Positions 1 to 64,000 of a DNA stretch of 64,000 nt are shown here, piece after piece. The notes under the pieces were generated by a model. It made no database searches. It was not told the origin of the DNA and saw only the letters and a list, made by a program, of their open reading frames with translations. The translations under genes were made by a program, and so were the position numbers. Positions within the stretch are counted from its first letter, which is position 1, and each line of letters starts with the position of its first letter. The stretch is from the sequence record PP456877.1. One strand, written 5' to 3'.

Positions 1-28
1 ATTAGGTAATATTCATGAGTAATATTTA

Positions 29-277
29 ATTACCAGTATCATTGAGTAATACTGGTAATAATATACTAGATTATTAACAATATGTATTGATCATTCTGAT
101 TAAGTCAAATTAGCTAATAAACAAATCAATTATCAACGAGTGATAACTGGTATTGATTACTAGCTAAAGAGATTAATTAGGATATCTACATGAGGAGTCG
201 CTACCCCATGTATTCTGGAGTTTCTCTTTAGCGGGAGACTTAACTCCACTTGGGAGCCGCTTTAGCGGGCGGCTCTC
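29..277. other. Structured AT-rich non-coding region with a series of stem-loops
   Basis: No ORF. Hairpins at 29-59 (perfect 11-bp stem), 96-180, 187-212, 217-247 and 254-275. The last two share the loop TTTAGCGG. Confidence 0.6.
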
Positions 278-307
278 ACTTAAACAAAAAAAAGAATTCA
301 GATAAGT

Positions 308-327
308 CCCTCTCCTTTAGGAGAGGG
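308..327 (-). terminator. Intrinsic terminator
   Basis: CCCTCTCC-ttta-GGAGAGGG just past the stop of 336..641, with a T-rich run further downstream on the minus strand. Confidence 0.75.
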
Positions 328-335
328 GTTGTTTA

Positions 336-641
336 TCATAGGCTTCTCCTTTCGGTTACATAGAACTTCTTCTGATCCATGTCAGTGTATGTTACTATGA
401 AATTGTCGAAGGGGTTGATGGATACGGCTAAACCTGCGTTGTTGACGTATCCTATTGTAGGGCCAGCCCAATAACCAATGAAGTTACCTCTACGATCTCG
501 ACATTGGATAACATTATCGGCTTGCGTTTTCGCAACCGACATGCTATGGGTTGATCCATCGGGTCTCTTGAAAAAGAAACCTACTTCCTGCATTCTGTGC
601 AGGTCAGGGCTAACATTGTTAGCGGTAACTGGAATTAACAT
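336..641 (-). CDS. Hypothetical protein, 101 aa
   Basis: ORF with a GAGGA RBS, followed by a terminator. Confidence 0.8.
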   Translation of the reverse strand: MLIPVTANNVSPDLHRMQEVGFFFKRPDGSTHSMSVAKTQADNVIQCRDRRGNFIGYWAGPTIGYVNNAGLAVSINPFDNFIVTYTDMDQKKFYVTERRSL

Positions 642-771
642 GATTGTTCCTCTTGTTAATCCAAGCCCACTTGGGCGAAAATGTTGAGTATTTTTTACTC
701 AACGGCATATAGCCCTACTGTTACAGCAGTAGGGCTAATTCTTTTATTCTTAAAAGTTTAACTGAATAAAT

Positions 772-793
772 GCCCTCTCCCGAAGGAGAGGGC
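772..793 (-). terminator. Intrinsic terminator
   Basis: GCCCTCTCC-cgaa-GGAGAGGGC after the stop of 807..1082. Confidence 0.75.
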
Positions 794-806
794 TTATGTC
801 GTTAAT

Positions 807-1082
807 TTATTTAACCAGCGATGTTTCCCTAACACGAGAGATGCATAAATAATTACTGTAATCGCTGGGGTCGTACTCATCATACCCTAGACAACTTGTA
901 TGAATATATTCAGTACTGATATTAATCATATCAAGAGTAATACCATCACCCCATTTCTTAGTTGCCATCTCGATAATATCGGCGATAGTATTGGCTACAT
1001 AACAATCACCCAAGATATAAAAGGTATCTTCGGTATCATCCGGACGAAAATGACGAATACCATTCTGTGTATATTCACCCAT
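807..1082 (-). CDS. Hypothetical phage protein, 91 aa
   Basis: ORF with RBS (GAGGA), acidic C-terminal half, in the minus-strand operon. Confidence 0.8.
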   Translation of the reverse strand: MGEYTQNGIRHFRPDDTEDTFYILGDCYVANTIADIIEMATKKWGDGITLDMINISTEYIHTSCLGYDEYDPSDYSNYLCISRVRETSLVK

Positions 1083-1083
1083 G

Positions 1084-1227
1084 TTAATTATCCTCTTTTC
1101 CTTCTTGAGTATGATGAGTGGGCTCTACCCAGTAAAAATCAATAAACAGATCAACTGGTTTACAGCCAACCATCTCGCTGTCATCGGCCCATTTACTTTC
1201 ATCTACGATAATTTCTTCATTAGTCAT
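1084..1227 (-). CDS. Small acidic protein, 47 aa (not in ORF track)
   Basis: AAGGAG RBS then MTNEEIIVDESKWADDSEMVGCKPVDLFIDFYWVEPTHHTQEGKEDN*. Fills the gap and abuts the next start. Confidence 0.75.
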   Translation of the reverse strand: MTNEEIIVDESKWADDSEMVGCKPVDLFIDFYWVEPTHHTQEGKEDN

Positions 1228-1266
1228 TTGTATTTCTCCTTATTTACTATAGTAAATATTGTTTAG

Positions 1267-1479
1267 TTACATAGTCCAATTAGTGGCTTCATCAACCATA
1301 TCAGCTGCTTTTTTATCAGAAGCATTCCAGAGTTTATCAGCCCATTCTTTATCCATTTCATTTTGGATATTTTCAAGACGCATGTAATTATGCCATGCCT
1401 GACCCAGTCGAAGATTCTTATTATTTTTGTAATAAATTCCAAACTCACCACGAACTGATGCAGGAATTGAAATAGTCAC
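1267..1479 (-). CDS. Hypothetical protein, 70 aa
   Basis: GTG start overlaps the upstream stop (GTGA), with an AAGGAG RBS. Confidence 0.8.
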   Translation of the reverse strand: MTISIPASVRGEFGIYYKNNKNLRLGQAWHNYMRLENIQNEMDKEWADKLWNASDKKAADMVDEATNWTM

Positions 1480-1637
1480 TTTATAATCTCCTTAGTTACT
1501 ATCTGACGTGCTTCTTTATAAGAAATATTCGGATTATCATTGATGTATTTAAGAACTTTCTGATGTATAATATTCTCTCGCTCAGTTAGTTCTTTTACTA
1601 CTCTTTTAAAATAACCTGGTGATCGTTTCATAGTCAT
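1476..1637 (-). CDS. Small basic protein, 53 aa (not in ORF track)
   Basis: MTMKRSPGYFKRVVKELTERENIIHQKVLKYINDNPNISYKEARQIVTKEIIK*, with 4-nt start/stop overlaps at both ends. Confidence 0.75.
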   Translation of the reverse strand: MTMKRSPGYFKRVVKELTERENIIHQKVLKYINDNPNISYKEARQIVTKEIIK

Positions 1638-1921
1638 GGTTCTTCGATTAACAAGTTATTTGCCTCGAAAAAGAATGGGGCTGACCAGCTATAATCTGGT
1701 TCATTTACCAGTTTTACACTGTTCTTGGTTTTGATAATCTTGCGATCATACCGCCAGTTTTGTGGTCCATGTTTAGGAATAGTGTAGTATTCACCATCGG
1801 GTAGATTAGTGGCTTTTTCCCATCCGAGTTCTTTAATGCTAAACTTTTTATCAGTTGTCATTTTCTTTATTTCCTTGCTGTCATGAAACCACCCGGTGGC
1901 CGTATCAAGCTGCGTCCCCAT
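1634..1921 (-). CDS. Hypothetical protein, paralogue of 2217..2480 (alternative start 1861)
   Basis: Motif NLPDGEYYTIPKHGPQNWRYDRK. Confidence 0.8.
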   Translation of the reverse strand: MGTQLDTATGWFHDSKEIKKMTTDKKFSIKELGWEKATNLPDGEYYTIPKHGPQNWRYDRKIIKTKNSVKLVNEPDYSWSAPFFFEANNLLIEEP

Positions 1922-1924
1922 GGT

Positions 1925-2209
1925 TTATACTGCACGTGGGATCACTGATATCTCAAGAGTCAGATCAGCAGCGTCCAGTAGGTTTACCAGGGCGTCCAGA
2001 GAGAACTTGTCAATCTTGCCTTTGAGAAGATCATTCAATCTCGGTTGCGTAACATGTAGGCGAGCAGCAGCGTCTTTTTGCGGAAGATCCCAGCCCTTTA
2101 TAGTACGGGTGAGAGCCCGCATGAGTTGGGAACGGATACGTAGGTTTTCAGTTTCTTTTGTCGAGTCAACTAGTGTATCCCAGACACCGGGAGTGCATTC
2201 GTTTGCCAT
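1925..2209 (-). CDS. XRE-family HTH protein, HigA/antitoxin-like
   Basis: QKDAAARLHVTQPRLNDLLKGKIDKFSLDALV matches the bacterial XRE antitoxin pattern. About 50% GC by hand count. Confidence 0.85.
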   Translation of the reverse strand: MANECTPGVWDTLVDSTKETENLRIRSQLMRALTRTIKGWDLPQKDAAARLHVTQPRLNDLLKGKIDKFSLDALVNLLDAADLTLEISVIPRAV

Positions 2210-2216
2210 TTATTTA

Positions 2217-2480
2217 TTACCTCTTGAGGTAAATGCTCGGATAATAAACTACATTATATTTAAAGAAATCACTTACCTTGAATTTTATGTTCGGTGCAGT
2301 GATTAGATAACAATAATCACCATCAACCATAACGCGTCGATCATGGCTATATACCCTAGGACCATGTAACGGAGAAGTTACATAAATCCCATTGGGAAGA
2401 TTCCGTAAATCGTCTTTATTCAGAAACTTACCATTAGGATTTATAGTTAATGGATAACAACCAGGATTAAGTTTATGCAT
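2217..2480 (-). CDS. Hypothetical protein, paralogue of 1634..1921
   Basis: Motif NLPNGIYVTSPLHGPRVYSHDRR, with a GAGG RBS. Confidence 0.8.
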   Translation of the reverse strand: MHKLNPGCYPLTINPNGKFLNKDDLRNLPNGIYVTSPLHGPRVYSHDRRVMVDGDYCYLITAPNIKFKVSDFFKYNVVYYPSIYLKR

Positions 2481-2524
2481 ATTTCACCTCTTTTATAAAC
2501 CACCCTATATAGGGTGGTTTTTTT

Positions 2525-2800
2525 CTATTGACCAATATACGTGCTGGTGTATAATTCAATGGTTGGTTTATGAATGGTCAGATTATATTTCTTAGCTAAA
2601 TCATCAATATCCCTGGAACAATCAATGAATTTTCCAGTCTCTCGGTAGCGCATCACCCATGAACCCCGAAATGGTGCATCATCTAATGGATTAATACCAT
2701 ATTCACGACATACCACAATTGCTTCATGTCGTGGAGTAGCACCAGTAGTGACAAAGTGATTTTCATAAACTGGGATCATTGATACATCTTTATTGCTCAT
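2525..2800 (-). CDS. Hypothetical protein, 91 aa, paralogue of 3794..4045
   Basis: Start reassigned to MSNKD (GAGAGG RBS). Motif REYGINP..RGSWVMR..TGKFID. Confidence 0.8.
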   Translation of the reverse strand: MSNKDVSMIPVYENHFVTTGATPRHEAIVVCREYGINPLDDAPFRGSWVMRYRETGKFIDCSRDIDDLAKKYNLTIHKPTIELYTSTYIGQ

Positions 2801-2841
2801 AATAACCTCTCTAAAATTACCTGAAGGGATATGCATGATAT

Positions 2842-3339
2842 TTATTTTTGTTTTTGACTGATCATGGAGGCATTGGTGAAGTAATATAACGCATGTTTCC
2901 AATCTTGAGGGTCATATGTGCACTTATGAGCAACCACATAATCACCATCAATTTTTTTGAACAAGTTTACCATGATCACCTCACCCATATCAGTCCCGTT
3001 ATGCACAGTTTGATAATTCAGTCTCACCAACATGTCATCTACATTGGTTTTCAACTGGAGACCATCTTTGAAGAAATCACGAACACCATCCATGATTTGT
3101 TCATTGCGAGACAGGATGTTTTCAGAGATCTGTTCGAACATACCCCTTGCACCGATCAAACGTAATTGATCGTAATTGGGTTCACCCATGCAGATGGCCT
3201 CATCATCACGATTACACATCTTCTCCAGCAGAACGATAGGGTTATAATCCCAAGCAACCCCACCAGTTACAACAGAGGTCAAATAGCCATAGAGACTGAG
3301 TTCACTGTCACGCTCATTTGCAGGAATCATGCGGTTCAT
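2842..3339 (-). CDS. Hypothetical protein, 165 aa
   Basis: Start reassigned to MNRMIP (GAGGA RBS). Confidence 0.8.
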   Translation of the reverse strand: MNRMIPANERDSELSLYGYLTSVVTGGVAWDYNPIVLLEKMCNRDDEAICMGEPNYDQLRLIGARGMFEQISENILSRNEQIMDGVRDFFKDGLQLKTNVDDMLVRLNYQTVHNGTDMGEVIMVNLFKKIDGDYVVAHKCTYDPQDWKHALYYFTNASMISQKQK

Positions 3340-3374
3340 AATTAACGATCCTCGTATTGGTGTTGCAGTATAGC

Positions 3375-3758
3375 TCAGCAAGTCTCTTGAGCTTTCTCAA
3401 AACTAGCCATCGAGCGGGTGCGCGCACGCTGTAGAATAGACAAGCCGTATTTTTTGAACTTCTTCTTGTGGATGAAACCAAGGCGTTCGTAGATGAAGTC
3501 TTTACGGTCGGCGCGAGGTTTACCATCAGCTACGATACCACGGTCGAAAAGAGCCCAGAACAGAGCGCTTTCATCATGCAGGTAGTTGGCCATTTCCTGA
3601 GGCCACTGAACTGCGCATAGAGCAACGATTTGTTCAAGTAAACCACTATCTGAGATAGCATAGTACTCACGACCCTGAACATAGTTCATTTTGTCGAAGT
3701 TGCACATAGCCAGTCTGCCAGTACCCTGGTTGATTTTCTTTTGAATGTGTTCGTTCAT
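3375..3758 (-). CDS. Hypothetical protein, 127 aa
   Basis: ORF in operon context, basic C-terminus. Confidence 0.8.
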   Translation of the reverse strand: MNEHIQKKINQGTGRLAMCNFDKMNYVQGREYYAISDSGLLEQIVALCAVQWPQEMANYLHDESALFWALFDRGIVADGKPRADRKDFIYERLGFIHKKKFKKYGLSILQRARTRSMASFEKAQETC

Positions 3759-3793
3759 GGTTTGACCTATTTTCAGATTTGGATTAATTATAG

Positions 3794-4045
3794 CTAGACG
3801 AAGGTATTGCGTTCGAATTGGATGGAATTACGTTCAACAATATCGTTGAGGTATTTATCATTGTCGATAAATTCCCCAGTGAGCATGTTACGCAGAACCC
3901 AGTTCCCCCGAAGTGGTATACCGCTGTTAGGGTTGATCCCGTATTCACGCATCAAAATCCGACGATTGTGGTCAACACCTGGCTCCATGTAAGATTCACT
4001 GATAAAACATTCCACCATGTTGATAACTTCTTTAGATTCGCTCAT
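3794..4045 (-). CDS. Hypothetical protein, 83 aa, paralogue of 2525..2800
   Basis: AAGGA RBS. Motif REYGINP..RGNWVLR..TGEFID. Confidence 0.8.
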   Translation of the reverse strand: MSESKEVINMVECFISESYMEPGVDHNRRILMREYGINPNSGIPLRGNWVLRNMLTGEFIDNDKYLNDIVERNSIQFERNTFV

Positions 4046-4116
4046 TGACTTATTCCTTCTTTTGCAGGTATTATGTAATACGATAATGGATTATGGCTTT
4101 AACCATCAGATCCTTT

Positions 4117-4539
4117 TCACGCAGTTGGTTTGAATGGATTTGCACTACGACTACGTTTTTGATATGAAATTAGTGCACCCCATACATTATCGGCTGATAC
4201 ATATTCAGGCATAGCTTTTTCATCATTGTAACTGACACGGTATGCCTTAGCCACACCTGTGCTATCTACAATGTGAACTTTTTCAATGACAAATGCTTTT
4301 CCAGAAGGCCCAGGGATATGTAATCCTCTTTTAAAAAGTTCTTCAAGAATGCGTTCTAATGCAATTTTAGCATTAGGGTAATCATTATCAAGTGACTTAA
4401 TACCACCTTTAATTTTATTATCTAGGTCACTGAGTGCCTTTTTAAAAACACTAACATCATGATCAAAACATTCGAGAGTGTGATCGAAGTTTTGCATGAG
4501 CGCTATTAGTAGACCATTAGGAAATACTACTTTTGACAT
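4117..4539 (-). CDS. Hypothetical protein, 140 aa
   Basis: ORF with an AGGTG RBS. Confidence 0.8.
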   Translation of the reverse strand: MSKVVFPNGLLIALMQNFDHTLECFDHDVSVFKKALSDLDNKIKGGIKSLDNDYPNAKIALERILEELFKRGLHIPGPSGKAFVIEKVHIVDSTGVAKAYRVSYNDEKAMPEYVSADNVWGALISYQKRSRSANPFKPTA

Positions 4540-4549
4540 ATATCACCTA

Positions 4550-4906
4550 TTAGTAAACAGTTGGGAACGTTTGTAGGAACCAATCATTAATACGTGTATT
4601 AACACTAGCCCCGTGTTCAGGCGCTACTTTAAAACCAGCGACGATGTCCTGTAACTCTTCAGTGAGTTTGTTGTGTACTTTACCTTCACAATCGATAAAG
4701 TCTTCTGCGGTTGGCATAACCTCAGCGCGAATAACAGAGGCACGCTTAGAAAGCATTGTAAGAATTTCATTAGACACTGAAGCAGCATTACGCAACTTAT
4801 TGATTTTTACATCAATAACAGTTTTATGATAGATTTTACCAACTGCACACATTGTAACTGAACCAACAAAAATACCAAGACAGAGTGATACTTTATCAAT
4901 ATTCAT
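4550..4906 (-). CDS. Membrane-anchored hypothetical protein
   Basis: N-terminal hydrophobic segment VSLCLGIFVGSVTMCAVG. Confidence 0.8.
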   Translation of the reverse strand: MNIDKVSLCLGIFVGSVTMCAVGKIYHKTVIDVKINKLRNAASVSNEILTMLSKRASVIRAEVMPTAEDFIDCEGKVHNKLTEELQDIVAGFKVAPEHGASVNTRINDWFLQTFPTVY

Positions 4907-4967
4907 TTTGTATACCTATTTACGTTTATTGAAGTGATTAAAAAATAATACGATGTAGAAAATAAAA

Positions 4968-4985
4968 GGGAGTCCGAAGACTCCC
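4968..4985 (-). terminator. Intrinsic terminator
   Basis: GGGAGTC-cgaa-GACTCCC followed by TTTTATTTT on the minus strand. Confidence 0.8.
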
Positions 4986-4993
4986 ATTATCAG

Positions 4994-5434
4994 TTACACA
5001 TCTGACACATCATCGAACAGATCAAGTTGTTTCCGATTACGTCGTTCTTCTTCTTCGATACGACGATTCTCTTCTTCAATCTCTTTCTGCCGTTTGACAA
5101 GCCTCCTGTGCAGACTCATTTGCCATGCAGTATCATAACGGCATCGCACTGATTCAATATATTTAAGCCCTACTTCATTAATGCTCTCAAGAAGATCCAG
5201 TGACACAAGTGTCTCCTTGGATGCATTAATGCTAGCCTTAAGATAATGGGCCATTGCTGTTGCTGGATGGAACGGTAGTTTATCGACATCCATGGTCTTT
5301 TGATAAGCTTTCAGTTTATGGATAATAATTCGTCCATAATAGAATTCATAGAGTTTTTCTCTAGAATCCCAAGCAAGCTTACCGAGTACGGCTCCACTTA
5401 CCATCCCTAATGTAAGAGATAGCTTAGAGTTCAT
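4994..5434 (-). CDS. Membrane-anchored coiled-coil protein, 146 aa
   Basis: Start reassigned to MNSKLSLTLGMVSGAVLG. Charged E/R-rich C-terminal helix. Confidence 0.75.
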   Translation of the reverse strand: MNSKLSLTLGMVSGAVLGKLAWDSREKLYEFYYGRIIIHKLKAYQKTMDVDKLPFHPATAMAHYLKASINASKETLVSLDLLESINEVGLKYIESVRCRYDTAWQMSLHRRLVKRQKEIEEENRRIEEEERRNRKQLDLFDDVSDV

Positions 5435-5741
5435 TGTTAATTGCATCCTTAATCCAGTTACGGATTTTTGATTTAATTCGATGTTTATCACTGATGGTGT
5501 TAAACATATCCAATCCATCATTAATAACGTATATAAGCTCTACTTCAATAAAGTCCGTCATTACTTCCACGGTGGTATTATCTGAATTAGATTTGATATA
5601 ATCGGAATAGTCCTTTACTTTTTCACGGATATTCTTTTCTAATTTAATCTCATTATAAACAGTCACACTGACTTCGAACACATAGATGGTACCAGCCAGC
5701 ATGAGACCAGTTTTTACAACATTACCGATAATGGAAAGCAT
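5424..5741 (-). CDS. Membrane-anchored hypothetical protein
   Basis: N-terminal hydrophobic segment GLMLAGTIYVFEVSVTVY. Confidence 0.8.
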   Translation of the reverse strand: MLSIIGNVVKTGLMLAGTIYVFEVSVTVYNEIKLEKNIREKVKDYSDYIKSNSDNTTVEVMTDFIEVELIYVINDGLDMFNTISDKHRIKSKIRNWIKDAINNEL

Positions 5742-5786
5742 GATAATATCCTATTAGTTAATGAATGTAGATTTATTTTGATTATA

Positions 5787-5948
5787 TTAAAACTTGATAT
5801 TTAGAACACGTTTAGCTATTATAATACCAACATATACTCCTAGTGCTATCTCCGCATATTTGGTGATGACGTTTTTAATCTTCTTATGTTTAGGTGCCTC
5901 GGGCACATCCGCGATAAGTTTTTGAAGTTTAACTTTATCAATATTCAT
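5787..5948 (-). CDS. Small protein with C-terminal TM helix, 53 aa
   Basis: Start reassigned to MNIDKVK (AAGGA RBS). Ends IALGVYVGIIIAKR. Confidence 0.75.
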   Translation of the reverse strand: MNIDKVKLQKLIADVPEAPKHKKIKNVITKYAEIALGVYVGIIIAKRVLNIKF

Positions 5949-6056
5949 TTGTATTTTCCTTTTTACGATTAATTGAAGGTTTAACAAACTCATTCAAATA
6001 TAATTTTATTATCGTAATTATATTTGAATGGGGCCTCAGTGAGGCCCTATCCATTT

Positions 6057-6395
6057 TTACATCTTACGAACTGTATCGAATACTTGATTCGTATAGTCAT
6101 CGCCATAAATGATCGACAGCTTATTACGAATTACATCCAGTCGATGTTTTTCAATATTGCTCTCAGCAACAGCACTATCCATTGTCTCAGTCATTGCAGC
6201 ATTGACGAACATCATGAACTCATCTGATTCACCATACTCTTTTGAAATACTTTTAAACTGATCCCTGAAACCCATGAGTTTGTCAAAGTTGGCTTTAGTC
6301 TCTTTAGCCTTCTTGTAGATAACATACCCAGTTCCAGCCAGTGATGCAGTGGCCAGAAGAAAAGATACACCTTTTGCAATCGTATTGAATTTCAT
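6057..6395 (-). CDS. Membrane-anchored hypothetical protein
   Basis: GVSFLLATASLAGTGYVIY followed by a basic patch. Confidence 0.8.
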   Translation of the reverse strand: MKFNTIAKGVSFLLATASLAGTGYVIYKKAKETKANFDKLMGFRDQFKSISKEYGESDEFMMFVNAAMTETMDSAVAESNIEKHRLDVIRNKLSIIYGDDYTNQVFDTVRKM

Positions 6396-6429
6396 AATAA
6401 ATATTCCTATTTACTAATATTAAAACTAT

Positions 6430-6876
6430 TTAATAGTTTCTGAAATGTTCACAAGTCGTTACTTCTTTCAGTCGTTTGATGATGTAATCTCGACTTTTAT
6501 TGAATTGAAGTTTCTTTGCGTCATCCAGTTCATCCCATTGTGTAATTCTGGCCAGTTCAGGAACATTGTCATATTTTGCTTTGTTAAGTTTTTTAATCAT
6601 GTCCCATACATAGCAACCTTCGATAAACCACAAAAGACTCGTGTATGTATCCTTGTCAATTAAATTTACTCCATAAAGACTAAGGTCAACCTTGGCTTCT
6701 TCTGCCATTTTAATGGTTTTCTTATAATTATCAAATACATTGTGGAGGTTATGCTCTTCGCCACTGCTATCACAGTTTTCAATAGCTTTCATCAACTCCG
6801 GAAATGTATCACTATAGAACTTGATCAATTTACGAGTAATCGCCTCTTGCACTTTCTGCTTTTTAGTCTTTGCCAT
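6430..6876 (-). CDS. Early hypothetical protein (gp105 position by synteny)
   Basis: First gene after the early promoter at 6935. Confidence 0.8.
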   Translation of the reverse strand: MAKTKKQKVQEAITRKLIKFYSDTFPELMKAIENCDSSGEEHNLHNVFDNYKKTIKMAEEAKVDLSLYGVNLIDKDTYTSLLWFIEGCYVWDMIKKLNKAKYDNVPELARITQWDELDDAKKLQFNKSRDYIIKRLKEVTTCEHFRNY

Positions 6877-6934
6877 TTTATTTCCACCTATTTACATTAA
6901 GTTGTATGATAATGTTTACAGTATTGTCACAAAT

Positions 6935-6964
6935 GTAATATACTGTTTAAAATGGTTTGAATAT
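6935..6964 (-). promoter_or_regulatory. phiKZ-type early (vRNAP) promoter
   Basis: TATATTAC on the minus strand (6935-6942), AT-rich upstream. It shares AAACAGTATATTAC with the copy at 8123. Confidence 0.8.
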
Positions 6965-6974
6965 ACGACATAAA

Positions 6975-6994
6975 GCCTTCCCCTGAGGGAAGGC
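6975..6994 (-). terminator. Intrinsic terminator
   Basis: GCCTTCCC-loop-GGGAAGGC followed by TTTATGTCG after the macrodomain gene. Confidence 0.8.
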
Positions 6995-6999
6995 CAATG

Positions 7000-7488
7000 T
7001 TAAACCGATGAATCTATCCACGGTGGATAAACAACCACAATCTGGTTAGGCATGTGATTAGACCAATCTTCAATGATAGTTCTAACATCAGAGAAATCTA
7101 ATCCACCATTAGCACACCCTAGAGGTGGTATGATAATTTTCCAATCTGGATGAATACAGTCTTCTTCATTTTCCGCAGAATCCGATACGTTCTCCATCAT
7201 CCACTCTAGACCACGTTCAATGAAACTAATTTGAGATGGGTTCCGCCAGTTATCCTTAGTAGGAAACATCATGAAACGTTTACCATCGGATGCTTTGTAA
7301 ATAACCGGATTACCAATAGTAATAATTCTCTTTTTGCAATCGTGTTTGTATCTTTCAAAAAGTTCAGGATACTTTTCTTTAAACGATTTGGCTAAACCAG
7401 CGCCCATGACGCCAACAACATTAACAGTGATTAGATAAAGATCACCAGGTACATTGAATATATCTTTACCTATAATAAATTCAGCCAT
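7000..7488 (-). CDS. Macrodomain ADP-ribosylhydrolase, DarG/TARG1-like (phiKZ gp104 position)
   Basis: NVVGVMGAGLAKSFKEKYP, FPTKDNWR and IPPLGCANGGLDF are the DarG-type macrodomain motifs. Confidence 0.9.
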   Translation of the reverse strand: MAEFIIGKDIFNVPGDLYLITVNVVGVMGAGLAKSFKEKYPELFERYKHDCKKRIITIGNPVIYKASDGKRFMMFPTKDNWRNPSQISFIERGLEWMMENVSDSAENEEDCIHPDWKIIIPPLGCANGGLDFSDVRTIIEDWSNHMPNQIVVVYPPWIDSSV

Positions 7489-7568
7489 GATAATGGCTCC
7501 TTCTACAAGAGTACTAATGAGAAGATCAAAACATAGACCTTCTCATTAGATTGGGTGCATTTCCAGGC

Positions 7569-7961
7569 TTATTGGATTTCTGGATTAGCGTTGTAGAAGC
7601 CAATATAAGCCTTATTAAATTTCAAGTAATAATTATACTCTGAAGGCTCACCAGTTATTTCCCTAAATACCTTAGCAGTTATAACTTCGAACTTAGAACG
7701 CCGTAGCATTGGGAATAATTTCTTACTGCGCGATAGCTCACACAATCTAATCGAGATAGCTTGATCTTTAAATAAACCTGATTTAGTAAAGAAAGCACCT
7801 TCATGAAGCCATTGAATTACTTCATTGAAGTCTGCGCGCCATTTCTTATGCTCATTTAAAGTTTTACCATTTATAAGATACCATAAAGCTCTAACTTTAG
7901 ATCCAATAGTAAAAATACCTATTACCATTACTGCTAGACATATAGCAATTATAAATGACAT
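7569..7961 (-). CDS. Membrane protein, 130 aa
   Basis: Start reassigned to MSFIIAICLAVMVIGIF (GGAGG RBS). N-terminal TM helix. Confidence 0.8.
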   Translation of the reverse strand: MSFIIAICLAVMVIGIFTIGSKVRALWYLINGKTLNEHKKWRADFNEVIQWLHEGAFFTKSGLFKDQAISIRLCELSRSKKLFPMLRRSKFEVITAKVFREITGEPSEYNYYLKFNKAYIGFYNANPEIQ

Positions 7962-7969
7962 ATGTCCTC

Positions 7970-8095
7970 CTAAATACCATTGAAGATTAAAGTTCCTATT
8001 AGTGAGAGAATGAATAACACGACCACATGATGAAGTTTTATCCATGTTTCAGGTACTACCGGTTGTTTAGGTTTATTTAAAGGGATGTTTTCCAT
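7970..8095 (-). CDS. Small TM protein, 41 aa (not in ORF track)
   Basis: GGAG RBS then MENIPLNKPKQPVVPETWIKLHHVVVLFILSLIGTLIFNGI*. First gene after the early promoter. Confidence 0.75.
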   Translation of the reverse strand: MENIPLNKPKQPVVPETWIKLHHVVVLFILSLIGTLIFNGI

Positions 8096-8122
8096 GTATA
8101 TACTCCACATTAGTTCATATGT

Positions 8123-8152
8123 GTAATATACTGTTTAAGATCTTTCAAATAC
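8123..8152 (-). promoter_or_regulatory. phiKZ-type early promoter
   Basis: TATATTAC on the minus strand at 8123-8130. Confidence 0.8.
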
Positions 8153-8581
8153 ACCTTTCCAATTAGTAGGTCTTGGATAGGACCTAGGTAGTGATTCAGA
8201 ATGTATAATGAATCCCTCGATATCCCCTTCTTTTGTTTTAACAGCAACTATATCTTTGATAATACCTTTTATTTGTAATAAGCTATTCATAATCTCACGA
8301 TAGAGTTGATCAAATCTATTTGCAATGATATTAGGATTTATTGGATAACCACAAATTGATTTATAGAAACTACACATTACATCATTGTATCTATCTGGAA
8401 CACATGTCCAAAAGAAATTATGTCGTTCTTTAATATAAAGAATGATCAAGTAGTTAAGATCATCTTCATCTTTTGCGGTATAATTAAAGTATTGTTTTAA
8501 TTCAGAAAAGAATTGTTGTGACCACCTCACATCAACTCGTATAAATAGTTGTTCCATAATACACCTAAATAAACCCTCCAC
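8135..8581 (-). CDS. Hypothetical protein (gp102 position; alternative start 8557)
   Basis: ORF directly downstream of gp101. Confidence 0.75.
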   Translation of the reverse strand: MEGLFRCIMEQLFIRVDVRWSQQFFSELKQYFNYTAKDEDDLNYLIILYIKERHNFFWTCVPDRYNDVMCSFYKSICGYPINPNIIANRFDQLYREIMNSLLQIKGIIKDIVAVKTKEGDIEGFIIHSESLPRSYPRPTNWKGVFERS

Positions 8582-10547
<1,966 letters not shown>

Positions 10548-10551
10548 GGTA

Positions 10552-13607
<3,056 letters not shown>

Positions 13608-13642
13608 TTAAGATCATAAGATCATGGTCTAACAGCATAAAA

Positions 13643-13661
13643 GGGAGCCATGAAGGCTCCC
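13643..13661 (-). terminator. Intrinsic terminator
   Basis: GGGAGCC-loop-GGCTCCC followed by TTTTATG. Confidence 0.75.
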
Positions 13662-13672
13662 CGTTATGTTTG

Positions 13673-16123
13673 TTACTTAATGGCACGATTCACAGCAGTG
13701 TTAATTGCATTGGTAAGAGCTACAATGTAATCAACTAGAACGGTGTGGTTTTCAGCCGATTGGCCAACAACTTCCCATACTGCACTAGCTAGTTGCCGGA
13801 CTTTCTTTTTACCGGCTTTACTATCCATGCTAGCCACTTTAGAGATATCACGGTTAGCTTGGTCAAGACGACGTACACCGCGGTTACCGCTAACTTTTAG
13901 AGAGGCATTACCAAGACCAATTAGAACTTTAGAAAGTTTCATTAGTTCAGTAACGTCCTTACGGCTAACTTTAGCAGTAGCAGTACCGGTAGCACCCCAT
14001 TCACCAGTTGGAAGTGCAATAGCAGCTAATCGTTCAATATCTTTACTAGTGCGACCAGTTACATCACGGCCAGACTTCTCGAAGGTAAAACTACCTTCTA
14101 GTTTTCCACTGATAAATGAACTCTCAGGATATTTCTTAACAGGTACTTCTAATTTAGTTGCTTCTTCTAGAGCCTTATCAATAGCTTCTTCACTATCAGC
14201 TTCAATAGCAGTTGCTAGATGACCAACTAAACGTTCGATGTATTCACCATCGATTTTAAAGCATTTGTTAATAATATCGCTAATACGACGAACCTCTCCA
14301 GCAACACCACGCACTAGATTATCATCACCTTTTAGAATACCATTAATTTTGATTTCTTTACTTTCAAAATTATCAGTGTCTTTAAGCTTAACTAGAAGTT
14401 GGTCAGCTTTAGTATTAGCTGCGGCGAGTTCTTTTTGGTTAGCTTTAACATGGATGGATGCATTTGCACCTTCAGCAATATTGTCGATAATATTTCGAAC
14501 AAACTTACCAATAGTGCTATTAAATGATTCTAGTGAAGTAACCATCGCCTTATAGTAATCTTCTAGATTACCATAACCATAATCTTCCATTGCTGGAATA
14601 CCAGGTGAATAGACATCAAAGGCATTGTGTAGACGTTCTAAGCAGCTATTAGCATGAACGATGAACTGAGGGCTATACTGCTTATGTTCTAGTCCATAAT
14701 GCAGAATCTCAAGCATTGATTCATTTGATGCCTGCTCTTCAAGTAATTGACCAATGGTCTTCTTACTGTCCTCAACTTCATCTTCAAGATCATCAGCTTC
14801 AGCAACTGCCTCATCAGCAGCTTCATCTGCTTCTTCAACATCATCTTCAGTTACTTCTACATCGACATCTGGAATATCAATTTCACCTTCAGCTAGTTTC
14901 TCTTCGATGTCATCTTCAGAGACATCATCATCAGCTTCAGCGACAATTGTTTCACTATCATCTTCAACTGCACCTTCTTCAATTGTTGGTTCAGCAATAG
15001 TAGATGCTGTTTCAGTTTCAGCAACTGTTTCTTCAGTTTCAGCTTCATTAATTAATACATCAGTAGAATCACTGTCATCATTAGTTAATTCTTCTTCAGC
15101 TTCATCCCGAACTTCTTCCAATTCGCTTAAGCCGTCTTCAGCTACTTCTGCTGTTTCGGCAGCTTCTTCTACAATTGGATCAGTTACAGCTACTTCTTCA
15201 TCAACTGCTACGATTTCATCCGGTTCAGCTTCAGCAGGGATACTTTCAGATTCCGTCTCTACTACTTCAGCTACTTCACTATCAGTTGTATCCGGCGTGT
15301 CTTCCACGGTTTCAACAACTTCTGTTTCAGCATCAGCTACAGCTGGTTCAGTAACATCGACTTCTTCAGTTTCAGTAATCTCTGCATCAGGTTCATCATT
15401 GGAACTTTCATCAGCAGTTGTCTGTTCAGCACCGGCTTCTTCCGGTGTTACATCATCATCGATACCAGGAACTGCTTCGCTTACAACTTCACCAGCATCT
15501 AATACTTCATCCGGTAGTGTATCCATAGTGGATGACACGGGTTCATCACCAGCTGGAAGTTCTTCAGACAGTGGTGCAGGAGGCGGAGTTTCGTCACCAA
15601 GTGGGGTTTCTTCAGTGGGAGTTAATTCCACTGCTGTTTCACCAGGTGCTTCTGCAACAGGCACTAGTTCAGTATCATCAGCCGCATCTTGTGCAGCTTC
15701 AATAATTTCAGTGGTTGAATCTAAAACCTCTTTACCGCCTTCAGAAATTGTACCGATTTCTTCAGCGATTTCAGCTTCAGCAACTTTAACTGCTTCTTCG
15801 CCTTCTTCGACACTAGTGGTAGCTAGCGGTTCAGGAATACTTTCCTCAACAACAGTTTCTTCTGGTACAACTTCTTCAACAATTACTGCTGACTTATCAG
15901 CAGCATGTGCTGTTTCTTCATGTTCTTCAGCAGAGATAATATCAGTATCTGTTTTAACAGTTTCATTCTCAATAGTTGCAGATGCATCATTATCTTTCTT
16001 TAAATCTTGAACTAGTTCATGATCATCTTTAACAGATGTCTCGACTTTGGATACATCCTGTTCCACAGCCGTACCATCTTGGTTCTCAAGGCTGGCTACA
16101 TATTTGTGAATATTTACCATCAT
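13673..16123 (-). CDS. gp97: Inner-body/internal head protein with very long acidic propeptide (gp97)
   Basis: About 500 E/D/A/V/T-rich residues, then SMLE, AMED and TSLES prohead-protease-type (S/A/G-x-E) sites. Confidence 0.8.
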   Translation of the reverse strand: MMVNIHKYVASLENQDGTAVEQDVSKVETSVKDDHELVQDLKKDNDASATIENETVKTDTDIISAEEHEETAHAADKSAVIVEEVVPEETVVEESIPEPLATTSVEEGEEAVKVAEAEIAEEIGTISEGGKEVLDSTTEIIEAAQDAADDTELVPVAEAPGETAVELTPTEETPLGDETPPPAPLSEELPAGDEPVSSTMDTLPDEVLDAGEVVSEAVPGIDDDVTPEEAGAEQTTADESSNDEPDAEITETEEVDVTEPAVADAETEVVETVEDTPDTTDSEVAEVVETESESIPAEAEPDEIVAVDEEVAVTDPIVEEAAETAEVAEDGLSELEEVRDEAEEELTNDDSDSTDVLINEAETEETVAETETASTIAEPTIEEGAVEDDSETIVAEADDDVSEDDIEEKLAEGEIDIPDVDVEVTEDDVEEADEAADEAVAEADDLEDEVEDSKKTIGQLLEEQASNESMLEILHYGLEHKQYSPQFIVHANSCLERLHNAFDVYSPGIPAMEDYGYGNLEDYYKAMVTSLESFNSTIGKFVRNIIDNIAEGANASIHVKANQKELAAANTKADQLLVKLKDTDNFESKEIKINGILKGDDNLVRGVAGEVRRISDIINKCFKIDGEYIERLVGHLATAIEADSEEAIDKALEEATKLEVPVKKYPESSFISGKLEGSFTFEKSGRDVTGRTSKDIERLAAIALPTGEWGATGTATAKVSRKDVTELMKLSKVLIGLGNASLKVSGNRGVRRLDQANRDISKVASMDSKAGKKKVRQLASAVWEVVGQSAENHTVLVDYIVALTNAINTAVNRAIK

Positions 16124-16222
16124 GTTAATATACCTTCTGTACAGAGTTTATGAGTTATGCTATTCGTCTTAGTCATAACTCCAAGCGACGAACGTTAACA
16201 TTCAAAATATTGCGCTGGAATC

Positions 16223-17338
16223 TTACTTTAGATTTTCATCGCATACATTGAGTATGGCAGTCAAATTACGACATGTTAATTTAAATAGGTCGTGATAAGG
16301 AATAGCCAACCAATCAACATATGTTTCTACCAATGAAACAAGTTCTTGTATTTCTCTATCAGGTCGCCCTTCATTACGAGCACGTGTTAGTTCATCTCTA
16401 AATCTGATTAATGCACCTTTAAGAGTCCTTAACCGTTCATTTCGACGAGTACGCATTGATGCAGCATTTGCACGATTGATCTTATCAACTACCTTAACAA
16501 CTCGATCAATAATACTTTCAGTAACTTGATGGTTGAAATGTTCAAATTCTATTTCGACTGGTAGTGGTCTAGGGGTTTCTTCAGATGGAACTAACCGTGA
16601 AGAAATATCCCTACACTGATCATAAGCACTTGCATTCTTATCGGGATTATAGTTAATTACAATTTGATGATTACCTAGCAAATGCAATGATACAAATCGA
16701 TTACCTTGATCGCGATAAACAGATGGTGTGGTTATTTTAGTTGGGGCACTATTTAATAGTAGTTCTGCTAAAGCATCTGGACTAGCATTTGGATTCATAT
16801 ACGAAGGTATGATATTAGCTGGCCTTAGAATCACATTGTCTAATCCATTGATATACCCATCAACTACTGTCTCCAATACGCGTAAGTGAGATAATAAATT
16901 AGCACTATTGGTAATAGGTTTATATCTAACACTTAAGTTCTGAATACGAGTTGTAATTAGGAATGTAGGATTCTTATTTTTACGAGTTCTAGCACGACTG
17001 TTAACTCGTAAGTTTTCTGCTCGAATTGCAACATATTCAGCAGTAGCTGCTAGCACTACTCCACTATCCATCAGTTTCTCAATAGTGGTAACAAATAGTT
17101 TTATAACTCGATCAATAACATGTTTAATAGTATCACTAATATCTTCAGTAGATACAACATCCTCTAATTCTTTGATAACCCCTTGGATCTGATTATAATC
17201 TTCCATACCGCCTAATAGATCCATCACTCGCCTAGCTAACGCTTCATCGCCTGATAATAAATCTGCAAGTCTTTTAGGTTCATCAAGATCAATAATCATT
17301 TCATCTGGAGTATCTTTATAAATATCAATTAATTCCAT
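16223..17338 (-). CDS. gp96: Internal head protein (gp96)
   Basis: Acidic N-terminus ending in VSTED; member of the paralogue array. Confidence 0.75.
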   Translation of the reverse strand: MELIDIYKDTPDEMIIDLDEPKRLADLLSGDEALARRVMDLLGGMEDYNQIQGVIKELEDVVSTEDISDTIKHVIDRVIKLFVTTIEKLMDSGVVLAATAEYVAIRAENLRVNSRARTRKNKNPTFLITTRIQNLSVRYKPITNSANLLSHLRVLETVVDGYINGLDNVILRPANIIPSYMNPNASPDALAELLLNSAPTKITTPSVYRDQGNRFVSLHLLGNHQIVINYNPDKNASAYDQCRDISSRLVPSEETPRPLPVEIEFEHFNHQVTESIIDRVVKVVDKINRANAASMRTRRNERLRTLKGALIRFRDELTRARNEGRPDREIQELVSLVETYVDWLAIPYHDLFKLTCRNLTAILNVCDENLK

Positions 17339-17399
17339 TGCTAACTCCTAACATAAGACGGGACTCTTCCGAGCCCCGTCGATATGTCGTCACTTATCA

Positions 17400-19043
17400 T
17401 TATTCTGCTTGGAATTTAGTGTTAATTACACTATTATAAAGTCCAGTTGCAGTATTTGCGTAACGCATTGCTTCACGAATAATGGAGTCATGTTTAGGTG
17501 CACTATCTGTAATAATAGATGCTACCTTACGTGATACTTCTTCGATCTGTTCTTTAGAAACATCGTCGATTTTATCACTCTCTAGTTTCCGTGAAAGTTG
17601 ATCAACATCATCTTCAAGTTGCTTAATGGCTTTAACAATATTCCGACCGCCAGTGATAACATCAGCTGCATCATCAACCAGATTACGTAGAGCTACCGCT
17701 TCTTTCTTAGCTTGACTCTTATCAAAGTTCTTTAAAGTCACTTCAGTGCCAGGTTCTGCGGCTGTCTCATCATCCGTTAGATATACTTGAGTAGCAGTCG
17801 TAGTTACAAGCTTATTACCCGGTAAAGTGTTAGATGTACTAGCGTAGTGTTTGAGAGGTCCATCTTGAAGTTTGTCCATCTTCTCAACTAGTTCACTAGC
17901 ATCATTACGCTCTGGATCCCAAGCTTTAAGCACAGTACCAATATTCGTTAGGTAGGTAGCATAGTCTTTTGCATATACAGATGCCATCCATTTAACGATA
18001 GGGCCATATCCAACGTTAGCTGAAGGCTGAATGAATTTACCATTAGCAAATACGGGTCCACCATTTTTAACAGGAACCGTTAATTCACTGGGTATATTTT
18101 CAAACTTAGCATTTTGGATAGCTAAAATGAGTTCATCAACTTTTACACTCACACGCGGTACACTATTCTTAAGACTATCCCATACGTGGCTAATAATTTC
18201 ACGTAGTTTAGCAATAGCTTTCTTGATATAAGCAAGCGCCTTACGACTTAACTCTTTAATATCCTCAGTTGAAATCTTAACTGGATATAAATGACTTTTA
18301 CCACCAGTCGTATAGTTTTCTAATGAGCTAGTTAAAGTATTATCACCAAGTACATGACGATGTGGTAAGAGTGCAGAATGAATAAATGCAGCTGTACTTT
18401 GACTGATACCATTAATACCAGCTTGTCGAACAAGAGCTTTAATCGACTCTAGGGCATATGCGGTATTTAGACCTTGATTAATATCTTGCACTGCTGTAGT
18501 AACTACTTGTGCATTACCAATGTCCATGAAATCAGTAGGTTTATCCATATCCACTGCAACAGCGATCTGTGGCACCACGCCATTATGCGCTAGTGGAATA
18601 GAACTATCTTTGGCAGCCTGATCAGCGATTTGCTGAGTTACTGTTTCACCACCTTGTGGTTCCTCTCCTTCGGCACCTGCTGGAATAACTGTTTCAACAG
18701 CAATATTAGGTTGTTCAGGAATAGGGGGTACTTCTGTTACTACATCTGTTTCAACTACGGTAACTGGTACAGCTGGTTGTTCAACTAGAGTAGCAGCTGG
18801 AGTCTCAACAATAACGCCATTATTAGGAGTATTAACAATAGTGGTATCTGCATCCACTGGTGCAGTTGGTGTTACACCAACATTATTGTCAGTCACATCT
18901 TGAATAGTATTTTCAGGTACAGCGTCTTCAGAAATACAATCGCCACTAGTCATGGCTGCTACTTTATCAACTGCTGTTTCAGGAATAGGTACCTCAGTAT
19001 AGTCTTCTAGACTATCTAGATACTCATTGAGTTTAAATGTCAT
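17400..19043 (-). CDS. gp95: Inner-body protein (gp95)
   Basis: SLED, ALES, SLEN and STED sites. AGxxGIxQxxAAFxH block shared with gp93 and gp94. Confidence 0.8.
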   Translation of the reverse strand: MTFKLNEYLDSLEDYTEVPIPETAVDKVAAMTSGDCISEDAVPENTIQDVTDNNVGVTPTAPVDADTTIVNTPNNGVIVETPAATLVEQPAVPVTVVETDVVTEVPPIPEQPNIAVETVIPAGAEGEEPQGGETVTQQIADQAAKDSSIPLAHNGVVPQIAVAVDMDKPTDFMDIGNAQVVTTAVQDINQGLNTAYALESIKALVRQAGINGISQSTAAFIHSALLPHRHVLGDNTLTSSLENYTTGGKSHLYPVKISTEDIKELSRKALAYIKKAIAKLREIISHVWDSLKNSVPRVSVKVDELILAIQNAKFENIPSELTVPVKNGGPVFANGKFIQPSANVGYGPIVKWMASVYAKDYATYLTNIGTVLKAWDPERNDASELVEKMDKLQDGPLKHYASTSNTLPGNKLVTTTATQVYLTDDETAAEPGTEVTLKNFDKSQAKKEAVALRNLVDDAADVITGGRNIVKAIKQLEDDVDQLSRKLESDKIDDVSKEQIEEVSRKVASIITDSAPKHDSIIREAMRYANTATGLYNSVINTKFQAE

Positions 19044-19130
19044 GTTATTTCCTCAAGGAATTTCTTTGCGCGCGTTTAACAATAAACCATAGAATTAGGT
19101 ACTTAGATAAAAATGAACACTTAGATATAT

Positions 19131-20648
19131 TTATTGGCCATATCTTTCTAATTCCATATTACAAACAGCATTTCGTTGCTTTGCAATACGTAATAGGTAA
19201 CTAATTAGTGTTGCGTATTCTGGTGACATATCGGTAATAAAGCCATTAACTAAAGATATAATCTCATTTGCATCATCACGAGCACCTTTCCAAATAGCTT
19301 TAGACCTACGTAGCTCCATGTCCTCAATGCCCTGTGCAACCTTCTTCAGTTGTTCAAGGACATCTTTTTCAGCTTTAAATAGATCACCTAAACGACGAAT
19401 AGCTTCTTTATTAACTTCTAATGTTTTACGCACTTCAACAGGCGGCCTTGGCTCGATCGTGATTGTATCTGGACCATCACCATGTTTATCTTCACCAAGT
19501 CGTGGAGCATATTTATCTTTCTGGAATATAAGTTTACTATTACCAGGTAGAGAAGTATCTTTTACTTTATCTAACTGATTAGCTTCACCAATAAATTCAA
19601 AAGCCTCTTTAAACTTATCTAGTTCATTATCTTCTAAGTCGTAGTCTTTAATTAATTTAACTACTTTATCAATGTTTGATCTAGCTATATTTGGCCATTC
19701 TTTAGCTAGAAATTGACTAACTTTTGTTTCATTAGTTAAATCGTCTAAAACAAATTCATCACCAATGAATAACATTTTAGGATTGTCAATTTTAATTGAC
19801 ATATCAAAATCAGGTGTTACCCTTTCATTTGATACAGTTGGCTTATTGATTAAACTTTTCGCTTTTTCAATTAACTCATCAGTTTTATCTTCAACTGATT
19901 TGATTCCAGTTAGTACACGCTGTGCCGCTACTTTAGCTTGTTCAATAACATGGACTATTAAAGCAAGTATCTTTTTACCTATACTTTCAATACGTTCTTT
20001 TATTTCTTCTTGAGAAATATTTACAAAACGCATAGCGCTGCTAGGGGTTGCATTAAAATCTTCAATACTAATCTTTTCAAAGCCGATAAGCTTATCAATT
20101 GATTCTAATGTAACGTGCATAAAAGCAGCTGATTGTTTAGTAATACCTCTATCACCAGCGGTATTTAATAAATCTATAAAACATTCTAAACTAGTACGCG
20201 CATGCAGTAATTGATTTAGCTGATATGTCATGTTTTGAGATGGAGGTGCATCATACGCAAAGATATTTAAATGATCATCATCACTATCTAAATCTTTACC
20301 ATCCACTGGTGTAGGTCTATTATCAGGACTTTCTCGGGTATCATGGGGTGATGCTGGATATTCTTCTGATGCGACGTATGTTTTACCAAATGAATCAACT
20401 TCAGTAACTAAACCACGATCTGATTTCCAATGGATATTAGGTTTATGTGCTTCTTCAACATCTAACCCATTATTAGTTGCTTTTACATCATTTGGTAATT
20501 CATCAATTAATTTGGCAGCTTCTTCTGGTTCTTTAGATATTTGCTTGTCGTCTGTAGCAGCGTGCTTTAGTTTGGCTTTCGCGACTTTTTCTTTTACTTC
20601 GACAACACCATAACCTTCTAAACTATCAAGTAACTTATTTAAGTTCAT
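19131..20648 (-). CDS. gp94: Internal head protein (gp94)
   Basis: AGDRGITKQSAAFMHVTLESI paralogue block, SLE and SQE sites. Confidence 0.8.
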   Translation of the reverse strand: MNLNKLLDSLEGYGVVEVKEKVAKAKLKHAATDDKQISKEPEEAAKLIDELPNDVKATNNGLDVEEAHKPNIHWKSDRGLVTEVDSFGKTYVASEEYPASPHDTRESPDNRPTPVDGKDLDSDDDHLNIFAYDAPPSQNMTYQLNQLLHARTSLECFIDLLNTAGDRGITKQSAAFMHVTLESIDKLIGFEKISIEDFNATPSSAMRFVNISQEEIKERIESIGKKILALIVHVIEQAKVAAQRVLTGIKSVEDKTDELIEKAKSLINKPTVSNERVTPDFDMSIKIDNPKMLFIGDEFVLDDLTNETKVSQFLAKEWPNIARSNIDKVVKLIKDYDLEDNELDKFKEAFEFIGEANQLDKVKDTSLPGNSKLIFQKDKYAPRLGEDKHGDGPDTITIEPRPPVEVRKTLEVNKEAIRRLGDLFKAEKDVLEQLKKVAQGIEDMELRRSKAIWKGARDDANEIISLVNGFITDMSPEYATLISYLLRIAKQRNAVCNMELERYGQ

Positions 20649-20685
20649 TTACAATTCCTCAAGAATACTTAATTACATAGCATAA

Positions 20686-20708
20686 GAGGAACCCCGAAGG
20701 GTTCCTCA
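20686..20708 (-). terminator. Intrinsic terminator
   Basis: GAGGAACCC-cgaa-GGGTTCCTC flanked by CATA/TATG. Confidence 0.75.
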
Positions 20709-20717
20709 TTATGTTTG

Positions 20718-22025
20718 TTACTTCTCATCATTCTCAGATGCTTTAGAAGTTTCTTTGCCATATGCAGCTAGTTCATATTTAACAATAAATGTATATTGCG
20801 CAGCGATACATTTAGCAATATAGTTAACTAGTGCACTATTGTCAATGCCACCAATATTCAGTGCATCACGCGCTGTTTCTTTTGACATGCCTGCTTCGTC
20901 AGGATTCCAATCAGCTAGGGCCTTTTCAAGATTCTCAGCAATCTTGTAATCAATCTTATTAAAGTCCTGTAGTTTAATAACAAGACCTTTAAGAATATTA
21001 AGATGTGCTAAGATTTTACTCGGTGCACGGACATCAACTTCAACTTCATGTAGATCCGTTTCCCCATCACCCTCAACAACTTCCCACTTATTCACACCCG
21101 ACTTAGAAGAAGTAACTTCTAACTTAACATTACCAGGAGCTTTCTCAACGGCTTTATTAATATCTTCAGCCATCTTAGCTTGTAAATCACTGGTGACTTG
21201 ATCAATATCAATAGACTTGTCACCTTTGAGATAACGTACTCCAAGTTCGCCATATTTCCTAAGAGCAGATACATACTGAGTTGAGAATACAGTCATGAAG
21301 TCTGCAATAGTCTTCGGATTATTTGCAATAAAGCCACTACTAGATACCATATACTCAGAAGGAGTGAACTTAATTTCTTCTTTCTTTAGATCACCGGCTT
21401 TGAGTGATTTAATAGCATCAATAGTTTTAGTAATACGCATATCGAGTGCAATCAGCTTAGGATTAAAATCTTTAATCTTCTGCTTTATCATTGCAACAAT
21501 CTTCTTGATAATCTCTAAAGCTTTCTTACCTGCTTCTTTTAGTTTCTCTTTGAGATCCTCAAGAGAGATAACTGCTGCTTTCTGAATAGCGCTGCGTGGA
21601 GAAGCATCGTAATTCTCAAGCGCGGCAGTGAGTCCAGATTTTTCAATACCTAGGATACGATCAATTGATTCCATGCCAACATGCATGAAGGCAGCTGCTT
21701 GACGAGAGATACCATCTTCACCAGCTTGAAGTAAAAGACCTTGGAACTTTTCAAGTGCTTCTTTAGCATCTTCAATTAGGCCTAATTCATCTTCAGCTTG
21801 AACAATAGTCACTTCAGTATCTAATGCAGTGGGTTGAACAGCATCATCTGCATCAAGAACTTCTTCTACGGGATTATTCTCAATCTGATCTACTTCTGCT
21901 AAAACGGATGATACATCAGCAGAAGTTTCATTTTCAACGACTAATTCAACATCACCATGAATCGTAGTGCCTTGATCTTCAATTGATTCAAGTGATAGTT
22001 TGTCTAGCATTTTAAGTAGAGACAT
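20718..22025 (-). CDS. gp93: Inner-body protein (gp93)
   Basis: AGEDGISRQAAAFMHVGMESI, ALEN and ISLED. Confidence 0.8.
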   Translation of the reverse strand: MSLLKMLDKLSLESIEDQGTTIHGDVELVVENETSADVSSVLAEVDQIENNPVEEVLDADDAVQPTALDTEVTIVQAEDELGLIEDAKEALEKFQGLLLQAGEDGISRQAAAFMHVGMESIDRILGIEKSGLTAALENYDASPRSAIQKAAVISLEDLKEKLKEAGKKALEIIKKIVAMIKQKIKDFNPKLIALDMRITKTIDAIKSLKAGDLKKEEIKFTPSEYMVSSSGFIANNPKTIADFMTVFSTQYVSALRKYGELGVRYLKGDKSIDIDQVTSDLQAKMAEDINKAVEKAPGNVKLEVTSSKSGVNKWEVVEGDGETDLHEVEVDVRAPSKILAHLNILKGLVIKLQDFNKIDYKIAENLEKALADWNPDEAGMSKETARDALNIGGIDNSALVNYIAKCIAAQYTFIVKYELAAYGKETSKASENDEK

Positions 22026-22030
22026 GTTAA

Positions 22031-23353
22031 TTACCTTACCTGGGAGGGATTATTTACTTGTTCTTGCGTAGGTCTTTGAATTGGACGCTGGTAAGCTTTT
22101 AATTCTAACTCGGTCACGAATACTAGTCGACCCATTACTCTGACTAAACCAGCAAGAGCATTACTAAAATCTGTTACAACGCGACTTACATTATTGATCA
22201 TTAATGTAATTGAATTAATGATATTTGAGATAGCAGGGATGCCATCAGGTGCATCCGGATCTTGAACTTTTGCTTGACGATTTCGCATATTAGATTGTTG
22301 TGCCCGAATCCTACCAGCTTGTTGACGATTAGTCTCGGCTAACTGCATTAACCTACCAAATTCAAAATCTAGTTTAGTTGCATAATCTTTTCTAGCATCT
22401 ATACGTTTAGCCATTTCGCTTAATAATACTAACCGTCTTCCAATTGAACTCGTATCATTAACCTTAAAGGTATTGTTACCTTCAGGTGCATCCTTCATAG
22501 TAGGAATAGTATAAAACTTAAAGGCAAAATCACGGACAGTATTTACTAAAAAATCCCAATCCCTGATCTCTTCAGTCTGTGTTTCAGTTGGCCCTGCGCC
22601 AAATAAAGTCTTATTACCTTGAACTGGCATACTACGATAAACTGTAGAACTTACTCTAAATCTATCATCTTTCTTAATAGGTACTGCACCCTTCATCCAG
22701 TTCTTAACATTAAACTTACTAAAGTCTTGTGCAGCTCTATCAGTCCATTTTTCATCAAATGATAATTTCCTAAGGATATCCGCTACAGATTGGATATACA
22801 AGAGTAGGGATTTATCATAGAAAGCTATCAAGTTGTTAACTTGCATGAGTATCGGATCAACTGTAGTCGGTTCGAATTTACCATCAATACTAAATCGTTT
22901 AGTATTTTTAAATTTTAATTCTTGCTTAAATGGCTCATGCTTAATATTTTCAGCTCTTTCTAAAAGCATGTTTATTCGTTCAAGAGTACGTTGATTACCT
23001 TGTGTAATAACACGTGCATACTCTTTTAACTCATCTCGATGCTTTGCTTGGGATTTTTTCATTTCATCCCAGGTATTTCGTGCTGTCTTAGATAGGTCTT
23101 CTAATGACACATTCTCAGTTTTTAGAATGTGTTCACTAACAACATCTTGGTTATCTGCATATTTTTGAAATAAGCCATCGGTATAGGTTTTAACTAAAAT
23201 GTCTTTTTCAGTGCATTCTAATCTACTTTGAATATCTTCAATTGATGGCAATAATTCTTTTAGATATCCATCGCATGTAGCGATCATATCGACGGGGCTG
23301 TCCCCGTCGATTGATTCAAGTAAGACCGAATGACTAAGTGAATTATTAGTCAT
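22031..23353 (-). CDS. gp92: Internal head protein (gp92)
   Basis: VSLED processing site; position in the paralogue array. Confidence 0.75.
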   Translation of the reverse strand: MTNNSLSHSVLLESIDGDSPVDMIATCDGYLKELLPSIEDIQSRLECTEKDILVKTYTDGLFQKYADNQDVVSEHILKTENVSLEDLSKTARNTWDEMKKSQAKHRDELKEYARVITQGNQRTLERINMLLERAENIKHEPFKQELKFKNTKRFSIDGKFEPTTVDPILMQVNNLIAFYDKSLLLYIQSVADILRKLSFDEKWTDRAAQDFSKFNVKNWMKGAVPIKKDDRFRVSSTVYRSMPVQGNKTLFGAGPTETQTEEIRDWDFLVNTVRDFAFKFYTIPTMKDAPEGNNTFKVNDTSSIGRRLVLLSEMAKRIDARKDYATKLDFEFGRLMQLAETNRQQAGRIRAQQSNMRNRQAKVQDPDAPDGIPAISNIINSITLMINNVSRVVTDFSNALAGLVRVMGRLVFVTELELKAYQRPIQRPTQEQVNNPSQVR

Positions 23354-23362
23354 AGATAGTCC

Positions 23363-23893
23363 TCAGTCCTTATCTATTACTTCTACAGATCCAAATAGTA
23401 GATGTAGGGTATACATTAGATCATTCATACCGTTTTTGTGTTTAACCCAATTCTGGATCATTGAAACAGTATCTAGATCTAATTTTAACTCATTAAAGAG
23501 AGTAGCAATTTCAGCGCGCGGTTCAATGAGTTGTGCACCAGCATCTGGTTCAGTAGCTAGTAACATTGGCCATTGGGTAATTGAAATACGTCGATGACCC
23601 GTAGCAATGTATCGAACAGTATCTAATAGGAATTGATAATTATAACTATCAATATTACTATTATTGTCCTGTAGAATAAACCAATTATAGTTTCCGCTAA
23701 AAAGACGAATAGCACAAGCTAGAACTTTCTTATGGAATTCCCAATATGCAGTTTGTGCAGGAAAGTTGGTAAAGATAAGATATAGTTCTTCAACTTGAGG
23801 ATCACCGGGACGAGCAGTGAACCGTGAAATGGCCTGTTGTTGACCACCTGAGTAATTACGACCAAATGGGCGTACAGCATTAGTTGCTGGCAT
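23363..23893 (-). CDS. Minor head protein (gp91 position)
   Basis: Start reassigned to MPATN (GGAGG RBS). Synteny. Confidence 0.7.
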   Translation of the reverse strand: MPATNAVRPFGRNYSGGQQQAISRFTARPGDPQVEELYLIFTNFPAQTAYWEFHKKVLACAIRLFSGNYNWFILQDNNSNIDSYNYQFLLDTVRYIATGHRRISITQWPMLLATEPDAGAQLIEPRAEIATLFNELKLDLDTVSMIQNWVKHKNGMNDLMYTLHLLFGSVEVIDKD

Positions 23894-23907
23894 ATCAATG
23901 CCCTCCA

Positions 23908-24840
23908 TTAGTGACCAAGAGATAGTAGATCACGATGGTTAGCAAAGAACTCAGATGCGCGATCTTGGATCATACCTAGGCGATAGTTATAATCAGAGAT
24001 ACGAATTTCATACTCTTTAATAAGCTTCTGTAGGCGTGCATCCACTTTACCATTACTTTGCATTTCCCGCATTTCTTGTAAACGTAGTTGAAGTGCAAGG
24101 AATTCTTGCTCAGCTTCTTTAAAACGTTCAACCTGATACTCAGCTAAGAACTTGCCAAATAGCACGAACGGGTTCTGACGAGGTGAGAAGCCATCCATGT
24201 TAAGTGGATCACGTTGAGCTATAGAGAGAGCACTCACAGCTACATCATAAGTACCTTCATTGACTTCAGCACTAGATGCACGACTTAAGCGTTGTTTCAG
24301 TTCATTAGTCTTAAGACTCATTGCTGGATACAGAGTAATGAATTGCGCCATATTAGTGTATAGCCATTCTTTCTCAGCACGAGATGATTTTAATTCTGTA
24401 GCCTTACCTAATTTCATTGCTTCTTGTGCAATTAGATTTAGTAGTAGTTTACGGCCATAACGAATATAGAAACTAAGACCATCAACAAAACGTAACATGT
24501 TTGCACGGTCAAAGGTTAGATTAGAGTTAGTAAACTGAATAGCAAATAAACGCCGGATTTCGCTTTCGATCATATCAAAGCTACCACGAATATTTGAAAG
24601 AGTATCCAGTACTAGTTTAATCGGTTCAGTATTAAAACTAATCGCTCGCCGTAGTTCAGTAGATAACCGCATACCTAAATCTGATTTAAGTTGCATATTA
24701 CCAAATACTTCACCTACATCGTCAATAATTGGTGCGAGAGTTGCATCATATTCTTCACGTAATGAACGGATTTGATTTAATAGTTCACGACGTTCAGTAA
24801 CTGGTGCGAGTTCACGTACATAATCAATAATTCTCATCAC
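23908..24840 (-). CDS. gp90: Inner-body protein (gp90)
   Basis: 310-aa helical protein. Synteny. Confidence 0.75.
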   Translation of the reverse strand: MMRIIDYVRELAPVTERRELLNQIRSLREEYDATLAPIIDDVGEVFGNMQLKSDLGMRLSTELRRAISFNTEPIKLVLDTLSNIRGSFDMIESEIRRLFAIQFTNSNLTFDRANMLRFVDGLSFYIRYGRKLLLNLIAQEAMKLGKATELKSSRAEKEWLYTNMAQFITLYPAMSLKTNELKQRLSRASSAEVNEGTYDVAVSALSIAQRDPLNMDGFSPRQNPFVLFGKFLAEYQVERFKEAEQEFLALQLRLQEMREMQSNGKVDARLQKLIKEYEIRISDYNYRLGMIQDRASEFFANHRDLLSLGH

Positions 24841-24847
24841 TCAGTCC

Positions 24848-26011
24848 TTAAATATTGGTAGACATGGTTTTATTCATCATTTTAAAGATCTCAGTGATAT
24901 CCGGACCTTTATTCTTTTCAGCCATTTTAATTTCATCAAGTCGGTGAGATGTAGATAGATCAACCCCACGATGATAAATAGTTACTCGCTCATAACGGTC
25001 ATCAATAACAACAAGCATCATTAGATAGCTATTGTCAAAGATCTTTTGCCGAGTGGCGAAATCATCAATACGACCATAAAGAGAATTAGAAGCAGCTTTA
25101 AGAGTTGAAGTTGATACAATCGCGATATTTGATGCATCTGCTAATGAAACCGTACCACTGCGAACTGATTGTTTCCAGTTGTTACGGCGGCGATCGGTGA
25201 TTTGTTTATAAACACCTGATTTATCATTCATTAGAATGCGATAATGTTCATCGATCATATCTTGACCTAGAACGAAGTCACGCCAGAATTTAATTTGACC
25301 AGTTTTTACTAGAAATAGGCGATGTAGCCAAGTATCTCGTCCACCAGCACTAAAGATGTGCGCAATAATCTGAGGACTAACAGCGGCTGGAATTAAACGG
25401 ATCATAACAGGAATTTTAGCTTTCTGCTTTCCTGATTTAACATCAACGTTAACCAGCTTACCAACGGCAAGGTTTTCAACTTCATAAATCTTTTGTGTAT
25501 CACCACTAGAAATACTTTGTGCACTTGTACTTTCGTCATTCGCTTCCATTGAAGCTACCCAACGCTCATGTGAGTGTTCAGCGACGATATTTGGTAAATG
25601 CACAGGCTTCTCAAAAGACTCTAATGAAGGAAGACCATCAGAATACTCTTCGGCAGAGAATACACTAGTGCGAGTTACACCTGTACGGTTAGGATTAATA
25701 GTATCGAATACTTTTAAAGTATCAATCTTATCCACACCTAGAAGCATATTAACAGCTTGTAGATAATAACCAGTAAAAGACGATGAAACAAATTTCATAA
25801 CGTCTTTCATGTAAGGTTGATCAACTAAGGTTTGGTCTACGATGACCAATGGTTCAACACGAGTTGGACGTGCTAGATCGGTTAGAGAAGAAATCTCTAC
25901 ACCATTTTTAGTGGCTTGTAGGACAGTCTGCATTAGACCACGTACACCTTGATCAGCAGCAACAGTCATCAGAGCAGAACTTACTGCTCCGGCGATTACA
26001 GGTAATGGCAT
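24848..26011 (-). CDS. gp89: Inner-body protein (gp89)
   Basis: PSLES and ASMEA processing sites. Synteny. Confidence 0.75.
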   Translation of the reverse strand: MPLPVIAGAVSSALMTVAADQGVRGLMQTVLQATKNGVEISSLTDLARPTRVEPLVIVDQTLVDQPYMKDVMKFVSSSFTGYYLQAVNMLLGVDKIDTLKVFDTINPNRTGVTRTSVFSAEEYSDGLPSLESFEKPVHLPNIVAEHSHERWVASMEANDESTSAQSISSGDTQKIYEVENLAVGKLVNVDVKSGKQKAKIPVMIRLIPAAVSPQIIAHIFSAGGRDTWLHRLFLVKTGQIKFWRDFVLGQDMIDEHYRILMNDKSGVYKQITDRRRNNWKQSVRSGTVSLADASNIAIVSTSTLKAASNSLYGRIDDFATRQKIFDNSYLMMLVVIDDRYERVTIYHRGVDLSTSHRLDEIKMAEKNKGPDITEIFKMMNKTMSTNI

Positions 26012-26047
26012 TTTTCTCTTCCTATATGGGTTTGCAGAGAGTTATAA

Positions 26048-30019
<3,972 letters not shown>

Positions 30020-30027
30020 GGTCATAA

Positions 30028-30047
30028 GCCCTCCCCTAGGGGAGGGC
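30028..30047. terminator. Bidirectional terminator
   Basis: GCCCTCCCC-ta-GGGGAGGGC between convergent gp87 and gp86. Confidence 0.8.
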
Positions 30048-30060
30048 ATTATGTTGTATT

Positions 30061-31350
30061 TTACATTGCATAACCACGTTTAAAGTCATCGATGACTTTA
30101 TCAAATCGACGCTGCCATTCGCGAATAGCATCATTGAAGCCATGGATCTTATAATCTTCACTAACTACTTGTGCACACTTACCATAATAGTTAAGTACGC
30201 AACTAGCTGCTAGATATTGTGCTTGAGAATATTCAAACATCGTATCAGTAATACGACGCATACCTTCAAGGGAAGTGTTGATTAATTGAACAGACTCACC
30301 AATAGCATCAATAGTTTCTTGACTATAATTACGTGATAGTTGCTTTAACTTACGTAGAGTATCACTGCTATTGCGATATGCTTTTAACAAATCATCAAGT
30401 GGTGCGACAAAACGATCTTTTAACAGATGTGAGTTTTTCCAGAAATTCTTATCAGGGAAATCTGGAATGCTTGAACGATCAGGATACACTGTAGATAGTT
30501 CATTGCACCGGGTAGCTAGTTTACCAATCTCACGGATATTAGCGATAGGCATAAGTGCACGATAATCATCACCATTGTAATTAACATATTCAATGATAGT
30601 GCCAACTAGCTTTTCCATTGTACCTAGTTCAGTACGTGCTTCATTATTAATATTAATGATTTCTTTCTGGTAGTATACACTACCAAATGCAGCAGCATAT
30701 ACACGACTGGCTAAGATTTTAGGATCGTCGATGATTGATTGTGCAATTGCATCAAACTTTTCTAGTAATGCATCCTTTCGATTACCTAATCGATTTTTAA
30801 CTAGTAACTCTTGAAAGAGAGTACGTGCTTGATCAACTGCCCGGACAATCTTTCCATAACGAGTTGCTACAACAACATCACGCTTCTTAAAATCACTAAT
30901 CCAACGTATCAGCTTAGCAAATAGTTCCATTAGTTTCTCAAACCAAGTCTTAAGAGTATTAATGATGGTAGCCATCACTGCCTCTTGAGAAATAGTCACA
31001 TTAAGAGTACTACGGGTTGGTGTAAACATAGAAGCATATTGCTCAAGTGAAGCTACTGCTTTCTTAGGAGCTTCAAACCCTTCAGTGCTCATGCGCTTAA
31101 CTAATGCTCGAATACCATCAACATCTGGTTTTGATACGCCTTCAAGTTTAGTGATTGCATAAATATCAGATAGCTGATGAATCGCTTCGACAGCTACACA
31201 CATCTTAGCTAAAATTTCAGGAGCCGAGGCACTTGAAACAGTCTCTTCTTCGCCTTCAACCATCTTTGGTTGGTTCTCATCAAAGAAAAGTTTTTCCTCT
31301 TCGACATCTACTTCTTTAACATGAGACATGGGTTTAACCTCACTCATCAA
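30061..31350 (-). CDS. Internal head protein (gp86 position)
   Basis: Acidic propeptide with ASLEQ and ISQEA sites. Confidence 0.7.
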   Translation of the reverse strand: MMSEVKPMSHVKEVDVEEEKLFFDENQPKMVEGEEETVSSASAPEILAKMCVAVEAIHQLSDIYAITKLEGVSKPDVDGIRALVKRMSTEGFEAPKKAVASLEQYASMFTPTRSTLNVTISQEAVMATIINTLKTWFEKLMELFAKLIRWISDFKKRDVVVATRYGKIVRAVDQARTLFQELLVKNRLGNRKDALLEKFDAIAQSIIDDPKILASRVYAAAFGSVYYQKEIININNEARTELGTMEKLVGTIIEYVNYNGDDYRALMPIANIREIGKLATRCNELSTVYPDRSSIPDFPDKNFWKNSHLLKDRFVAPLDDLLKAYRNSSDTLRKLKQLSRNYSQETIDAIGESVQLINTSLEGMRRITDTMFEYSQAQYLAASCVLNYYGKCAQVVSEDYKIHGFNDAIREWQRRFDKVIDDFKRGYAM

Positions 31351-31789
31351 TACTACCGATTAATTGATTTAATGCATTACCCATGTCTGCTTGGATACGG
31401 TTATAATCTGGGCCATTAACAACGGCAGAGACAATATTGATATCATCGACAGTTAGATAATCATTAGCGGTATCAGATGTCAGTACAGCTTTGACAAGAC
31501 ATGGATCAGTAATACCGTTGATAAGACTTTGGCGAATGCGAAGAATATTGTTAAAATATGTTACGGCTAGTTTAGTATCAACTGCAATATTCTCATTAAC
31601 TTTACTTAAGATTTTCTTAAATTTAGCAACAGCTTTATCCTGTTGTTCATTGAAATCAAGTAAAATCTCAAATGGAATCTGTAATGCCACCGCATTAGCT
31701 AGGAGCATTGCGCGGGTTTTACGATCAGAACCACCTAAGTTAGGCAGTTGCTTTAGAATACGGGAAAGTTCAAAACCTAATTGTTGCAT
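31340..31789 (-). CDS. Minor head protein (gp85 position)
   Basis: 149 aa, overlaps the gp86 start. Confidence 0.7.
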   Translation of the reverse strand: MQQLGFELSRILKQLPNLGGSDRKTRAMLLANAVALQIPFEILLDFNEQQDKAVAKFKKILSKVNENIAVDTKLAVTYFNNILRIRQSLINGITDPCLVKAVLTSDTANDYLTVDDINIVSAVVNGPDYNRIQADMGNALNQLIGSIDE

Positions 31790-31800
31790 GATTTTTCTCT

Positions 31801-33042
31801 CTATTTAGTTAAGCGGTAGGCTCTTACAAATAAGTCATTATTTAATAGACTTTCTAAAGTATCTTCTAATTCAGTAGCCCGTTTATCTTTACGACGCTGG
31901 GGACTAAGGAAATCTAAAATTTTATCAAAAATGGTCCACTCATTAGCTAAATCATTTATCAATGAATCAATTACTTTAATGTCATCATCAATTCCTGGTT
32001 TTAGTGATGAGTCCTTTACCCATTTAAGTTGTGCTACTAGATCTTGTTTAATTTTCATTAAACGTTGTCGTTGTTTGTCATAACGTGAACTAATTGGATC
32101 ATATCCAACTTTTAAATTACCGGCAATGATACCTAGTGTAACAGGTAAACCAATGATCATAAATAGACCTTTGAATACCTCAGCAGTAATATGGCTAGAA
32201 ACAGATTTATATTCACGGTCATTATAATACCGACCTGATTTAGTTAATGCCGTTGCCAGTGGCCTTCCATAACCTAATCGAGTGGCGAATAAATCAGCTA
32301 ATTGTTCATCGCGTTTACGTGATTGAACATCACCAGTTAAATGCGGACGTTGCGCTTTCTTAAATGATGATAGAATGACTTTACGAATATTTCCTTCAGT
32401 CCTATCATTAGCAAACTTCTCATAATCGGCTGGATCAACGTTTTTCTTTAACCATGTTTCATCCAATAATTGAATCTTATACTTATTAGCTTTCCTACCC
32501 TGTAAGATAAGTATACCTTCAGTAAGTGCATAGTTAAGATAGACGTAGTCACCCATTGTAGCCAGTGTTTCCCAACAATGCCCAATTTCATGTAATGTAA
32601 TGGCAGTAGCTTCTGCTATACTAACACGATTAATAGCCGATAATAAACCAATAGATAAACCGACCTTGTATTTAAAAGTTGAAACAGCCTCACCCGTAAC
32701 TTTTAAATTTGTTAAATCAATATTAATGAATGTATTGACACCTTGCTCAGTTGCTAAAGTAACTCGATTAATATTGTCAAATTTACTACCAGTATGTCCA
32801 ACTGTAAAGGATGTGTATGCACCACCCATTATACCCTGATCATCCAGGTGTGTAAACTCTATATTCATATTGAGGATCTTAGAAACATCATCACTCAGTG
32901 ACCTAAAATCATTAATATCTATTCTCTGTTGATTATCTAATTTATCACGAATCTTGGTTAGATGTTCTTCGATCAATGGACCTAAGTCACGCTTAACATT
33001 CACATCTAACACTTCATTAGAGATTTCTATCGTATGTAGCAT
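31801..33042 (-). CDS. Virion protein with zinc-metallopeptidase motif (gp84 position)
   Basis: LHEIGH (HExxH) plus DEQLADLFA, an M48-like gluzincin signature. Confidence 0.7.
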   Translation of the reverse strand: MLHTIEISNEVLDVNVKRDLGPLIEEHLTKIRDKLDNQQRIDINDFRSLSDDVSKILNMNIEFTHLDDQGIMGGAYTSFTVGHTGSKFDNINRVTLATEQGVNTFINIDLTNLKVTGEAVSTFKYKVGLSIGLLSAINRVSIAEATAITLHEIGHCWETLATMGDYVYLNYALTEGILILQGRKANKYKIQLLDETWLKKNVDPADYEKFANDRTEGNIRKVILSSFKKAQRPHLTGDVQSRKRDEQLADLFATRLGYGRPLATALTKSGRYYNDREYKSVSSHITAEVFKGLFMIIGLPVTLGIIAGNLKVGYDPISSRYDKQRQRLMKIKQDLVAQLKWVKDSSLKPGIDDDIKVIDSLINDLANEWTIFDKILDFLSPQRRKDKRATELEDTLESLLNNDLFVRAYRLTK

Positions 33043-33143
33043 TTTATATCTCTACCAGTATTAATTTATAATCATAAAGATAAGGCTGCGTTGTATAGAA
33101 TTCAATCTTATGCACTACGTATTATAAAAGAGGCGCACACAAA

Positions 33144-34658
33144 ATGTTTGAGTTATTGTTGTCTTCTGGACTAACAAATACGCCTATATATTCCGATCCT
33201 TATCCAGGTCCTAAAACACTGATAGCTGGGACAAGGGAATTAGGTTTGTATGGTGAAACAACATCTTCAGAATTATTTGGTTATGATGATGCAGCTAAAT
33301 TAGTTAATATGACATTTGGAACAGTAATCAATGATGGACAACCATGGTTAAAGTTCTCTAATAAAAATGTTACTTGTTACATACCAAAGAAACCAGCTCG
33401 TAAATCAATACAAAAATCACGGCTTAATAATGCCGGACTCCGTAATGGTGACTATGAAGTTAGATTTATGGGGAACATTTATAAATTTGGTTTATTAACA
33501 ATGGCTGGTGCCACATCAGAATGGCAAAGGTTACTTTATAATGTTCACGTATCTAATTTAAATGGTGCTAACTGGCCTTATAAATTTACAGATAATGACT
33601 TAGGTATTAACCAAGCGGTCGCTGGTGGTATTAGCACTGATGGTACTACTAACTGGGGAAGAGACCCAGGTAGTGATCCAGTTAATGACCAGCTCTATCG
33701 TGGCTACTATGCGATTGATATAACTAGCTCGTCAAGTAGTGAAACGGGTGCTGCAACCCAAGGTTGGCGTCCAGTGGTTTATGCTAGTGGTACATATCCA
33801 TTCGTTAAAGATAATGTTATTAAACTTACTGATTTTGAAACTGATAACGAAATGGCAGCAGGTGCCCAAATAGGTAACTTAGTCTATTATTACGGTGGTA
33901 AGAATAATGCTAATACTGCTCTACGTACATTGAATTTAGCCACGGGTAAGTTAACAACATTACAACCAACTGGTACACCTATAGCAGTTAAACAATGCTC
34001 GGCTGTTGCATTTAATGGTAAAGTATATTTCTATGGTGGTGAAAATGCCACAGATGGTGTACTCACTAAAGGTATGCAGTGTTATGATCCTGCAACTAAT
34101 ACATGGGAAATAAAATCACCAGGTACGATAGCTTGTCGGTATGCACGTGGAACTAGTCTTAATGGGTTAATCTACATATTAGGTGCAGCTGATACAACTG
34201 CAACAAATAATCGTGGATTTACATTAATGTACAATCCAACTACAGATACATATACCAGTGGTGCAGCATTTAATGATACTGGGGTATATACCCAAGATTA
34301 TTCAGTGAGTGTTTATAATAATAGCGTATGTGTTATTGGTGGTATGGTTGGTGCCGGTGTTAATACTGGAATCATATCGTACAATCAAACCAACAATAAT
34401 TGGTCTAAACCAATAACTACAGGTATACCTCTTGGTGCAGCTATTAATATACGCCCATCTGGTGAACTTTATGTAATCGCTGGTGAAAATCAAAATAATG
34501 CACCAATTAAGTATTATGAACCACGATTAGCACGATGGATAAATTTAGGTAATTTAGAAACTGGTTTAGTGGATGCAGGTTTTGCCAATACGTTTAATAA
34601 CGATGGTAAGATTTATGTTCTAAACGGTAATCAGAATTTAAAATACCAAATTAGTTAA
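33144..34658 (+). CDS. Tail-associated protein with Kelch beta-propeller (gp83 position)
   Basis: N-terminal GPKTLIAG..LGLYGE domain, then Kelch-type blades (YYYGG, YFYGG..CYDPATNTW, YILG..YNPTTDTY). Confidence 0.75.
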   Translation: MFELLLSSGLTNTPIYSDPYPGPKTLIAGTRELGLYGETTSSELFGYDDAAKLVNMTFGTVINDGQPWLKFSNKNVTCYIPKKPARKSIQKSRLNNAGLRNGDYEVRFMGNIYKFGLLTMAGATSEWQRLLYNVHVSNLNGANWPYKFTDNDLGINQAVAGGISTDGTTNWGRDPGSDPVNDQLYRGYYAIDITSSSSSETGAATQGWRPVVYASGTYPFVKDNVIKLTDFETDNEMAAGAQIGNLVYYYGGKNNANTALRTLNLATGKLTTLQPTGTPIAVKQCSAVAFNGKVYFYGGENATDGVLTKGMQCYDPATNTWEIKSPGTIACRYARGTSLNGLIYILGAADTTATNNRGFTLMYNPTTDTYTSGAAFNDTGVYTQDYSVSVYNNSVCVIGGMVGAGVNTGIISYNQTNNNWSKPITTGIPLGAAINIRPSGELYVIAGENQNNAPIKYYEPRLARWINLGNLETGLVDAGFANTFNNDGKIYVLNGNQNLKYQIS

Positions 34659-34664
34659 CGAAAT

Positions 34665-34689
34665 AAACCCTCCCATTACGGGAGGGTTT
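34665..34689. terminator. Bidirectional terminator
   Basis: AAACCCTCCC-attac-GGGAGGGTTT between convergent genes. Confidence 0.8.
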
Positions 34690-34760
34690 TATGATGTGTC
34701 GAAGTTTATATTAGCAGTAATGATCAATTGATAATATTTAATTAGGAATACCTTCCATTT

Positions 34761-35129
34761 TTAATATCCTTCATTGAGTAGTTCTGCTAAAGCACGTGCC
34801 TGTGAAATATCAGTAGAAGCAAAAACATCAGAAAGATAGTTATCATGTTCTTTTGCATTCTGACGTAATTCATCCATTAGATGTTTATTAGATACAGCCC
34901 ATACTTTCCACAGATTTTTATAATCATCATATTTAGGATTATATCCGTCTAGTGGTGGTTTTCCTTTACCAGCTTTCCAGTGGTTGGAGTATTTGCGATA
35001 TCCTTTACAATCTAACTGCCAAGCTTCCTCAATTGTTCTACCATCAGGAAGCCTTGCGTAAAGAGCCGAGAATCTTTTGTCACCAACAGATGAGCATTCA
35101 TATCCTCCTCGGCGCTTCCACTGATATAT
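34761..35129 (-). CDS. NADAR-like protein (DarT1-antitoxin type), 122 codons, no canonical start; missed by ORF track
   Basis: Open frame (I)YQWKRRGGYECSSVGDKRFSALYARLPDGRTIEEAWQLDCKG...LSDVFASTDISQARALAELLNEGY*. It begins at ATA overlapping the gp82 stop. Confidence 0.7.
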   Translation of the reverse strand: MYQWKRRGGYECSSVGDKRFSALYARLPDGRTIEEAWQLDCKGYRKYSNHWKAGKGKPPLDGYNPKYDDYKNLWKVWAVSNKHLMDELRQNAKEHDNYLSDVFASTDISQARALAELLNEGY

Positions 35130-37045
35130 TACTTTGGGTTCTTATGGGTATTAATAAACTTCTCTAGTAGGGTGTCCATTTTAGGAGCGCCCATGATCTT
35201 CTGTGTGATTTCAATAGCGTTAACCCTACCGCCTGTTAAGTTTACACCAACTTCACGGCGATGGTGTTCACTAATTCCTTCCATCATTGAGAATTCCATC
35301 ACACATGTTTCACGTGCAATATTTAGAATCTGACTAACGTTAGGATATGTCGACACGATGTCAAGGTCGGCGATATGACAGAAGATTAAGGTTTTATAAT
35401 TTGGTAAATCTTTAACACACTGCAATCCATTTGGACCTGCCATGTAAGATGGCAATGTAACAATCCAGTCATTATGACCAATAACATACTGATCTAACTC
35501 ATGTACCATCTGATCAGAACTCGAACCAATAACACATGGATCTGGTCTATTTAGATACCAGAAATGCATGTCATCACATAGTCGTTTTGGGTTAGAGCTA
35601 AAGTTCTTATAATCGGATGCTTTAGAGAATAGACTTATAGAACGACCAAGATCATTTACTTGTTCATCAAGTTGTTCTAGTCGAATGGAGTCGATGATGT
35701 TATAAAGACCATATTTGATTTTATGCTTAGTTTGCATCTCACGGTGCCAATCGATACCTCCAAGATGCATCGTTTCCTCAAATGTTAATTTACCAAACTC
35801 CATCATGTATCTAATGGAATCACCATACGTAAAGTTATCATTTAATATAAAATCATCTACCCTGATCCATTCATTACTGCCTATATTTTTAATATATTTA
35901 GTAATAACACCACCAGGGCGGTCTACCAATTGTTTATTAAAACCTTCAATAAAATCTTCTAAGTCCTTATCATTTTTAATGGTCGTAGATTTATCGATGT
36001 TTAGTTCTTTTCTAAGAATAGACTCTAACCGATAGTTAGGATCACGTCCTTTAGCTAATCGAGTTACTCGATAAGTTGACATAGAATCGATGCATTGAAA
36101 ACTAGCGGGTGCTGTAATCCAATGCCATTGATCCTCTGGTCCTTTAGATTTAGTGACCCCAGATGCAGTGGTGGTCATAGGCTCATCAATCTTAAAATGG
36201 AAATACCTATAATTCTTAGGTACCGATGGATCAGAAAAAATATCAGCTGGATTAACGCCATAGTGTTCTAATGTTTTTAAGATTCTGCCAATGTCGAAGC
36301 TAATATTCCAGAATGCGAAGAAATCTGGTTTCCAGGTATGTAGTCGTTTAAAACATTCAATAATAATATCTACTGGTGTTTCAACAACCATTACTTCAAT
36401 ATCTAGACCACGTTCTTTAATTAGATGTGATAGTACCTCTTCTTTTTGTGCTTGTTCTAATGTCTCTTTCACTGGATCTTCAATATCACTAACCCATCGT
36501 TTTAAATAGGCTAGGAAAGCTTTGTTCTTATGTGTAACTGACATACAGATAATCTGGCCATCGTTCTCAGCTTCATAAACGTTGGTTTCGATGTCACCGC
36601 CAGCAACAGTGTTTAGAGAGATTAGACCAGGATAACGTTCTTGATAATCATGCTTCAGATAACAGGTTGAACTAACATCACTGCCATATAGGTAAGGACT
36701 ACGCGCTAGTTGACGAAGAGATCTAGCCGAATAGTCACCTAGGATTTTACTAATCTTACGTTTCATGTCAATTTGAGTTGACATGTATTTAACTAAGTTA
36801 CGCTCATATTCGTAATCTTTCTTTTCTTTATGGTTACGCATTCCTTTTGCGGTAATCCAAAAAGGACGCTGGTAGTTTTCCCACATCCTTAAATTATTTG
36901 CAGTTGTACCATCTTCAAAATGAATTCGTTCTTTAACGAAATGTGCATCTGTAAACTTACCAAATTGATCAGTACAATAAGTAATATGTTTGGCTTCAAT
37001 GCCCTTAATCTTTTTCTTATTTGTAACCTGTTGTTCATTAGACAT
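35129..37045 (-). CDS. gp82: Split family-B DNA polymerase, exonuclease plus motif-A subunit (gp82)
   Basis: ExoI GDIET, ExoII WNISFD, ExoIII YNIID, palm motif A DLDIVSTYP. No motif B or C. Confidence 0.85.
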   Translation of the reverse strand: MSNEQQVTNKKKIKGIEAKHITYCTDQFGKFTDAHFVKERIHFEDGTTANNLRMWENYQRPFWITAKGMRNHKEKKDYEYERNLVKYMSTQIDMKRKISKILGDYSARSLRQLARSPYLYGSDVSSTCYLKHDYQERYPGLISLNTVAGGDIETNVYEAENDGQIICMSVTHKNKAFLAYLKRWVSDIEDPVKETLEQAQKEEVLSHLIKERGLDIEVMVVETPVDIIIECFKRLHTWKPDFFAFWNISFDIGRILKTLEHYGVNPADIFSDPSVPKNYRYFHFKIDEPMTTTASGVTKSKGPEDQWHWITAPASFQCIDSMSTYRVTRLAKGRDPNYRLESILRKELNIDKSTTIKNDKDLEDFIEGFNKQLVDRPGGVITKYIKNIGSNEWIRVDDFILNDNFTYGDSIRYMMEFGKLTFEETMHLGGIDWHREMQTKHKIKYGLYNIIDSIRLEQLDEQVNDLGRSISLFSKASDYKNFSSNPKRLCDDMHFWYLNRPDPCVIGSSSDQMVHELDQYVIGHNDWIVTLPSYMAGPNGLQCVKDLPNYKTLIFCHIADLDIVSTYPNVSQILNIARETCVMEFSMMEGISEHHRREVGVNLTGGRVNAIEITQKIMGAPKMDTLLEKFINTHKNPK

Positions 37046-37115
37046 TGCTATAACCTCAGCACATATTGATATTTATCTACGTACTATATTAGTGCCTAGT
37101 AAAAGTAATAATCAG

Positions 37116-37145
37116 CATAAAGCCTCCCCTAGGGGAGGCTTTATG
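37116..37145 (-). terminator. Intrinsic terminator
   Basis: Palindromic CATAAAGCCTCCCC-ta-GGGGAGGCTTTATG. Confidence 0.8.
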
Positions 37146-37146
37146 T

Positions 37147-38568
37147 TTACATACCAGCTTTCTGCCGGAAGAAGTGTAGAACGAGTTGCCGCTTACCTTC
37201 AGGGATGAAACGTGCAAGATAGTTAATATCTACCTGATAAAGCGCATCTGATACATCACTAGTAAATAGGCAGAATAGAGTAAGAAGATTAATGTGTGCT
37301 TCTTGACGGTTATTCTGAGTAGGTAGAGTAGCAACAAAGCGAAGTGCGTTAGATTCACTAAATAGAGTATTACGATTTTTCTTAACGAAATCAAAGATAA
37401 TATCCATGCCTGATTTAAAGCCTTCAATATCTTCGATTGTCATTACGTAGTTGAATACATCATCTAGTTTCTTTTGTGCATCGCCACCACGTTCGATAGT
37501 GATATAGTCACCAGGTTTAGCACCAGTGGCAAACTGCTCTAGACGAGATTCGATAAATACTTGGTTCATTTTGGTCATACCTTTACGAAGTACAGGTTCA
37601 TTAGATGTTGATTCACTATTCAAGATTTTAACTTCCCCGGTTGGTTTAATATCATCTTTACCAGAGAATACTTTCCATTGTTCAACAATAGTTTCAATAT
37701 CTTGACTAGTGGTAGGTAAGAATAAGCGATCGCGTAACTCAATAGCAATTTTAAAATCTTTTATCAGATTACTATTTTTAATAAGTCCTTCAGCCCAGTC
37801 TTCAAGCTCTGCTGTCGTCCAATCGGTAGGTGGAGCATTATCACGAATAACACTATTGACCCAACTACCACGTAGTGTTTTTGGTGGAGTAATACCTTGT
37901 TTAACAAAATCAACCACTTCTTGGGTAGACCAATCTAGTGGAATATTACTAGTGTGAATACGCAGTTGCTTGACTAATTCTTCAAGCTTGATACTGTCTT
38001 CAGTATTGCGAATATCTTGTTTCAGAGTATCTTCATTAACTACCGGTACAATTACTTCCTCAGTAGTCTCATTCTCTTTAGCCCGTTTAGTTAAAATATC
38101 ATCAGCAATATCTGCGATATCATTAACTACACCAGTTAGACGATGGTTAGCAGCATCGATTAGTTCATCATCTGACCATTCATCATAAGGACGATATTTA
38201 CGGGTTGGGTCAAATACAAAGCTACCGAGTTCAGTTTTACCTTTAGCAATGCCATCATTGGTAAACCATTCAATGACATTTTCATCTGTCCATGTTTCAG
38301 GAATATCATAGCCAGTACGCAGTGCATCTACGTTAACTTTAGCTAATTCTGAAGTATCGTTAACTGCATTAACTGATGAATTAATATCATCTGCTGTAGC
38401 ATATACTTCCTCAGGAGATACTAATTCAATATTTGTTAATCCTCGACCAATTTCAGAAGTTGGCTTTTCTTCAGTTTCTTCTGATAAAACTTCGTCTTTG
38501 ACAATGGGTTTTTCAGGTAAACGATTGAGTTGAGGAAACTTTCCAAATCGTTGATTCTTTTTAGACAT
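37147..38568 (-). CDS. Conserved protein with internal repeat (gp81 position)
   Basis: 473 aa with two copies of a W-containing module. Confidence 0.75.
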   Translation of the reverse strand: MSKKNQRFGKFPQLNRLPEKPIVKDEVLSEETEEKPTSEIGRGLTNIELVSPEEVYATADDINSSVNAVNDTSELAKVNVDALRTGYDIPETWTDENVIEWFTNDGIAKGKTELGSFVFDPTRKYRPYDEWSDDELIDAANHRLTGVVNDIADIADDILTKRAKENETTEEVIVPVVNEDTLKQDIRNTEDSIKLEELVKQLRIHTSNIPLDWSTQEVVDFVKQGITPPKTLRGSWVNSVIRDNAPPTDWTTAELEDWAEGLIKNSNLIKDFKIAIELRDRLFLPTTSQDIETIVEQWKVFSGKDDIKPTGEVKILNSESTSNEPVLRKGMTKMNQVFIESRLEQFATGAKPGDYITIERGGDAQKKLDDVFNYVMTIEDIEGFKSGMDIIFDFVKKNRNTLFSESNALRFVATLPTQNNRQEAHINLLTLFCLFTSDVSDALYQVDINYLARFIPEGKRQLVLHFFRQKAGM

Positions 38569-38630
38569 TACTAGTTCCTTTCGGGTTATAATCTAAATAA
38601 TGGAGAAGCTGAGTAACTTCTCCATCTATT

Positions 38631-39989
38631 TTAACTGATGCGATCGCGATAAGACCATTTAACAGTCTTAAGAACAGCACTGTGCATTTTAGACATGAAG
38701 ATGGATAGGAATCGACCACCAACACCTGCTGCCGCTGCCGGTATGCCATTAGGGTTCTCTGACATTTGTTTACCCATACAGACAGCGCATACGTTCTTAC
38801 CTCTACCTATTACACCATTAGCTGGATCACCACCAGCCTTACATGTCATTGGACCACGTAGTTCAATCTCAGTGCCAACTAGTTCATCAATATTAGTTTC
38901 TTCAATAAGGATAGATTTCCCATTCTTAACATAAGACAAGCCAATGAAATCTTTCTTATTAAATTGATGAACAGTGGTTGGAATACCTATCCATGTATTG
39001 CAGTCTTCCATAATAATCCTGACTGTACCAACCATTCGATAAATCGTTTTAGTTGACTCACCGCCAAGGGCTGTTTGTGCACCACGGTTATATGAGCCAT
39101 AACGTAATGAGTTATTCATTACTGGCATATGGTCAGTGTCAATGCCTTCTTCCAATGATTTACCGATATATTCAACTGATGTACCATCTTGGAATGGTGC
39201 TTCCCCACCAAACATACCAAATACTTTCTTACGCACGCCACCAAATAATTTACTATGTTTAGTGTCATAGAACTCATAAGAAGGATCGTCTTTTAGATAG
39301 TCCTCATCTAGCTTGATTAATGCATTACCCATTTCTGCAATAACAGCCGGATCATCTAACCGATCTTTATATTTCTCTTCTAGTTCTTTACGTAACTTAT
39401 CTCTGTCTGGTGCGGAGGTCATTGATTTCTCAGTAATGGATGTTACCAAGGTACTAGCATATGCTGGCAATGCTAAACAATGATCTGCAAACATCCGATA
39501 TTGCCATACATATAACTTACCATCAGTTGCACGCGGTGGATTATCATCATCAATTGGATCATCGATCATGCGGTTAAGAATTTCTTTCTCAACTTTACCA
39601 ATATCGAAATAACCAGATTGGAATGGGAACAGATCACCAAAAGGTAAACATAATACTAAATGGTTAACAAAAACGTTACCATAAGTTGTTCTTAATGCAC
39701 CTGGTCCTTTATAGTTTTCAATTTCACCAGGTTGTAAAATGAATTCATCTCGAAATGCTAATGGTTGTTTACCTTCAATATAATCGTCGATATAAACAAC
39801 TTCATCATTAGAATCGCCTTCTTTATAGAAGAACATTTTACCATCTTTGAAATATGGCTTGTATAGATATTCACCACCATCATTTGGGTTATAAACGATA
39901 TTAAATAAAACGTTAACCCATGCTCGTTTCTTATCTAATCCAGCATTGATACCCATTAGAAAATAATCACGTAATTTCATTAGTATCAC
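38631..39989 (-). CDS. gp80: Virion RNA polymerase beta-prime-like subunit (gp80; alternative start 39980)
   Basis: Bridge helix RGAQTALGGESTK..MEDCNT, Zn site LRGPMTC..CAVCMG, trigger loop GGRFLSIFMSKMH. Confidence 0.9.
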   Translation of the reverse strand: MILMKLRDYFLMGINAGLDKKRAWVNVLFNIVYNPNDGGEYLYKPYFKDGKMFFYKEGDSNDEVVYIDDYIEGKQPLAFRDEFILQPGEIENYKGPGALRTTYGNVFVNHLVLCLPFGDLFPFQSGYFDIGKVEKEILNRMIDDPIDDDNPPRATDGKLYVWQYRMFADHCLALPAYASTLVTSITEKSMTSAPDRDKLRKELEEKYKDRLDDPAVIAEMGNALIKLDEDYLKDDPSYEFYDTKHSKLFGGVRKKVFGMFGGEAPFQDGTSVEYIGKSLEEGIDTDHMPVMNNSLRYGSYNRGAQTALGGESTKTIYRMVGTVRIIMEDCNTWIGIPTTVHQFNKKDFIGLSYVKNGKSILIEETNIDELVGTEIELRGPMTCKAGGDPANGVIGRGKNVCAVCMGKQMSENPNGIPAAAAGVGGRFLSIFMSKMHSAVLKTVKWSYRDRIS

Positions 39990-40824
39990 CTATGCTATTT
40001 AAAATCTTTTTAGCTTCATTTTCCATAATAGATCGTTCAATATTGTTAGATGTGAAATCATCTATAATACCCATTACCGTTCTACTAATTTCATTCTGTT
40101 CAGTATTTGAAATTAATACCAATCCGACAATTTCTTTAGCAACTTCAATAGGCGTCATAGCATCTAATGGGCCAAATGAAATTTGTAATAGGGCATCAAT
40201 ATTCCTTTTACCAACACGTAATCCTGCATTAACTAGTTCCATAGCTAACTTAAATGATGCGCGCGTATGAATACGAATAAGGCGATTAATTAAATTAATC
40301 CGTTCGACATTACTTACATTTCCATATGCTTGACCACGGGTAGTAAGTACTGACTGAATAAATGATGTAATATTACTAATAAGTGTTGGTGATACACTTT
40401 CAATTAAGTCAATGATATTTAAGAAATCTACACTTGTATCGATAAGTTCTACTAGATGTGCTAATGTCTCTTCGGGTGAATATTCAGCTAACAGGATATC
40501 ATTCACTTCATCTGGAATAATGTAATCTTCTAAACTAAGGAGTGTATTAACAACAGCTTGCCGTTCGGCCTGAGTTGCTTCATCACTAATTTTAATAAGA
40601 TGTTCATTTAGAATTTCATCTTGTGCAATGCGAATGATATCATCAATGCGAGAAAGAAGCATTGCATTATCTGAGATACCTGATTGAATCTGACATACTG
40701 TATTTAGTTCATCTAGAGCTGCAACATAATTGATCTTTTCAAAAGATGCTACACAGTCTAGGATAACTTCTTTACGCTCTTCATGTATAAGAGGCGTAAG
40801 ATAACTATCAATGAAATCTTTCAT
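39967..40824 (-). CDS. Conserved protein (gp79 position)
   Basis: Start reassigned to MKDFID (AAGGA RBS). Confidence 0.7.
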   Translation of the reverse strand: MKDFIDSYLTPLIHEERKEVILDCVASFEKINYVAALDELNTVCQIQSGISDNAMLLSRIDDIIRIAQDEILNEHLIKISDEATQAERQAVVNTLLSLEDYIIPDEVNDILLAEYSPEETLAHLVELIDTSVDFLNIIDLIESVSPTLISNITSFIQSVLTTRGQAYGNVSNVERINLINRLIRIHTRASFKLAMELVNAGLRVGKRNIDALLQISFGPLDAMTPIEVAKEIVGLVLISNTEQNEISRTVMGIIDDFTSNNIERSIMENEAKKILNSIGDTNEIT

Positions 40825-40995
40825 GACGATATCCTTTTTATACGGAATTATTAACATAGGGTTGGACAGATAGTTATTCTTTAATATAGTGTAAAATTAC
40901 CAAATGTGTTAAATATATGTTGAACTAATCATTTTTTTCATTTGTCAATTTATATTGGCAAATATTAAATTAAGCCTCTATCGGAGTATAACAAG

Positions 40996-41490
40996 ATGTC
41001 AAATAAAGCTAAAGAACCAACTCTAACTAAAGAACAGGAAAAGACTCTACGTCTATTTGAACGTGCAGTTGGAGCATCAGCTGCGGCAGCTGATCATATT
41101 CTTAACCGTGATGGTTGGGATGTTGTCAATGTACTAGCAGGTTCTGTAGGTAAGCGTATTCTACAAACTGAAGTATTCATTAATCCAGTTATCAATAAGA
41201 TCAATGAAATCATTCCGACATTATCTGATCCTACTGGATTCCAAAAGAACCTACAAACAGTTATTGCTGACCTTAATCGACTAACTAAAATTATCAGTGT
41301 CCTATATGCACAACATCAAGGTAAGGCTGGTCCAGCAAATAATGAAGATGAACTAAAACTCATCAGTGAACTTGTTACTAAATACACTGGTATTGAAGGT
41401 GCTATTGAACGCGGTATTGATGGTGTAATCCTAGCGATGATCGGCACTCTTCGAGAAGCTGGTTGGGACGAAAAACTAATTCAACAATAA
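40996..41490 (+). CDS. Conserved helical protein (gp78 position)
   Basis: GGAG RBS, first gene of the plus-strand operon. Confidence 0.75.
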   Translation: MSNKAKEPTLTKEQEKTLRLFERAVGASAAAADHILNRDGWDVVNVLAGSVGKRILQTEVFINPVINKINEIIPTLSDPTGFQKNLQTVIADLNRLTKIISVLYAQHQGKAGPANNEDELKLISELVTKYTGIEGAIERGIDGVILAMIGTLREAGWDEKLIQQ

Positions 41491-41501
41491 TGGAGTTTTA
41501 A

Positions 41502-43103
41502 ATGGCTACTGCTGACTTCGATAATGAGTACGATGATACTCCAGAAGAGAATTTACTAGATCAAATTGATGAGATCAATGCGCAACACGATCCTGACTCT
41601 AGTATTGAAAATAATGACGAGGTGGAAACTCCACCTTTCGTTTCTGATCAAAAAGAAATTAAACTACGTATTCCACGTAATGCTAAAACTGGAAATATCC
41701 GGGATGCTTCTGAACCGGCTATTAAAGATAGTGCTAGCATTCTTACTTTGCTACGTGAGAACCCCCAGACTGTTTATAATTTCCTGGATCACAATAAAGA
41801 ACTATTTAAAGCATTTGCTGATAATAAAATAGATGACACTAGTGACGGTGTAAAGTGGACAGCTGCTATTCTGGAAGGCTTAGCTCACTCTATTGTTGAA
41901 GATGCACCAATCGGTGCAACTGCCCGAGAAGGTTCTGAATGGTCTAGTGAAATTCCTTATGGTGAAAAGATCATTCGCCCAGGCCGACCTGTATTTAATA
42001 CCAATGGTCGTAAAATGACCGATGATGAAACTCTAGTTTTCCTAACACGTAAAGCTAACATCGGTACGCCATATGATACTTTCCTACCTCATTCAGGTAT
42101 TTGGGTAAAACTACGTGCACCTACTGGTACTGAAGTAGCTGCCCTACAAGCACGTCTAGCACAATTAAAGATCCGACTAGGTGCTGAATCAAAAGGTATG
42201 CTGTTCTCAAACATGGCAGCTGTATTACTTAACATGGTTAGTAGTTTAGCACTTGCATGTGTTATTCAATCCAACTATAAGTTCAACACTCCAACTGACC
42301 TAGAGCATGTTATCTCAGTAGCTGATGAACCATTCTTACATCATGCACTAGCAGCGACTATGTATCCAGATGGATTTAATTATAGTTATCCATGTATTGC
42401 AGATGCCAATACATGTAACCATATTGAAACAGCGAAACTTAATATGTCAACGCTTGTTCAATATGATCTACTGGCATTCTCAGAAGAACAAAAGAAATAT
42501 ATTGCACGTAAGTTTAATGCATGTACTGAATCTGATCTTAAGACTTATAAAGAAGGATTCCGTATTGAAACTCAAGTAACTGAAATGTTTGGTGACGTTG
42601 GTGTTGTTCTTGAGATGTGCACAATTGCTGACCGCCGAGAGTCTGGTGATAGTTGGATTAACTCAATTATCGATATGACTCAAGGTAGTTTTAATGAACC
42701 AGTTGATGGACCGCAACGTTCTCAGTATATTGCACGTTTACAAAAGATCTCTATTGCCCGTCAGTTCTCACATTTTGTTAAAGAGATTAAAGTACGTGAA
42801 GATGATGATGGTGAAAGTTCTGAGGATAATATCCGCACTGCAACTACTAACCGTGAAACTATTGAAAAGTTCTTAACTAATATTCTATCCACACCGGAAT
42901 ATAATGATCGCTTTATTAATGCGGTAAGTAACTTCATTGATTCACAACTAATTGGTATGATTGCAATTACAAGTTGGAATTGCCCAGTATGTGAGTCACC
43001 TGCCGCTACTAAATTTAAAGAACGTTTCCCACACCTAATCCCTATTGACATGCTGTCAACTTTTTTTACTTTGGCGGCCTCGAAGTCAAACCGGATGGTG
43101 TAG
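41502..43103 (+). CDS. Putative tail/baseplate-hub assembly chaperone, T4 gp26-like (gp77 position)
   Basis: WVKLRAP..E, ADEPFL..YPC..C..NM and terminal CPVC resemble the gp26/TAC pattern (by eye). Confidence 0.6.
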   Translation: MATADFDNEYDDTPEENLLDQIDEINAQHDPDSSIENNDEVETPPFVSDQKEIKLRIPRNAKTGNIRDASEPAIKDSASILTLLRENPQTVYNFLDHNKELFKAFADNKIDDTSDGVKWTAAILEGLAHSIVEDAPIGATAREGSEWSSEIPYGEKIIRPGRPVFNTNGRKMTDDETLVFLTRKANIGTPYDTFLPHSGIWVKLRAPTGTEVAALQARLAQLKIRLGAESKGMLFSNMAAVLLNMVSSLALACVIQSNYKFNTPTDLEHVISVADEPFLHHALAATMYPDGFNYSYPCIADANTCNHIETAKLNMSTLVQYDLLAFSEEQKKYIARKFNACTESDLKTYKEGFRIETQVTEMFGDVGVVLEMCTIADRRESGDSWINSIIDMTQGSFNEPVDGPQRSQYIARLQKISIARQFSHFVKEIKVREDDDGESSEDNIRTATTNRETIEKFLTNILSTPEYNDRFINAVSNFIDSQLIGMIAITSWNCPVCESPAATKFKERFPHLIPIDMLSTFFTLAASKSNRMV

Positions 43104-43564
43104 TTAATGATCTGAGATATAGTCGTCTTGAGGCCACTTTCAAGGAAGATAGTGGCCACATCCTACATCCAAACTTTGGTTATGATAAGTTAACTGAAGA
43201 TGATACACACTTAGATAGACTATTATCGACAGTAGGGGCAGTAAGACCGTCTACAGCAGCACGTTTAACAAGAGAAGCATATCTACTTGATTATGATATC
43301 GGTTCACCAGAAAACGGACCCATGTGGTTAAATAAGGTGAATCCTAAAGAGGATTTTATCGAAGGTGGGTTGAGAAGGAGACTGACTAGAGATTTCTTCA
43401 AGTATAAAGTAGGTAGCTTATCTAATATGTCATTAACTGAATTCTTTGAATTAGCTTATTCTGAGGTAGAATACATAATTGAATTATGTAGAAATATTAC
43501 CCATAATGAAGCTGTTAATAACAATAATCAGTTAAATGAATTAAACAAGCCGTTAACTAAATAA
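43067..43564 (+). CDS. -1 frame extension of gp77 (GT-like C-terminal domain)
   Basis: Frame is open 43049-43561 with no ATG, GTG or TTG until 43322. It is entered by T TTT TTT at 43061-43067. Confidence 0.7.
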   Translation, partial: YFGGLEVKPDGVVNDLRYSRLEATFKEDSGHILHPNFGYDKLTEDDTHLDRLLSTVGAVRPSTAARLTREAYLLDYDIGSPENGPMWLNKVNPKEDFIEGGLRRRLTRDFFKYKVGSLSNMSLTEFFELAYSEVEYIIELCRNITHNEAVNNNNQLNELNKPLTK

Positions 43565-43580
43565 AAAAAAATAAAGACAG

Positions 43581-43603
43581 CCCCCTCTCCATGTGGAGAG
43601 GGG
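43581..43603. terminator. Bidirectional terminator
   Basis: CCCCTCTCC-atgt-GGAGAGGGG between convergent units. Confidence 0.8.
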
Positions 43604-43614
43604 TTTATGTCGCC

Positions 43615-43758
43615 TTACTTACGTGCAAAGCTAGCTACAAGACCTTTGATAGCTAGAGCGACCATCCAGGCAGTTAACCCTTTCATTGGGCGGATATCAA
43701 TCCGTTCTTCGATATCCAGATTGCCCTCACTATTGATTACCTCAATTCGTACTTGCAT
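43615..43758 (-). CDS. Small protein, 47 aa (not in ORF track)
   Basis: TAAGGAG RBS then MQVRIEVINSEGNLDIEERIDIRPMKGLTAWMVALAIKGLVASFARK*. Confidence 0.8.
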   Translation of the reverse strand: MQVRIEVINSEGNLDIEERIDIRPMKGLTAWMVALAIKGLVASFARK

Positions 43759-43853
43759 GGTCTACTCCTTATCAGGATGGGATATGATCTTCAAAAGTCT
43801 TTTGATATAAAGATGGCATATTACCCCACCAATAAAAGGCGGGGTAATATTTA

Positions 43854-44048
43854 TTAAACCATCAGATATCCTAATGGAAATAAAGCAAAGAAGCCATATA
43901 AAACAACAAGCAGTGTCTTTTGGCGAACATACCGGGATTTAATACTATCTTTATCTAAGTCAAACTTGACATAAAGATAAATCTGATAACATTTATATCC
44001 CATACTAGCCACAAGGGCTATTACTATAAGTTGACACAAAAAGACCAT
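43854..44048 (-). CDS. Small two-TM protein
   Basis: Two hydrophobic helices separated by a basic loop. Confidence 0.75.
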   Translation of the reverse strand: MVFLCQLIVIALVASMGYKCYQIYLYVKFDLDKDSIKSRYVRQKTLLVVLYGFFALFPLGYLMV

Positions 44049-44103
44049 AGTGGGATGCTCTTATTATTAGAGAACAATGATCAATTGTTCTTTCATAGCA
44101 TGT

Positions 44104-44295
44104 CTATTTAATATGCATGATTATCATATTAAATAACCACAACCCTAACATAAGGGTAAACATGCTGCAAATCAAACCACCTATAATAATTGTTTTTTGT
44201 TTGATTGTTTTAGCAGCAGCAAGAAATATAATTGAGGTTATTAATCCACTAAATGCAATTAATAGTGGTATCAGAAATAACAATACCCGAGCCAT
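44104..44295 (-). CDS. Small two-TM protein
   Basis: GAGG RBS; hydrophobic hairpin. Confidence 0.8.
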   Translation of the reverse strand: MARVLLFLIPLLIAFSGLITSIIFLAAAKTIKQKTIIIGGLICSMFTLMLGLWLFNMIIMHIK

Positions 44296-44307
44296 ATAGA
44301 CACCTCA

Positions 44308-44565
44308 TCAAAATAGATAGGTTGTACATGTCAGTGAATAGTTAGTCCAGCAACTAACAATAGTGCTTACCCATATAGTAACTAATACAATGCTTACGGA
44401 GAGGAAAAGCATAGCGTACTGACATGCACTTTTATTAAAGATATCTTTAAACTCAAGATATGTTTTAATAATAAATAGCAGCATGCATGTTAGAAGAATA
44501 TCAACTAAGATCAAAGTACTGACTAGAAGCCATGTTGCACCAAAGATCTGATCAACTGTATACAT
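44308..44565 (-). CDS. Small two-TM protein, 85 aa
   Basis: Start reassigned to MYTVDQ (GGAG RBS, TAATG overlap). Confidence 0.75.
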   Translation of the reverse strand: MYTVDQIFGATWLLVSTLILVDILLTCMLLFIIKTYLEFKDIFNKSACQYAMLFLSVSIVLVTIWVSTIVSCWTNYSLTCTTYLF

Positions 44566-44630
44566 TATTTCCACTCCCATAGTTTATAAGCTATAACTAC
44601 AATTGTAATCATAATCAATTTTTTCTTCAT
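44565..44630 (-). CDS. 21-aa TM peptide (not in ORF track)
   Basis: MKKKLIMITIVVIAYKLWEWK*. AGGG RBS, TAATG coupling to the next gene, first ORF after the early promoter. Confidence 0.55.
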   Translation of the reverse strand: MKKKLIMITIVVIAYKLWEWK

Positions 44631-44659
44631 TGTAAATACCCTATAGTTTTATCACATTT

Positions 44660-44690
44660 GTAATATACCTTTTAAAAAGATTTAAATGCA
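44660..44690 (-). promoter_or_regulatory. phiKZ-type early promoter
   Basis: TATATTAC on the minus strand at 44660-44667, just downstream of the terminator at 44711-44734. Confidence 0.8.
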
Positions 44691-44749
44691 AAAAAATAAA
44701 AAAAAGCATAATCCCTCCCAACTAAGGGAGGGATCATTTATGCCATTTA

Positions 44750-46288
44750 CTATAAACGCATCATGCGCATACTTTTAGTTTTACCCATGAAATGATTTTC
44801 TTTATTTCTGGCGTATCTGCAATGATGAGGTATGTTATTACAAACCATGAATGTTAACCTTGGTATTACATCAGGCCAGTTCTTCAATGGTCTTAGTCGT
44901 CCAAGAATTTGGATGCTGTCCTTTTTAGAGTCAGTTGCTTGTAATAGAATAACTTCCCTTAAATTCCTAATATCAACACCAGTACCAGATGATTTAATAG
45001 TTGATACAGTGATGTCATTAGTCATTAATCTATCATACGGACTACCCGAAACATGTCTATTAATCTGAAGATCTGGATATTGTTTCTTAAGATAATCTGT
45101 CAGTACATCGATAAAGTTTACAGTCGCGCATAATAGCAAACATTTCTGACCTTCAATACGATCCTTTATATAAACACCATCTACAATACGTTTAACCATC
45201 TTTAGATAGAAGTCTAGTCGCCTAGGGTTCTTCATCATTACTGTTTCATAACGAGCATGGTTATATGTATTTTTAAATGGAGTTAAATAGTCCTTAGGTT
45301 TAATAGTTGGTTCACTATATAACAAGCCAATAACATTGATGTATGAGTCATATGCAGGTAACCTACACTTTGTAGTAGCAGGTAGCATGACATCAATCAT
45401 TTTAGTAACAAACTGATTACCAGTGTATGGAGTAGCTGATAAATAGATTTGTTTATTGACATTGGTATATAGATCAGTACGAAATACTAATCCTGGATCT
45501 TCTTGAATCTCATCATTGATCTGCCAACCTGCTCCAATAACCTCATGGAATCTAGGTGGTGGTACATTAAATCCAACTACATCGATTTTTTCACCTAATC
45601 GTTCGAAAGTATCGATATATGCACGGTATGTTGTAGAACTAATGAGAATAATTTCAACACCTTCTAAATCATTCTCTAGTCCGCGATTAATTAGATTCTG
45701 TAACTCAGCAGATCCAGATACTTTTAAATATTTTATACCTAGCTGATCTTCATAACCAACAAATGTTTCTTTTAATGCTTTCTCCCAAATACCGAAATAT
45801 TTAGGTGGAATCATAACAACACCACGTTCTTTCATTACTGCAACTGAAGCTAAACTAGTTAAGGTTTTACCTTTACCAGTCTGTAAGTCAACACGGGCTG
45901 AATGTAAATGTGGTCTTAGAATATCTTCGCGGATGGTTTCCTGATAATCCCTTAGAACATAATGTTCAAATAAAGTATAATCTACTTTAACAGCTTTTGG
46001 TACAGGAATATCTACAATTTCAATTCTAGTAGATGGTATATTCTTATCGGCCAGATAATTAATAAGTTCTTGAAGACATTCACGATGGATGAATACAGAT
46101 TTACCATCTTCTGTTTCACCATAATATTTTTTCTTTATTTCCATTATGGTGCGTTGACCAGGTATCTTCTTAGGTTCTTTTAAAACCAGTTTATTAAGAT
46201 ATCCAGTCATCTTTAAGTATGTTTCCCGATCGTAACCGGATAAACGAACACCATGGGTGTATCGTTCTGCTGTAAGAATCGGTTTCAT
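44750..46288 (-). CDS. gp75: Superfamily 2 helicase (gp75)
   Basis: LRDYQ, QTGKGKT, NDEIQ, LSATP, GTGVDI, QILGRL. The start could lie upstream (track gives 46363). Confidence 0.9.
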   Translation of the reverse strand: MKPILTAERYTHGVRLSGYDRETYLKMTGYLNKLVLKEPKKIPGQRTIMEIKKKYYGETEDGKSVFIHRECLQELINYLADKNIPSTRIEIVDIPVPKAVKVDYTLFEHYVLRDYQETIREDILRPHLHSARVDLQTGKGKTLTSLASVAVMKERGVVMIPPKYFGIWEKALKETFVGYEDQLGIKYLKVSGSAELQNLINRGLENDLEGVEIILISSTTYRAYIDTFERLGEKIDVVGFNVPPPRFHEVIGAGWQINDEIQEDPGLVFRTDLYTNVNKQIYLSATPYTGNQFVTKMIDVMLPATTKCRLPAYDSYINVIGLLYSEPTIKPKDYLTPFKNTYNHARYETVMMKNPRRLDFYLKMVKRIVDGVYIKDRIEGQKCLLLCATVNFIDVLTDYLKKQYPDLQINRHVSGSPYDRLMTNDITVSTIKSSGTGVDIRNLREVILLQATDSKKDSIQILGRLRPLKNWPDVIPRLTFMVCNNIPHHCRYARNKENHFMGKTKSMRMMRL

Positions 46289-46346
46289 AAAAAAATCAAC
46301 GATCGGTAAGGGGAGCAGTGCTCCCCAAACCTCACGTCCTCCACGT

Positions 46347-48380
46347 CTATCGCAGTTTACCACCTTTAACTAGTAAGTCGTATGGATGGTCATTCCTCAT
46401 CTTGTTAAGGAAACTGCCTGGGTTATTTAGTGGCTCATGCTGCTTTTCGAAAGCCATCGCACCACCTAAACTACGACATTGCATTAGCCTATTATATTTT
46501 TCAAATTGGCCATTAATACCGGGTTTAGGTAAGCGATAGTCTCGATATTGAGCTGAACGGATCATCATAGCGTATATCAAGATCTCACAATGGGAAATAT
46601 TAAGGCTAATCTTTTCATTAGCCATTGTTGCAAATACAGGTAATGCTTCAATTGGCGACTTGTAGTTTTTAAGATACGTTTTAGACGTATATCCAACTTT
46701 CTCAGTGCTTAGTTTACCTGCCTCGGCTGAGTCACTACCGGAATGTAAGAAACTTTGGAATCGTTTCATTACTTCATACATGTTTACGTGCTTATTTGGT
46801 AGCGTCAAGAATGGTAGGTTAAAATCAAAACCACGAAGACTAATGACGATATTGTCTCGCTGATCTAGTTCCCAACGGACCATCTTAATATGCTTTAGCA
46901 TTTCAATAGATAGACTAGCCCTACGGTTATACAGTGATACTGTCAGAACATCGCCACACTCACCATTCACCTCATCATCATAGACTAGGGCCAGGCTGGT
47001 TAGTTCAGTAGCTGAAGTAGCTGGATATGCAGTAAGATCATCAATCATTAAAATGTCAGCAAGGTTTTCTGCCTCTGACCGTGCGATTACTAAACGATAA
47101 TCCTTCTGAGTAAGTTCTTTCTTTAGATATAGTGTCTCTGGGATTTCACCTGTTCTTAAATAATTGCTTTCAATTTTACCAAGTTTATATTGCTCTACAG
47201 CAGAAGATGCATCGGTGTGTTTAGTAGATAATACTGCTGAAGTAATTTTATCCCCCATCGATACAGCTGCAACCTGACCGATATTAGTTCCTTTTGGAAT
47301 ATTGATACCTAGTCGGCCATAACAAGTCATACAGATACCCTGGCTATCTGGATGATTGCATCCAAATACAGACCTGAATTTCTGTTTAGTTCCAATTAGG
47401 TGTGTTTCATTTCCACGGATCCAGTCTAGTTTACCATCTTCTTTTTGATAATATTTTCCTTTGAATGCTTTTAAAGTTAACTTAGTTACAGGATACTCAG
47501 CTAAGATTGTAGTCTTACAATCACCAGGATGTAGCCTTTGGACATATTGTGCAATAAGTTGAGATTTCCGGTTAAAGTATTCAGTTACTCGCAGTAGTTC
47601 TTTGTTATATAGTAGTGCTTTAGTACCTGAACGAGATTCAATCATATTCTCATACAGATTCCAAATACCATCAATATAGCCAGTCGTTACCGGATATTTA
47701 AAGATGTCTGAGTTAATATCAGTTGGGAAACCCCGCCAAGCAAATGCCTGTAGAAGCTGTTCAGTTTTCTGAGTACCAGAACGAAGACCTTCAATGATGC
47801 TATTACCAATGAATTGGGTAGGATCATTAAATACTTCTTTGACTTTACCATAACTAATTTTTTCGATACCATAAGTAGTTGGTTCGATATTATGGTTAGC
47901 CTCACGTACCTTGGGATGATTATATACTTCAGCAATATCAAACATTGACAAGGTCGCTAGATATTCAGACAGTTTCACAGTGGTCTGATTATACAGCCAG
48001 TTCTTACCTTCAATAGCCAGTTTAGATAATACTTCAGGATCTACTGTTTCACCTGACCAATCATAGATATTCCAAATAGCCTTATTTAAATGCTTGACCA
48101 TGGCTTTAGATGTTACTCGGCCACCTTCAACATTTAGATAATCTTTAGGATTATCAGTTAAGATGCGATTGAAATCGATATGGTGATCAGATGGGATTGG
48201 GCAATCTTTATAATGTTTAAGAGGATACCAACACAGAACGGATAATTTGGTAATACGGTCAACTGACACAACCGTTTTACCATCATCAAATTCGATTAGA
48301 TGCCATTCTGAAGGGAGTGACCATAAATCATCATAACTTAGATTTAGAAGATCACGTGCTTTATAACGATTAAGATTCAT
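46347..48380 (-). CDS. gp74: Non-virion RNAP beta-prime C-terminal subunit
   Basis: Recognised as phiKZ gp74. FRSVFGC..GICMTCYG Zn site and MGDKITSAVLSTKH trigger loop. Confidence 0.95.
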   Translation of the reverse strand: MNLNRYKARDLLNLSYDDLWSLPSEWHLIEFDDGKTVVSVDRITKLSVLCWYPLKHYKDCPIPSDHHIDFNRILTDNPKDYLNVEGGRVTSKAMVKHLNKAIWNIYDWSGETVDPEVLSKLAIEGKNWLYNQTTVKLSEYLATLSMFDIAEVYNHPKVREANHNIEPTTYGIEKISYGKVKEVFNDPTQFIGNSIIEGLRSGTQKTEQLLQAFAWRGFPTDINSDIFKYPVTTGYIDGIWNLYENMIESRSGTKALLYNKELLRVTEYFNRKSQLIAQYVQRLHPGDCKTTILAEYPVTKLTLKAFKGKYYQKEDGKLDWIRGNETHLIGTKQKFRSVFGCNHPDSQGICMTCYGRLGINIPKGTNIGQVAAVSMGDKITSAVLSTKHTDASSAVEQYKLGKIESNYLRTGEIPETLYLKKELTQKDYRLVIARSEAENLADILMIDDLTAYPATSATELTSLALVYDDEVNGECGDVLTVSLYNRRASLSIEMLKHIKMVRWELDQRDNIVISLRGFDFNLPFLTLPNKHVNMYEVMKRFQSFLHSGSDSAEAGKLSTEKVGYTSKTYLKNYKSPIEALPVFATMANEKISLNISHCEILIYAMMIRSAQYRDYRLPKPGINGQFEKYNRLMQCRSLGGAMAFEKQHEPLNNPGSFLNKMRNDHPYDLLVKGGKLR

Positions 48381-48410
48381 TATTTACCTCTTGTATTATT
48401 AAACCCCTGA

Positions 48411-50513
48411 TCAATGATCAGGGGCATATTCTAATGCAATACCACTACATTCAAGCAGGTGATCAAACATAGCTACTGGACGAGATCCACCAAATGGGAT
48501 CTTTTCACGATCAACTGCAACTGGTACAGATGAAGGTTTTTCTGCTGTTAGCCAAGACTCAATAACCGCAGCATGTGCCAATGGGTTATTAGTTTGGTCT
48601 AAGATTTCAGCAGTCGGACCTGGACCAACTGTACAGTTATATGACCGAGTTTCAGATTCACCGAATGACCGGATAGCTGTTTCTCGACCAGGAGTGCTAG
48701 CCCTATCAGCATTGTTTAACTTAGAAGGTAGACCAAATGGTTGTGTTTTTACAGATGCTGCTGCTGACCAGTCTTCACCAATCTTTTCTAGTAGCATCAT
48801 GTAAAGTGGACCCATTAAGACATTGTCTTTAGTTGTTACCCACTTACCAGCTTGATCTCGATAAGATACCTTTCCATAGTGTGGTCGATACTTATCGCTA
48901 TTAATTAATTTGTTGACTGCTGCCATTAGATCCACTGGATCATCAACTGGTGCGTAGATATATGGGAATCCATCCATTAGTACTGTTTTAACATGTTCTG
49001 CTGGATTTGGGTGTTCCATCATTTTACTATGCATTGTTGGAGCAATGATCTCATAGAAACCTAATAGTTCTTTAAATGCATAATCAACCCATTGGGTGTT
49101 ACTCATTACACTATTTAGCTGTTGCTGGGTTGGTTTAGCATGTCGATCTAGTCCAGCTTCAACGCGTAGGCGTTGAGCTAGATCTCGTGCAGCTGCGCCA
49201 AAACCATGTTCATAAATTCGACCATAATTTGAACGACGCATAGTTGAACCACCAAAGATAATTAGATCTGCCCTATTACCATTTTCGTCAATAGGCATAT
49301 CTTCATCTTCCATTACCTTACAGATAACTCCCTTCCCTCCATGAAAATCAGTCATCTTAAAAGCACCAGCTGGCATCTTCTGAGCTTTATAGGTTACTTC
49401 AACTCGCCATTCATCCAGTGGATCTAGTCGATAGAATCGAGATAGTTTACGGACATTATCAGGTTGAGGTAGGAACATCTGTGCAGTTACAATAAGACGT
49501 TCAAATTCCTCAGTGATATGTAGATCATCTTTACGACGTGCTAATAGACCACGATAAATCTTTAATAGTTCTCGATAATAACTGCTAAGATGAGTATGAT
49601 ATTTAACTAATTGTGCATCCATCCCTGTTGGAGTGGGTGATGGATTTACACGCTCATCTCGCCAGATATCAATATCAATAACCTTCGCACCAGGTGTGCC
49701 AATAACAGCTCTATCGAAAGTTCTATCTAGTGTACGAAGTGCCCTAGGAGTCATCTCGGCAGGAGCTAGATCATCATCATGGTCACGGATGGCGAAGATT
49801 ACGCCATCTGGTCGGATAACATCACCAATGTCTGGGAATGGTTTATAGACCTTATCATCGCCATACATGTTTAAGAAGAAAGCTTTCCTACCAGCATTAG
49901 CTACAGCCGTGCTATAACTAGTTGGCATCATCCTTTTAAGGAAATTCTTATTAGCTACGAATCCATCTTCAATGGTACCAGCGGCAGATAGGAATACAAC
50001 ATTAGCATTAACACCCATCCCTAAAGTACCGTCTTTCTTAACTGCACCAGACTGTGCAATCACTGTGTCTTTAGAGAACATTTCATTTGGGGCAATGGTT
50101 TCCCACACTTCTCGATTCTTTACAAGTTCATAACCAAAGTCTTGGTGATGACTCATGTACTCGGGAACATGTAAGACACCAATGGTTTTATATTTGTCAA
50201 AATAGTTTTCGTAGATAATAGTTGTTACCGGGTTAGATCTAATACTGTCTTTACCAATACCCGTTGGATATTTTCTAAGAACATGTAGTACACGACAATC
50301 CTCAGGAAAACGAATATCATGTGTATACTTGGCATACTCTAATTCAGCACCCGTTAGGAAATAACGCGATTCATTTCCATTTACTTCTGGTGCCTGGCCA
50401 ATATGTGTTACAAACATAGCACCCCGTGCAGATGAGGTAGTGCCATACCAAGGATCTAAACCAGTATGCCCTAATAGGGTTAGATCAATTTCACGTTTAC
50501 CTAGTTCAGCCAT
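48411..50513 (-). CDS. gp71-73: Non-virion RNAP beta C-terminal subunit, uninterrupted allele
   Basis: 700 aa. AFKMTDFHGGKGVI, ADLIIFGGSTMRRSNYG and SFGESE are RpoB-like motifs. Confidence 0.95.
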   Translation of the reverse strand: MAELGKREIDLTLLGHTGLDPWYGTTSSARGAMFVTHIGQAPEVNGNESRYFLTGAELEYAKYTHDIRFPEDCRVLHVLRKYPTGIGKDSIRSNPVTTIIYENYFDKYKTIGVLHVPEYMSHHQDFGYELVKNREVWETIAPNEMFSKDTVIAQSGAVKKDGTLGMGVNANVVFLSAAGTIEDGFVANKNFLKRMMPTSYSTAVANAGRKAFFLNMYGDDKVYKPFPDIGDVIRPDGVIFAIRDHDDDLAPAEMTPRALRTLDRTFDRAVIGTPGAKVIDIDIWRDERVNPSPTPTGMDAQLVKYHTHLSSYYRELLKIYRGLLARRKDDLHITEEFERLIVTAQMFLPQPDNVRKLSRFYRLDPLDEWRVEVTYKAQKMPAGAFKMTDFHGGKGVICKVMEDEDMPIDENGNRADLIIFGGSTMRRSNYGRIYEHGFGAAARDLAQRLRVEAGLDRHAKPTQQQLNSVMSNTQWVDYAFKELLGFYEIIAPTMHSKMMEHPNPAEHVKTVLMDGFPYIYAPVDDPVDLMAAVNKLINSDKYRPHYGKVSYRDQAGKWVTTKDNVLMGPLYMMLLEKIGEDWSAAASVKTQPFGLPSKLNNADRASTPGRETAIRSFGESETRSYNCTVGPGPTAEILDQTNNPLAHAAVIESWLTAEKPSSVPVAVDREKIPFGGSRPVAMFDHLLECSGIALEYAPDH

Positions 50514-50651
50514 TTTGTTTATCACCATTAATTAGACAAGATGCAGTACTACTATATTTCTTATTTGCGCTGTTTTTAGATATAGCCTTTTGTAAGACTT
50601 CAATGTCTGGTATCACCAATCTCATACCTCCTGTTTACTAATTACAAATCA

Positions 50652-50680
50652 ATGATATAGATCTTAAATAAAATTTATTG
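50652..50680 (-). promoter_or_regulatory. Early-promoter variant upstream of gp71-73
   Basis: AGATCTATATCAT, compared with AGATCTATATTAC at 55731. Confidence 0.5.
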
Positions 50681-51052
50681 GAATTTATTATGGCATTCAC
50701 ACTGTTAGCTAATCAGCCAGATTCAGGTGAATCTGTTTATTATGAACCAGGGTTCAGATTAATTATTGAGACTCATTTGAATATCTTACGTAATGTCAGA
50801 TCCACACGTATTCAGATTCCACCTGAACTGTATTACCAGTTCGAAGGAAACTTTTATGGATACATGGCAGAACGCCGTGTCAATCCTGATATGTGGTGGA
50901 TTCAAATGCGTGTTAATGGTTTAGTTAGCCCTTATGATTTTGGTAAAGTTCTAAGGGATCCTTCAGCTAATGATTACACCAGTTATTTAATCATACCGAA
51001 TAACGACATGATTCAACACCTCGTTAGCTTATATCAAACTAAAAAGTTTTAA
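50678..51052 (+). CDS. Small protein, possible T4 gp53/P2 gpX-like baseplate wedge (start probably 50690)
   Basis: DMWWIQMRVNGLVSPYDF..LIIP resembles the LWWxIxxxNxIxDP LysM-like motif. Confidence 0.55.
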   Translation: MEFIMAFTLLANQPDSGESVYYEPGFRLIIETHLNILRNVRSTRIQIPPELYYQFEGNFYGYMAERRVNPDMWWIQMRVNGLVSPYDFGKVLRDPSANDYTSYLIIPNNDMIQHLVSLYQTKKF

Positions 51053-51093
51053 AGCAAGCCAGGGGACCCTTAGGCCCCCTGGTTTATGCCGTG

Positions 51094-52485
51094 TTACAGT
51101 AGACGACCCATCATTTGGTTTCCACCTAGATTCATCATCGCAGTGTTACCATTGCCAGCTAGAGAGGGGTTTAGTGCTTGTGCAAATCCACCACCCATCG
51201 GCATTTGATTGCCCATGAGCTGCATCATCTGCGGATGCATATTAGCCATCATTGGTTGCTGTGGCTGCATCATCCCAGGCATTGCAAAGTTATTGTTCAT
51301 CATAACAGGTTGTTGCATCATTCCGGGTTGAGCAAATTGGTTTTTCTGCCCAGCGTTTAGAAGATCTTGGATAGATGCTTTATTGCTAGTTTGAACTTGT
51401 TGTGCGGGACGTTGAGGTGCCTGAGTCATTGCTACAGCTTGACTCATAGATGGATTAACATTCACAGTTGTGCCTACTGGTACACGTGTAGAAGTAGTTT
51501 GTTCTTTAGCAGTATTACCCACTTTAACTACACTATCCTTTTTCTGGACAGGAATTTGGGCAACTGGGTTTACAGTTTCAGAAGCTTCTTCTTCTACTTC
51601 ATTGCTGACTCCTTCATTACCATCAAGAGAGGGGATCTCACGTTGCATCTTTGCAAAATCAGCAATCACCTTCTCATCAACTTTTGAATAAGGTTGAATA
51701 GCATCATCGAAGATCAGGCGATACTTATCAATAACACTATTTAGTTGAGTAGTGATTTTGTTAAATGCCTGGATAAGACATACAAAATAAGGTGCTACCC
51801 GCTCAACTGTTCCTGCTGAATATTCAGTTGGTGAATCACCAAATGGTACAACTAGTTTAAATAGTTCGATTAGAACTGGCCGCTGTTTCTTAGGTACATT
51901 TACTCCAAGGATATCATCTTTAGAATAAAGATCCTCTACGATAGGGAACCGAATAACGCAGATACGGTTAACTGTCTTCCCATCAAATTTACCATTTGCT
52001 TTTAGATACACGCTTACAAAACGTGAACGTTTTTCAGCAGCTTTGACAACCTTATTAAACCACTCAATGGTATCTGGCTTAGCACCGGATAGTTTCTTTA
52101 GGAAGTCTGAACATTCTGGTGGAATGTCTTTATGCAGAGTGGAGTCGGCAGCTACTTCTAAAATACGTGAAGTAAGATACTTCACAGTAAACATTAGATT
52201 AGCCTTAACTTGACGCTGCATATGCTGTAGTACTTGAGAAGTACCTAGCCGAGAGATCTTTTCAGATAGCGGGTGGAAGGCGATGTAATCATCGCCTAGC
52301 CCTTTACGAAGCCAATCTTTAGTAGGTACCACTAGTCGCTTACCATCTACCTTTGCAGGTGCAGGTCGACCAAGTGGATCGAGAATACTGATCATATCCT
52401 CTTCACCTACTTTGTATCGGAAAGCAGGTAATACTTGATCACTATAGAACTTGGAAAGAGAAATCGTAGGCATTGTTATCACCAA
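51094..52485 (-). CDS. gp70: Conserved protein with M/Q/N/G-rich tail (gp70; alternative start 52473)
   Basis: Synteny between gp69 and gp71. Low-complexity C-terminus. Confidence 0.8.
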   Translation of the reverse strand: MVITMPTISLSKFYSDQVLPAFRYKVGEEDMISILDPLGRPAPAKVDGKRLVVPTKDWLRKGLGDDYIAFHPLSEKISRLGTSQVLQHMQRQVKANLMFTVKYLTSRILEVAADSTLHKDIPPECSDFLKKLSGAKPDTIEWFNKVVKAAEKRSRFVSVYLKANGKFDGKTVNRICVIRFPIVEDLYSKDDILGVNVPKKQRPVLIELFKLVVPFGDSPTEYSAGTVERVAPYFVCLIQAFNKITTQLNSVIDKYRLIFDDAIQPYSKVDEKVIADFAKMQREIPSLDGNEGVSNEVEEEASETVNPVAQIPVQKKDSVVKVGNTAKEQTTSTRVPVGTTVNVNPSMSQAVAMTQAPQRPAQQVQTSNKASIQDLLNAGQKNQFAQPGMMQQPVMMNNNFAMPGMMQPQQPMMANMHPQMMQLMGNQMPMGGGFAQALNPSLAGNGNTAMMNLGGNQMMGRLL

Positions 52486-54115
52486 ATTTAGGATTGATTT
52501 GAGCAGGTTGAGCTACAGGATGCTGATACGGTTGCATGTTAACCGGCTGACCACTACTGTTTAGAATGTTTTGTTGAGTCTTAGTGGGGATAACATTCTT
52601 AACAAGATAGGTAAGGTCATTAGAGATCATAGCCGGTGCAGATGCGTCCCGAGTGATGACTGGACTAAACAGACTATCAATGAAGGTCGGTGCGATGAAT
52701 CGTTCTACCGATTCATGATTTAGACTGATATCAATAACAGTATCACCAGCTAAGTCAGAGTGCATGGAGATTTTAAACGGAATCTGGTTACCATAAGAGA
52801 TACTGTTAATCGCATCGGTAATGAGACGACGTTCAAAGTCATTGATCTGAGGAGTCATATCAATTCCATCCATGATACTCCTGGTACCATTTGGATGCAT
52901 TTCGAATAGATAGTTATTCGCTCCATGTCCATTTGTAATTGCAAAGGAGGTTACCCGGAAATAGTTATCCATCATGATTGCTGGAACTACTTGTGCAAGT
53001 AGAGATGCTGCAACAGTGTGATGATCTGCACCACCCCAATGCATGGAATGCTCTGCTCGGTTAACGAAGCGTTGAGAATTACCATTATCCATACCAGCTT
53101 TAACTACACCATCAACCAGTAGTTCAGGGAATACTCGTTGTAGGTCAGCCAGTGTAACAAAGCCACGTTCCATGTAATTGCAGCGTTCTTTTAGAATGCG
53201 CATGAACATATTGGAATGGATATCTTGATTTCGAAGTACAGCAGATGCATCACCTAGCATCACTTCATCAGAGACACCTCCAAAGATATTATCGTTATCA
53301 TTATTAGCCATCTCAGCTTCTTTAACAGAATGCTGCCATGCATTAAGAGTACTAGATAGATAACGAGTAGGAGAAGTATCGCGGCGATTTGAATATTGGA
53401 AAGTACCTGCTTCACCAACACTGGAGCGTTGATCAATGATCCGGTCAAATACGCCTTGATGTAGTCCAGTTGATTCAATGCGTTTAGCTACTTGCATCGT
53501 TTGCTGGATCTGGAAAACATCTTCTGGTCGTTGGAGATATGATGAAGTTCCAGTATACATGCTAAACCCGTTCTGAGGGATAGTAATATCACTCATGATA
53601 TCGACGGGCGCAAGGATCTGGTTAGAACCTAGGATATGTGCTTGTTTGACTACACCGAACTCAGTTGGTCGTTGGCGCTCTACAATAACAGTTTCACTAT
53701 TAAAATAGATACGCATGTTAGGATCTAGACTATTGCTAAGCGGACTAATAGAGCAATGGTCAGAGCAACCAAATAGAATCCGGCAAGTACGGGTATTACC
53801 AAAGAAACGGTTATTCTCCCATACTTTCATCATGAACCTAAACCGGCGCTCACCCCAACCATTGACGATAGGGACTTCACCTTGAGTTTGAGCACGTGGT
53901 GCAATCACATCAGCTGCAATTTGCTGCACAGCTGCAACACCTAGATTACGACCATCATTAGTTGCTTCTTTTAAACGTTCAATAGAGTTCTCAGTGACCT
54001 CTACCGTAAATGGTCGAACATGCTCAGGTTGATAAGTACCAGTCTGTACTAGAATGAATGATTCAATCTGTACTTCAGTATTACCACCCATTGCTGAATT
54101 ATTAAAACCTAACAT
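52442..54115 (-). CDS. picA: Phage-nucleus import factor PicA/Imp1 (gp69)
   Basis: 557 aa directly downstream of gp68, the conserved gp68-gp69 arrangement of chimalliviruses. Confidence 0.8.
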   Translation of the reverse strand: MLGFNNSAMGGNTEVQIESFILVQTGTYQPEHVRPFTVEVTENSIERLKEATNDGRNLGVAAVQQIAADVIAPRAQTQGEVPIVNGWGERRFRFMMKVWENNRFFGNTRTCRILFGCSDHCSISPLSNSLDPNMRIYFNSETVIVERQRPTEFGVVKQAHILGSNQILAPVDIMSDITIPQNGFSMYTGTSSYLQRPEDVFQIQQTMQVAKRIESTGLHQGVFDRIIDQRSSVGEAGTFQYSNRRDTSPTRYLSSTLNAWQHSVKEAEMANNDNDNIFGGVSDEVMLGDASAVLRNQDIHSNMFMRILKERCNYMERGFVTLADLQRVFPELLVDGVVKAGMDNGNSQRFVNRAEHSMHWGGADHHTVAASLLAQVVPAIMMDNYFRVTSFAITNGHGANNYLFEMHPNGTRSIMDGIDMTPQINDFERRLITDAINSISYGNQIPFKISMHSDLAGDTVIDISLNHESVERFIAPTFIDSLFSPVITRDASAPAMISNDLTYLVKNVIPTKTQQNILNSSGQPVNMQPYQHPVAQPAQINPKFGDNNAYDFSFQVL

Positions 54116-54131
54116 AGAACTACCTCAATTA

Positions 54132-55697
54132 TTACTGATTAAGTTTACCCAGATGAATTACCAGTTCGGTGATCACCGACTTAATTGTGGCCGGTACAAC
54201 AAGGACTTTATTCTGAGTTACCTGTTCTGCTTCTTTGAATAAACGATCGGGTCCATGATAGATCCAGTTACTAGATCTAATGGATGCATGTGCAGATTGC
54301 ACAGCAATGCCCGCAATATTTACAGGTGCTACTGGAACACCGTTAATAGCTCGTTGTTGTCGCTGATGTGGATAAAGTTCATCCATCACATCCTTATATT
54401 TAATTTGAATACGTGTACTATTACGTGGTTGAATGGACATTGCATGATCACCACTATAATACAACTCTACTTGCATAAATACAGCAACTTGTTGGAAACC
54501 CCAATGCCACATTAGTGACTGAGCTGCTGCCAACAAATGGTTAACTGCATTTTTATTAATGTGGCTGAATGCTCTTGCAGGGAAAGCTTTGTGCATTACC
54601 CATTGCGCAAGTAATATCTGGTGTGGATAGATATCTTTAGTAGCTGTAACTGCAACGCAATCTAGACATTCCTGAATTAACTCTAGTGGGACAGTGTCAT
54701 CGATTTTGTGAACAAGTTTAACTACATCAAGAGCATCTAAGTTATAAGCTACGATATCACCAGGAGTAACTCGCTGTTTAGTTTTATGCGATTCGATAAA
54801 TGATGTTTTATCATCATCATCAATACCACCTTTATCTGGCCGTTTATCATTAACCCGGTCAGCAGTTGATCGTTCCGCAGGGTTTAGATTTGACTTAACA
54901 TATCTAAACATATTTGAAACGATGGAATGTGAGGTGGCATCATTTAATGGCAGGATGGTTAATCGCCTAACCATAACTTTAGCCTGTAAGATATCCGGCA
55001 CTTCAGCTGAACTCATACCTCTATAAAGGTTGGCTAAGGTGGGTGCTTCATCTTCTACACAAAACTTAACATATGCACTTAGCTTATCATAAGCTGTTTC
55101 TACTGGAGTTCCATCGATTGATATTTCATCAACAGGCCAATGGTTAACCTCACAATCCGAGATGAGACTAATTACTTCACACTCTTTATGCATTTCCTGA
55201 GAAGTGCCCTGATCAATAAACTCGCCCCAAATAGGTACTAAAGGACGAAGAGCTAGTGATACAGATGCAAGGTTAATATAGTCATGTTTCAGATATGTTT
55301 GATCTGGTCGATTATATCGTGAATCATCAGTGATAACTTCTTCAATATCTACTGGAATATAAAGTTTACCAATAGTTAGTAGCCATCGCCGAAAACTATT
55401 CATCGGCATGGCTTTATACATCTCTTTGATGTAATAGGATAGACTCATTGCAATCCTCATCGGATCCATAGCCATATCCATGATCTTACGAATTTCTACA
55501 TAACAATTCCAGATATGTTGTTGTGTCTCAGCACTTAGGCCACTCCAATAATCATTGATTTCTTGGAATACTCGTTGTTGATCTTGTACACGGATTTTAC
55601 TATAAGCCGTAGTTGTCCAAGTTAAACGTTTACCATTGTGCTCTGTAGCCACTTCAGTAAAACCAGTACCTTGAACTCCTGTAACGATGATTTGCAT
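54132..55697 (-). CDS. gp68: Non-virion RNAP promoter-specificity subunit
   Basis: 521 aa from MQIIVTG, recognised as near-identical to phiKZ gp68. Confidence 0.95.
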   Translation of the reverse strand: MQIIVTGVQGTGFTEVATEHNGKRLTWTTTAYSKIRVQDQQRVFQEINDYWSGLSAETQQHIWNCYVEIRKIMDMAMDPMRIAMSLSYYIKEMYKAMPMNSFRRWLLTIGKLYIPVDIEEVITDDSRYNRPDQTYLKHDYINLASVSLALRPLVPIWGEFIDQGTSQEMHKECEVISLISDCEVNHWPVDEISIDGTPVETAYDKLSAYVKFCVEDEAPTLANLYRGMSSAEVPDILQAKVMVRRLTILPLNDATSHSIVSNMFRYVKSNLNPAERSTADRVNDKRPDKGGIDDDDKTSFIESHKTKQRVTPGDIVAYNLDALDVVKLVHKIDDTVPLELIQECLDCVAVTATKDIYPHQILLAQWVMHKAFPARAFSHINKNAVNHLLAAAQSLMWHWGFQQVAVFMQVELYYSGDHAMSIQPRNSTRIQIKYKDVMDELYPHQRQQRAINGVPVAPVNIAGIAVQSAHASIRSSNWIYHGPDRLFKEAEQVTQNKVLVVPATIKSVITELVIHLGKLNQ

Positions 55698-55730
55698 TTT
55701 AACCTCTTTTACCAATGTAGATACATGTTA

Positions 55731-55756
55731 GTAATATAGATCTCAAATTTTTTTTA
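55731..55756 (-). promoter_or_regulatory. phiKZ-type early promoter for gp68-gp69
   Basis: TATATTAC at 55731-55738. Confidence 0.8.
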
Positions 55757-55822
55757 GTATAACGGCATTTAGTACTGAGGGCATATCGGTGCCTACTTCG
55801 AGAGTAAGCACCGAAATATGTT

Positions 55823-56563
55823 TTAGAAGGAAGGCATATCCTCATCAAAAGCTGAGTCATTATAACTATTATTAGCCGGCTTAGCATAACTATTATTGCC
55901 GCCGTTGTTATAGTTATTGCGCTGACCACCGTTATTGTAACCGCCGCTATTACCATTACCCTGATTGAAATTAGCAGGGTTAGATACACCTTTAGCATCT
56001 GGATCGAATTCAGTTACTAGAAGATGCATTACTAGTTTATATGCGGGGTCTAGGAAACCGTATGCATAAGCATCGGACATTTCCTTAGGTGATAGTTGAC
56101 TACCATCTGCTTTGCGGATATCATGGAATTGGGATGGGCCAAAGAAGAATTTGATCTTTGGACGATCAGGTTGAGTGCTTAGCACTGCGATGTAAATTCG
56201 ACCATCTTGTGCACGGCCAACATGTAGCTTAGAAAGCTCAATAAAATTATCACGCTTCTTACCAGCTACGAAGTTATTGCGGTAAACAAAGACACGTTCA
56301 GTATCTTCAGTTTTACCTTCAATTAAGTCCATTGCAAACTTAATGAAACATGCAAAGGTTGCTAGGTCAGTATTGAACTCAATTTTACCATGGTCTTTAT
56401 CACCAGGTACATTAGTACGAACAGTAACCCGTGGTTGGTTTTTAAACAGACCAAAACGCAGCGTCGGTCGTTTTTGAGAACCCTCACATGGTTTGGCATG
56501 TAGCCAAGTATTCATTACATTAAAAGGGTTAACTACGGGTGCATTAGACTGCTGTTGTGACAT
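55823..56563 (-). CDS. SSB-like protein with acidic C-terminal tip (gp67)
   Basis: Folded N-terminal domain, G/N-rich linker, ends DSAFDEDMPSF. Confidence 0.65.
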   Translation of the reverse strand: MSQQQSNAPVVNPFNVMNTWLHAKPCEGSQKRPTLRFGLFKNQPRVTVRTNVPGDKDHGKIEFNTDLATFACFIKFAMDLIEGKTEDTERVFVYRNNFVAGKKRDNFIELSKLHVGRAQDGRIYIAVLSTQPDRPKIKFFFGPSQFHDIRKADGSQLSPKEMSDAYAYGFLDPAYKLVMHLLVTEFDPDAKGVSNPANFNQGNGNSGGYNNGGQRNNYNNGGNNSYAKPANNSYNDSAFDEDMPSF

Positions 56564-56650
56564 GATGTGATAACTCCAAATTAAAACTAGATTCTTTTTA
56601 ACTAGATGGGAAATGATTTCTACGTAATATTATCGCAACAAGTATTTCTT

Positions 56651-57481
56651 CTATTTGAATTTCTTGTATGCTTCTTTTAACTCTTTAGAACCATAAGCAG
56701 TAATGTCATGATGAACTTTATCTGGTGTTGTTAATCCTGTCCATTTTCTAGATTGTGCCAATTGTTTTAACTGTGCACGAATAGCTTTGTCTTGTGGTTC
56801 AAGTAATTGTTTATCGCCAAATATCTGTATAGCAAATGATGTAAAAGGAAATGGAGTATCTTCTTTTAAACCATTTAGTTTAGTATACCACATGTTGTAT
56901 GTCTTTATTTTGCCCGTATGGGATTCCAATAAAAGAAGTCTATTAAAATGGGGTTTCCATAATAATTCATGTGGGAAATGGGTTAATAGTAAAACAGTAC
57001 CTTCAACCTTTGGAGGTTTATTAGATATTTCCATTGTAATTAAATCTGTATCTTTTAACTTCTGATATAGTTCAATTGATACAAATCGTTCATAAACATC
57101 ATAAGCTAATTGTTGCGGTGTTCGTGATACTTTAAATGTAGCTTTAGGGAATAACCACTTCACTGCATCTCGACCAGTAATGTAATATTTTACAGTTGCT
57201 TTTATCCCCGATTGCCGTAAAGCAACCGGGATTGTTTGTGCTTCTTGAAATAAAACATCGACTGCTGCAACCAAGTTAATATTAGTTTGTTGTTCAGACT
57301 TCATAGCCTGCCACATATTTCTTGCAAGAGTACGGACATTAATCCATATTTCTTTAATAGACTTAACATCAGTTGGTTGTCTAGGCTTTTGTGGATGTGT
57401 TCCTATAAGCCCTTCGAGAGCAAAAGAAGTTCCAATGCTAATTGGAATATTAGCACCTACATCTCTCTCGATAATATCCAT
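56651..57481 (-). CDS. Conserved hypothetical protein (gp66 position)
   Basis: 276-aa ORF. Synteny. Confidence 0.75.
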   Translation of the reverse strand: MDIIERDVGANIPISIGTSFALEGLIGTHPQKPRQPTDVKSIKEIWINVRTLARNMWQAMKSEQQTNINLVAAVDVLFQEAQTIPVALRQSGIKATVKYYITGRDAVKWLFPKATFKVSRTPQQLAYDVYERFVSIELYQKLKDTDLITMEISNKPPKVEGTVLLLTHFPHELLWKPHFNRLLLLESHTGKIKTYNMWYTKLNGLKEDTPFPFTSFAIQIFGDKQLLEPQDKAIRAQLKQLAQSRKWTGLTTPDKVHHDITAYGSKELKEAYKKFK

Positions 57482-57493
57482 TATTATTGCCTT

Positions 57494-58660
57494 TTATTTG
57501 AACTCTGTCAATAATCCCAATACCCGTTGGATCTGAGCAGCGTCCGCTGTAAATTTTTCAATATCTGGAATAATTAAATCAGAAATACTTTCTGGAGTTA
57601 TATCCAAAAATTCTGATAAATCAAAATTCTTTAGGCTATCTGACACAGTATTTTTCTTTGTAGTAACTTTTTCAATTAAGATACTCCATGAAAAATTAGG
57701 ATATTCATTTTGAAATGTATCGAGATCACCAGTAGCTACATCACCTGGATTACATCTTAACCTAATTGCAGAGTTAGTTGGTAGTGTCTTGATATGTTCT
57801 TTAACAGTGTAATTAAGTTGCTTAGTATCCATTCCATGGACATTCAAAGTATCGTATCTACGCGCACCCTTATTCTCAAGGAATGTAGCAGTCCATTCGC
57901 CATTTTCTTTTACCACAACATCAAATAATCCTTTTGGAATTTCATCGTTGTGACTTAATCGATCAAATCCACCGGCAGCTAAAATGCGTTCATAGATAGA
58001 CATCTCATGAACATGTCCACCATTGATCATATATTTAGTTAATGCTAAATATTCGTCTGGATCATGTGTTGGCTCTTCCACAATACTTGGTAGCTGATGT
58101 TTAAATGCACCATGTAAAATAGTAAAGTCAACTTGAGATATACCTTTCTTATGCATTAAATCTTTTACTTGATTTAAAGTCTCTGATGTGGATGGATTCC
58201 ATTTATCAGGGACATAAAGGAAATATGCATCTAGTTTCTCAATATACTCAATATCGAGAATCTTTGAATAATGCAAATCAACTTTAATATTTGCATTATT
58301 TTTTTGTTCTACGAAAAACTGCATTTGCCCACGGTCATGTGATGGGGTCCCTTCAACAATACGGATCATTACATTATACATTTCACATTTGTAGAGAAGT
58401 ATTGTAATAAATCTATCAATTGCGTATGCAGCTGGATCGCCATTGTTTAATTGACGATCAAATAAATCCCCTGTAATAATCAGCATATCAATATCTTTTA
58501 AAATTGTATCAGGGACAGTTTTCCAAAAGTTATTGATGATTAATTCAGTAGGGGTTTGGCGATGCCCCATATGGACATCGCCTACTGTTAAATATCGAAA
58601 TATGCCAGGTTTCTTTGTTTTATCAGTCTTCATATTCGTCACCGTAAACACATTCATCAT
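57494..58660 (-). CDS. sbcD: SbcD/Mre11-family metallophosphoesterase nuclease (gp65)
   Basis: GDVH, TGDLFD, EGTPSHD, LHG and GHVH motifs. Confidence 0.9.
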   Translation of the reverse strand: MMNVFTVTNMKTDKTKKPGIFRYLTVGDVHMGHRQTPTELIINNFWKTVPDTILKDIDMLIITGDLFDRQLNNGDPAAYAIDRFITILLYKCEMYNVMIRIVEGTPSHDRGQMQFFVEQKNNANIKVDLHYSKILDIEYIEKLDAYFLYVPDKWNPSTSETLNQVKDLMHKKGISQVDFTILHGAFKHQLPSIVEEPTHDPDEYLALTKYMINGGHVHEMSIYERILAAGGFDRLSHNDEIPKGLFDVVVKENGEWTATFLENKGARRYDTLNVHGMDTKQLNYTVKEHIKTLPTNSAIRLRCNPGDVATGDLDTFQNEYPNFSWSILIEKVTTKKNTVSDSLKNFDLSEFLDITPESISDLIIPDIEKFTADAAQIQRVLGLLTEFK

Positions 58661-59231
58661 TCTCAGGTGTATCTACTTGCACACCTCCAGATTTAGATGA
58701 AGATGCATTCGGTAACTCATATAACGGAGTACCATCAGTATTTTTTAATACCCGACCATATGCTGCTAAGATTTGGATTAACACTTGTAGAAGTTGTTTT
58801 TCTAATGGTTCATTATAAATACACCGCTCTAGGAATTGAGCCGCTTCTTTAGCAAACCCACCACGTGGATTGCGATTATGTTCTTTATTATAATAATCCA
58901 TTACATTAGAAATACTAGCAACATTCTCACCAGATGAGATTGCAACACTTGGACGAGGATAAAGTGCTGGAACTGTAAAAAGTACAACTGCTTCTTTGGT
59001 ATTAACACTTGCTACACGTAATGGATTTGATAGCTCATGAACATATTTACGATATTCATCTAATGCACCTGGTGCCCATGGACATTCAAGTAACGGTAAT
59101 ATATTCTTTACAAAAACGTCCTCATGGACAATAGGTATCTCTTTCTGATGAATGCTAACCATGGCTTGCATTGCATCCATGATCATGTTATCGCTATCTG
59201 TAACTCTAGTGTTCGGTTCCGGAGTTGCCAT
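58623..59231 (-). CDS. Conserved protein (gp64 position)
   Basis: Start reassigned to MATPE. Confidence 0.7.
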   Translation of the reverse strand: MATPEPNTRVTDSDNMIMDAMQAMVSIHQKEIPIVHEDVFVKNILPLLECPWAPGALDEYRKYVHELSNPLRVASVNTKEAVVLFTVPALYPRPSVAISSGENVASISNVMDYYNKEHNRNPRGGFAKEAAQFLERCIYNEPLEKQLLQVLIQILAAYGRVLKNTDGTPLYELPNASSSKSGGVQVDTPENDECVYGDEYED

Positions 59232-59763
59232 CTTCTTTACCCATAACTTGTTCAATCTGTTGTTTAGTCAGAGTAGTGATGATATTAAAACGAGCTTCTT
59301 CTTTGTTTTCCATTAGTTGAGGATTACTATTTAGGTAATCAATCAACGCATTGCAGTTTTCAGTAGTGAACTTATTAGGTGTTCCAACAGTAGCAAACAT
59401 ATAACCTTTATCACCGCCTTTACGAACAATGACCGAGTCCATATGTTCTTTCTGATTAACTCCATCTACTTCAACTAGTGAGAATACTGGTTTAGTATCA
59501 CCATTGATAACTCGCATTGCGTCATCAACTTCACGCCGAATACTTTCACCCATATTGCAAAGAATATCTGCAAGAACTCGACTAACGCGAATATTAAATG
59601 TTGCAGTTTCTTCAGCTTTAACTTTTACCAATTGTTGGAAAGACTCATCTATAACTTTAGCATGTTTCGTTAGATTCCTAACTGTTACTTCTAGCATATG
59701 AATTCGTTTTAATAGCATGGAGTTCATAGCTTCGCTTTCATTTTGTTCAACTTCACTAGTCAT
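59206..59763 (-). CDS. Hypothetical protein (gp63 position)
   Basis: ORF abutting gp62, coiled-coil N-terminus. Confidence 0.75.
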   Translation of the reverse strand: MTSEVEQNESEAMNSMLLKRIHMLEVTVRNLTKHAKVIDESFQQLVKVKAEETATFNIRVSRVLADILCNMGESIRREVDDAMRVINGDTKPVFSLVEVDGVNQKEHMDSVIVRKGGDKGYMFATVGTPNKFTTENCNALIDYLNSNPQLMENKEEARFNIITTLTKQQIEQVMGKEDGNSGTEH

Positions 59764-60207
<444 letters not shown>

Positions 60208-60280
60208 TTAAGATGGGAGCCAAATGGCTCCCTTTATATTACTTGATACATACAGTTAAATACTTATATTAACTAGTGTA

Positions 60281-60733
60281 CTAATATTTACTTGCAATTA
60301 ATTCAATGTGGTATACGATAACAGTACCTTCTTTTTTCTTGAGTGTACTTGTTAAAACGATATCGTGTTCAGTAACACATGCGTGTACACTAATGGGCCT
60401 GGTAGCAATCTCGGCACCTGCCCCTGAAAAATGAGTTGTAGCTACATATAACTGGGTATCATCAATTAACCCATTTGGATCCCTACCAACATGTACAAAT
60501 GGTGGCCTGCTAGCCACCTTAGGATATTCGTCTTTAATAACAAGATGACCATCTTCAGATGGGTAAGCATAGTCATATCCAGTCACATAGATACGTAGAG
60601 TGCCATTCTTAAATGCTTCTTTAAGATAAGAATATTCTTCAAGATTAAAACGAGTTGAATCAACTACAGCAGTAGTTAATTTAAGAATAGGGTGTAGTGG
60701 CATTGATGAGTCATTACGCTTAATTAATAGCAT
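60281..60733 (-). CDS. Conserved protein (gp61 position)
   Basis: Start reassigned to MLLIKR, overlapping the gp60 end. Confidence 0.7.
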   Translation of the reverse strand: MLLIKRNDSSMPLHPILKLTTAVVDSTRFNLEEYSYLKEAFKNGTLRIYVTGYDYAYPSEDGHLVIKDEYPKVASRPPFVHVGRDPNGLIDDTQLYVATTHFSGAGAEIATRPISVHACVTEHDIVLTSTLKKKEGTVIVYHIELIASKY

Positions 60734-61055
60734 CTGTATTTTCCTTAACGTAAAAAGCAATATGTGGATGGTTCCACAATGGACTCTCATCACAAAAACT
60801 ATAACTATGTATTTCCTCGCCAGTATCTAATTTAATAGAGACCACTTCACCTTCAATAACTGTGAAAATAAATTTAGTATCAGGTGAAACATAATCACCA
60901 GTTACATAGACATTATCAGGAAGATACAATAGTCGTGTTTGATTATCGTGTTTAAGTTCTATTCCATCTGTACTATTAAAATACATATATCCCGTACCAT
61001 CTGGACTTTTTTGAAACATCTTTAGTTTATTTGGTACGAGTAGATCAATTGACAT
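60720..61055 (-). CDS. Hypothetical protein (gp60 position)
   Basis: GGAGA RBS. Confidence 0.8.
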   Translation of the reverse strand: MSIDLLVPNKLKMFQKSPDGTGYMYFNSTDGIELKHDNQTRLLYLPDNVYVTGDYVSPDTKFIFTVIEGEVVSIKLDTGEEIHSYSFCDESPLWNHPHIAFYVKENTDAIN

Positions 61056-61106
61056 AGATCTCTCCTAAACGATAGAAGAGAGCCCCTGTACGGGACTCTC
61101 ATTTAT

Positions 61107-61718
61107 TTAACCTAGAAGATTACCTACGACTGAAGTTGGATCTTCTTCACCTGCGTCCAGATGCCCATCAATAGCATTCCACATACGGATGATGTCAACT
61201 TTTTCATGCAGACTAAGTTTACGATCACTCTTGATATCTTCGTGATAGTTTTTATAACCGAATTCTTTCTTATCGGTATACATAACTCCATCCATCACGC
61301 GACGATAATCAAACTGTCGTTCACCTACTGCATCACCTTGGATGTTATTATAAGAACCACTATATCCATCAACTTCATTATTAAGATACATAGTTCTTAG
61401 ACGCTCATGCGCCATAACCCAACGTTGCATAATCGGACCAGCTGTTTGTAGTTCAGCTAAAGTCTCAAGATACACAATGTTGTTCGACTGCCATAAATTA
61501 TCTTTCTTTGTGGTTAGATTCCGCAGTGCTTGAACAGCAGCTGATTCACTAATCATACTGTACATATTTTGTGCAGTATTGAAAAAGCTAGCAGCAGCAG
61601 TTGACATAGTTGAACGCAGTGCCTGACTACGCTCACCCAACCATTGGGTTGTTTGCTGTGTAAGATGGCCACCTGCACAGATGTCCAAGAGGTCTACACC
61701 ATGTGCATCTACAATCAT
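61107..61718 (-). CDS. Conserved chimallivirus protein (gp59 position; from memory the import factor Imp3)
   Basis: 203 aa, GAGGTG RBS. Number by synteny; the Imp3 link is recalled, not verified. Confidence 0.65.
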   Translation of the reverse strand: MIVDAHGVDLLDICAGGHLTQQTTQWLGERSQALRSTMSTAAASFFNTAQNMYSMISESAAVQALRNLTTKKDNLWQSNNIVYLETLAELQTAGPIMQRWVMAHERLRTMYLNNEVDGYSGSYNNIQGDAVGERQFDYRRVMDGVMYTDKKEFGYKNYHEDIKSDRKLSLHEKVDIIRMWNAIDGHLDAGEEDPTSVVGNLLG

Positions 61719-61787
61719 TATTCACCTCAGATACTGTACTCATATACCCAGCACAGATTAAATAGACGTTGCATAATAGGTTACCTC

Positions 61788-61970
61788 TTAAAGCTTAGAG
61801 ATCATTTCGACATATGCATCGACAAACCTTCTGTTTACCACTACATCACCATTCCCACGAGTGATATATCTCCCAGTTAATATAGCTACCGATCTGGCTT
61901 CACGTTCATCTCGTTCGGCTTGTGATAAACGTTCCGGGTTACGTCGAATAATTTCACGAATATTAGACAT
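61788..61970 (-). CDS. Small basic protein, 60 aa, moron-like
   Basis: AAGGGGA RBS, own promoter-like TATATCAC (62002-62009), enclosed by the direct repeats. Confidence 0.8.
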   Translation of the reverse strand: MSNIREIIRRNPERLSQAERDEREARSVAILTGRYITRGNGDVVVNRRFVDAYVEMISKL

Positions 61971-62024
61971 TGGATATTCCCCTTATCACTATTGCACCTT
62001 AGTGATATAAATCTGAAATTGAAT

Positions 62025-62084
62025 TCAGTGTAACTTCACGGCACAGCTGTTCAAGAGATCCACACCATGGGCGTCTATAATCAT
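62025..62084 (-). pseudogene. Truncated duplicate of the gp59 N-terminus, 19 aa
   Basis: MIIDAHGVDLLNSCAVKLH* versus gp59 MIVDAHGVDLLDICAGGHL. Confidence 0.75.
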
Positions 62085-62092
62085 TATACACT

Positions 62093-62518
62093 TCAGTTAT
62101 TGGCTGTATATGACCAACATAGATTAAACGGATGTTGTATAGGTAGGTTAAATGTGTCTAGTTCCTGACCGATCCAATTGATAGCTTTTGTAACACCTTC
62201 AACAGTTACAGTTAATTCAACATGGATATCATGTTCAGGTGCAGTCACCACAATAGTGATTGGATCATCATGTTTAATACGGAATCCAAACTTAGGGTGA
62301 TGGAATCCCGCATATTCACCTTTAGTATTTTCTAGAATACATTCAAATAGATTAGTTTCTTTATTAAGTTTAAATGTAACTAGTTTATCTGAATCTTTAA
62401 GTAAACCATTATCCCCAAATACATTGAATCGATAATGCTTATGGCAGATACCAAGTGTTTTTGGTACATCATGGGAATTATCGATTTGCTTAGTACATTC
62501 ATTACATTTACTATTCAT
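62093..62518 (-). CDS. Hypothetical protein with N-terminal CxxC..CxxH (gp58 position)
   Basis: CNEC...CHKH putative Zn finger; AAGGA RBS. Confidence 0.8.
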   Translation of the reverse strand: MNSKCNECTKQIDNSHDVPKTLGICHKHYRFNVFGDNGLLKDSDKLVTFKLNKETNLFECILENTKGEYAGFHHPKFGFRIKHDDPITIVVTAPEHDIHVELTVTVEGVTKAINWIGQELDTFNLPIQHPFNLCWSYTANN

Positions 62519-62530
62519 CCTTATTTACCT

Positions 62531-62914
62531 TTAATAAATTTGCTTATCAAAAGAGCAATTAATTGGGATAGTGATAACTTCATTAGTAACTACATGTTTA
62601 CCTGTCTTTTTAAAGAATTGTGCAAATTTTGAAGTAGCTGGAATTACAAAGGTATCATCCCGATCATTATTTGACATATTGTACAGAGTAAATTTACCGT
62701 CTAAATCAAACCTAATTTGCCATTCAATATCACGTACTTTGAAATCTATACCAAACCTTAAGTGATCATCAATTAATTCAGAACCACCGTATTCATAAGC
62801 TCCGGTGAAATTCCAATTAATTTCTGCAAATTGGAAAGTTACAGGATGTTCACCATATTCATCTTGTATATAGTAACCATCATGAGCTTTCCAATAGATA
62901 ACTAAATCATGCAT
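62531..62914 (-). CDS. Hypothetical protein (gp57 position)
   Basis: GAGG RBS, follows the terminator at about 62938-62957. Confidence 0.8.
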   Translation of the reverse strand: MHDLVIYWKAHDGYYIQDEYGEHPVTFQFAEINWNFTGAYEYGGSELIDDHLRFGIDFKVRDIEWQIRFDLDGKFTLYNMSNNDRDDTFVIPATSKFAQFFKKTGKHVVTNEVITIPINCSFDKQIY

Positions 62915-62962
62915 GCTACCAGCCTCAAAGAAATAATAGGGGAGTTAGACTCCCCTATTAAT

Positions 62963-63166
62963 TTATTTTGCTTTTAGCCATTCTTCTAATGGCGGTAAAT
63001 ATTTCTCATGTGCCCAGTTAATAATTGTTTCTACAACAGGACCCTGTAATTCAAGGTTACCTGAGATTTCATGTGGTTCATCAATAGATAGAACCCATGT
63101 ATGTGGCGCAATGCGTTCAGTTGCTTTAGTTAGATACACATCAGGCATTAACGTTAAATTAAGTTG
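62963..63166 (-). CDS. gp55: nvRNAP beta-prime subunit gp55, terminal exon (gp56.1)
   Basis: QLNLTLMPDVY...EEWLKAK is the sequence following NADFDGD in phiKZ gp55. The track's GTG start is the intron's last three nucleotides. Confidence 0.9.
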   Translation of the reverse strand, partial: QLNLTLMPDVYLTKATERIAPHTWVLSIDEPHEISGNLELQGPVVETIINWAHEKYLPPLEEWLKAK

Positions 63167-63554
63167 CACTATCTTCGTACAGCATCGTCAGCATCATGTC
63201 TAAAAATCATCCATTGGAAGACATGTCGCTGCTGTACCGTCCACTTAATATCTCCCGACATTAAGTAACTGCTCTAGCTTTCACTAGATGGTGAGACTAT
63301 ATCTTCTTCCCAGAGGGAAGCCTTCTATTTCGGATCACTTAATCCTACTCTACTCCCTTGTCTGCTTTCGCAGTGGTTTCGATAGTCGTTGAACGTTCTT
63401 CCTATATTGCCTTACGGTAATACGTAGAAGCTTCGCTGCTGATTGTCCAATCCTAACACTTTTCAAACCGTTACATTTTAGCTTTCGCTATCTGCTTTGG
63501 TAGTTAGGCTCTAAGGAGGTTCCAGCAATTAAGAAGGTTAGGAGACCAATTAAA
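63167..63554 (-). mobile_element. Group I intron (IA-like), 388 nt, no ORF
   Basis: P AATTGCTGG, Q AATCAGCAGC, R TTCAACGACTA, S AAGATATAGTC. P1 GGAGAU/GUCUCC with U-G at the splice site, P3 CCTTCT/AGAAGG, terminal G at 63167. Confidence 0.92.
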
Positions 63555-63572
63555 ATCTCCGTCAAAATCAGC
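63555..63572 (-). CDS. gp55: 18-nt micro-exon of gp55 encoding ADFDGD
   Basis: GCT GAT TTT GAC GGA GAT between the terminal G of one intron and the U-G 5' splice site of the next. Confidence 0.9.
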
Positions 63573-64000
63573 CGTGTTGTTCAGTATCAGTCGTTAATTG
63601 ATACCCGCACCATTACGTGCAGCTCTAGCTTTCACTAGAAGACCAGACTATATCTTCACCCTTCCTTTCGGAGTGGGGTGTCTCCCATTTCGAGTCACTT
63701 GACCCTACATCCTATTTCTAGGACCGGTGCACCTGATACCGTAATAGTCGTTGAACCTTCTCCTATTCCTAAATGGAATGTTACGGAGCTTGGCTGCTGA
63801 TTGGCCCTACCTAATCTTTTTCAAACCTTGGCTTTGTCTTTCGACTCGCAGTGGTAGATTAGTTTAACAGGATATCCCAGCAATTAGAGAGAACTCAACC
63901 CAACGATTACTCATTGGGGGAACTAGACTTGATTAACTTAATAAGGTATTTATCAAGCACCCCATTCTTTTCAAAGATTGCTCTTCGAACAGTATTCGGA
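63573..64000 (-). mobile_element. Group I intron (IA-like), 5' end outside the window
   Basis: AATTGCTGGG, AATCAGCAGC, TTCAACGACTA, AAGATATAGTC, P8 hairpin with GAAA loop, terminal G at 63573. Confidence 0.9.
63907..63999 (-). CDS. C-terminus of intron-encoded ORF, probably a homing endonuclease (gp56 position)
   Basis: Open frame from the window edge PNTVRRAIFEKNGVLDKYLIKLIKSSSPNE*, ending upstream of P3. No catalytic motif visible here. Confidence 0.55.
   Translation of the reverse strand, partial: PNTVRRAIFEKNGVLDKYLIKLIKSSSPNE

What the first reader, a model, noticed from the sequence alone, without database searches (positions are those of the whole stretch)
34761..35138. Hidden start-less NADAR-like ADP-ribose eraser, possibly fused to the DNA polymerase by a -1 frameshift
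Seen: a 122-codon ORF behind gp82 is absent from the ORF track because its first ATG gives only 38 aa. Its motifs ECSS, FSA, TIEEAWQ, LSDVF and QARALA line up by eye with DarT1-associated NADAR antitoxins (EISS, LSAF, SVExAFQ, FTDIEF, CQAxxAA), including the conserved Glu and Asp positions. The last gp82 codons are AAC CCA AAG TAA, giving a C_CCA_AAG slippery heptamer (35132-35138), and the ORF lies exactly in the -1 frame (CCC AAA GTA ATA TAT CAG). Known: A_AAG is shift-prone in bacteria; NADARs remove DarT1 guanine ADP-ribose from DNA, which blocks phage replication. Inference: either a fraction of gp82 carries a C-terminal eraser (about 761 aa) at the fork, or the gene starts at an AUA overlapping the stop (TAATA in place of TAATG). 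Both are unusual.
Basis: partly seen in the sequence, partly recalled or inferred. Interest (0 to 1): 0.88.

Follow-up and report, generated by a model that had tools for sequence, protein, structure and literature searches.

The report
Frameshift-fused enzyme domain on phiKZ polymerase
Behind the DNA polymerase gene of the jumbo phage phiKZ lies a conserved 122-codon enzyme-like reading frame with no start codon, and comparison with about 45 related phages indicates that ribosomes reach it by slipping back one base at the end of the polymerase gene, so that some polymerase molecules carry an extra domain.

Summary
The window is a phiKZ-type phage. A start-less 122-codon frame (34761-35138, minus strand) follows gp82 in the -1 frame, and C_CCA_AAG directly abuts the polymerase stop codon.

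The frame encodes a real protein: phrog_9995 matches at E 2.7e-55, the family has more than 800 relatives, substitutions are mostly synonymous, and the AlphaFold model has pLDDT 97.

Eighteen related loci have the domain in the -1 frame. Every one carries C_CCA_AAG, G_GGA_AAG or A_AAA_AAG inside the short stretch from which the -1 frame is open. The background rate of such heptamers is about 1-2 per 10,000 codons. Canonical start codons come and go: thirteen of the eighteen have none.

Other relatives have polymerase and domain in one frame, or in one frame separated by a single TAG. I conclude that a programmed -1 frameshift makes a polymerase-domain fusion of about 88 kDa (confidence 0.8). 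An AUA start is unlikely.

The NADAR idea is only weakly supported. No profile similarity was found. Fold hits were weak but enriched for NADAR, and the domain's fusion partners (DUF4326, SLOG) belong to ADP-ribose processing. I found no prior report of this recoding.

The parts
35129..37045 (-). gp82, the divergent family-B DNA polymerase of phiKZ (zero frame, 638 aa, 74.2 kDa)
   Evidence: ORF list; RefSeq annotation; phrog_3011 DNA polymerase at E 6.8e-242; mass. No Pfam or PDB sequence hit.
35132..35138 (-). Slippery heptamer C_CCA_AAG in the polymerase frame, the proposed -1 shift site
   Evidence: Sequence. Conserved in 10 distinct related loci although the preceding amino acid varies, and replaced by G_GGA_AAG or A_AAA_AAG in others. 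Background rate about 1-2 per 10,000 codons. These three heptamers are described as highly shift-prone in E. coli (PMC5009743).
35129..35131 (-). Zero-frame stop codon TAA directly after the heptamer
   Evidence: [quoted passage not shown]
34761..35138 (-). The -1 frame reached from the heptamer: one linker codon, the 122-codon conserved domain (34764-35129) and its stop (34761-34763)
   Evidence: Translation; phrog_9995 at E 2.7e-55; 502 close and 840 representative homologues; invariant residues; AlphaFold2 pLDDT 96.9; mainly synonymous divergence.
34761..34877 (-). The annotated 38-aa ORF PHIKZ082.1, a gene-caller fragment of the 122-codon frame
   Evidence: phrog_33573 is the same fragment.
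34665..34689 (-). Intrinsic-terminator-like hairpin after the domain frame. There is none between the polymerase and the domain, so they form one transcription unit.
   Evidence: The matching hairpin upstream of gp82 lies at 37116-37145.

Best explanation
The 122-codon frame is not a separate gene with an odd start. It is a C-terminal extension of the phiKZ DNA polymerase gp82, reached by programmed -1 ribosomal frameshifting. On C_CCA_AAG, the Pro and Lys tRNAs (or the P-site Lys tRNA alone, with the stop codon waiting in the A site) re-pair one base back. The ribosome then misses the TAA and reads a Val codon followed by the domain. The products would be the 74-kDa polymerase and a fraction of an approximately 88-kDa polymerase-domain protein (761 aa). 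What is shown: the heptamer, the frames, the coding constraint on the domain, the conservation pattern across relatives, and the existence of natural one-frame fusions. What is inferred: that slippage happens, and how efficiently. A second, less certain inference (about 0.45) is that the domain is a small hydrolase acting on ADP-ribose or ribosyl adducts or derivatives, analogous to and perhaps distantly derived from NADAR. Tethering it to the polymerase would bring it to replicating DNA inside the phage nucleus.
For: 1. The domain is a real protein under selection.
2. Eighteen distinct loci have the domain in the -1 frame. All 18 have an X_XXA_AAG heptamer in the polymerase frame inside the permissive stretch of 3-123 codons. 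The chance per locus is 0.0007-0.03.
3. Thirteen of these 18 have no ATG, GTG or TTG at all before the conserved core. The codon at the family's first position is ATA, GTA, ACT, ACA or GTT, or lies inside the polymerase ORF.
4. On a tree of the domain, loci with and without a start codon are interleaved, while the heptamer is constant within each clade.
5. The base before the heptamer's Pro codon is always C although that codon encodes N, P, S, A, L or V. The Lys codon is always AAG although AAA is the commoner Lys codon in gp82, 34 to 17.
6. Natural fusions exist. L034 is one ORF of at least 845 codons. P0350 (698 aa) is polymerase-like plus the domain and is encoded next to a PhiKZ-type capsid gene. 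P0261/L049 is the C-terminal piece of a split polymerase plus the domain.
7. In L042 and L047 the polymerase and the domain share one frame, separated by a single TAG with no start codon after it.
8. There is no terminator between the polymerase and the domain.
9. C_CCA_AAG, G_GGA_AAG and A_AAA_AAG are the heptamers known to be shift-prone in E. coli, and a zero-frame stop directly after the site is known from some dnaX genes (PMC5009743).
10. For the function: Foldseek lists are enriched for NADAR. Fusion partners are DUF4326 (18 of 78), SLOG families (7), RNase H, a PIF1/UvrD helicase and a 2OG-Fe(II) oxygenase. [quoted passage not shown]
Against: No protein or ribosome data were available, so slippage itself is not observed. 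No convincing stimulatory RNA structure follows the phiKZ heptamer (z-score -1.75). The GGAGGA/TCCTCC hairpin seen in four relatives is degraded in phiKZ. No Shine-Dalgarno-like element lies upstream. A_AAG shiftiness depends on the host's Lys-tRNA set, which I did not check for Pseudomonas. L034 could be a homopolymer assembly error. A tight derived clade (D6/Psa21-like) has the domain in the +1 frame, mostly with GTG or TTG, so free-standing expression is viable in some relatives. For the function: no sequence-profile link to NADAR exists, and no fold hit is significant.
Confidence: 0.8

Rival explanations
1. The domain is a separate gene. It is translated by initiation or termination-reinitiation at the non-canonical ATA codon that overlaps the polymerase stop, giving a free 14-kDa protein.
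For: The family is mostly free-standing proteins of about 122-130 aa in other phages. PhiPA3, 201phi2-1, Viktualia, PS119XW and L045 have ATG or GTG at or next to this codon. The D6/Psa21 clade mostly has GTG or TTG.
Against: Other start-less relatives carry GTA, ACT, ACA or GTT at this codon. In the A_AAA_AAG clade the domain starts 43-103 bases inside the polymerase ORF with no start codon. Start codons are scattered on the tree while the heptamer is constant. No Shine-Dalgarno sequence precedes the ATA codon. This reading does not explain the synonymous-site conservation of the heptamer.
Confidence: 0.1
2. The frame change happens in the mRNA through transcriptional slippage by the phage RNA polymerase, not on the ribosome.
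For: The A_AAA_AAG clade has a run of six A, and phage multisubunit RNA polymerases are poorly characterised for slippage.
Against: [quoted passage not shown] Bacterial transcriptional slippage is described for runs of about nine A or T (PMC5009743). The strict X_XXY_YYZ register with the polymerase frame in all 18 loci is the signature of tRNA re-pairing.
Confidence: 0.03
3. The frame is an untranslated relic of a gene that lost its start codon.
For: It has no start codon and is ignored or truncated by every annotation.
Against: Nine of 10 differences between phiKZ and PA7 are synonymous, and third-position changes dominate all comparisons. All family-invariant residues are kept. The frame stays open in 47 Phikzvirus records and across several genera that lack a start.
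Confidence: 0.02
4. On function: the domain is not NADAR-like. It is either a new fold with another chemistry on nucleotides or nucleic acids, or a non-catalytic polymerase accessory module.
For: Profile comparisons with NADAR are null. The best NADAR fold hits have E 0.39-9 and TM 0.39-0.54. Fusions to the polymerase, RNase H, a PIF1-type helicase and an AlkB-type oxygenase fit a general DNA-repair or replication role.
Against: NADAR-named entries make up 11 of about 46 non-family hits in the viral fold library and give the only PDB hit with TM above 0.4. The invariant Glu-x3-Gln-x3-Lys and a later invariant Asp resemble the Glu/Lys/acidic set described for NADARs (PMC11543638 and PMC11257639). 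The dominant partners, DUF4326 and SLOG, are ADP-ribose-network domains. A pure accessory module would not occur free-standing in N4-like phages.
Confidence: 0.45

Closest known systems
Bacterial dnaX tau/gamma recoding (A_AAA_AAG, -1 frameshift in a replicase subunit gene)
   Same: Both use a -1 shift on an X_XXA_AAG heptamer in a replication gene to give two products that share an N-terminal body. In a minority of bacteria the longer product comes from the shift, and the zero-frame stop lies directly after the site, as it does here (PMC5009743). A whole clade of relatives here uses the identical A_AAA_AAG.
   Different: Here the gene is the catalytic family-B polymerase of a phage. The added part is a separate enzyme-like domain that exists free-standing elsewhere. 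No Shine-Dalgarno or stem-loop stimulator was found in phiKZ.
Phage lambda G/GT tail-chaperone frameshift (G_GGA_AAG)
   Same: Both are phage -1 frameshifts near the end of the upstream gene that give a minor longer product and need no strong stimulator. One relative (L029) uses this very heptamer.
   Different: The gene class and purpose differ. The tail-chaperone shift is found across the tailed phages, whereas this one is confined, as far as sampled, to the Pseudomonas-infecting phiKZ-like clade.
NADAR ADP-ribosyl glycohydrolases (DarG1-type antitoxins; T4 AdfN/gp30.3; E. coli YbiA)
   Same: Both are small alpha+beta domains with invariant Glu, Lys and acidic residues, and both are phage-encoded. 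There is weak but repeated fold resemblance. The domain occupies the same position as NADAR and Macro in fusions with DUF4326 and SLOG.
   Different: No profile-level similarity was found. The domain is shorter (122 versus about 150-190 aa). The Glu-Lys spacing is 8 rather than 7. There is no DarT partner. Activity is unknown.
NADAR or Macro domains embedded in replicase polyproteins of RNA viruses
   Same: In both cases an ADP-ribose-processing domain is physically tethered to the viral replicase (PMC9503650).
   Different: Those are in-frame polyprotein domains of RNA viruses. Here a DNA phage attaches the domain by recoding.

Membership tests
Programmed -1 ribosomal frameshift site (bacterial X_XXY_YYZ type) | Slippery heptamer X_XXY_YYZ in register with the upstream (zero) frame | tested here: met
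   C_CCA_AAG at 35138-35132, in register with gp82.
Programmed -1 ribosomal frameshift site (bacterial X_XXY_YYZ type) | The -1 frame is open from the heptamer and encodes a protein under purifying selection | tested here: met
   125 open codons after entry, against 4 for the two other in-frame heptamers of the window. phrog_9995 at E 2.7e-55. Nine of 10 differences are synonymous.
Programmed -1 ribosomal frameshift site (bacterial X_XXY_YYZ type) | The heptamer is conserved across relatives beyond what the protein sequence requires | tested here: met
   All 18 loci with the -1 arrangement have X_XXA_AAG. Synonymous positions are fixed. The background rate is about 1-2 per 10,000 codons.
Programmed -1 ribosomal frameshift site (bacterial X_XXY_YYZ type) | A stimulatory element: 3' structure, 5' Shine-Dalgarno-like sequence, or an adjacent stop | tested here: inconclusive
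   The downstream fold has z-score -1.75, which is not significant. A 6-bp hairpin is present in only four relatives. A zero-frame stop directly follows the site.
Programmed -1 ribosomal frameshift site (bacterial X_XXY_YYZ type) | A trans-frame protein product is detected | not testable with these tools
   No proteomic or ribosome-profiling data were at hand. No paper in the library reports it.
NADAR superfamily | Significant match to NADAR sequence profiles (Pfam PF08719 or PF08010, or solved NADARs) | tested here: not met
   No hit at E up to 10 for the ORF or for any of 42 family members. The PDB profile search finds no NADAR. hhalign against the T4 gp30.3 family gives probability 0.2-0.7%.
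NADAR superfamily | NADAR fold: a five-helix core flanked by two small beta sheets | tested here: inconclusive
   The model (pLDDT 96.9) has helices flanked by short strands. The best NADAR hits are 8bau (TM 0.43, E 4.6) and viral NADARs (TM 0.39-0.54, best E 0.39, probability 0.47).
NADAR superfamily | Catalytic Glu and Lys seven residues apart, plus a later acidic residue | tested here: inconclusive
   E34, Q38, D40, K42 and D101 are invariant in the family, but the Glu-Lys spacing is 8 and no tool aligned them to the NADAR residues named in PMC11543638 and PMC11257639.
NADAR superfamily | ADP-ribosyl glycohydrolase activity | not testable with these tools
   This is a biochemical property.
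DarTG1-type toxin-antitoxin pair | Operon partner encoding a DarT ADP-ribosyltransferase | tested here: not met
   The neighbours are the polymerase and virion structural genes.
phrog_9995 (unnamed phage protein family) | Full-length match to the family profile | tested here: met
   Residues 5-125 of the translated frame match profile positions 2-123 of 124 at E 2.7e-55.

The most novel reading that the evidence does not exclude
Across the phiKZ-like nucleus-forming phages, a previously unannotated enzyme domain is attached to the replicative DNA polymerase by several interchangeable routes. These are a -1 frameshift on three different heptamers, read-through of a single TAG, direct fusion, and possibly a -2/+1 event in the D6/Psa21 clade. 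The domain would be a new, minimal relative or analogue of NADAR that removes ADP-ribose-type adducts from DNA at the fork, and it would use the polymerase as its ticket into the phage nucleus.
Probability: 0.35. Interest if true: 0.9.

Novelty: new variant of a known kind. Interest (0 to 1): 0.8.

Why it matters
phiKZ is the model nucleus-forming jumbo phage, and gp82 is its essential polymerase (ASO screen, PMC12571901). Even so, a conserved 122-codon coding frame behind gp82 is missing or truncated in every annotation I looked at.

If the frameshift is real, the replicase exists in two forms, and a fraction of it carries an extra enzyme-like module. That bears on how replication proteins and counter-defence activities enter the phage nucleus. 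It would also add a clean, phylogenetically replicated recoding case in a catalytic DNA polymerase gene, with the three classical bacterial heptamers swapped between clades.

The work also defines a large protein family without any Pfam model (840 representative clusters). Its fusion partners place it in the NAD/ADP-ribose conflict network and next to DNA-acting enzymes. Finally, it gives gene callers a concrete rule for this locus.

Tried and rejected
- **Pfam.** I scanned the ORF and 42 family members. Only chance-level hits appeared and none to NADAR.
- **PDB sequence search.** The family profile gave only noise, such as ribosomal protein uL3 at E 0.008.
- **Profile-profile comparison.** I ran hhalign with the T4 gp30.3/AdfN family twice. 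The second run used a 256-sequence domain alignment in local, permissive and global modes. Probability stayed below 1%.
- **Foldseek against the PDB.** Nothing was significant.
- **RNA fold downstream of the heptamer.** It was not significant.
- **Pattern scan of IMG/VR for the phiKZ junction.** Only one contig matched, so it was of no use for statistics.
- **Pfam on large proteins containing the domain.** Ten proteins of 1,110-4,009 aa were scanned. Eight gave no hit; the other two showed helicase/AAA domains (P0303) or RNase H (P0342). The origin of these large proteins stays unknown.
- **Literature.** Searches for phiKZ or Chimalliviridae together with frameshifting, and for PHIKZ082.1, found nothing relevant.
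- **Rejected: sequencing error.** Forty-seven independent Phikzvirus genomes agree.
- **Rejected: pseudogene.**
- **Rejected: the 29-aa and 38-aa ORFs annotated inside the frame as real genes.**
- **Not done, by rule.** I built, modelled or searched no joined two-frame product.
Full report
**What is there**

Over the 901 bases searched (34600-35500), the window is identical to Pseudomonas phage vB_Pae3705-KEN49 and 99.7% identical to phiKZ. The feature lies on the minus strand.

- gp82 (35129-37045, 638 aa) ends AAC CCA AAG TAA.
- The -1 frame is closed by a stop one codon before the heptamer. It is then open from 35141 to the TAA at 34763-34761.
- That frame has no ATG, GTG or TTG until the ATG of a 38-aa ORF. 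RefSeq annotates only this fragment, as PHIKZ082.1. The KEN49 record adds a 29-aa out-of-frame ORF.

**The frame encodes a real protein**

- It matches phrog_9995, a 124-position profile, from end to end at E 2.7e-55. Profile position 2 falls on the second codon after the polymerase stop.
- A word-indexed search found 502 homologues, mostly 120-130 aa and none with a Pfam domain.
- An exhaustive profile search found 840 representative clusters.
- In an alignment of 42 members, 26 columns are invariant, among them Y10, E11, S13, G16, D17, R19, E34, Q38, D40, K42, K55, D101 and Q110.
- AlphaFold2 gives a confident compact alpha+beta model, with pLDDT 96.9 and pTM 0.89.
- phiKZ and PA7 differ at 10 bases in the frame, and 9 of these are synonymous. 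All wider comparisons are dominated by third-position changes.
- The frame is therefore translated, although it has no start codon.

**How it is reached: the comparative survey**

I collected the polymerase-domain junction from four sources: GenBank phages, IMG/VR, metagenomes and one database protein. For each locus I tabulated the frame relation, the start codons and the heptamers. Five states appear.

| Class | Arrangement | Loci |
|---|---|---|
| A | Domain in the -1 frame, no canonical start between the upstream stop and the conserved core, X_XXY_YYZ heptamer in the polymerase frame | C_CCA_AAG: phiKZ/PA7, Phabio, L015, L016. G_GGA_AAG: L029. A_AAA_AAG: Noxifer, L019, L027, L028, L030, L032, L043, L044 |
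| B | Same arrangement and heptamer as A, plus ATG or GTG at or next to the first domain codon | PhiPA3, 201phi2-1, Viktualia, PS119XW, L045 |
| C | Domain in the +1 frame, overlapping the polymerase by 23 bases | A tight clade: D6, Psa21 and nine metagenomic relatives |
| D | One reading frame | L034, P0350, P0261/L049 |
| E | Polymerase and domain in one frame, separated by a single TAG with no start codon after it | L042, L047 |

Further detail on three of the classes:

- **Class A, A_AAA_AAG loci.** The heptamer lies 43-103 bases before the polymerase stop and 3-39 bases before the first aligned domain residue.
- **Class D.**
  - L034 is a 201phi2-1-like contig with an ORF of at least 845 codons.
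  - P0350 is 698 aa. Residues 29-531 are polymerase-like at 23-30% identity to gp82, and the domain is at 561-677. It is encoded next to a PhiKZ-type capsid gene.
  - P0261/L049 is 236 aa: the C-terminal piece of a split polymerase plus the domain.
- **Class E.** The polymerase ORF is otherwise free of in-frame TAG.

**Why this points to a programmed -1 frameshift**

- In-frame X_XXA_AAG heptamers are rare. They occur 2 times in 8,545 polymerase codons of these loci and 2 times in 17,982 codons of the window's long ORFs. The two others in the window are each followed by a -1 stop within 4 codons.
- Yet all 18 class A and B loci have one inside the permissive stretch of 3-123 codons. In phiKZ that stretch is only 3 codons. 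The chance per locus is 0.0007-0.03.
- The three heptamers found are the ones described as highly shift-prone in E. coli (PMC5009743).
- Synonymous positions of the heptamer are fixed. The codon before it encodes N, P, S, A, L or V but always ends in C. The Lys codon is always AAG, although AAA outnumbers AAG 34 to 17 in gp82.
- On a neighbour-joining tree of the domain, loci with and without start codons are interleaved, for example PhiPA3 beside phiKZ and PS119XW beside L015. The heptamer type is constant within each clade. The heptamer is the conserved feature, and the start codon is incidental.
- The codon at the family's first position behaves as an ordinary variable residue: Ile, Met, Val, Thr, Leu or Ser.
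- The class D fusions show that the joined protein is viable. Class E shows a second recoding route to the same product.
- The polymerase and the domain share a transcription unit bounded by strong terminator-like hairpins at 37145-37116 and 34689-34665.
[quoted passage not shown] The same layout is known from dnaX genes in which the longer product comes from the shift.
- The predicted products are 74.2 kDa and about 88.5 kDa. This figure is the sum of separately computed masses.

**Weak points of the frameshift case**

- Nothing here observes the protein.
- I found no significant RNA structure after the phiKZ heptamer (z-score -1.75).
- A GGAGGA/TCCTCC hairpin about 22 bases downstream exists in PhiPA3, PS119XW, L015 and L016, but it is degraded in phiKZ.
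- The host's Lys-tRNA set was not examined.
- L034 could be an assembly indel.
- Class C is unresolved. Six of its 11 distinct loci have GTG or TTG at the first domain codon. Five have CTG, ACG or TCG, and L038 has no canonical start at all in the open stretch. All class C loci share an invariant GAAAAGAAG just upstream. Independent initiation, or a -2/+1 event on that motif, are both possible.

**What the domain may do**

- No Pfam hit for the ORF or for 42 family members at E up to 10.
- No NADAR among the PDB profile hits.
- No similarity to the phage NADAR family in profile-profile comparison, with probability 0.2-0.7%. I built that family around T4 gp30.3/AdfN. I fetched it from NC_000866, an accession confirmed in papers.

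At fold level no hit is significant, but the hit lists are informative:

- The only PDB hit with TM above 0.4 is a NADAR bound to ADP-ribose: 8bau, TM 0.43, E 4.6.
- In the viral fold library, after four family members, 11 of about 46 hits are NADAR or YbiA-type proteins, with TM 0.39-0.54 except one entry at 0.29, and best E 0.39 at probability 0.47. Seven more are DUF4326 proteins.

The domain's architectures are more informative:

- Of 78 multidomain representatives, 18 carry DUF4326, 7 carry SLOG domains (YAcAr, cpYpsA) and 3 carry RNase H. Single cases carry a 2OG-Fe(II) oxygenase, a PIF1/UvrD-type helicase, a guanylate kinase or DUF488-N3a.
- This domain therefore sits where NADAR or Macro domains usually sit.
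- Its invariant Glu-x3-Gln-x3-Lys and later Asp recall the Glu/Lys/acidic catalytic set of NADARs (PMC11543638 and PMC11257639). The spacing differs by one residue, and no tool aligned the two sets.

My reading, at about 0.45, is a small hydrolase for ADP-ribose- or ribosyl-type adducts or derivatives, analogous to and perhaps remotely derived from NADAR. It would be tethered to the replicase, which would also carry it into the phage nucleus. This is inference. Membership in NADAR is not established.

**Novelty**

Full-text searches combining phiKZ, jumbo phage or Chimalliviridae with frameshifting, and a search for the locus tag, found no report of this. The mechanism is a known kind. The gene context, the clade-wide replication with interchangeable heptamers and read-through, and the unannotated domain family are new as far as I can see.

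**Process notes**

- One notebook entry (checkpoint note) describes the length difference between L034 and 201phi2-1 at the junction more specifically than the operators' rule may intend.

Noticed in passing
L031:2001-2306 (same as L003:20-325), phage PhiPA3: The PhiPA3 polymerase gene carries a group I intron (Rfam RF00028, 71.7 bits, E 2.9e-17). RefSeq annotates only the upstream exon as DNA polymerase and leaves the last exon unannotated.
   Followed up: partly
L049:1800-2620: In this metagenomic relative the polymerase is split into two ORFs: a stop followed a few bases later by an ATG in another frame. The C-terminal piece is fused in frame to the domain (P0261, 236 aa).
   Followed up: partly
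L008, L009, L018, L021-L026, L035, L037, L038, L041 (junction regions): In the D6/Psa21-like clade the domain is in the +1 frame and overlaps the polymerase by 23 bases. An invariant GAAAAGAAG lies just upstream. Five of 11 distinct loci lack ATG, GTG or TTG at the first domain codon, and L038 has none in the open stretch. A -2/+1 recoding event is possible but untested.
   Followed up: partly
L042:2266 and L047:2266 (junction): A single in-frame TAG separates the polymerase and the domain, with no start codon after it. The polymerase ORFs have no other in-frame TAG. Read-through, a suppressor tRNA or a code change could not be distinguished with loci of 3.6 kb.
   Followed up: partly
window 35012-35101 (-) and 34761-34877 (-): The KEN49 and phiKZ records annotate a 29-aa out-of-frame ORF and a 38-aa in-frame fragment inside the 122-codon frame. 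Both look like gene-caller artefacts. PHROGs even holds a family (phrog_33573) made of the 38-aa fragment.
   Followed up: yes
window 15998-16004 (-) and 17730-17736 (-): These are the only two other in-frame X_XXA_AAG heptamers (both T_TTA_AAG) in long ORFs of the window. The -1 frame closes after 4 codons in both, so no extension follows.
   Followed up: yes
L003, L005, L015, L016, about 22 bases after the heptamer: A 6-bp hairpin, GGAGGA (the Gly-Gly codons) pairing with TCCTCC (the Ser-Ser codons), occurs in four relatives. It is degraded in phiKZ. It may be a local stimulator in those lineages.
   Followed up: no
P0243 (889 aa); P0260-P0383 (large proteins): P0243 holds two copies of the domain around a DUF488-N3a domain. 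Many proteins of 1,300-6,100 aa contain the domain; eight were scanned (1,360-4,009 aa) and none has a Pfam hit, so their origin is unknown.
   Followed up: partly
window 37116-37145 (-) and 34665-34689 (-): Strong terminator-like hairpins (13 and 11 base pairs) bracket the polymerase-domain unit. The region has four such sites against 1.1 expected.
   Followed up: no

Follow-up and report, generated by a model that had tools for sequence, protein, structure and literature searches.

The closest described counterparts of the locus studied here are the G/GT pair of phage lambda and the E/E+E' pair of phage P2, in which two products of one mRNA share an N-terminal body and a -1 slip shortly before the first ORF ends yields the longer one. 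Relatives so divergent that their sequences are not conserved still retain the frameshift of these pairs, the two forms presumably have to be made in a fixed ratio, and in P2, too, the slip takes place on a U-run. A -1 slip on a homopolymeric X_XXY_YYZ heptamer that yields two products per gene is likewise found in Escherichia coli dnaX (tau/gamma) and in IS-element transposases; in dnaX the slippery heptamer is A_AAA_AAG, a Shine-Dalgarno-like element lies upstream of it and a hairpin downstream, and the shifted product is the shorter one. In phage T4, gp26 and gp51 are encoded by two separate paralogous genes, with an internal in-frame start in gene 26 and without any frameshift.

Here, we analysed a window of 64,000 nucleotides (the whole stretch of DNA under study, from sequence record PP456877.1) of a phiKZ-like Pseudomonas phage. 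It contains gp77, the core gene cg18 of Chimalliviridae and one of roughly 70 core genes of nucleus-forming giant phages. The 3′-end of gp77 resembles the lambda and P2 pairs in the predicted shared body, in the persistence of the predicted slip across divergent relatives and in a presumed fixed ratio of two forms, and it resembles dnaX and the IS elements in its homopolymeric heptamer. However, gp77 has 533 aa, about four times the length of a lambda-type chaperone (about 100-140 aa), and while the extension of such chaperones is similar in size to the first product, the first product measures 489-656 aa across the gp77 family and the extension 151-179 codons across 40 distinct relatives. Moreover, gp77 does not lie between a tube gene and a tape-measure gene but among RNA-polymerase and helicase genes, and it has no Pfam tail-assembly-chaperone match. 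Lambda G and GT are absent from particles, whereas the gp77 homologue of phage Goslar was detected in virions. Compared with dnaX, no conserved stimulator was found at the gp77 site, and the shifted product would be the longer one. We found no published report of a gp77 frameshift in the literature on phiKZ, SPN3US and jumbo-phage frameshifting, on gp77 and on gp26/gp51 chaperones, including structure papers on Goslar and phiKZ, the core-genome paper and the Iyer/Aravind review.

A second open frame at the 3′-end of gp77

The features of the locus are listed in Table 1. The initial annotation had described the 80-aa ORF as the tail of a 171-codon frame with 91 start-less codons, and these coordinates and counts hold: the -1 frame carries no ATG, GTG or TTG in its first 91 codons, and its first start codon is the ATG at 43322. 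A perfect U_UUU_UUU run in the overlap with ORF0 had also been proposed, and it was found where it had been placed (43061-43067), in X_XXY_YYZ phase relative to ORF0. Likewise, the predicted fusion of 687 aa is confirmed as a count of 522 zero-frame codons plus 165 -1-frame codons, rather than from a joined sequence. The extension domain belongs to the phrog_12109 / 7580 / 13274 group.

Table 1. Features at the gp77 locus (positions in the 64,000-nt window)
Feature	Position	Strand	Remark
Whole gene with proposed recoding, ORF0 plus -1-frame extension	41502..43564	+	arrangement kept in 40/40 distinct relatives
ORF0, PHIKZ077 (gp77), predicted short isoform	41502..43103	+	533 aa
-1-frame ORF, encodes the 165-residue extension domain	43049..43564	+	171 codons plus stop
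Overlap of the two frames	43049..43103	+	55 nt, holds the in-phase U7 slippery heptamer
ORF reported by gene callers, PHIKZ076.4 in phiKZ	43322..43564	+	80 aa
Terminator-like hairpin just past the extension stop	43582..43603	.	9 pairs, 7 G-C; found on both strands
gp78 homologue, directly upstream of ORF0	40996..41490	+	164 aa, phrog_14050, co-oriented

The two-frame arrangement is unannotated in every public record examined. The second part of gp77 is either missing from these records or called as a truncated small ORF, and the -1 frame appears as an ORF of 80 aa, 45 aa or 130-180 aa, or as nothing. PHIKZ076.4 covers no more than the C-terminal half of the extension and is an artefact that arises when the first ATG is annotated as the start. 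The extension is truncated by gene callers, and one public record carries spurious opposite-strand ORFs over the extension region.

There is no terminator-like site from the ORF0 stop to the end of the extension in the window, so that the transcript should carry both frames. The upstream gene gp78 is genomic context and lies outside the recoding signal; the annotated relatives from PhiPA3 to Goslar, RAY and SPN3US share the order gp78-gp77-extension, as Bacillus phage AgentSmith apparently does too. The neighbours of gp77, both in the window and in all annotated relatives, are gp78, gp79, RNA polymerase subunit genes and a RAD2/SF2 helicase gene.

We also scanned the 43 window ORFs of at least 150 aa with 86 alternative-frame tests. 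Only for ORF0 and its -1 frame does a long alternative-frame ORF that runs beyond the stop coincide with both an in-phase heptamer and a long stretch devoid of start codons, and this combination exceeds what chance would give. All remaining long alternative-frame ORFs have a start codon no more than 9 codons from the frame opening, indicating that they are ordinary neighbouring genes.

Conservation of the slippery site and of the extension

The initial annotation had proposed, as a check, that gp77 homologues should conserve an X_XXY_YYZ site together with a second, start-less ORF in overlap with the first. We compared 40 distinct loci from Pseudomonas, Escherichia, Erwinia, Salmonella and Bacillus phages and from IMG/VR contigs, and all 40 carry an in-phase N_UUU_UUN site, a -1 ORF and homology to the extension in the -1 frame only. 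The same arrangement is present in PhiPA3, PA1C, HPP-Temi, 201phi2-1, Viktualia, Psa21, D6, Phabio and Noxifer, in Goslar, RAY and SPN3US, in Bacillus phage AgentSmith, and in 34/34 evaluable IMG/VR loci. The extension profile matched the -1 frame in each of these 34 loci (E 1e-69 to 3e-6), and the +1 frame gave no match in any of them. As judged from these comparisons, the whole family keeps the arrangement, Pseudomonas and Bacillus phages alike. RVTF4 retains the site and shows one further frame change inside the extension.

The heptamer is U_UUU_UUU in 16 of the 40 loci, U_UUU_UUC in 8, G_UUU_UUU in 7, A_UUU_UUU in 3, G_UUU_UUC in 3, A_UUU_UUC in 2 and U_UUU_UUA in 1. The fully canonical form U_UUU_UUN is thus found in 25/40 loci; the first base is G or A in the other 15, in which P-site re-pairing would be imperfect. 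The first Phe codon of the site is UUU in 40/40 loci, compared with 35% UUU among the Phe codons elsewhere in the same genes, and this codon bias indicates that the site is evidently under selection for slipperiness.

The extension is conserved as a protein from the region of the site onward. An alignment of 14 extension sequences showed homology along the entire length, with all pieces in one PHROG group, and third codon positions of the -1 frame take most of the substitutions (20/8/61 over the three positions between 201phi2-1 and Viktualia, for instance). In 39/40 loci, homology to the extension profile is already present ahead of the first possible start codon, and this codon has no conserved position: it lies at a median of codon 34, with a range of 8-136 over the 40 loci. 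In the zero frame, identity at third positions is 0.38 ahead of the U-run and 0.72 from the run on; the overlap from this point serves both reading frames, and its nucleotide sequence shows unusual conservation. These comparisons indicate that both frames are evidently coding.

A search with the extension profile identified 719 relatives among 1.84 billion representatives. The best 150 of these are all 45-186 aa long, and no in-frame fusion of the extension to a long protein occurs among them. A word-index search for homologues was thin, returning 19 proteins for gp77, and 1 and then 5 for the extension. Roughly 180 further phage records, beyond those compared here, contain a match to gp77.

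Proposed programmed frameshifting and competing explanations

We propose that gp77 gives rise to two proteins from one mRNA via programmed -1 ribosomal frameshifting, which we regard as the best explanation and as a probable one. Most ribosomes would read ORF0 to its stop and produce the 533-residue form, which would end in a short conserved helix, an FFTLA...-type tail extending 9-22 residues past the Phe-Phe depending on the phage. A fraction of ribosomes would slip back by one base, with two tRNA-Phe on the UUU_UUN codons of the N_UUU_UUN heptamer, or in one lineage with tRNA-Phe and tRNA-Leu. After the slip, reading in the -1 frame would add a Gly/Pro-rich linker followed by a helical domain of about 160 residues, giving the 687-residue long form. 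We infer the agent of the slip (ribosomes rather than RNA polymerase), the ratio of the isoforms and their function.

We did not find a conserved stem-loop or pseudoknot downstream of the site: RNAalifold returned only a 4-pair helix of -1.3 kcal/mol, and single lineages may have structures of their own. The fold downstream of the phiKZ site has z = -0.65, and over the 40 loci the mean z is -0.45, with 6 loci below -2. Nor is a conserved upstream Shine-Dalgarno-like element visible in the relatives compared.

The main rival, which we judge to be quite improbable, is transcriptional slippage: the phage RNA polymerase would stutter on the T-run and add one U to a fraction of transcripts, ribosomes would then read ORF0 into the extension without slipping, and the same two isoforms would result. 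PhiKZ-like phages use multisubunit RNA polymerases of their own, and these are not known to have been characterised with respect to slippage; both points count for such a mechanism, as do the run of 7-8 T in 21/40 loci and the fact that no conserved RNA stimulator of ribosomal slippage was found. Furthermore, the conserved Phe-Phe also holds the U-run in its phase, so that conservation of the phase could be a by-product and the phase alone is compatible with slippage by RNA polymerase. However, the run has just 5-6 T in 19/40 loci, while known polymerase slippage sites usually need at least 8-9 identical bases. The strictly conserved element is UUU_UUN in the phase of ORF0, and the UUC and UUA variants shorten the run yet keep the re-pairing of the tRNAs, which counts against slippage by the polymerase. 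Two separate genes, with the downstream ORF starting at the first ATG, at a non-canonical start or by termination-reinitiation and with the U-run being incidental, would match the annotation in every public record examined and the short length at which the extension's relatives are called (the best 150 of 719). Nevertheless, we rejected such an ordinary downstream gene, giving it a very low probability, because homology and substitutions biased to codon position 3 reach far upstream of any start codon, the first start codon falls 8-136 codons into a conserved domain without a fixed position, the first Phe codon is invariably UUU against a background of 35%, and the extension is always in the -1 frame and never in the +1 or 0 frame.

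Given that the frame changes exactly at a homopolymer run, a continuous ORF of about 690 codons might instead have been broken by a frameshift mutation or by a homopolymer sequencing error. Yet 47 phiKZ-like genomes align in a single ungapped alignment across the whole 2063 nt, with the extension present from its first codon at no less than 99% identity in 47/47, and the frame change is at the same spot in all of these independently sequenced genomes. It is shared at that spot by 39 further distinct lineages from five host genera and metagenomes; in addition, the best 150 of the 719 extension relatives include zero in-frame fusions, and the zero-frame tail beyond the site is itself conserved. 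A mutation or sequencing error is thereby effectively refuted.

Programmed frameshifting at gp77, as a family-wide recoding event, would correct the annotation of hundreds of genomes and extend a core protein by a domain of 165 residues. Two isoforms are predicted, and their ratio is likely to matter. The -1 site is very deeply conserved and should be useful for the study of slippage on U-runs without an obvious RNA stimulator.

The gp77 body, its Goslar homologue in virions and possible roles

Neither Pfam, nor PHROG function labels, nor PDB sequence searches gave an informative match for gp77, the extension, gp78 or gp79. The AF2 model of gp77 has a pLDDT of 77 and a pTM of 0.80. In Foldseek searches with this model, there was no match in the PDB (best E 3.4) and no solved structure of the family turned up; at least 6 BFVD entries named baseplate hub assembly protein, chaperone, hub subunit or baseplate protein were matched (E 8e-5 to 5e-3, target TM-score 0.51-0.56, rmsd 6.7-10.5), one of the names being 'Baseplate hub assembly protein, bacteriophage T4-like'. 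BFVD proteins labelled as tail assembly chaperones stayed below threshold (E 0.66-1.8, probability 0.08-0.33). The extension was modelled by AlphaFold from a 5-sequence alignment; this model is poor (pLDDT 52), with confident helices only in the last ~60 residues.

The model-based matches suggest a likeness between the conserved core of gp77 and the T4 proteins gp26 and gp51, and the homologue in Bacillus phage AgentSmith is already annotated as 'putative baseplate hub assembly protein'. Both families also have four conserved cysteines including a CPxC motif; in gp77 these are C298, C305, C494 and C497, which as conserved residues point to a putative four-Cys metal site. However, gp77 is more than twice as long, the spacing and order of the conserved cysteines differ between the families, the extension is unlike either T4 protein, and genes 26 and 51 adjoin genes 25, 27, 28 and 29, whereas gp77 adjoins no annotated baseplate genes. 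T4 gp26 and gp51 both belong to PF12322 (T4_baseplate; 216 and 178 bits), and no match to PF12322 at E up to 1 was obtained for gp77 and four distant homologues. The profile comparison by hhalign of 38 gp77-family with 11 gp51/gp26 sequences reached a probability of 33% over only 23 columns around CPxC, and comparison of gp77 with the single T4 gp26 or gp51 sequences reached 3-4%. The gp26-like character that the initial annotation had seen in gp77 thus finds some support at the level of fold, with target TM-scores of about 0.5, and the profile match is suggestive at most. Its further claim that the extension follows the pattern of the T domain or of T4 gp51 found no support: hhalign against T4 gp26/gp51 gave a probability of 0.1%, no Pfam family was matched, and the extension resembles nothing known.

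Published LC-MS/MS data of Goslar virions include 24 peptides of gp081, the homologue of gp77, and one peptide of gp082, the annotated part of the -1 ORF, at about 1/7 of the normalised signal (preprint 10.64898/2026.04.21.720040). As this search covered annotated proteins only, the single gp082 peptide fits a fused and an independent product alike. In CsCl-purified virions, gp081 was estimated at ~22 copies (15-35); host proteins and a few non-virion phage proteins were also present in the same sample, at lower levels (preprint 10.64898/2026.04.21.720040). The presence of the homologue in purified virions at ~22 copies is a poor fit to a chaperone that leaves the particle. In the record of 201phi2-1, gp136 is not flagged as identified by MS and the nearby gp138 is, and the phiKZ structural atlas does not mention gp77.

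The initial annotation had taken gp77 and its extended form for a G/GT-style tape-measure or hub chaperone pair. The hub part of this claim draws some support from the Foldseek matches to hub assembly proteins; size, genomic position, Pfam and the fold of tail assembly chaperones speak against the pair as a whole, and on these four grounds we rejected identity with a lambda G/GT-type chaperone. The scheme of two C-termini would be analogous to lambda G/GT or P2 E/E+E', not homologous. Our best guess on function, although we hold it to be doubtful, makes the shared body distantly related in structure to the T4 gp26/gp51 baseplate hub assembly proteins, with the two C-termini providing two interaction modes. 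That the short and long forms serve all phiKZ-like giant phages as an assembly factor for the hub or for tail initiation, as a single-gene, frameshift-based counterpart of the two T4 genes 26 and 51, seems unlikely to us. As a further and more speculative turn of this idea, one or both isoforms might stay in the particle (~20 copies in Goslar) as unmodelled baseplate periphery or as part of the ejected protein set. If gp77 were such an assembly factor, the core gene cg18 would gain a function, and the T4 hub-assembly proteins would be tied to the G/GT principle of one body with two C-termini in a fixed ratio.

The two C-termini, the putative metal site and the possible link to T4 hub assembly offer handles on the role of gp77. 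Genetic or functional data on gp77 were not found in the literature searched, including the SPN3US essential-gene paper and the PCH45 Tn-seq preprint; in several of the papers searched, the name 'gp77' denotes a different protein of another phage.

A start-less -1 frame at the 3′ end of gp77

The ORF0 region of the window matched Pseudomonas phage vB_Pae3705-KEN49 at 100% identity, and a further 46 phiKZ-like genomes at 98-99.8%. By sequence match, ORF0 was identified as PHIKZ077 (hereafter gp77), and the small ORF lying 3′ of it as the counterpart of PHIKZ076.4. The end of gp77 overlaps a -1-frame open stretch by 55 nt, and a seven-U run is located within this overlap in the X_XXY_YYZ phase of gp77. 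The first 91 codons of the -1 frame contain no ATG, GTG or TTG, and codon counting gave a predicted shifted product of 522 + 165 = 687 residues. These coordinates, the start-less stretch, the in-phase U7 and the fusion length reproduce those of the initial annotation. As a control, we considered the 43 ORFs of at least 150 aa in the whole window, and gp77 alone combined an in-phase heptamer with an extended start-less stretch and a long ORF that continues past its stop in another frame. The remaining long alternative-frame ORFs had a start codon no more than 9 codons in, in every case, indicating that they are ordinary neighbouring genes. A sequencing error at the frame change was ruled out, since 2063 nt aligned as a single ungapped piece in all 47 phiKZ-like genomes, each of which carried the -1-frame product at ≥99% identity from its first codon.

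Features of the gp77 region in the window
Feature	Coordinates	Strand	Length
gp79/gp78 side	39967-41490		
ORF0 (PHIKZ077)	41502-43103	+	533 aa
-1-frame open stretch	43049-43564	+	171 codons
Earliest ATG/GTG/TTG of the -1 frame	43322	+	
Hairpin 3′ of the -1-frame stop	43582-43603		9 bp

The hairpin is perfectly paired with 7 G-C pairs, and separates the end of the -1 frame from small downstream ORFs annotated on the opposite strand. Given this position and its terminator-like score on both strands, it is likely a bidirectional terminator; no terminator-like site was found between the gp77 stop and this hairpin. In the KEN49 record, positions 4565-5063 (window ~43066-43564) are annotated with opposite-strand ORFs of 31 and 36 aa and one 45-aa ORF, while other records show the 80-aa ORF or nothing in this region. 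These small-ORF annotations are probably artefacts of a missed frameshift.

Conservation of the slippery site and the extension

A tblastn search with the -1-frame product (whose part past the U-run is termed the extension) found 34-40% identity in PhiPA3, PA1C, HPP-Temi, 201phi2-1, Viktualia, Psa21, D6, Phabio and Noxifer, with matches that began within 6 residues of query residue 1 and spanned two annotated genes. Frame analysis of the Pseudomonas-phage relatives revealed that the gp77 homologue stops a few dozen bases 3′ of the U-run and that this stop is spanned by a -1 ORF with an extension of 161-173 codons, while the +1 frame closes within 6-59 codons. The identical arrangement was observed in Goslar (E. 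coli), RAY (Erwinia), SPN3US (Salmonella) and AgentSmith (a 200-kb Bacillus phage), the ORF0 homologues of which share just 21-27% identity with gp77. In IMG/VR, a scan based on the gp77 alignment recovered 35 loci, and the 34 evaluable ones each combined a -1 ORF of 162-225 codons with an in-phase U-run; the extension profile matched the -1 frame in 34/34 (E 1e-69 to 3e-6) and the +1 frame in none of them. The slippery site with an overlapping start-less ORF, first noted in gp77, has its counterpart in every homologue examined, as an in-phase U-run and a -1 ORF. Pseudomonas phage RVTF4 (PQ015378.1) retains the U-run together with the initial 58 codons of the extension; one additional frame change then puts the rest of the domain in another frame, where it has its own 106-aa CDS annotation. 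The extra change could stem from an assembly error, or the long isoform could be genuinely decaying in that lineage.

The extension is coding from the site itself. Fourteen extensions could be aligned from end to end and showed conserved blocks, and the extensions all fell in one PHROG group (phrog_12109, 7580, 13274). In close pairs, substitutions were concentrated at position 3 of the -1-frame codons (positions 1/2/3: 20/8/61 for 201phi2-1 vs Viktualia, and 22/7/61 for PA1C vs HPP-Temi). Among 40 distinct loci, 14 of which built the extension profile, leaving the other 26 independent, the first possible start codon occurred 8 to 136 codons into the extension domain, and profile homology started 5′ of it in 39. 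A full HMMER search with this profile, covering 1.84 billion representative proteins, identified 719 relatives, the best 150 of which were all 45-186 aa, mostly beginning inside the domain, with no in-frame fusion to a long protein among them. Such short proteins are the expected output of gene callers when the true N-terminus lies in another frame. Some extension-domain proteins were deposited under bacterial names, including a 109-aa Goslar-type protein as Escherichia coli (143 contigs, longest 243 kb) and a 96-aa protein, ~90% identical to the phiKZ extension, as Klebsiella pneumoniae (a 288-nt contig), seemingly cases of giant-phage genomes or reads contained in bacterial assemblies.

The heptamers at the 40 loci were U_UUU_UUU (16), U_UUU_UUC (8), G_UUU_UUU (7), A_UUU_UUU (3), G_UUU_UUC (3), A_UUU_UUC (2) and U_UUU_UUA (1), with U-runs of 5-8. 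The first Phe codon was UUU in 40/40, whereas UUU encodes only 35% of Phe elsewhere in the same genes; the lineages are related, hence we attach no formal probability to this difference. Such constancy across divergent sequences points to selection on the nucleotides of the site, not just on Phe-Phe. Moreover, third-position identity of gp77 in 11 Pseudomonas-phage lineages rose from 0.38 over the 54 nt preceding the U-run to 0.72 from the run to +27, a signature of dual-frame reading.

Recoding mechanism and products

In the simplest reading, tRNA-Phe would slip on UUU_UUN, either in tandem or in the A-site. RNA-polymerase slippage on the T-run would yield the same proteins, but it is disfavoured, given that the T-run is just 5-6 long in 19 of the 40 lineages, and that the UUC and UUA variants shorten the run yet preserve tRNA re-pairing. 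No conserved stimulator of the tRNA slippage was found: the downstream RNA fold was unremarkable in phiKZ (z = -0.65) and over the 40 loci (mean z = -0.45), RNAalifold returned a 4-pair helix only, and no upstream Shine-Dalgarno-like motif was conserved among the relatives compared.

Expression of both frames can be seen in LC-MS/MS data of CsCl-purified Goslar virions (Table S4, bioRxiv 10.64898/2026.04.21.720040), in which the gp77 homologue gp081 was detected with 24 peptides (49% coverage) at an estimated 15-35 copies per virion, and gp082, the portion of the -1 ORF that is annotated, with one peptide and a mass-normalised signal ~1/7 that of gp081. This single peptide demonstrates expression of the -1 frame, whether as a fused or a separate product. 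The recoding event at gp77 is real and family-wide, and its mechanism is of a known type; it is apparently undescribed, as no report of a gp77 frameshift was found in the literature searched.

The short form, gp77 alone, also seems to be a genuine product, judging from its zero-frame tail past the site. The character of this tail is conserved: it begins FFTLA... in the Pseudomonas phages, and Goslar, RAY, SPN3US and AgentSmith have related versions. In an AF2 model of gp77, it forms part of the last helix (residues 517-532).

Predicted fold and genomic context of gp77

Neither gp77 nor the extension matched any Pfam family, PHROG with a function or PDB sequence. The AF2 model of gp77 was usable (pLDDT 77, pTM 0.80; residues 1-41 disordered), while that of the extension was poor. 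Foldseek with the gp77 model found nothing in the PDB; in BFVD, giant-phage homologues came first, followed by a consistent series (E 8e-5 to 5e-3, target TM-score 0.51-0.56) named 'Baseplate hub assembly protein, bacteriophage T4-like', 'Baseplate hub assembly chaperone', 'Putative baseplate hub subunit' and 'Baseplate protein'. T4 gp26 and gp51 (NC_000866, accession from PMC5384007) both belong to PF12322 in a Pfam search. Profile comparison of gp77 with these single proteins gave 3-4% probability, and that of 38 gp77-family with 11 T4-family sequences a weak 33% over 23 columns, centred on a common CPxC motif. Cys 298, 305, 494 and 497 of gp77 (C-x6-C ... C-x2-C) are conserved in 97% of the 38 members and probably form a metal-binding site joining the central part of the protein to its C-terminal end, with the C-terminal pair ~25 residues before the frameshift site; the T4 family also has four conserved Cys, although in a different order. 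The gp26 likeness proposed initially for gp77 has some support from predicted fold and a weak profile match; Cys number and CPxC are common to both families, but Cys order differs. On predicted-fold similarity alone, kinship of gp77 with the T4 hub-assembly proteins is a reasonable lead. The proposed gp51/T-domain likeness of the extension was not borne out (0.1% in profile comparison with gp26/gp51, no Pfam match). In T4, the paralogous genes 26 and 51 lie side by side and are transcribed divergently (15803-17229), and gene 26 has an annotated internal in-frame product (26′), indicating that T4 also makes several related forms of a PF12322-type protein, by other means.

The analogy to lambda G/GT stands for the manner of expression but not for family membership, since proteins labelled 'tail assembly chaperone' appeared only below significance among the BFVD matches and the neighbourhood of gp77 is not a tail module. 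gp77 follows gp78; gp79 and RNA polymerase subunit genes adjoin, and a helicase gene is close by. In the Chimalliviridae core genome, gp77 is cg18 and carries the label 'hypothetical protein' (supplement, bioRxiv 10.1101/2023.02.24.529968); we found no mention of gp77 in the phiKZ structural atlas (PMC13250141) or of its homologue in the main text of the Goslar structure paper. The order gp79 - gp78 - gp77 - extension is kept in annotated relatives and apparently also in AgentSmith. The AgentSmith gene two places upstream of the gp77 homologue is annotated as 'putative virion structural protein'. In the Goslar virion MS, gp079, gp081 and the neighbouring virion RNA polymerase subunit gp078 were present at similar low copy numbers (~15-22).

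Follow-up and report, generated by a model that had tools for sequence, protein, structure and literature searches.

An 18-nt exon encoding the catalytic loop of an RNA polymerase lies between two group I introns in phage KEN49

Can an RNA polymerase gene still give rise to an intact catalytic subunit when the codons of its metal-binding loop are cut off from the rest of the reading frame on both sides? This question is raised by Pseudomonas phage vB_Pae3705-KEN49 (KEN49), a member of the genus Phikzvirus, whose gp55 gene, encoding the beta'-N catalytic subunit of the non-virion RNA polymerase (nvRNAP), is located on the minus strand at the end of the 64,000-nt stretch of record PP456877.1 analyzed here (the window) and runs past the window end. 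The final 1.1 kb of the window match KEN49 with 100% identity. A preliminary description of this DNA proposed that two tandem group I introns flank an 18-nt exon holding all three catalytic aspartates and that skipping of this exon could act as a regulatory switch.

Exon structure of the KEN49 gp55 gene

The gp55 region of KEN49 was followed beyond the window in a 9.1-kb, gene-oriented locus (L001), whose coordinates convert to window positions as 68001 minus the L001 position, a relation confirmed by script. The gene consists of four exons of 1137, 108, 18 and 204 nt (L001 1461-2597, 2948-3055, 4429-4446 and 4835-5038), separated by three group I introns from now on referred to as A, B and C. 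In-silico joining of the four exons yields a protein of 488 amino acids with 0 differences from spliced phiKZ gp55. Insertion sites are found after FHRN (codon 379, intron A), KAPN (codon 415, intron B) and ADFDGD (codon 421, intron C), all of them between codons and in conserved motifs, placing three introns within 42 codons and 2.2 kb of gp55. Exon 4 (window 62963..63166, minus strand) was assigned by reading frame; it starts with CAA CTT AAT TTA ACG (QLNLT...) and encodes QLNLTLMPD...EEWLKAK followed by a stop codon, that is, residues 422-488; in PDB chain 7OGP_A, with its tag of 20 residues, the identical stretch is numbered 442-508. Chain A of 7OGP, in which PHIKZ055 is joined to PHIKZ056.1, has no break across FHRN-PTLQ, KAPN-ADFDGD or DFDGD-QLNL, and KEN49 gp55 is identical to it over the stretches compared.

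Only one gp55 locus could be identified in KEN49 by tblastn, and a second copy that would make splicing unnecessary was rejected on this basis. As the enzyme is dead without the DFDGD loop, this single locus argues for accurate removal of all three introns in vivo. In GenBank PP456877.1, gp55 is annotated as a truncated 379-aa 'RNA polymerase beta subunit' without a spliced CDS, and about 10 short 'hypothetical protein' CDSs on both strands cover the three introns (248963-252540). The correct product is complement(join(248963..249166, 249555..249572, 250946..251053, 251404..252540)), and the small ORFs are spurious. In the predicted spliced product, the tryptic peptide APNADFDGDQLNLTLMPDVYLTK covers both micro-exon junctions, while the corresponding peptide of an exon-skipped KAPN-QLNL junction would be APNQLNLTLMPDVYLTK.

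Two complete group I cores enclose the catalytic loop codons

Searching with the Rfam group I model RF00028 (model length 1-253, gathering score 50) identified two cores in tandem on the minus strand, one at 63944-63623 (intron B) and one at 63575-63272 (intron C), each matching the full model from 1 to 253 with 76.1 bits and E=1.5e-17. Both score above the gathering threshold, bearing out the proposed tandem arrangement, although completeness within the window applies to the two cores only, as the upstream intron runs off the window end. Between the two introns, from the base after the terminal G of intron B (G63573, the intron end already proposed) to the base preceding the start of intron C (63554), there are exactly 18 nt (63572-63555, minus strand) with the sequence GCTGATTTTGACGGAGAT, read as GCT GAT TTT GAC GGA GAT and encoding ADFDGD, residues 416-421 of gp55. 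This micro-exon, established by direct reading and by the in-silico join, contains all three catalytic aspartates, D417, D419 and D421. In the phiKZ nvRNAP, DFDGD comprises residues 417-421 and coordinates the catalytic Mg2+ (PMC8287921), a numbering that fits an upstream exon ending with N415. Neither the 64-kb window nor the 9.1-kb gp55 locus contains a second site encoding DFDGD. The junctions joining N, ADFDGD and QLNL are genuine according to the PA7 allele, the in-silico join and 7OGP_A, with N being codon 415 and located outside the window.

That the exon is 18 nt long and in frame, as had been pointed out, is true; however, this follows automatically from all three introns sitting between codons, carries no extra meaning and is not a sign of a switch. 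Likewise, the proposal that two splicing events are needed for an active subunit stands insofar as precise removal of both introns is required, but three events are needed in KEN49 because a third intron interrupts FHRN/PTLQRG (here and below, a slash marks the insertion site), 108 nt upstream of intron B and outside the window. In bacterial beta', FHRN/PTLQRG corresponds to the conserved motif NRAPTLHR. Intron A comprises 350 nt on the minus strand (L001:2598-2947, equivalent to window 65403-65054) and is matched by RF00028 at L001 2600-2899 with 89.1 bits over the full model length. Its edges, TTT CAC CGA AAT upstream and a final G followed by CCA ACG CTT downstream, are fixed by the uninterrupted phiKZ sequence, which represents a natural empty site. 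A P1 candidate, GAAAU/GUUUC, can be read from the sequence, though it is not the best pairing in a duplex scan. Long versions of intron A (1244-1250 nt) with a NUMOD4/HNH_3 ORF occupy the same site in fnug, KTN4 and OMKO1.

Intron C

Intron C is a 388-nt group I intron without an ORF (63167..63554, minus strand), located between D421 and Q422 and ending in G63167. Its boundaries are supported by the RF00028 match and by natural empty sites: phiKZ reads GAC GGC GAT/CAA TTG AAT CTT, running uninterrupted from GGCGAT into CAATTGAAT with the 388 nt missing, which fixes the intron as 63554-63167. It is missing at exactly this site in phiKZ, KEN51, T2P, 6B and KTN4. Conversely, a 97% identical intron of 1524 nt with an HNH ORF is found at the C site in PA7, fnug, Brmt and OMKO1, and a 93% identical ORF-less intron of 362 nt in PS119XW. 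These relatives share the D421/Q422 site, the flanks GGAGAT/CAACTTAA and 93-97% ribozyme identity with KEN49, the ORF in the first four being I-HmuI-like. Unlike KEN49, all five lack intron B and have ADFDGD joined to the upstream exon, and compared with the HNH-bearing introns of 1524 nt the 388-nt intron of KEN49 has lost a 1.1-kb endonuclease ORF. No description of intron C or of intron A was found in the literature searched.

The P1 helix of intron C can be read directly at 63541..63560 on the minus strand. It consists of GGAGAU at the end of the micro-exon (63560-63555), a loop with the P10 strand, UUUAAUUG (63554-63547), and the guide GUCUCC (63546-63541), with U63555 and G63546 forming the wobble pair at the 5' splice site. 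This helix is recovered in both MFE and centroid folds, in agreement with the U-G pair noted previously, and among the exon/guide pairings scored none is stronger (duplex -8.8 kcal/mol) or more specific. Pairings of the same guide with exon 2 (-3.0 kcal/mol) and exon 1 (-4.5 kcal/mol) are not in splice-site register. The GGA codon of the micro-exon is thus also required for P1 of intron C. The P10 pairing suggested earlier between TTAATTG and the exon is present, but it is weak: the candidate formed by UUAAUUG and CAACUUAA comprises only 7 bp with a bulged C (-0.9 kcal/mol).

Intron B and a hairpin resembling its 5' splice site

Of the 1373 nt of intron B, the 3' 428 nt lie in the window (63573..64000, minus strand), comprising the ribozyme core and the end of an HNH ORF; this part was assigned by RF00028 and by 98-99% identity to phiKZ. 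The upstream exon ends in AAA GCG CCT AAT at L001 3055 (equivalent to 64946), the intron starts at the equivalent of position 64945, and the 5' splice site after KAPN is located 945 nt past the window end. Intron B is missing in PA7, fnug, Brmt, OMKO1 and PS119XW, where KAPNADFDGD is continuous; in PA7 the sequence reads ...LCLKAPNADFDGD without a break. Based on core identity (98.9%), the same site after N415 and the same HNH/NUMOD ORF layout, intron B is the known phiKZ gp55/gp56 intron (PHIKZ055 - PHIKZ056 - PHIKZ056.1). For introns in gp55, PMC11512511 refers to Ceyssens 2014.

The suspicion that the layout might already have been reported is therefore justified for the phiKZ gp55/gp56 intron but not for the arrangement as a whole. 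As phiKZ has the upstream intron only, its published gene structure does not include the micro-exon layout. There is no phiKZ intron after D421 or N379, and ADFDGD opens a 219-nt last exon plus stop, unlike in KEN49. The phiKZ protein PHIKZ056 contains Pfam HNH_3, three NUMOD1 and one NUMOD4 domains. Its KEN49 homologue (L001:3090-4094) has a single in-frame stop at codon 18 (GAA to TAA), outside the window, in contrast to the intact phiKZ ORF, and is, by its sequence, probably an inactivated homing endonuclease. A divergent patch is also observed in this ORF at about codons 46-75. Its last 30 codons plus stop reach into the window (63907..64000, minus strand), as judged by frame and identity to PHIKZ056, overlapping the guide-sequence region and the P2 5' strand of intron B, with the stop codon located in the P2 loop. 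In T2P, intron B is only 484 nt long (L006:3908-4391) due to an internal deletion that cuts the HNH ORF to 37 codons, retaining the ORF start and the last ~15 codons including the hairpin described below. The 5' end of intron B varies as well. In phiKZ (L002:3057-3071) and 6B the intron starts with GGACAATTGAATAAC. Within this sequence lies the 9-mer CAATTGAAT, the same nine bases with which the exon after ADFDGD begins; KEN49, KEN51 and T2P differ at this end, having CGGATAAGCAAATAAC or CGGACAAGTAACTAAC. The 9-mer possibly records an ancient recombination event close to the C site.

The authentic P1 of intron B is less conspicuous than that of intron C. The exon ends in U, and only UAAU/GUUA (4 bp) can be formed, spanning ~1 kb, with -0.9 kcal/mol for the exon end AAAGCGCCUAAU. 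By comparison, a local hairpin at 63927..63958 (minus strand) pairs GCUUGAUAAAU (63958-63948), a 5'-exon-like strand, with GUUAAUCAAGU (63937-63927) in the guide region of intron B, forming 11 bp with one mismatch and ending in a U-G pair (duplex -7.5 kcal/mol). It is kept in KEN49, KEN51, T2P, including the HNH-deleted T2P intron, and 6B, with one mismatch in phiKZ. The AAU at 63950-63948 within it, ahead of the intron B core and ending the guide pairing, is the sole candidate in the window for the codon of the N preceding the loop, and it resembles an exon end because it closes a hairpin with the guide region with a U-G pair last. Reading ...MGCLIN (frame 3, window end) as the upstream exon with GCUUGAUAAAU/GUUAAUCAAGU as P1 was rejected, as the frame-2 HNH ORF occupies this stretch in the ORF maps of phiKZ and KEN49, and the true exon ends in ...LCLKAPN 1.4 kb upstream, in agreement with the numbering in PMC8287921 and with intron-less PA7. 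The placement of the N codon inside the window thus did not hold. The true N is codon 415, 1373 nt upstream of the micro-exon, and the AAU in the window lies inside the HNH ORF and is at most a mimic of the 5' exon. The hairpin may compete with the authentic 5' splice site of intron B, or it may itself serve as a cryptic one. A covariation analysis of P1 and P10 was attempted, in which the guide region was invariant in all B variants and offered no variation to score, and no convincing P10 pairing was found for intron B.

Three related introns with long and short forms

Introns A, B and C all end in G, their exact excision restores the reading frame, and intron-less alleles fix their boundaries to the base. 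They share common core segments while differing in peripheral helices, and in a small alignment of 6 sequences drawn from the A, B and C families, 26 of the 61 consensus pairs called by RNAalifold are maintained by compensatory changes. Each intron is known in a long, HNH-bearing and a short, ORF-less form (A, 1244/350 nt; B, 1372/484 nt; C, 1524/362-388 nt), with HNH_3/NUMOD ORFs found in intron B of phiKZ, intron C of PA7 and fnug and intron A of fnug. None of the gp55 introns of KEN49 carries an intact endonuclease, A and C being ORF-less and the HNH ORF of B having the stop at codon 18. As sister copies contain HNH ORFs, the KEN49 introns would be immobile derivatives of mobile introns and, by the state of these ORFs, now persist as passengers. 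Matches of 70-80% to core segments of introns A and C were also observed in unrelated phages, namely in Aeromonas, Serratia, Providencia and Flavobacterium phages and in Twort nrdE, as well as in Pseudomonas N4-like and PB1-like phages and PhiPA3, an indication that this lineage of group I introns is widespread among phages.

Origin of the micro-exon

Mapping the three sites in 11 phages revealed five combinations. Intron B alone is present in phiKZ, KEN51, 6B and T2P, and intron C alone in PA7, Brmt and PS119XW. KTN4 combines A with B, fnug and OMKO1 combine A with C, and KEN49 has all three. Among 50,697 phage records, B was found in 40 and C in 10, with both present in KEN49 alone. An exact-pattern search for the junction of B, micro-exon and C, or for the C junction alone, returned only PA7 itself from IMG/VR and no match in metagenome and GTDB genome contigs.

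Synonymous markers in the flanks segregate perfectly with intron B and with intron C. B-bearing alleles read AAAGCGCCTAAT/GCTGA(T/C)TTT or GCGGATTTT, and B-less Phikzvirus alleles AAGGCTCCAAAC/GCAGATTTC; at the second site, C-bearing alleles read GGAGAT/CAACTTAA and C-less alleles GGCGAT/CAATTGAA. The first 14 nt of the KEN49 micro-exon match B-type alleles while its GGA codon matches C-type alleles; KEN49 is B-type through GCTGATTTTGAC and C-type from GGAGAT on. This switch of markers places the crossover between the 9th and the 15th base of the micro-exon. Judged by these markers, the micro-exon itself marks the point where a B-type and a C-type allele were joined by recombination, and the flank pattern is the signature of homing or recombination between B-type and C-type phages and not of a designed arrangement.

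Proposed explanation

We consider it highly probable that gp55 of KEN49 is split by three related group I introns, that KEN49 is a recombinant of B-type and C-type alleles and that constitutive self-splicing rebuilds a protein identical to that of phiKZ. Introns B and C would be independent mobile elements, each found elsewhere with its own HNH endonuclease, whose predicted homing sites are 18 bp apart and flank the codons of the catalytic loop; since KEN49 inherited both, the loop became an 18-nt exon. Each ribozyme would recognize its own splice sites, with the guide sequence of intron C forming P1 with the six bases at the 3' end of the micro-exon and intron B, after its own terminal G, ligating exon 2 to the micro-exon at its first base. 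Because B and C would use non-overlapping segments, either order of splicing is possible in principle. Three constitutive self-splicing reactions would then produce the mRNA for gp55. Since KEN49 has been propagated as an isolate and has gp55 only once, splicing is predicted to take place and to be efficient in vivo. The intron identities, exact boundaries, restored ORF, presence/absence polymorphism and recombinant flanks are established here. Location at essential codons, where imprecise deletion would be lethal, helps explain why the introns persist, in line with the general view of introns at essential positions (PMC12908238). Some observations count against this explanation. Besides the weak P10 of intron C and the lack of a convincing P10 for intron B, the 4-bp P1 of intron B, spanning ~1 kb, must compete with a much stronger local mimic, and in a long-read transcriptome of phiKZ, splicing at gp56 was not evident under the conditions used (PMC10914365).

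One alternative is the regulatory switch, in which skipping of the in-frame exon would give a full-length, catalytically dead gp55 that tunes late transcription. Exon skipping is reported from phage Twort, where one gene has three introns of the group I type that are related to each other (Landthaler and Shub 1999, cited in PMC3073962), introns A, B and C of gp55 likewise share core sequences, and the guide region of intron B in KEN49 is complementary to bases 2-9 of exon 4 (8 bp, -5.6 kcal/mol). This match, however, is offset from P10 geometry, overlaps P1 bases and is A/U-rich, so it may be due to chance, and the guide of intron C has no in-register pairing to the end of exon 2. Overall, the pairing analysis shows no clear route to skipping and the switch is without support from the sequence. 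The in-frame length, being automatic for introns between codons, does not favor it either. Moreover, the combination of B and C exists in one isolate among ~50 relatives and sits on a recombination joint, giving no sign of selection, and a loop-less subunit might poison polymerase assembly. We therefore regard a switch as unlikely, although skipping at a low level is conceivable in view of the Twort precedent. A related and distinctly improbable scenario starts from the distance of only 12 nt between the 3' splice site of B and P1 of C: simultaneous docking of substrates by the two folded cores may be impossible, which would force an order of splicing, and a measurable share of the product would then be skipped, loop-less gp55 acting as a dominant-negative brake on late transcription. 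If true, this would be the first functionally consequential alternative splicing in a bacterial virus, the phage being one that forms a nucleus and thereby separates splicing from translation.

Two further readings were considered, and to both we give very little credence. The KEN49 record could be a chimera assembled from B-type and C-type phages in one lysate, with no molecule carrying both introns; the same study deposited the related phages KEN19 and KEN51, and the layout is found in the KEN49 record alone. Yet the joint is confined to ~5 bases (GACGG) common to B-type and C-type micro-exons, far under assembler word size, which makes such a chimera very unlikely. In addition, the ORF-less introns A (350 nt) and C (388 nt) of KEN49 are absent from the other loci of the 11-phage matrix, and the remaining locus is collinear and coherent. 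Alternatively, at least one intron may no longer splice, gp55 being a pseudogene and the polymerase being supplied otherwise. The loss or breakage of all three intron endonuclease genes does show that parts of the locus are decaying, but the exons have no amino-acid change relative to phiKZ gp55, the ribozyme core scores equal those of relatives and there is a single gp55 locus in a propagated isolate whose nvRNAP requires the catalytic loop of gp55 (PMC8287921). Constitutive self-splicing of a recombinant gene is thus the preferred explanation.

Relation to known systems

Several components of this arrangement are already known, namely intron B, the structure of spliced phiKZ gp55, multi-intron phage genes and mitochondrial mini-exons. 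As in KEN49 gp55, several related group I introns are located in one ORF in the three-intron gene of Staphylococcus phage Twort, but gene and phage are different. Very short exons between group I/II introns 'occur regularly in mitochondrial genes' (PMC10352661), and even single-base mini-exons have been reported (PMC12308204; PMC5436844). These are organellar and often rely on protein-assisted splicing, whereas the KEN49 exon belongs to a phage gene and corresponds exactly to the catalytic metal-binding loop. PhiPA3 gp210 is an HNH endonuclease of a group I intron in a virion RNAP gene, showing presence/absence relative to phiKZ (PMC11620839, PMC12908238). In both cases, a nucleus-forming jumbo phage of Pseudomonas has a group I intron in the gene for an RNA polymerase subunit; however, that of PhiPA3 affects the virion polymerase at another site and is linked to endonuclease-mediated phage competition, while KEN49 gp55 has no intact endonuclease. 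Literature searches for KEN49 gave unrelated matches only, and searches for phage group I micro-exons found nothing relevant.

The novelty lies in the particular combination: in one RNA polymerase gene of a phage, three introns fall within 42 codons and an exon of 18 nt coincides exactly with the catalytic loop. The layout is a useful, well explained model and not a new principle. It shows how densely mobile introns can be packed around the most conserved codons, with two introns bracketing the whole catalytic aspartate loop, and the recombination joint from which it originated is captured in KEN49. The locus also provides a test case for the shortest exon tolerated by two adjacent group I ribozymes, for mutual exclusion of neighboring homing sites, as co-occurrence of B and C is almost never seen, and for the fate of introns once their endonucleases decay.

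Additional DNA downstream of gp55

In KEN51 (L005:4665-5053), and also in PA7 and T2P, ~390 nt of extra DNA separate gp55 from the gp57 homologue, and gp55 ends in different codons (...EEWLKS) where this DNA is present. A fourth intron was sought in this stretch in all three phages, and no group I signal was found. The ORFs on its antisense strand are similar to those found opposite the PHIKZ058.1-like gene (window 61788-61970), and the extra DNA looks like a relocated or duplicated small gene.
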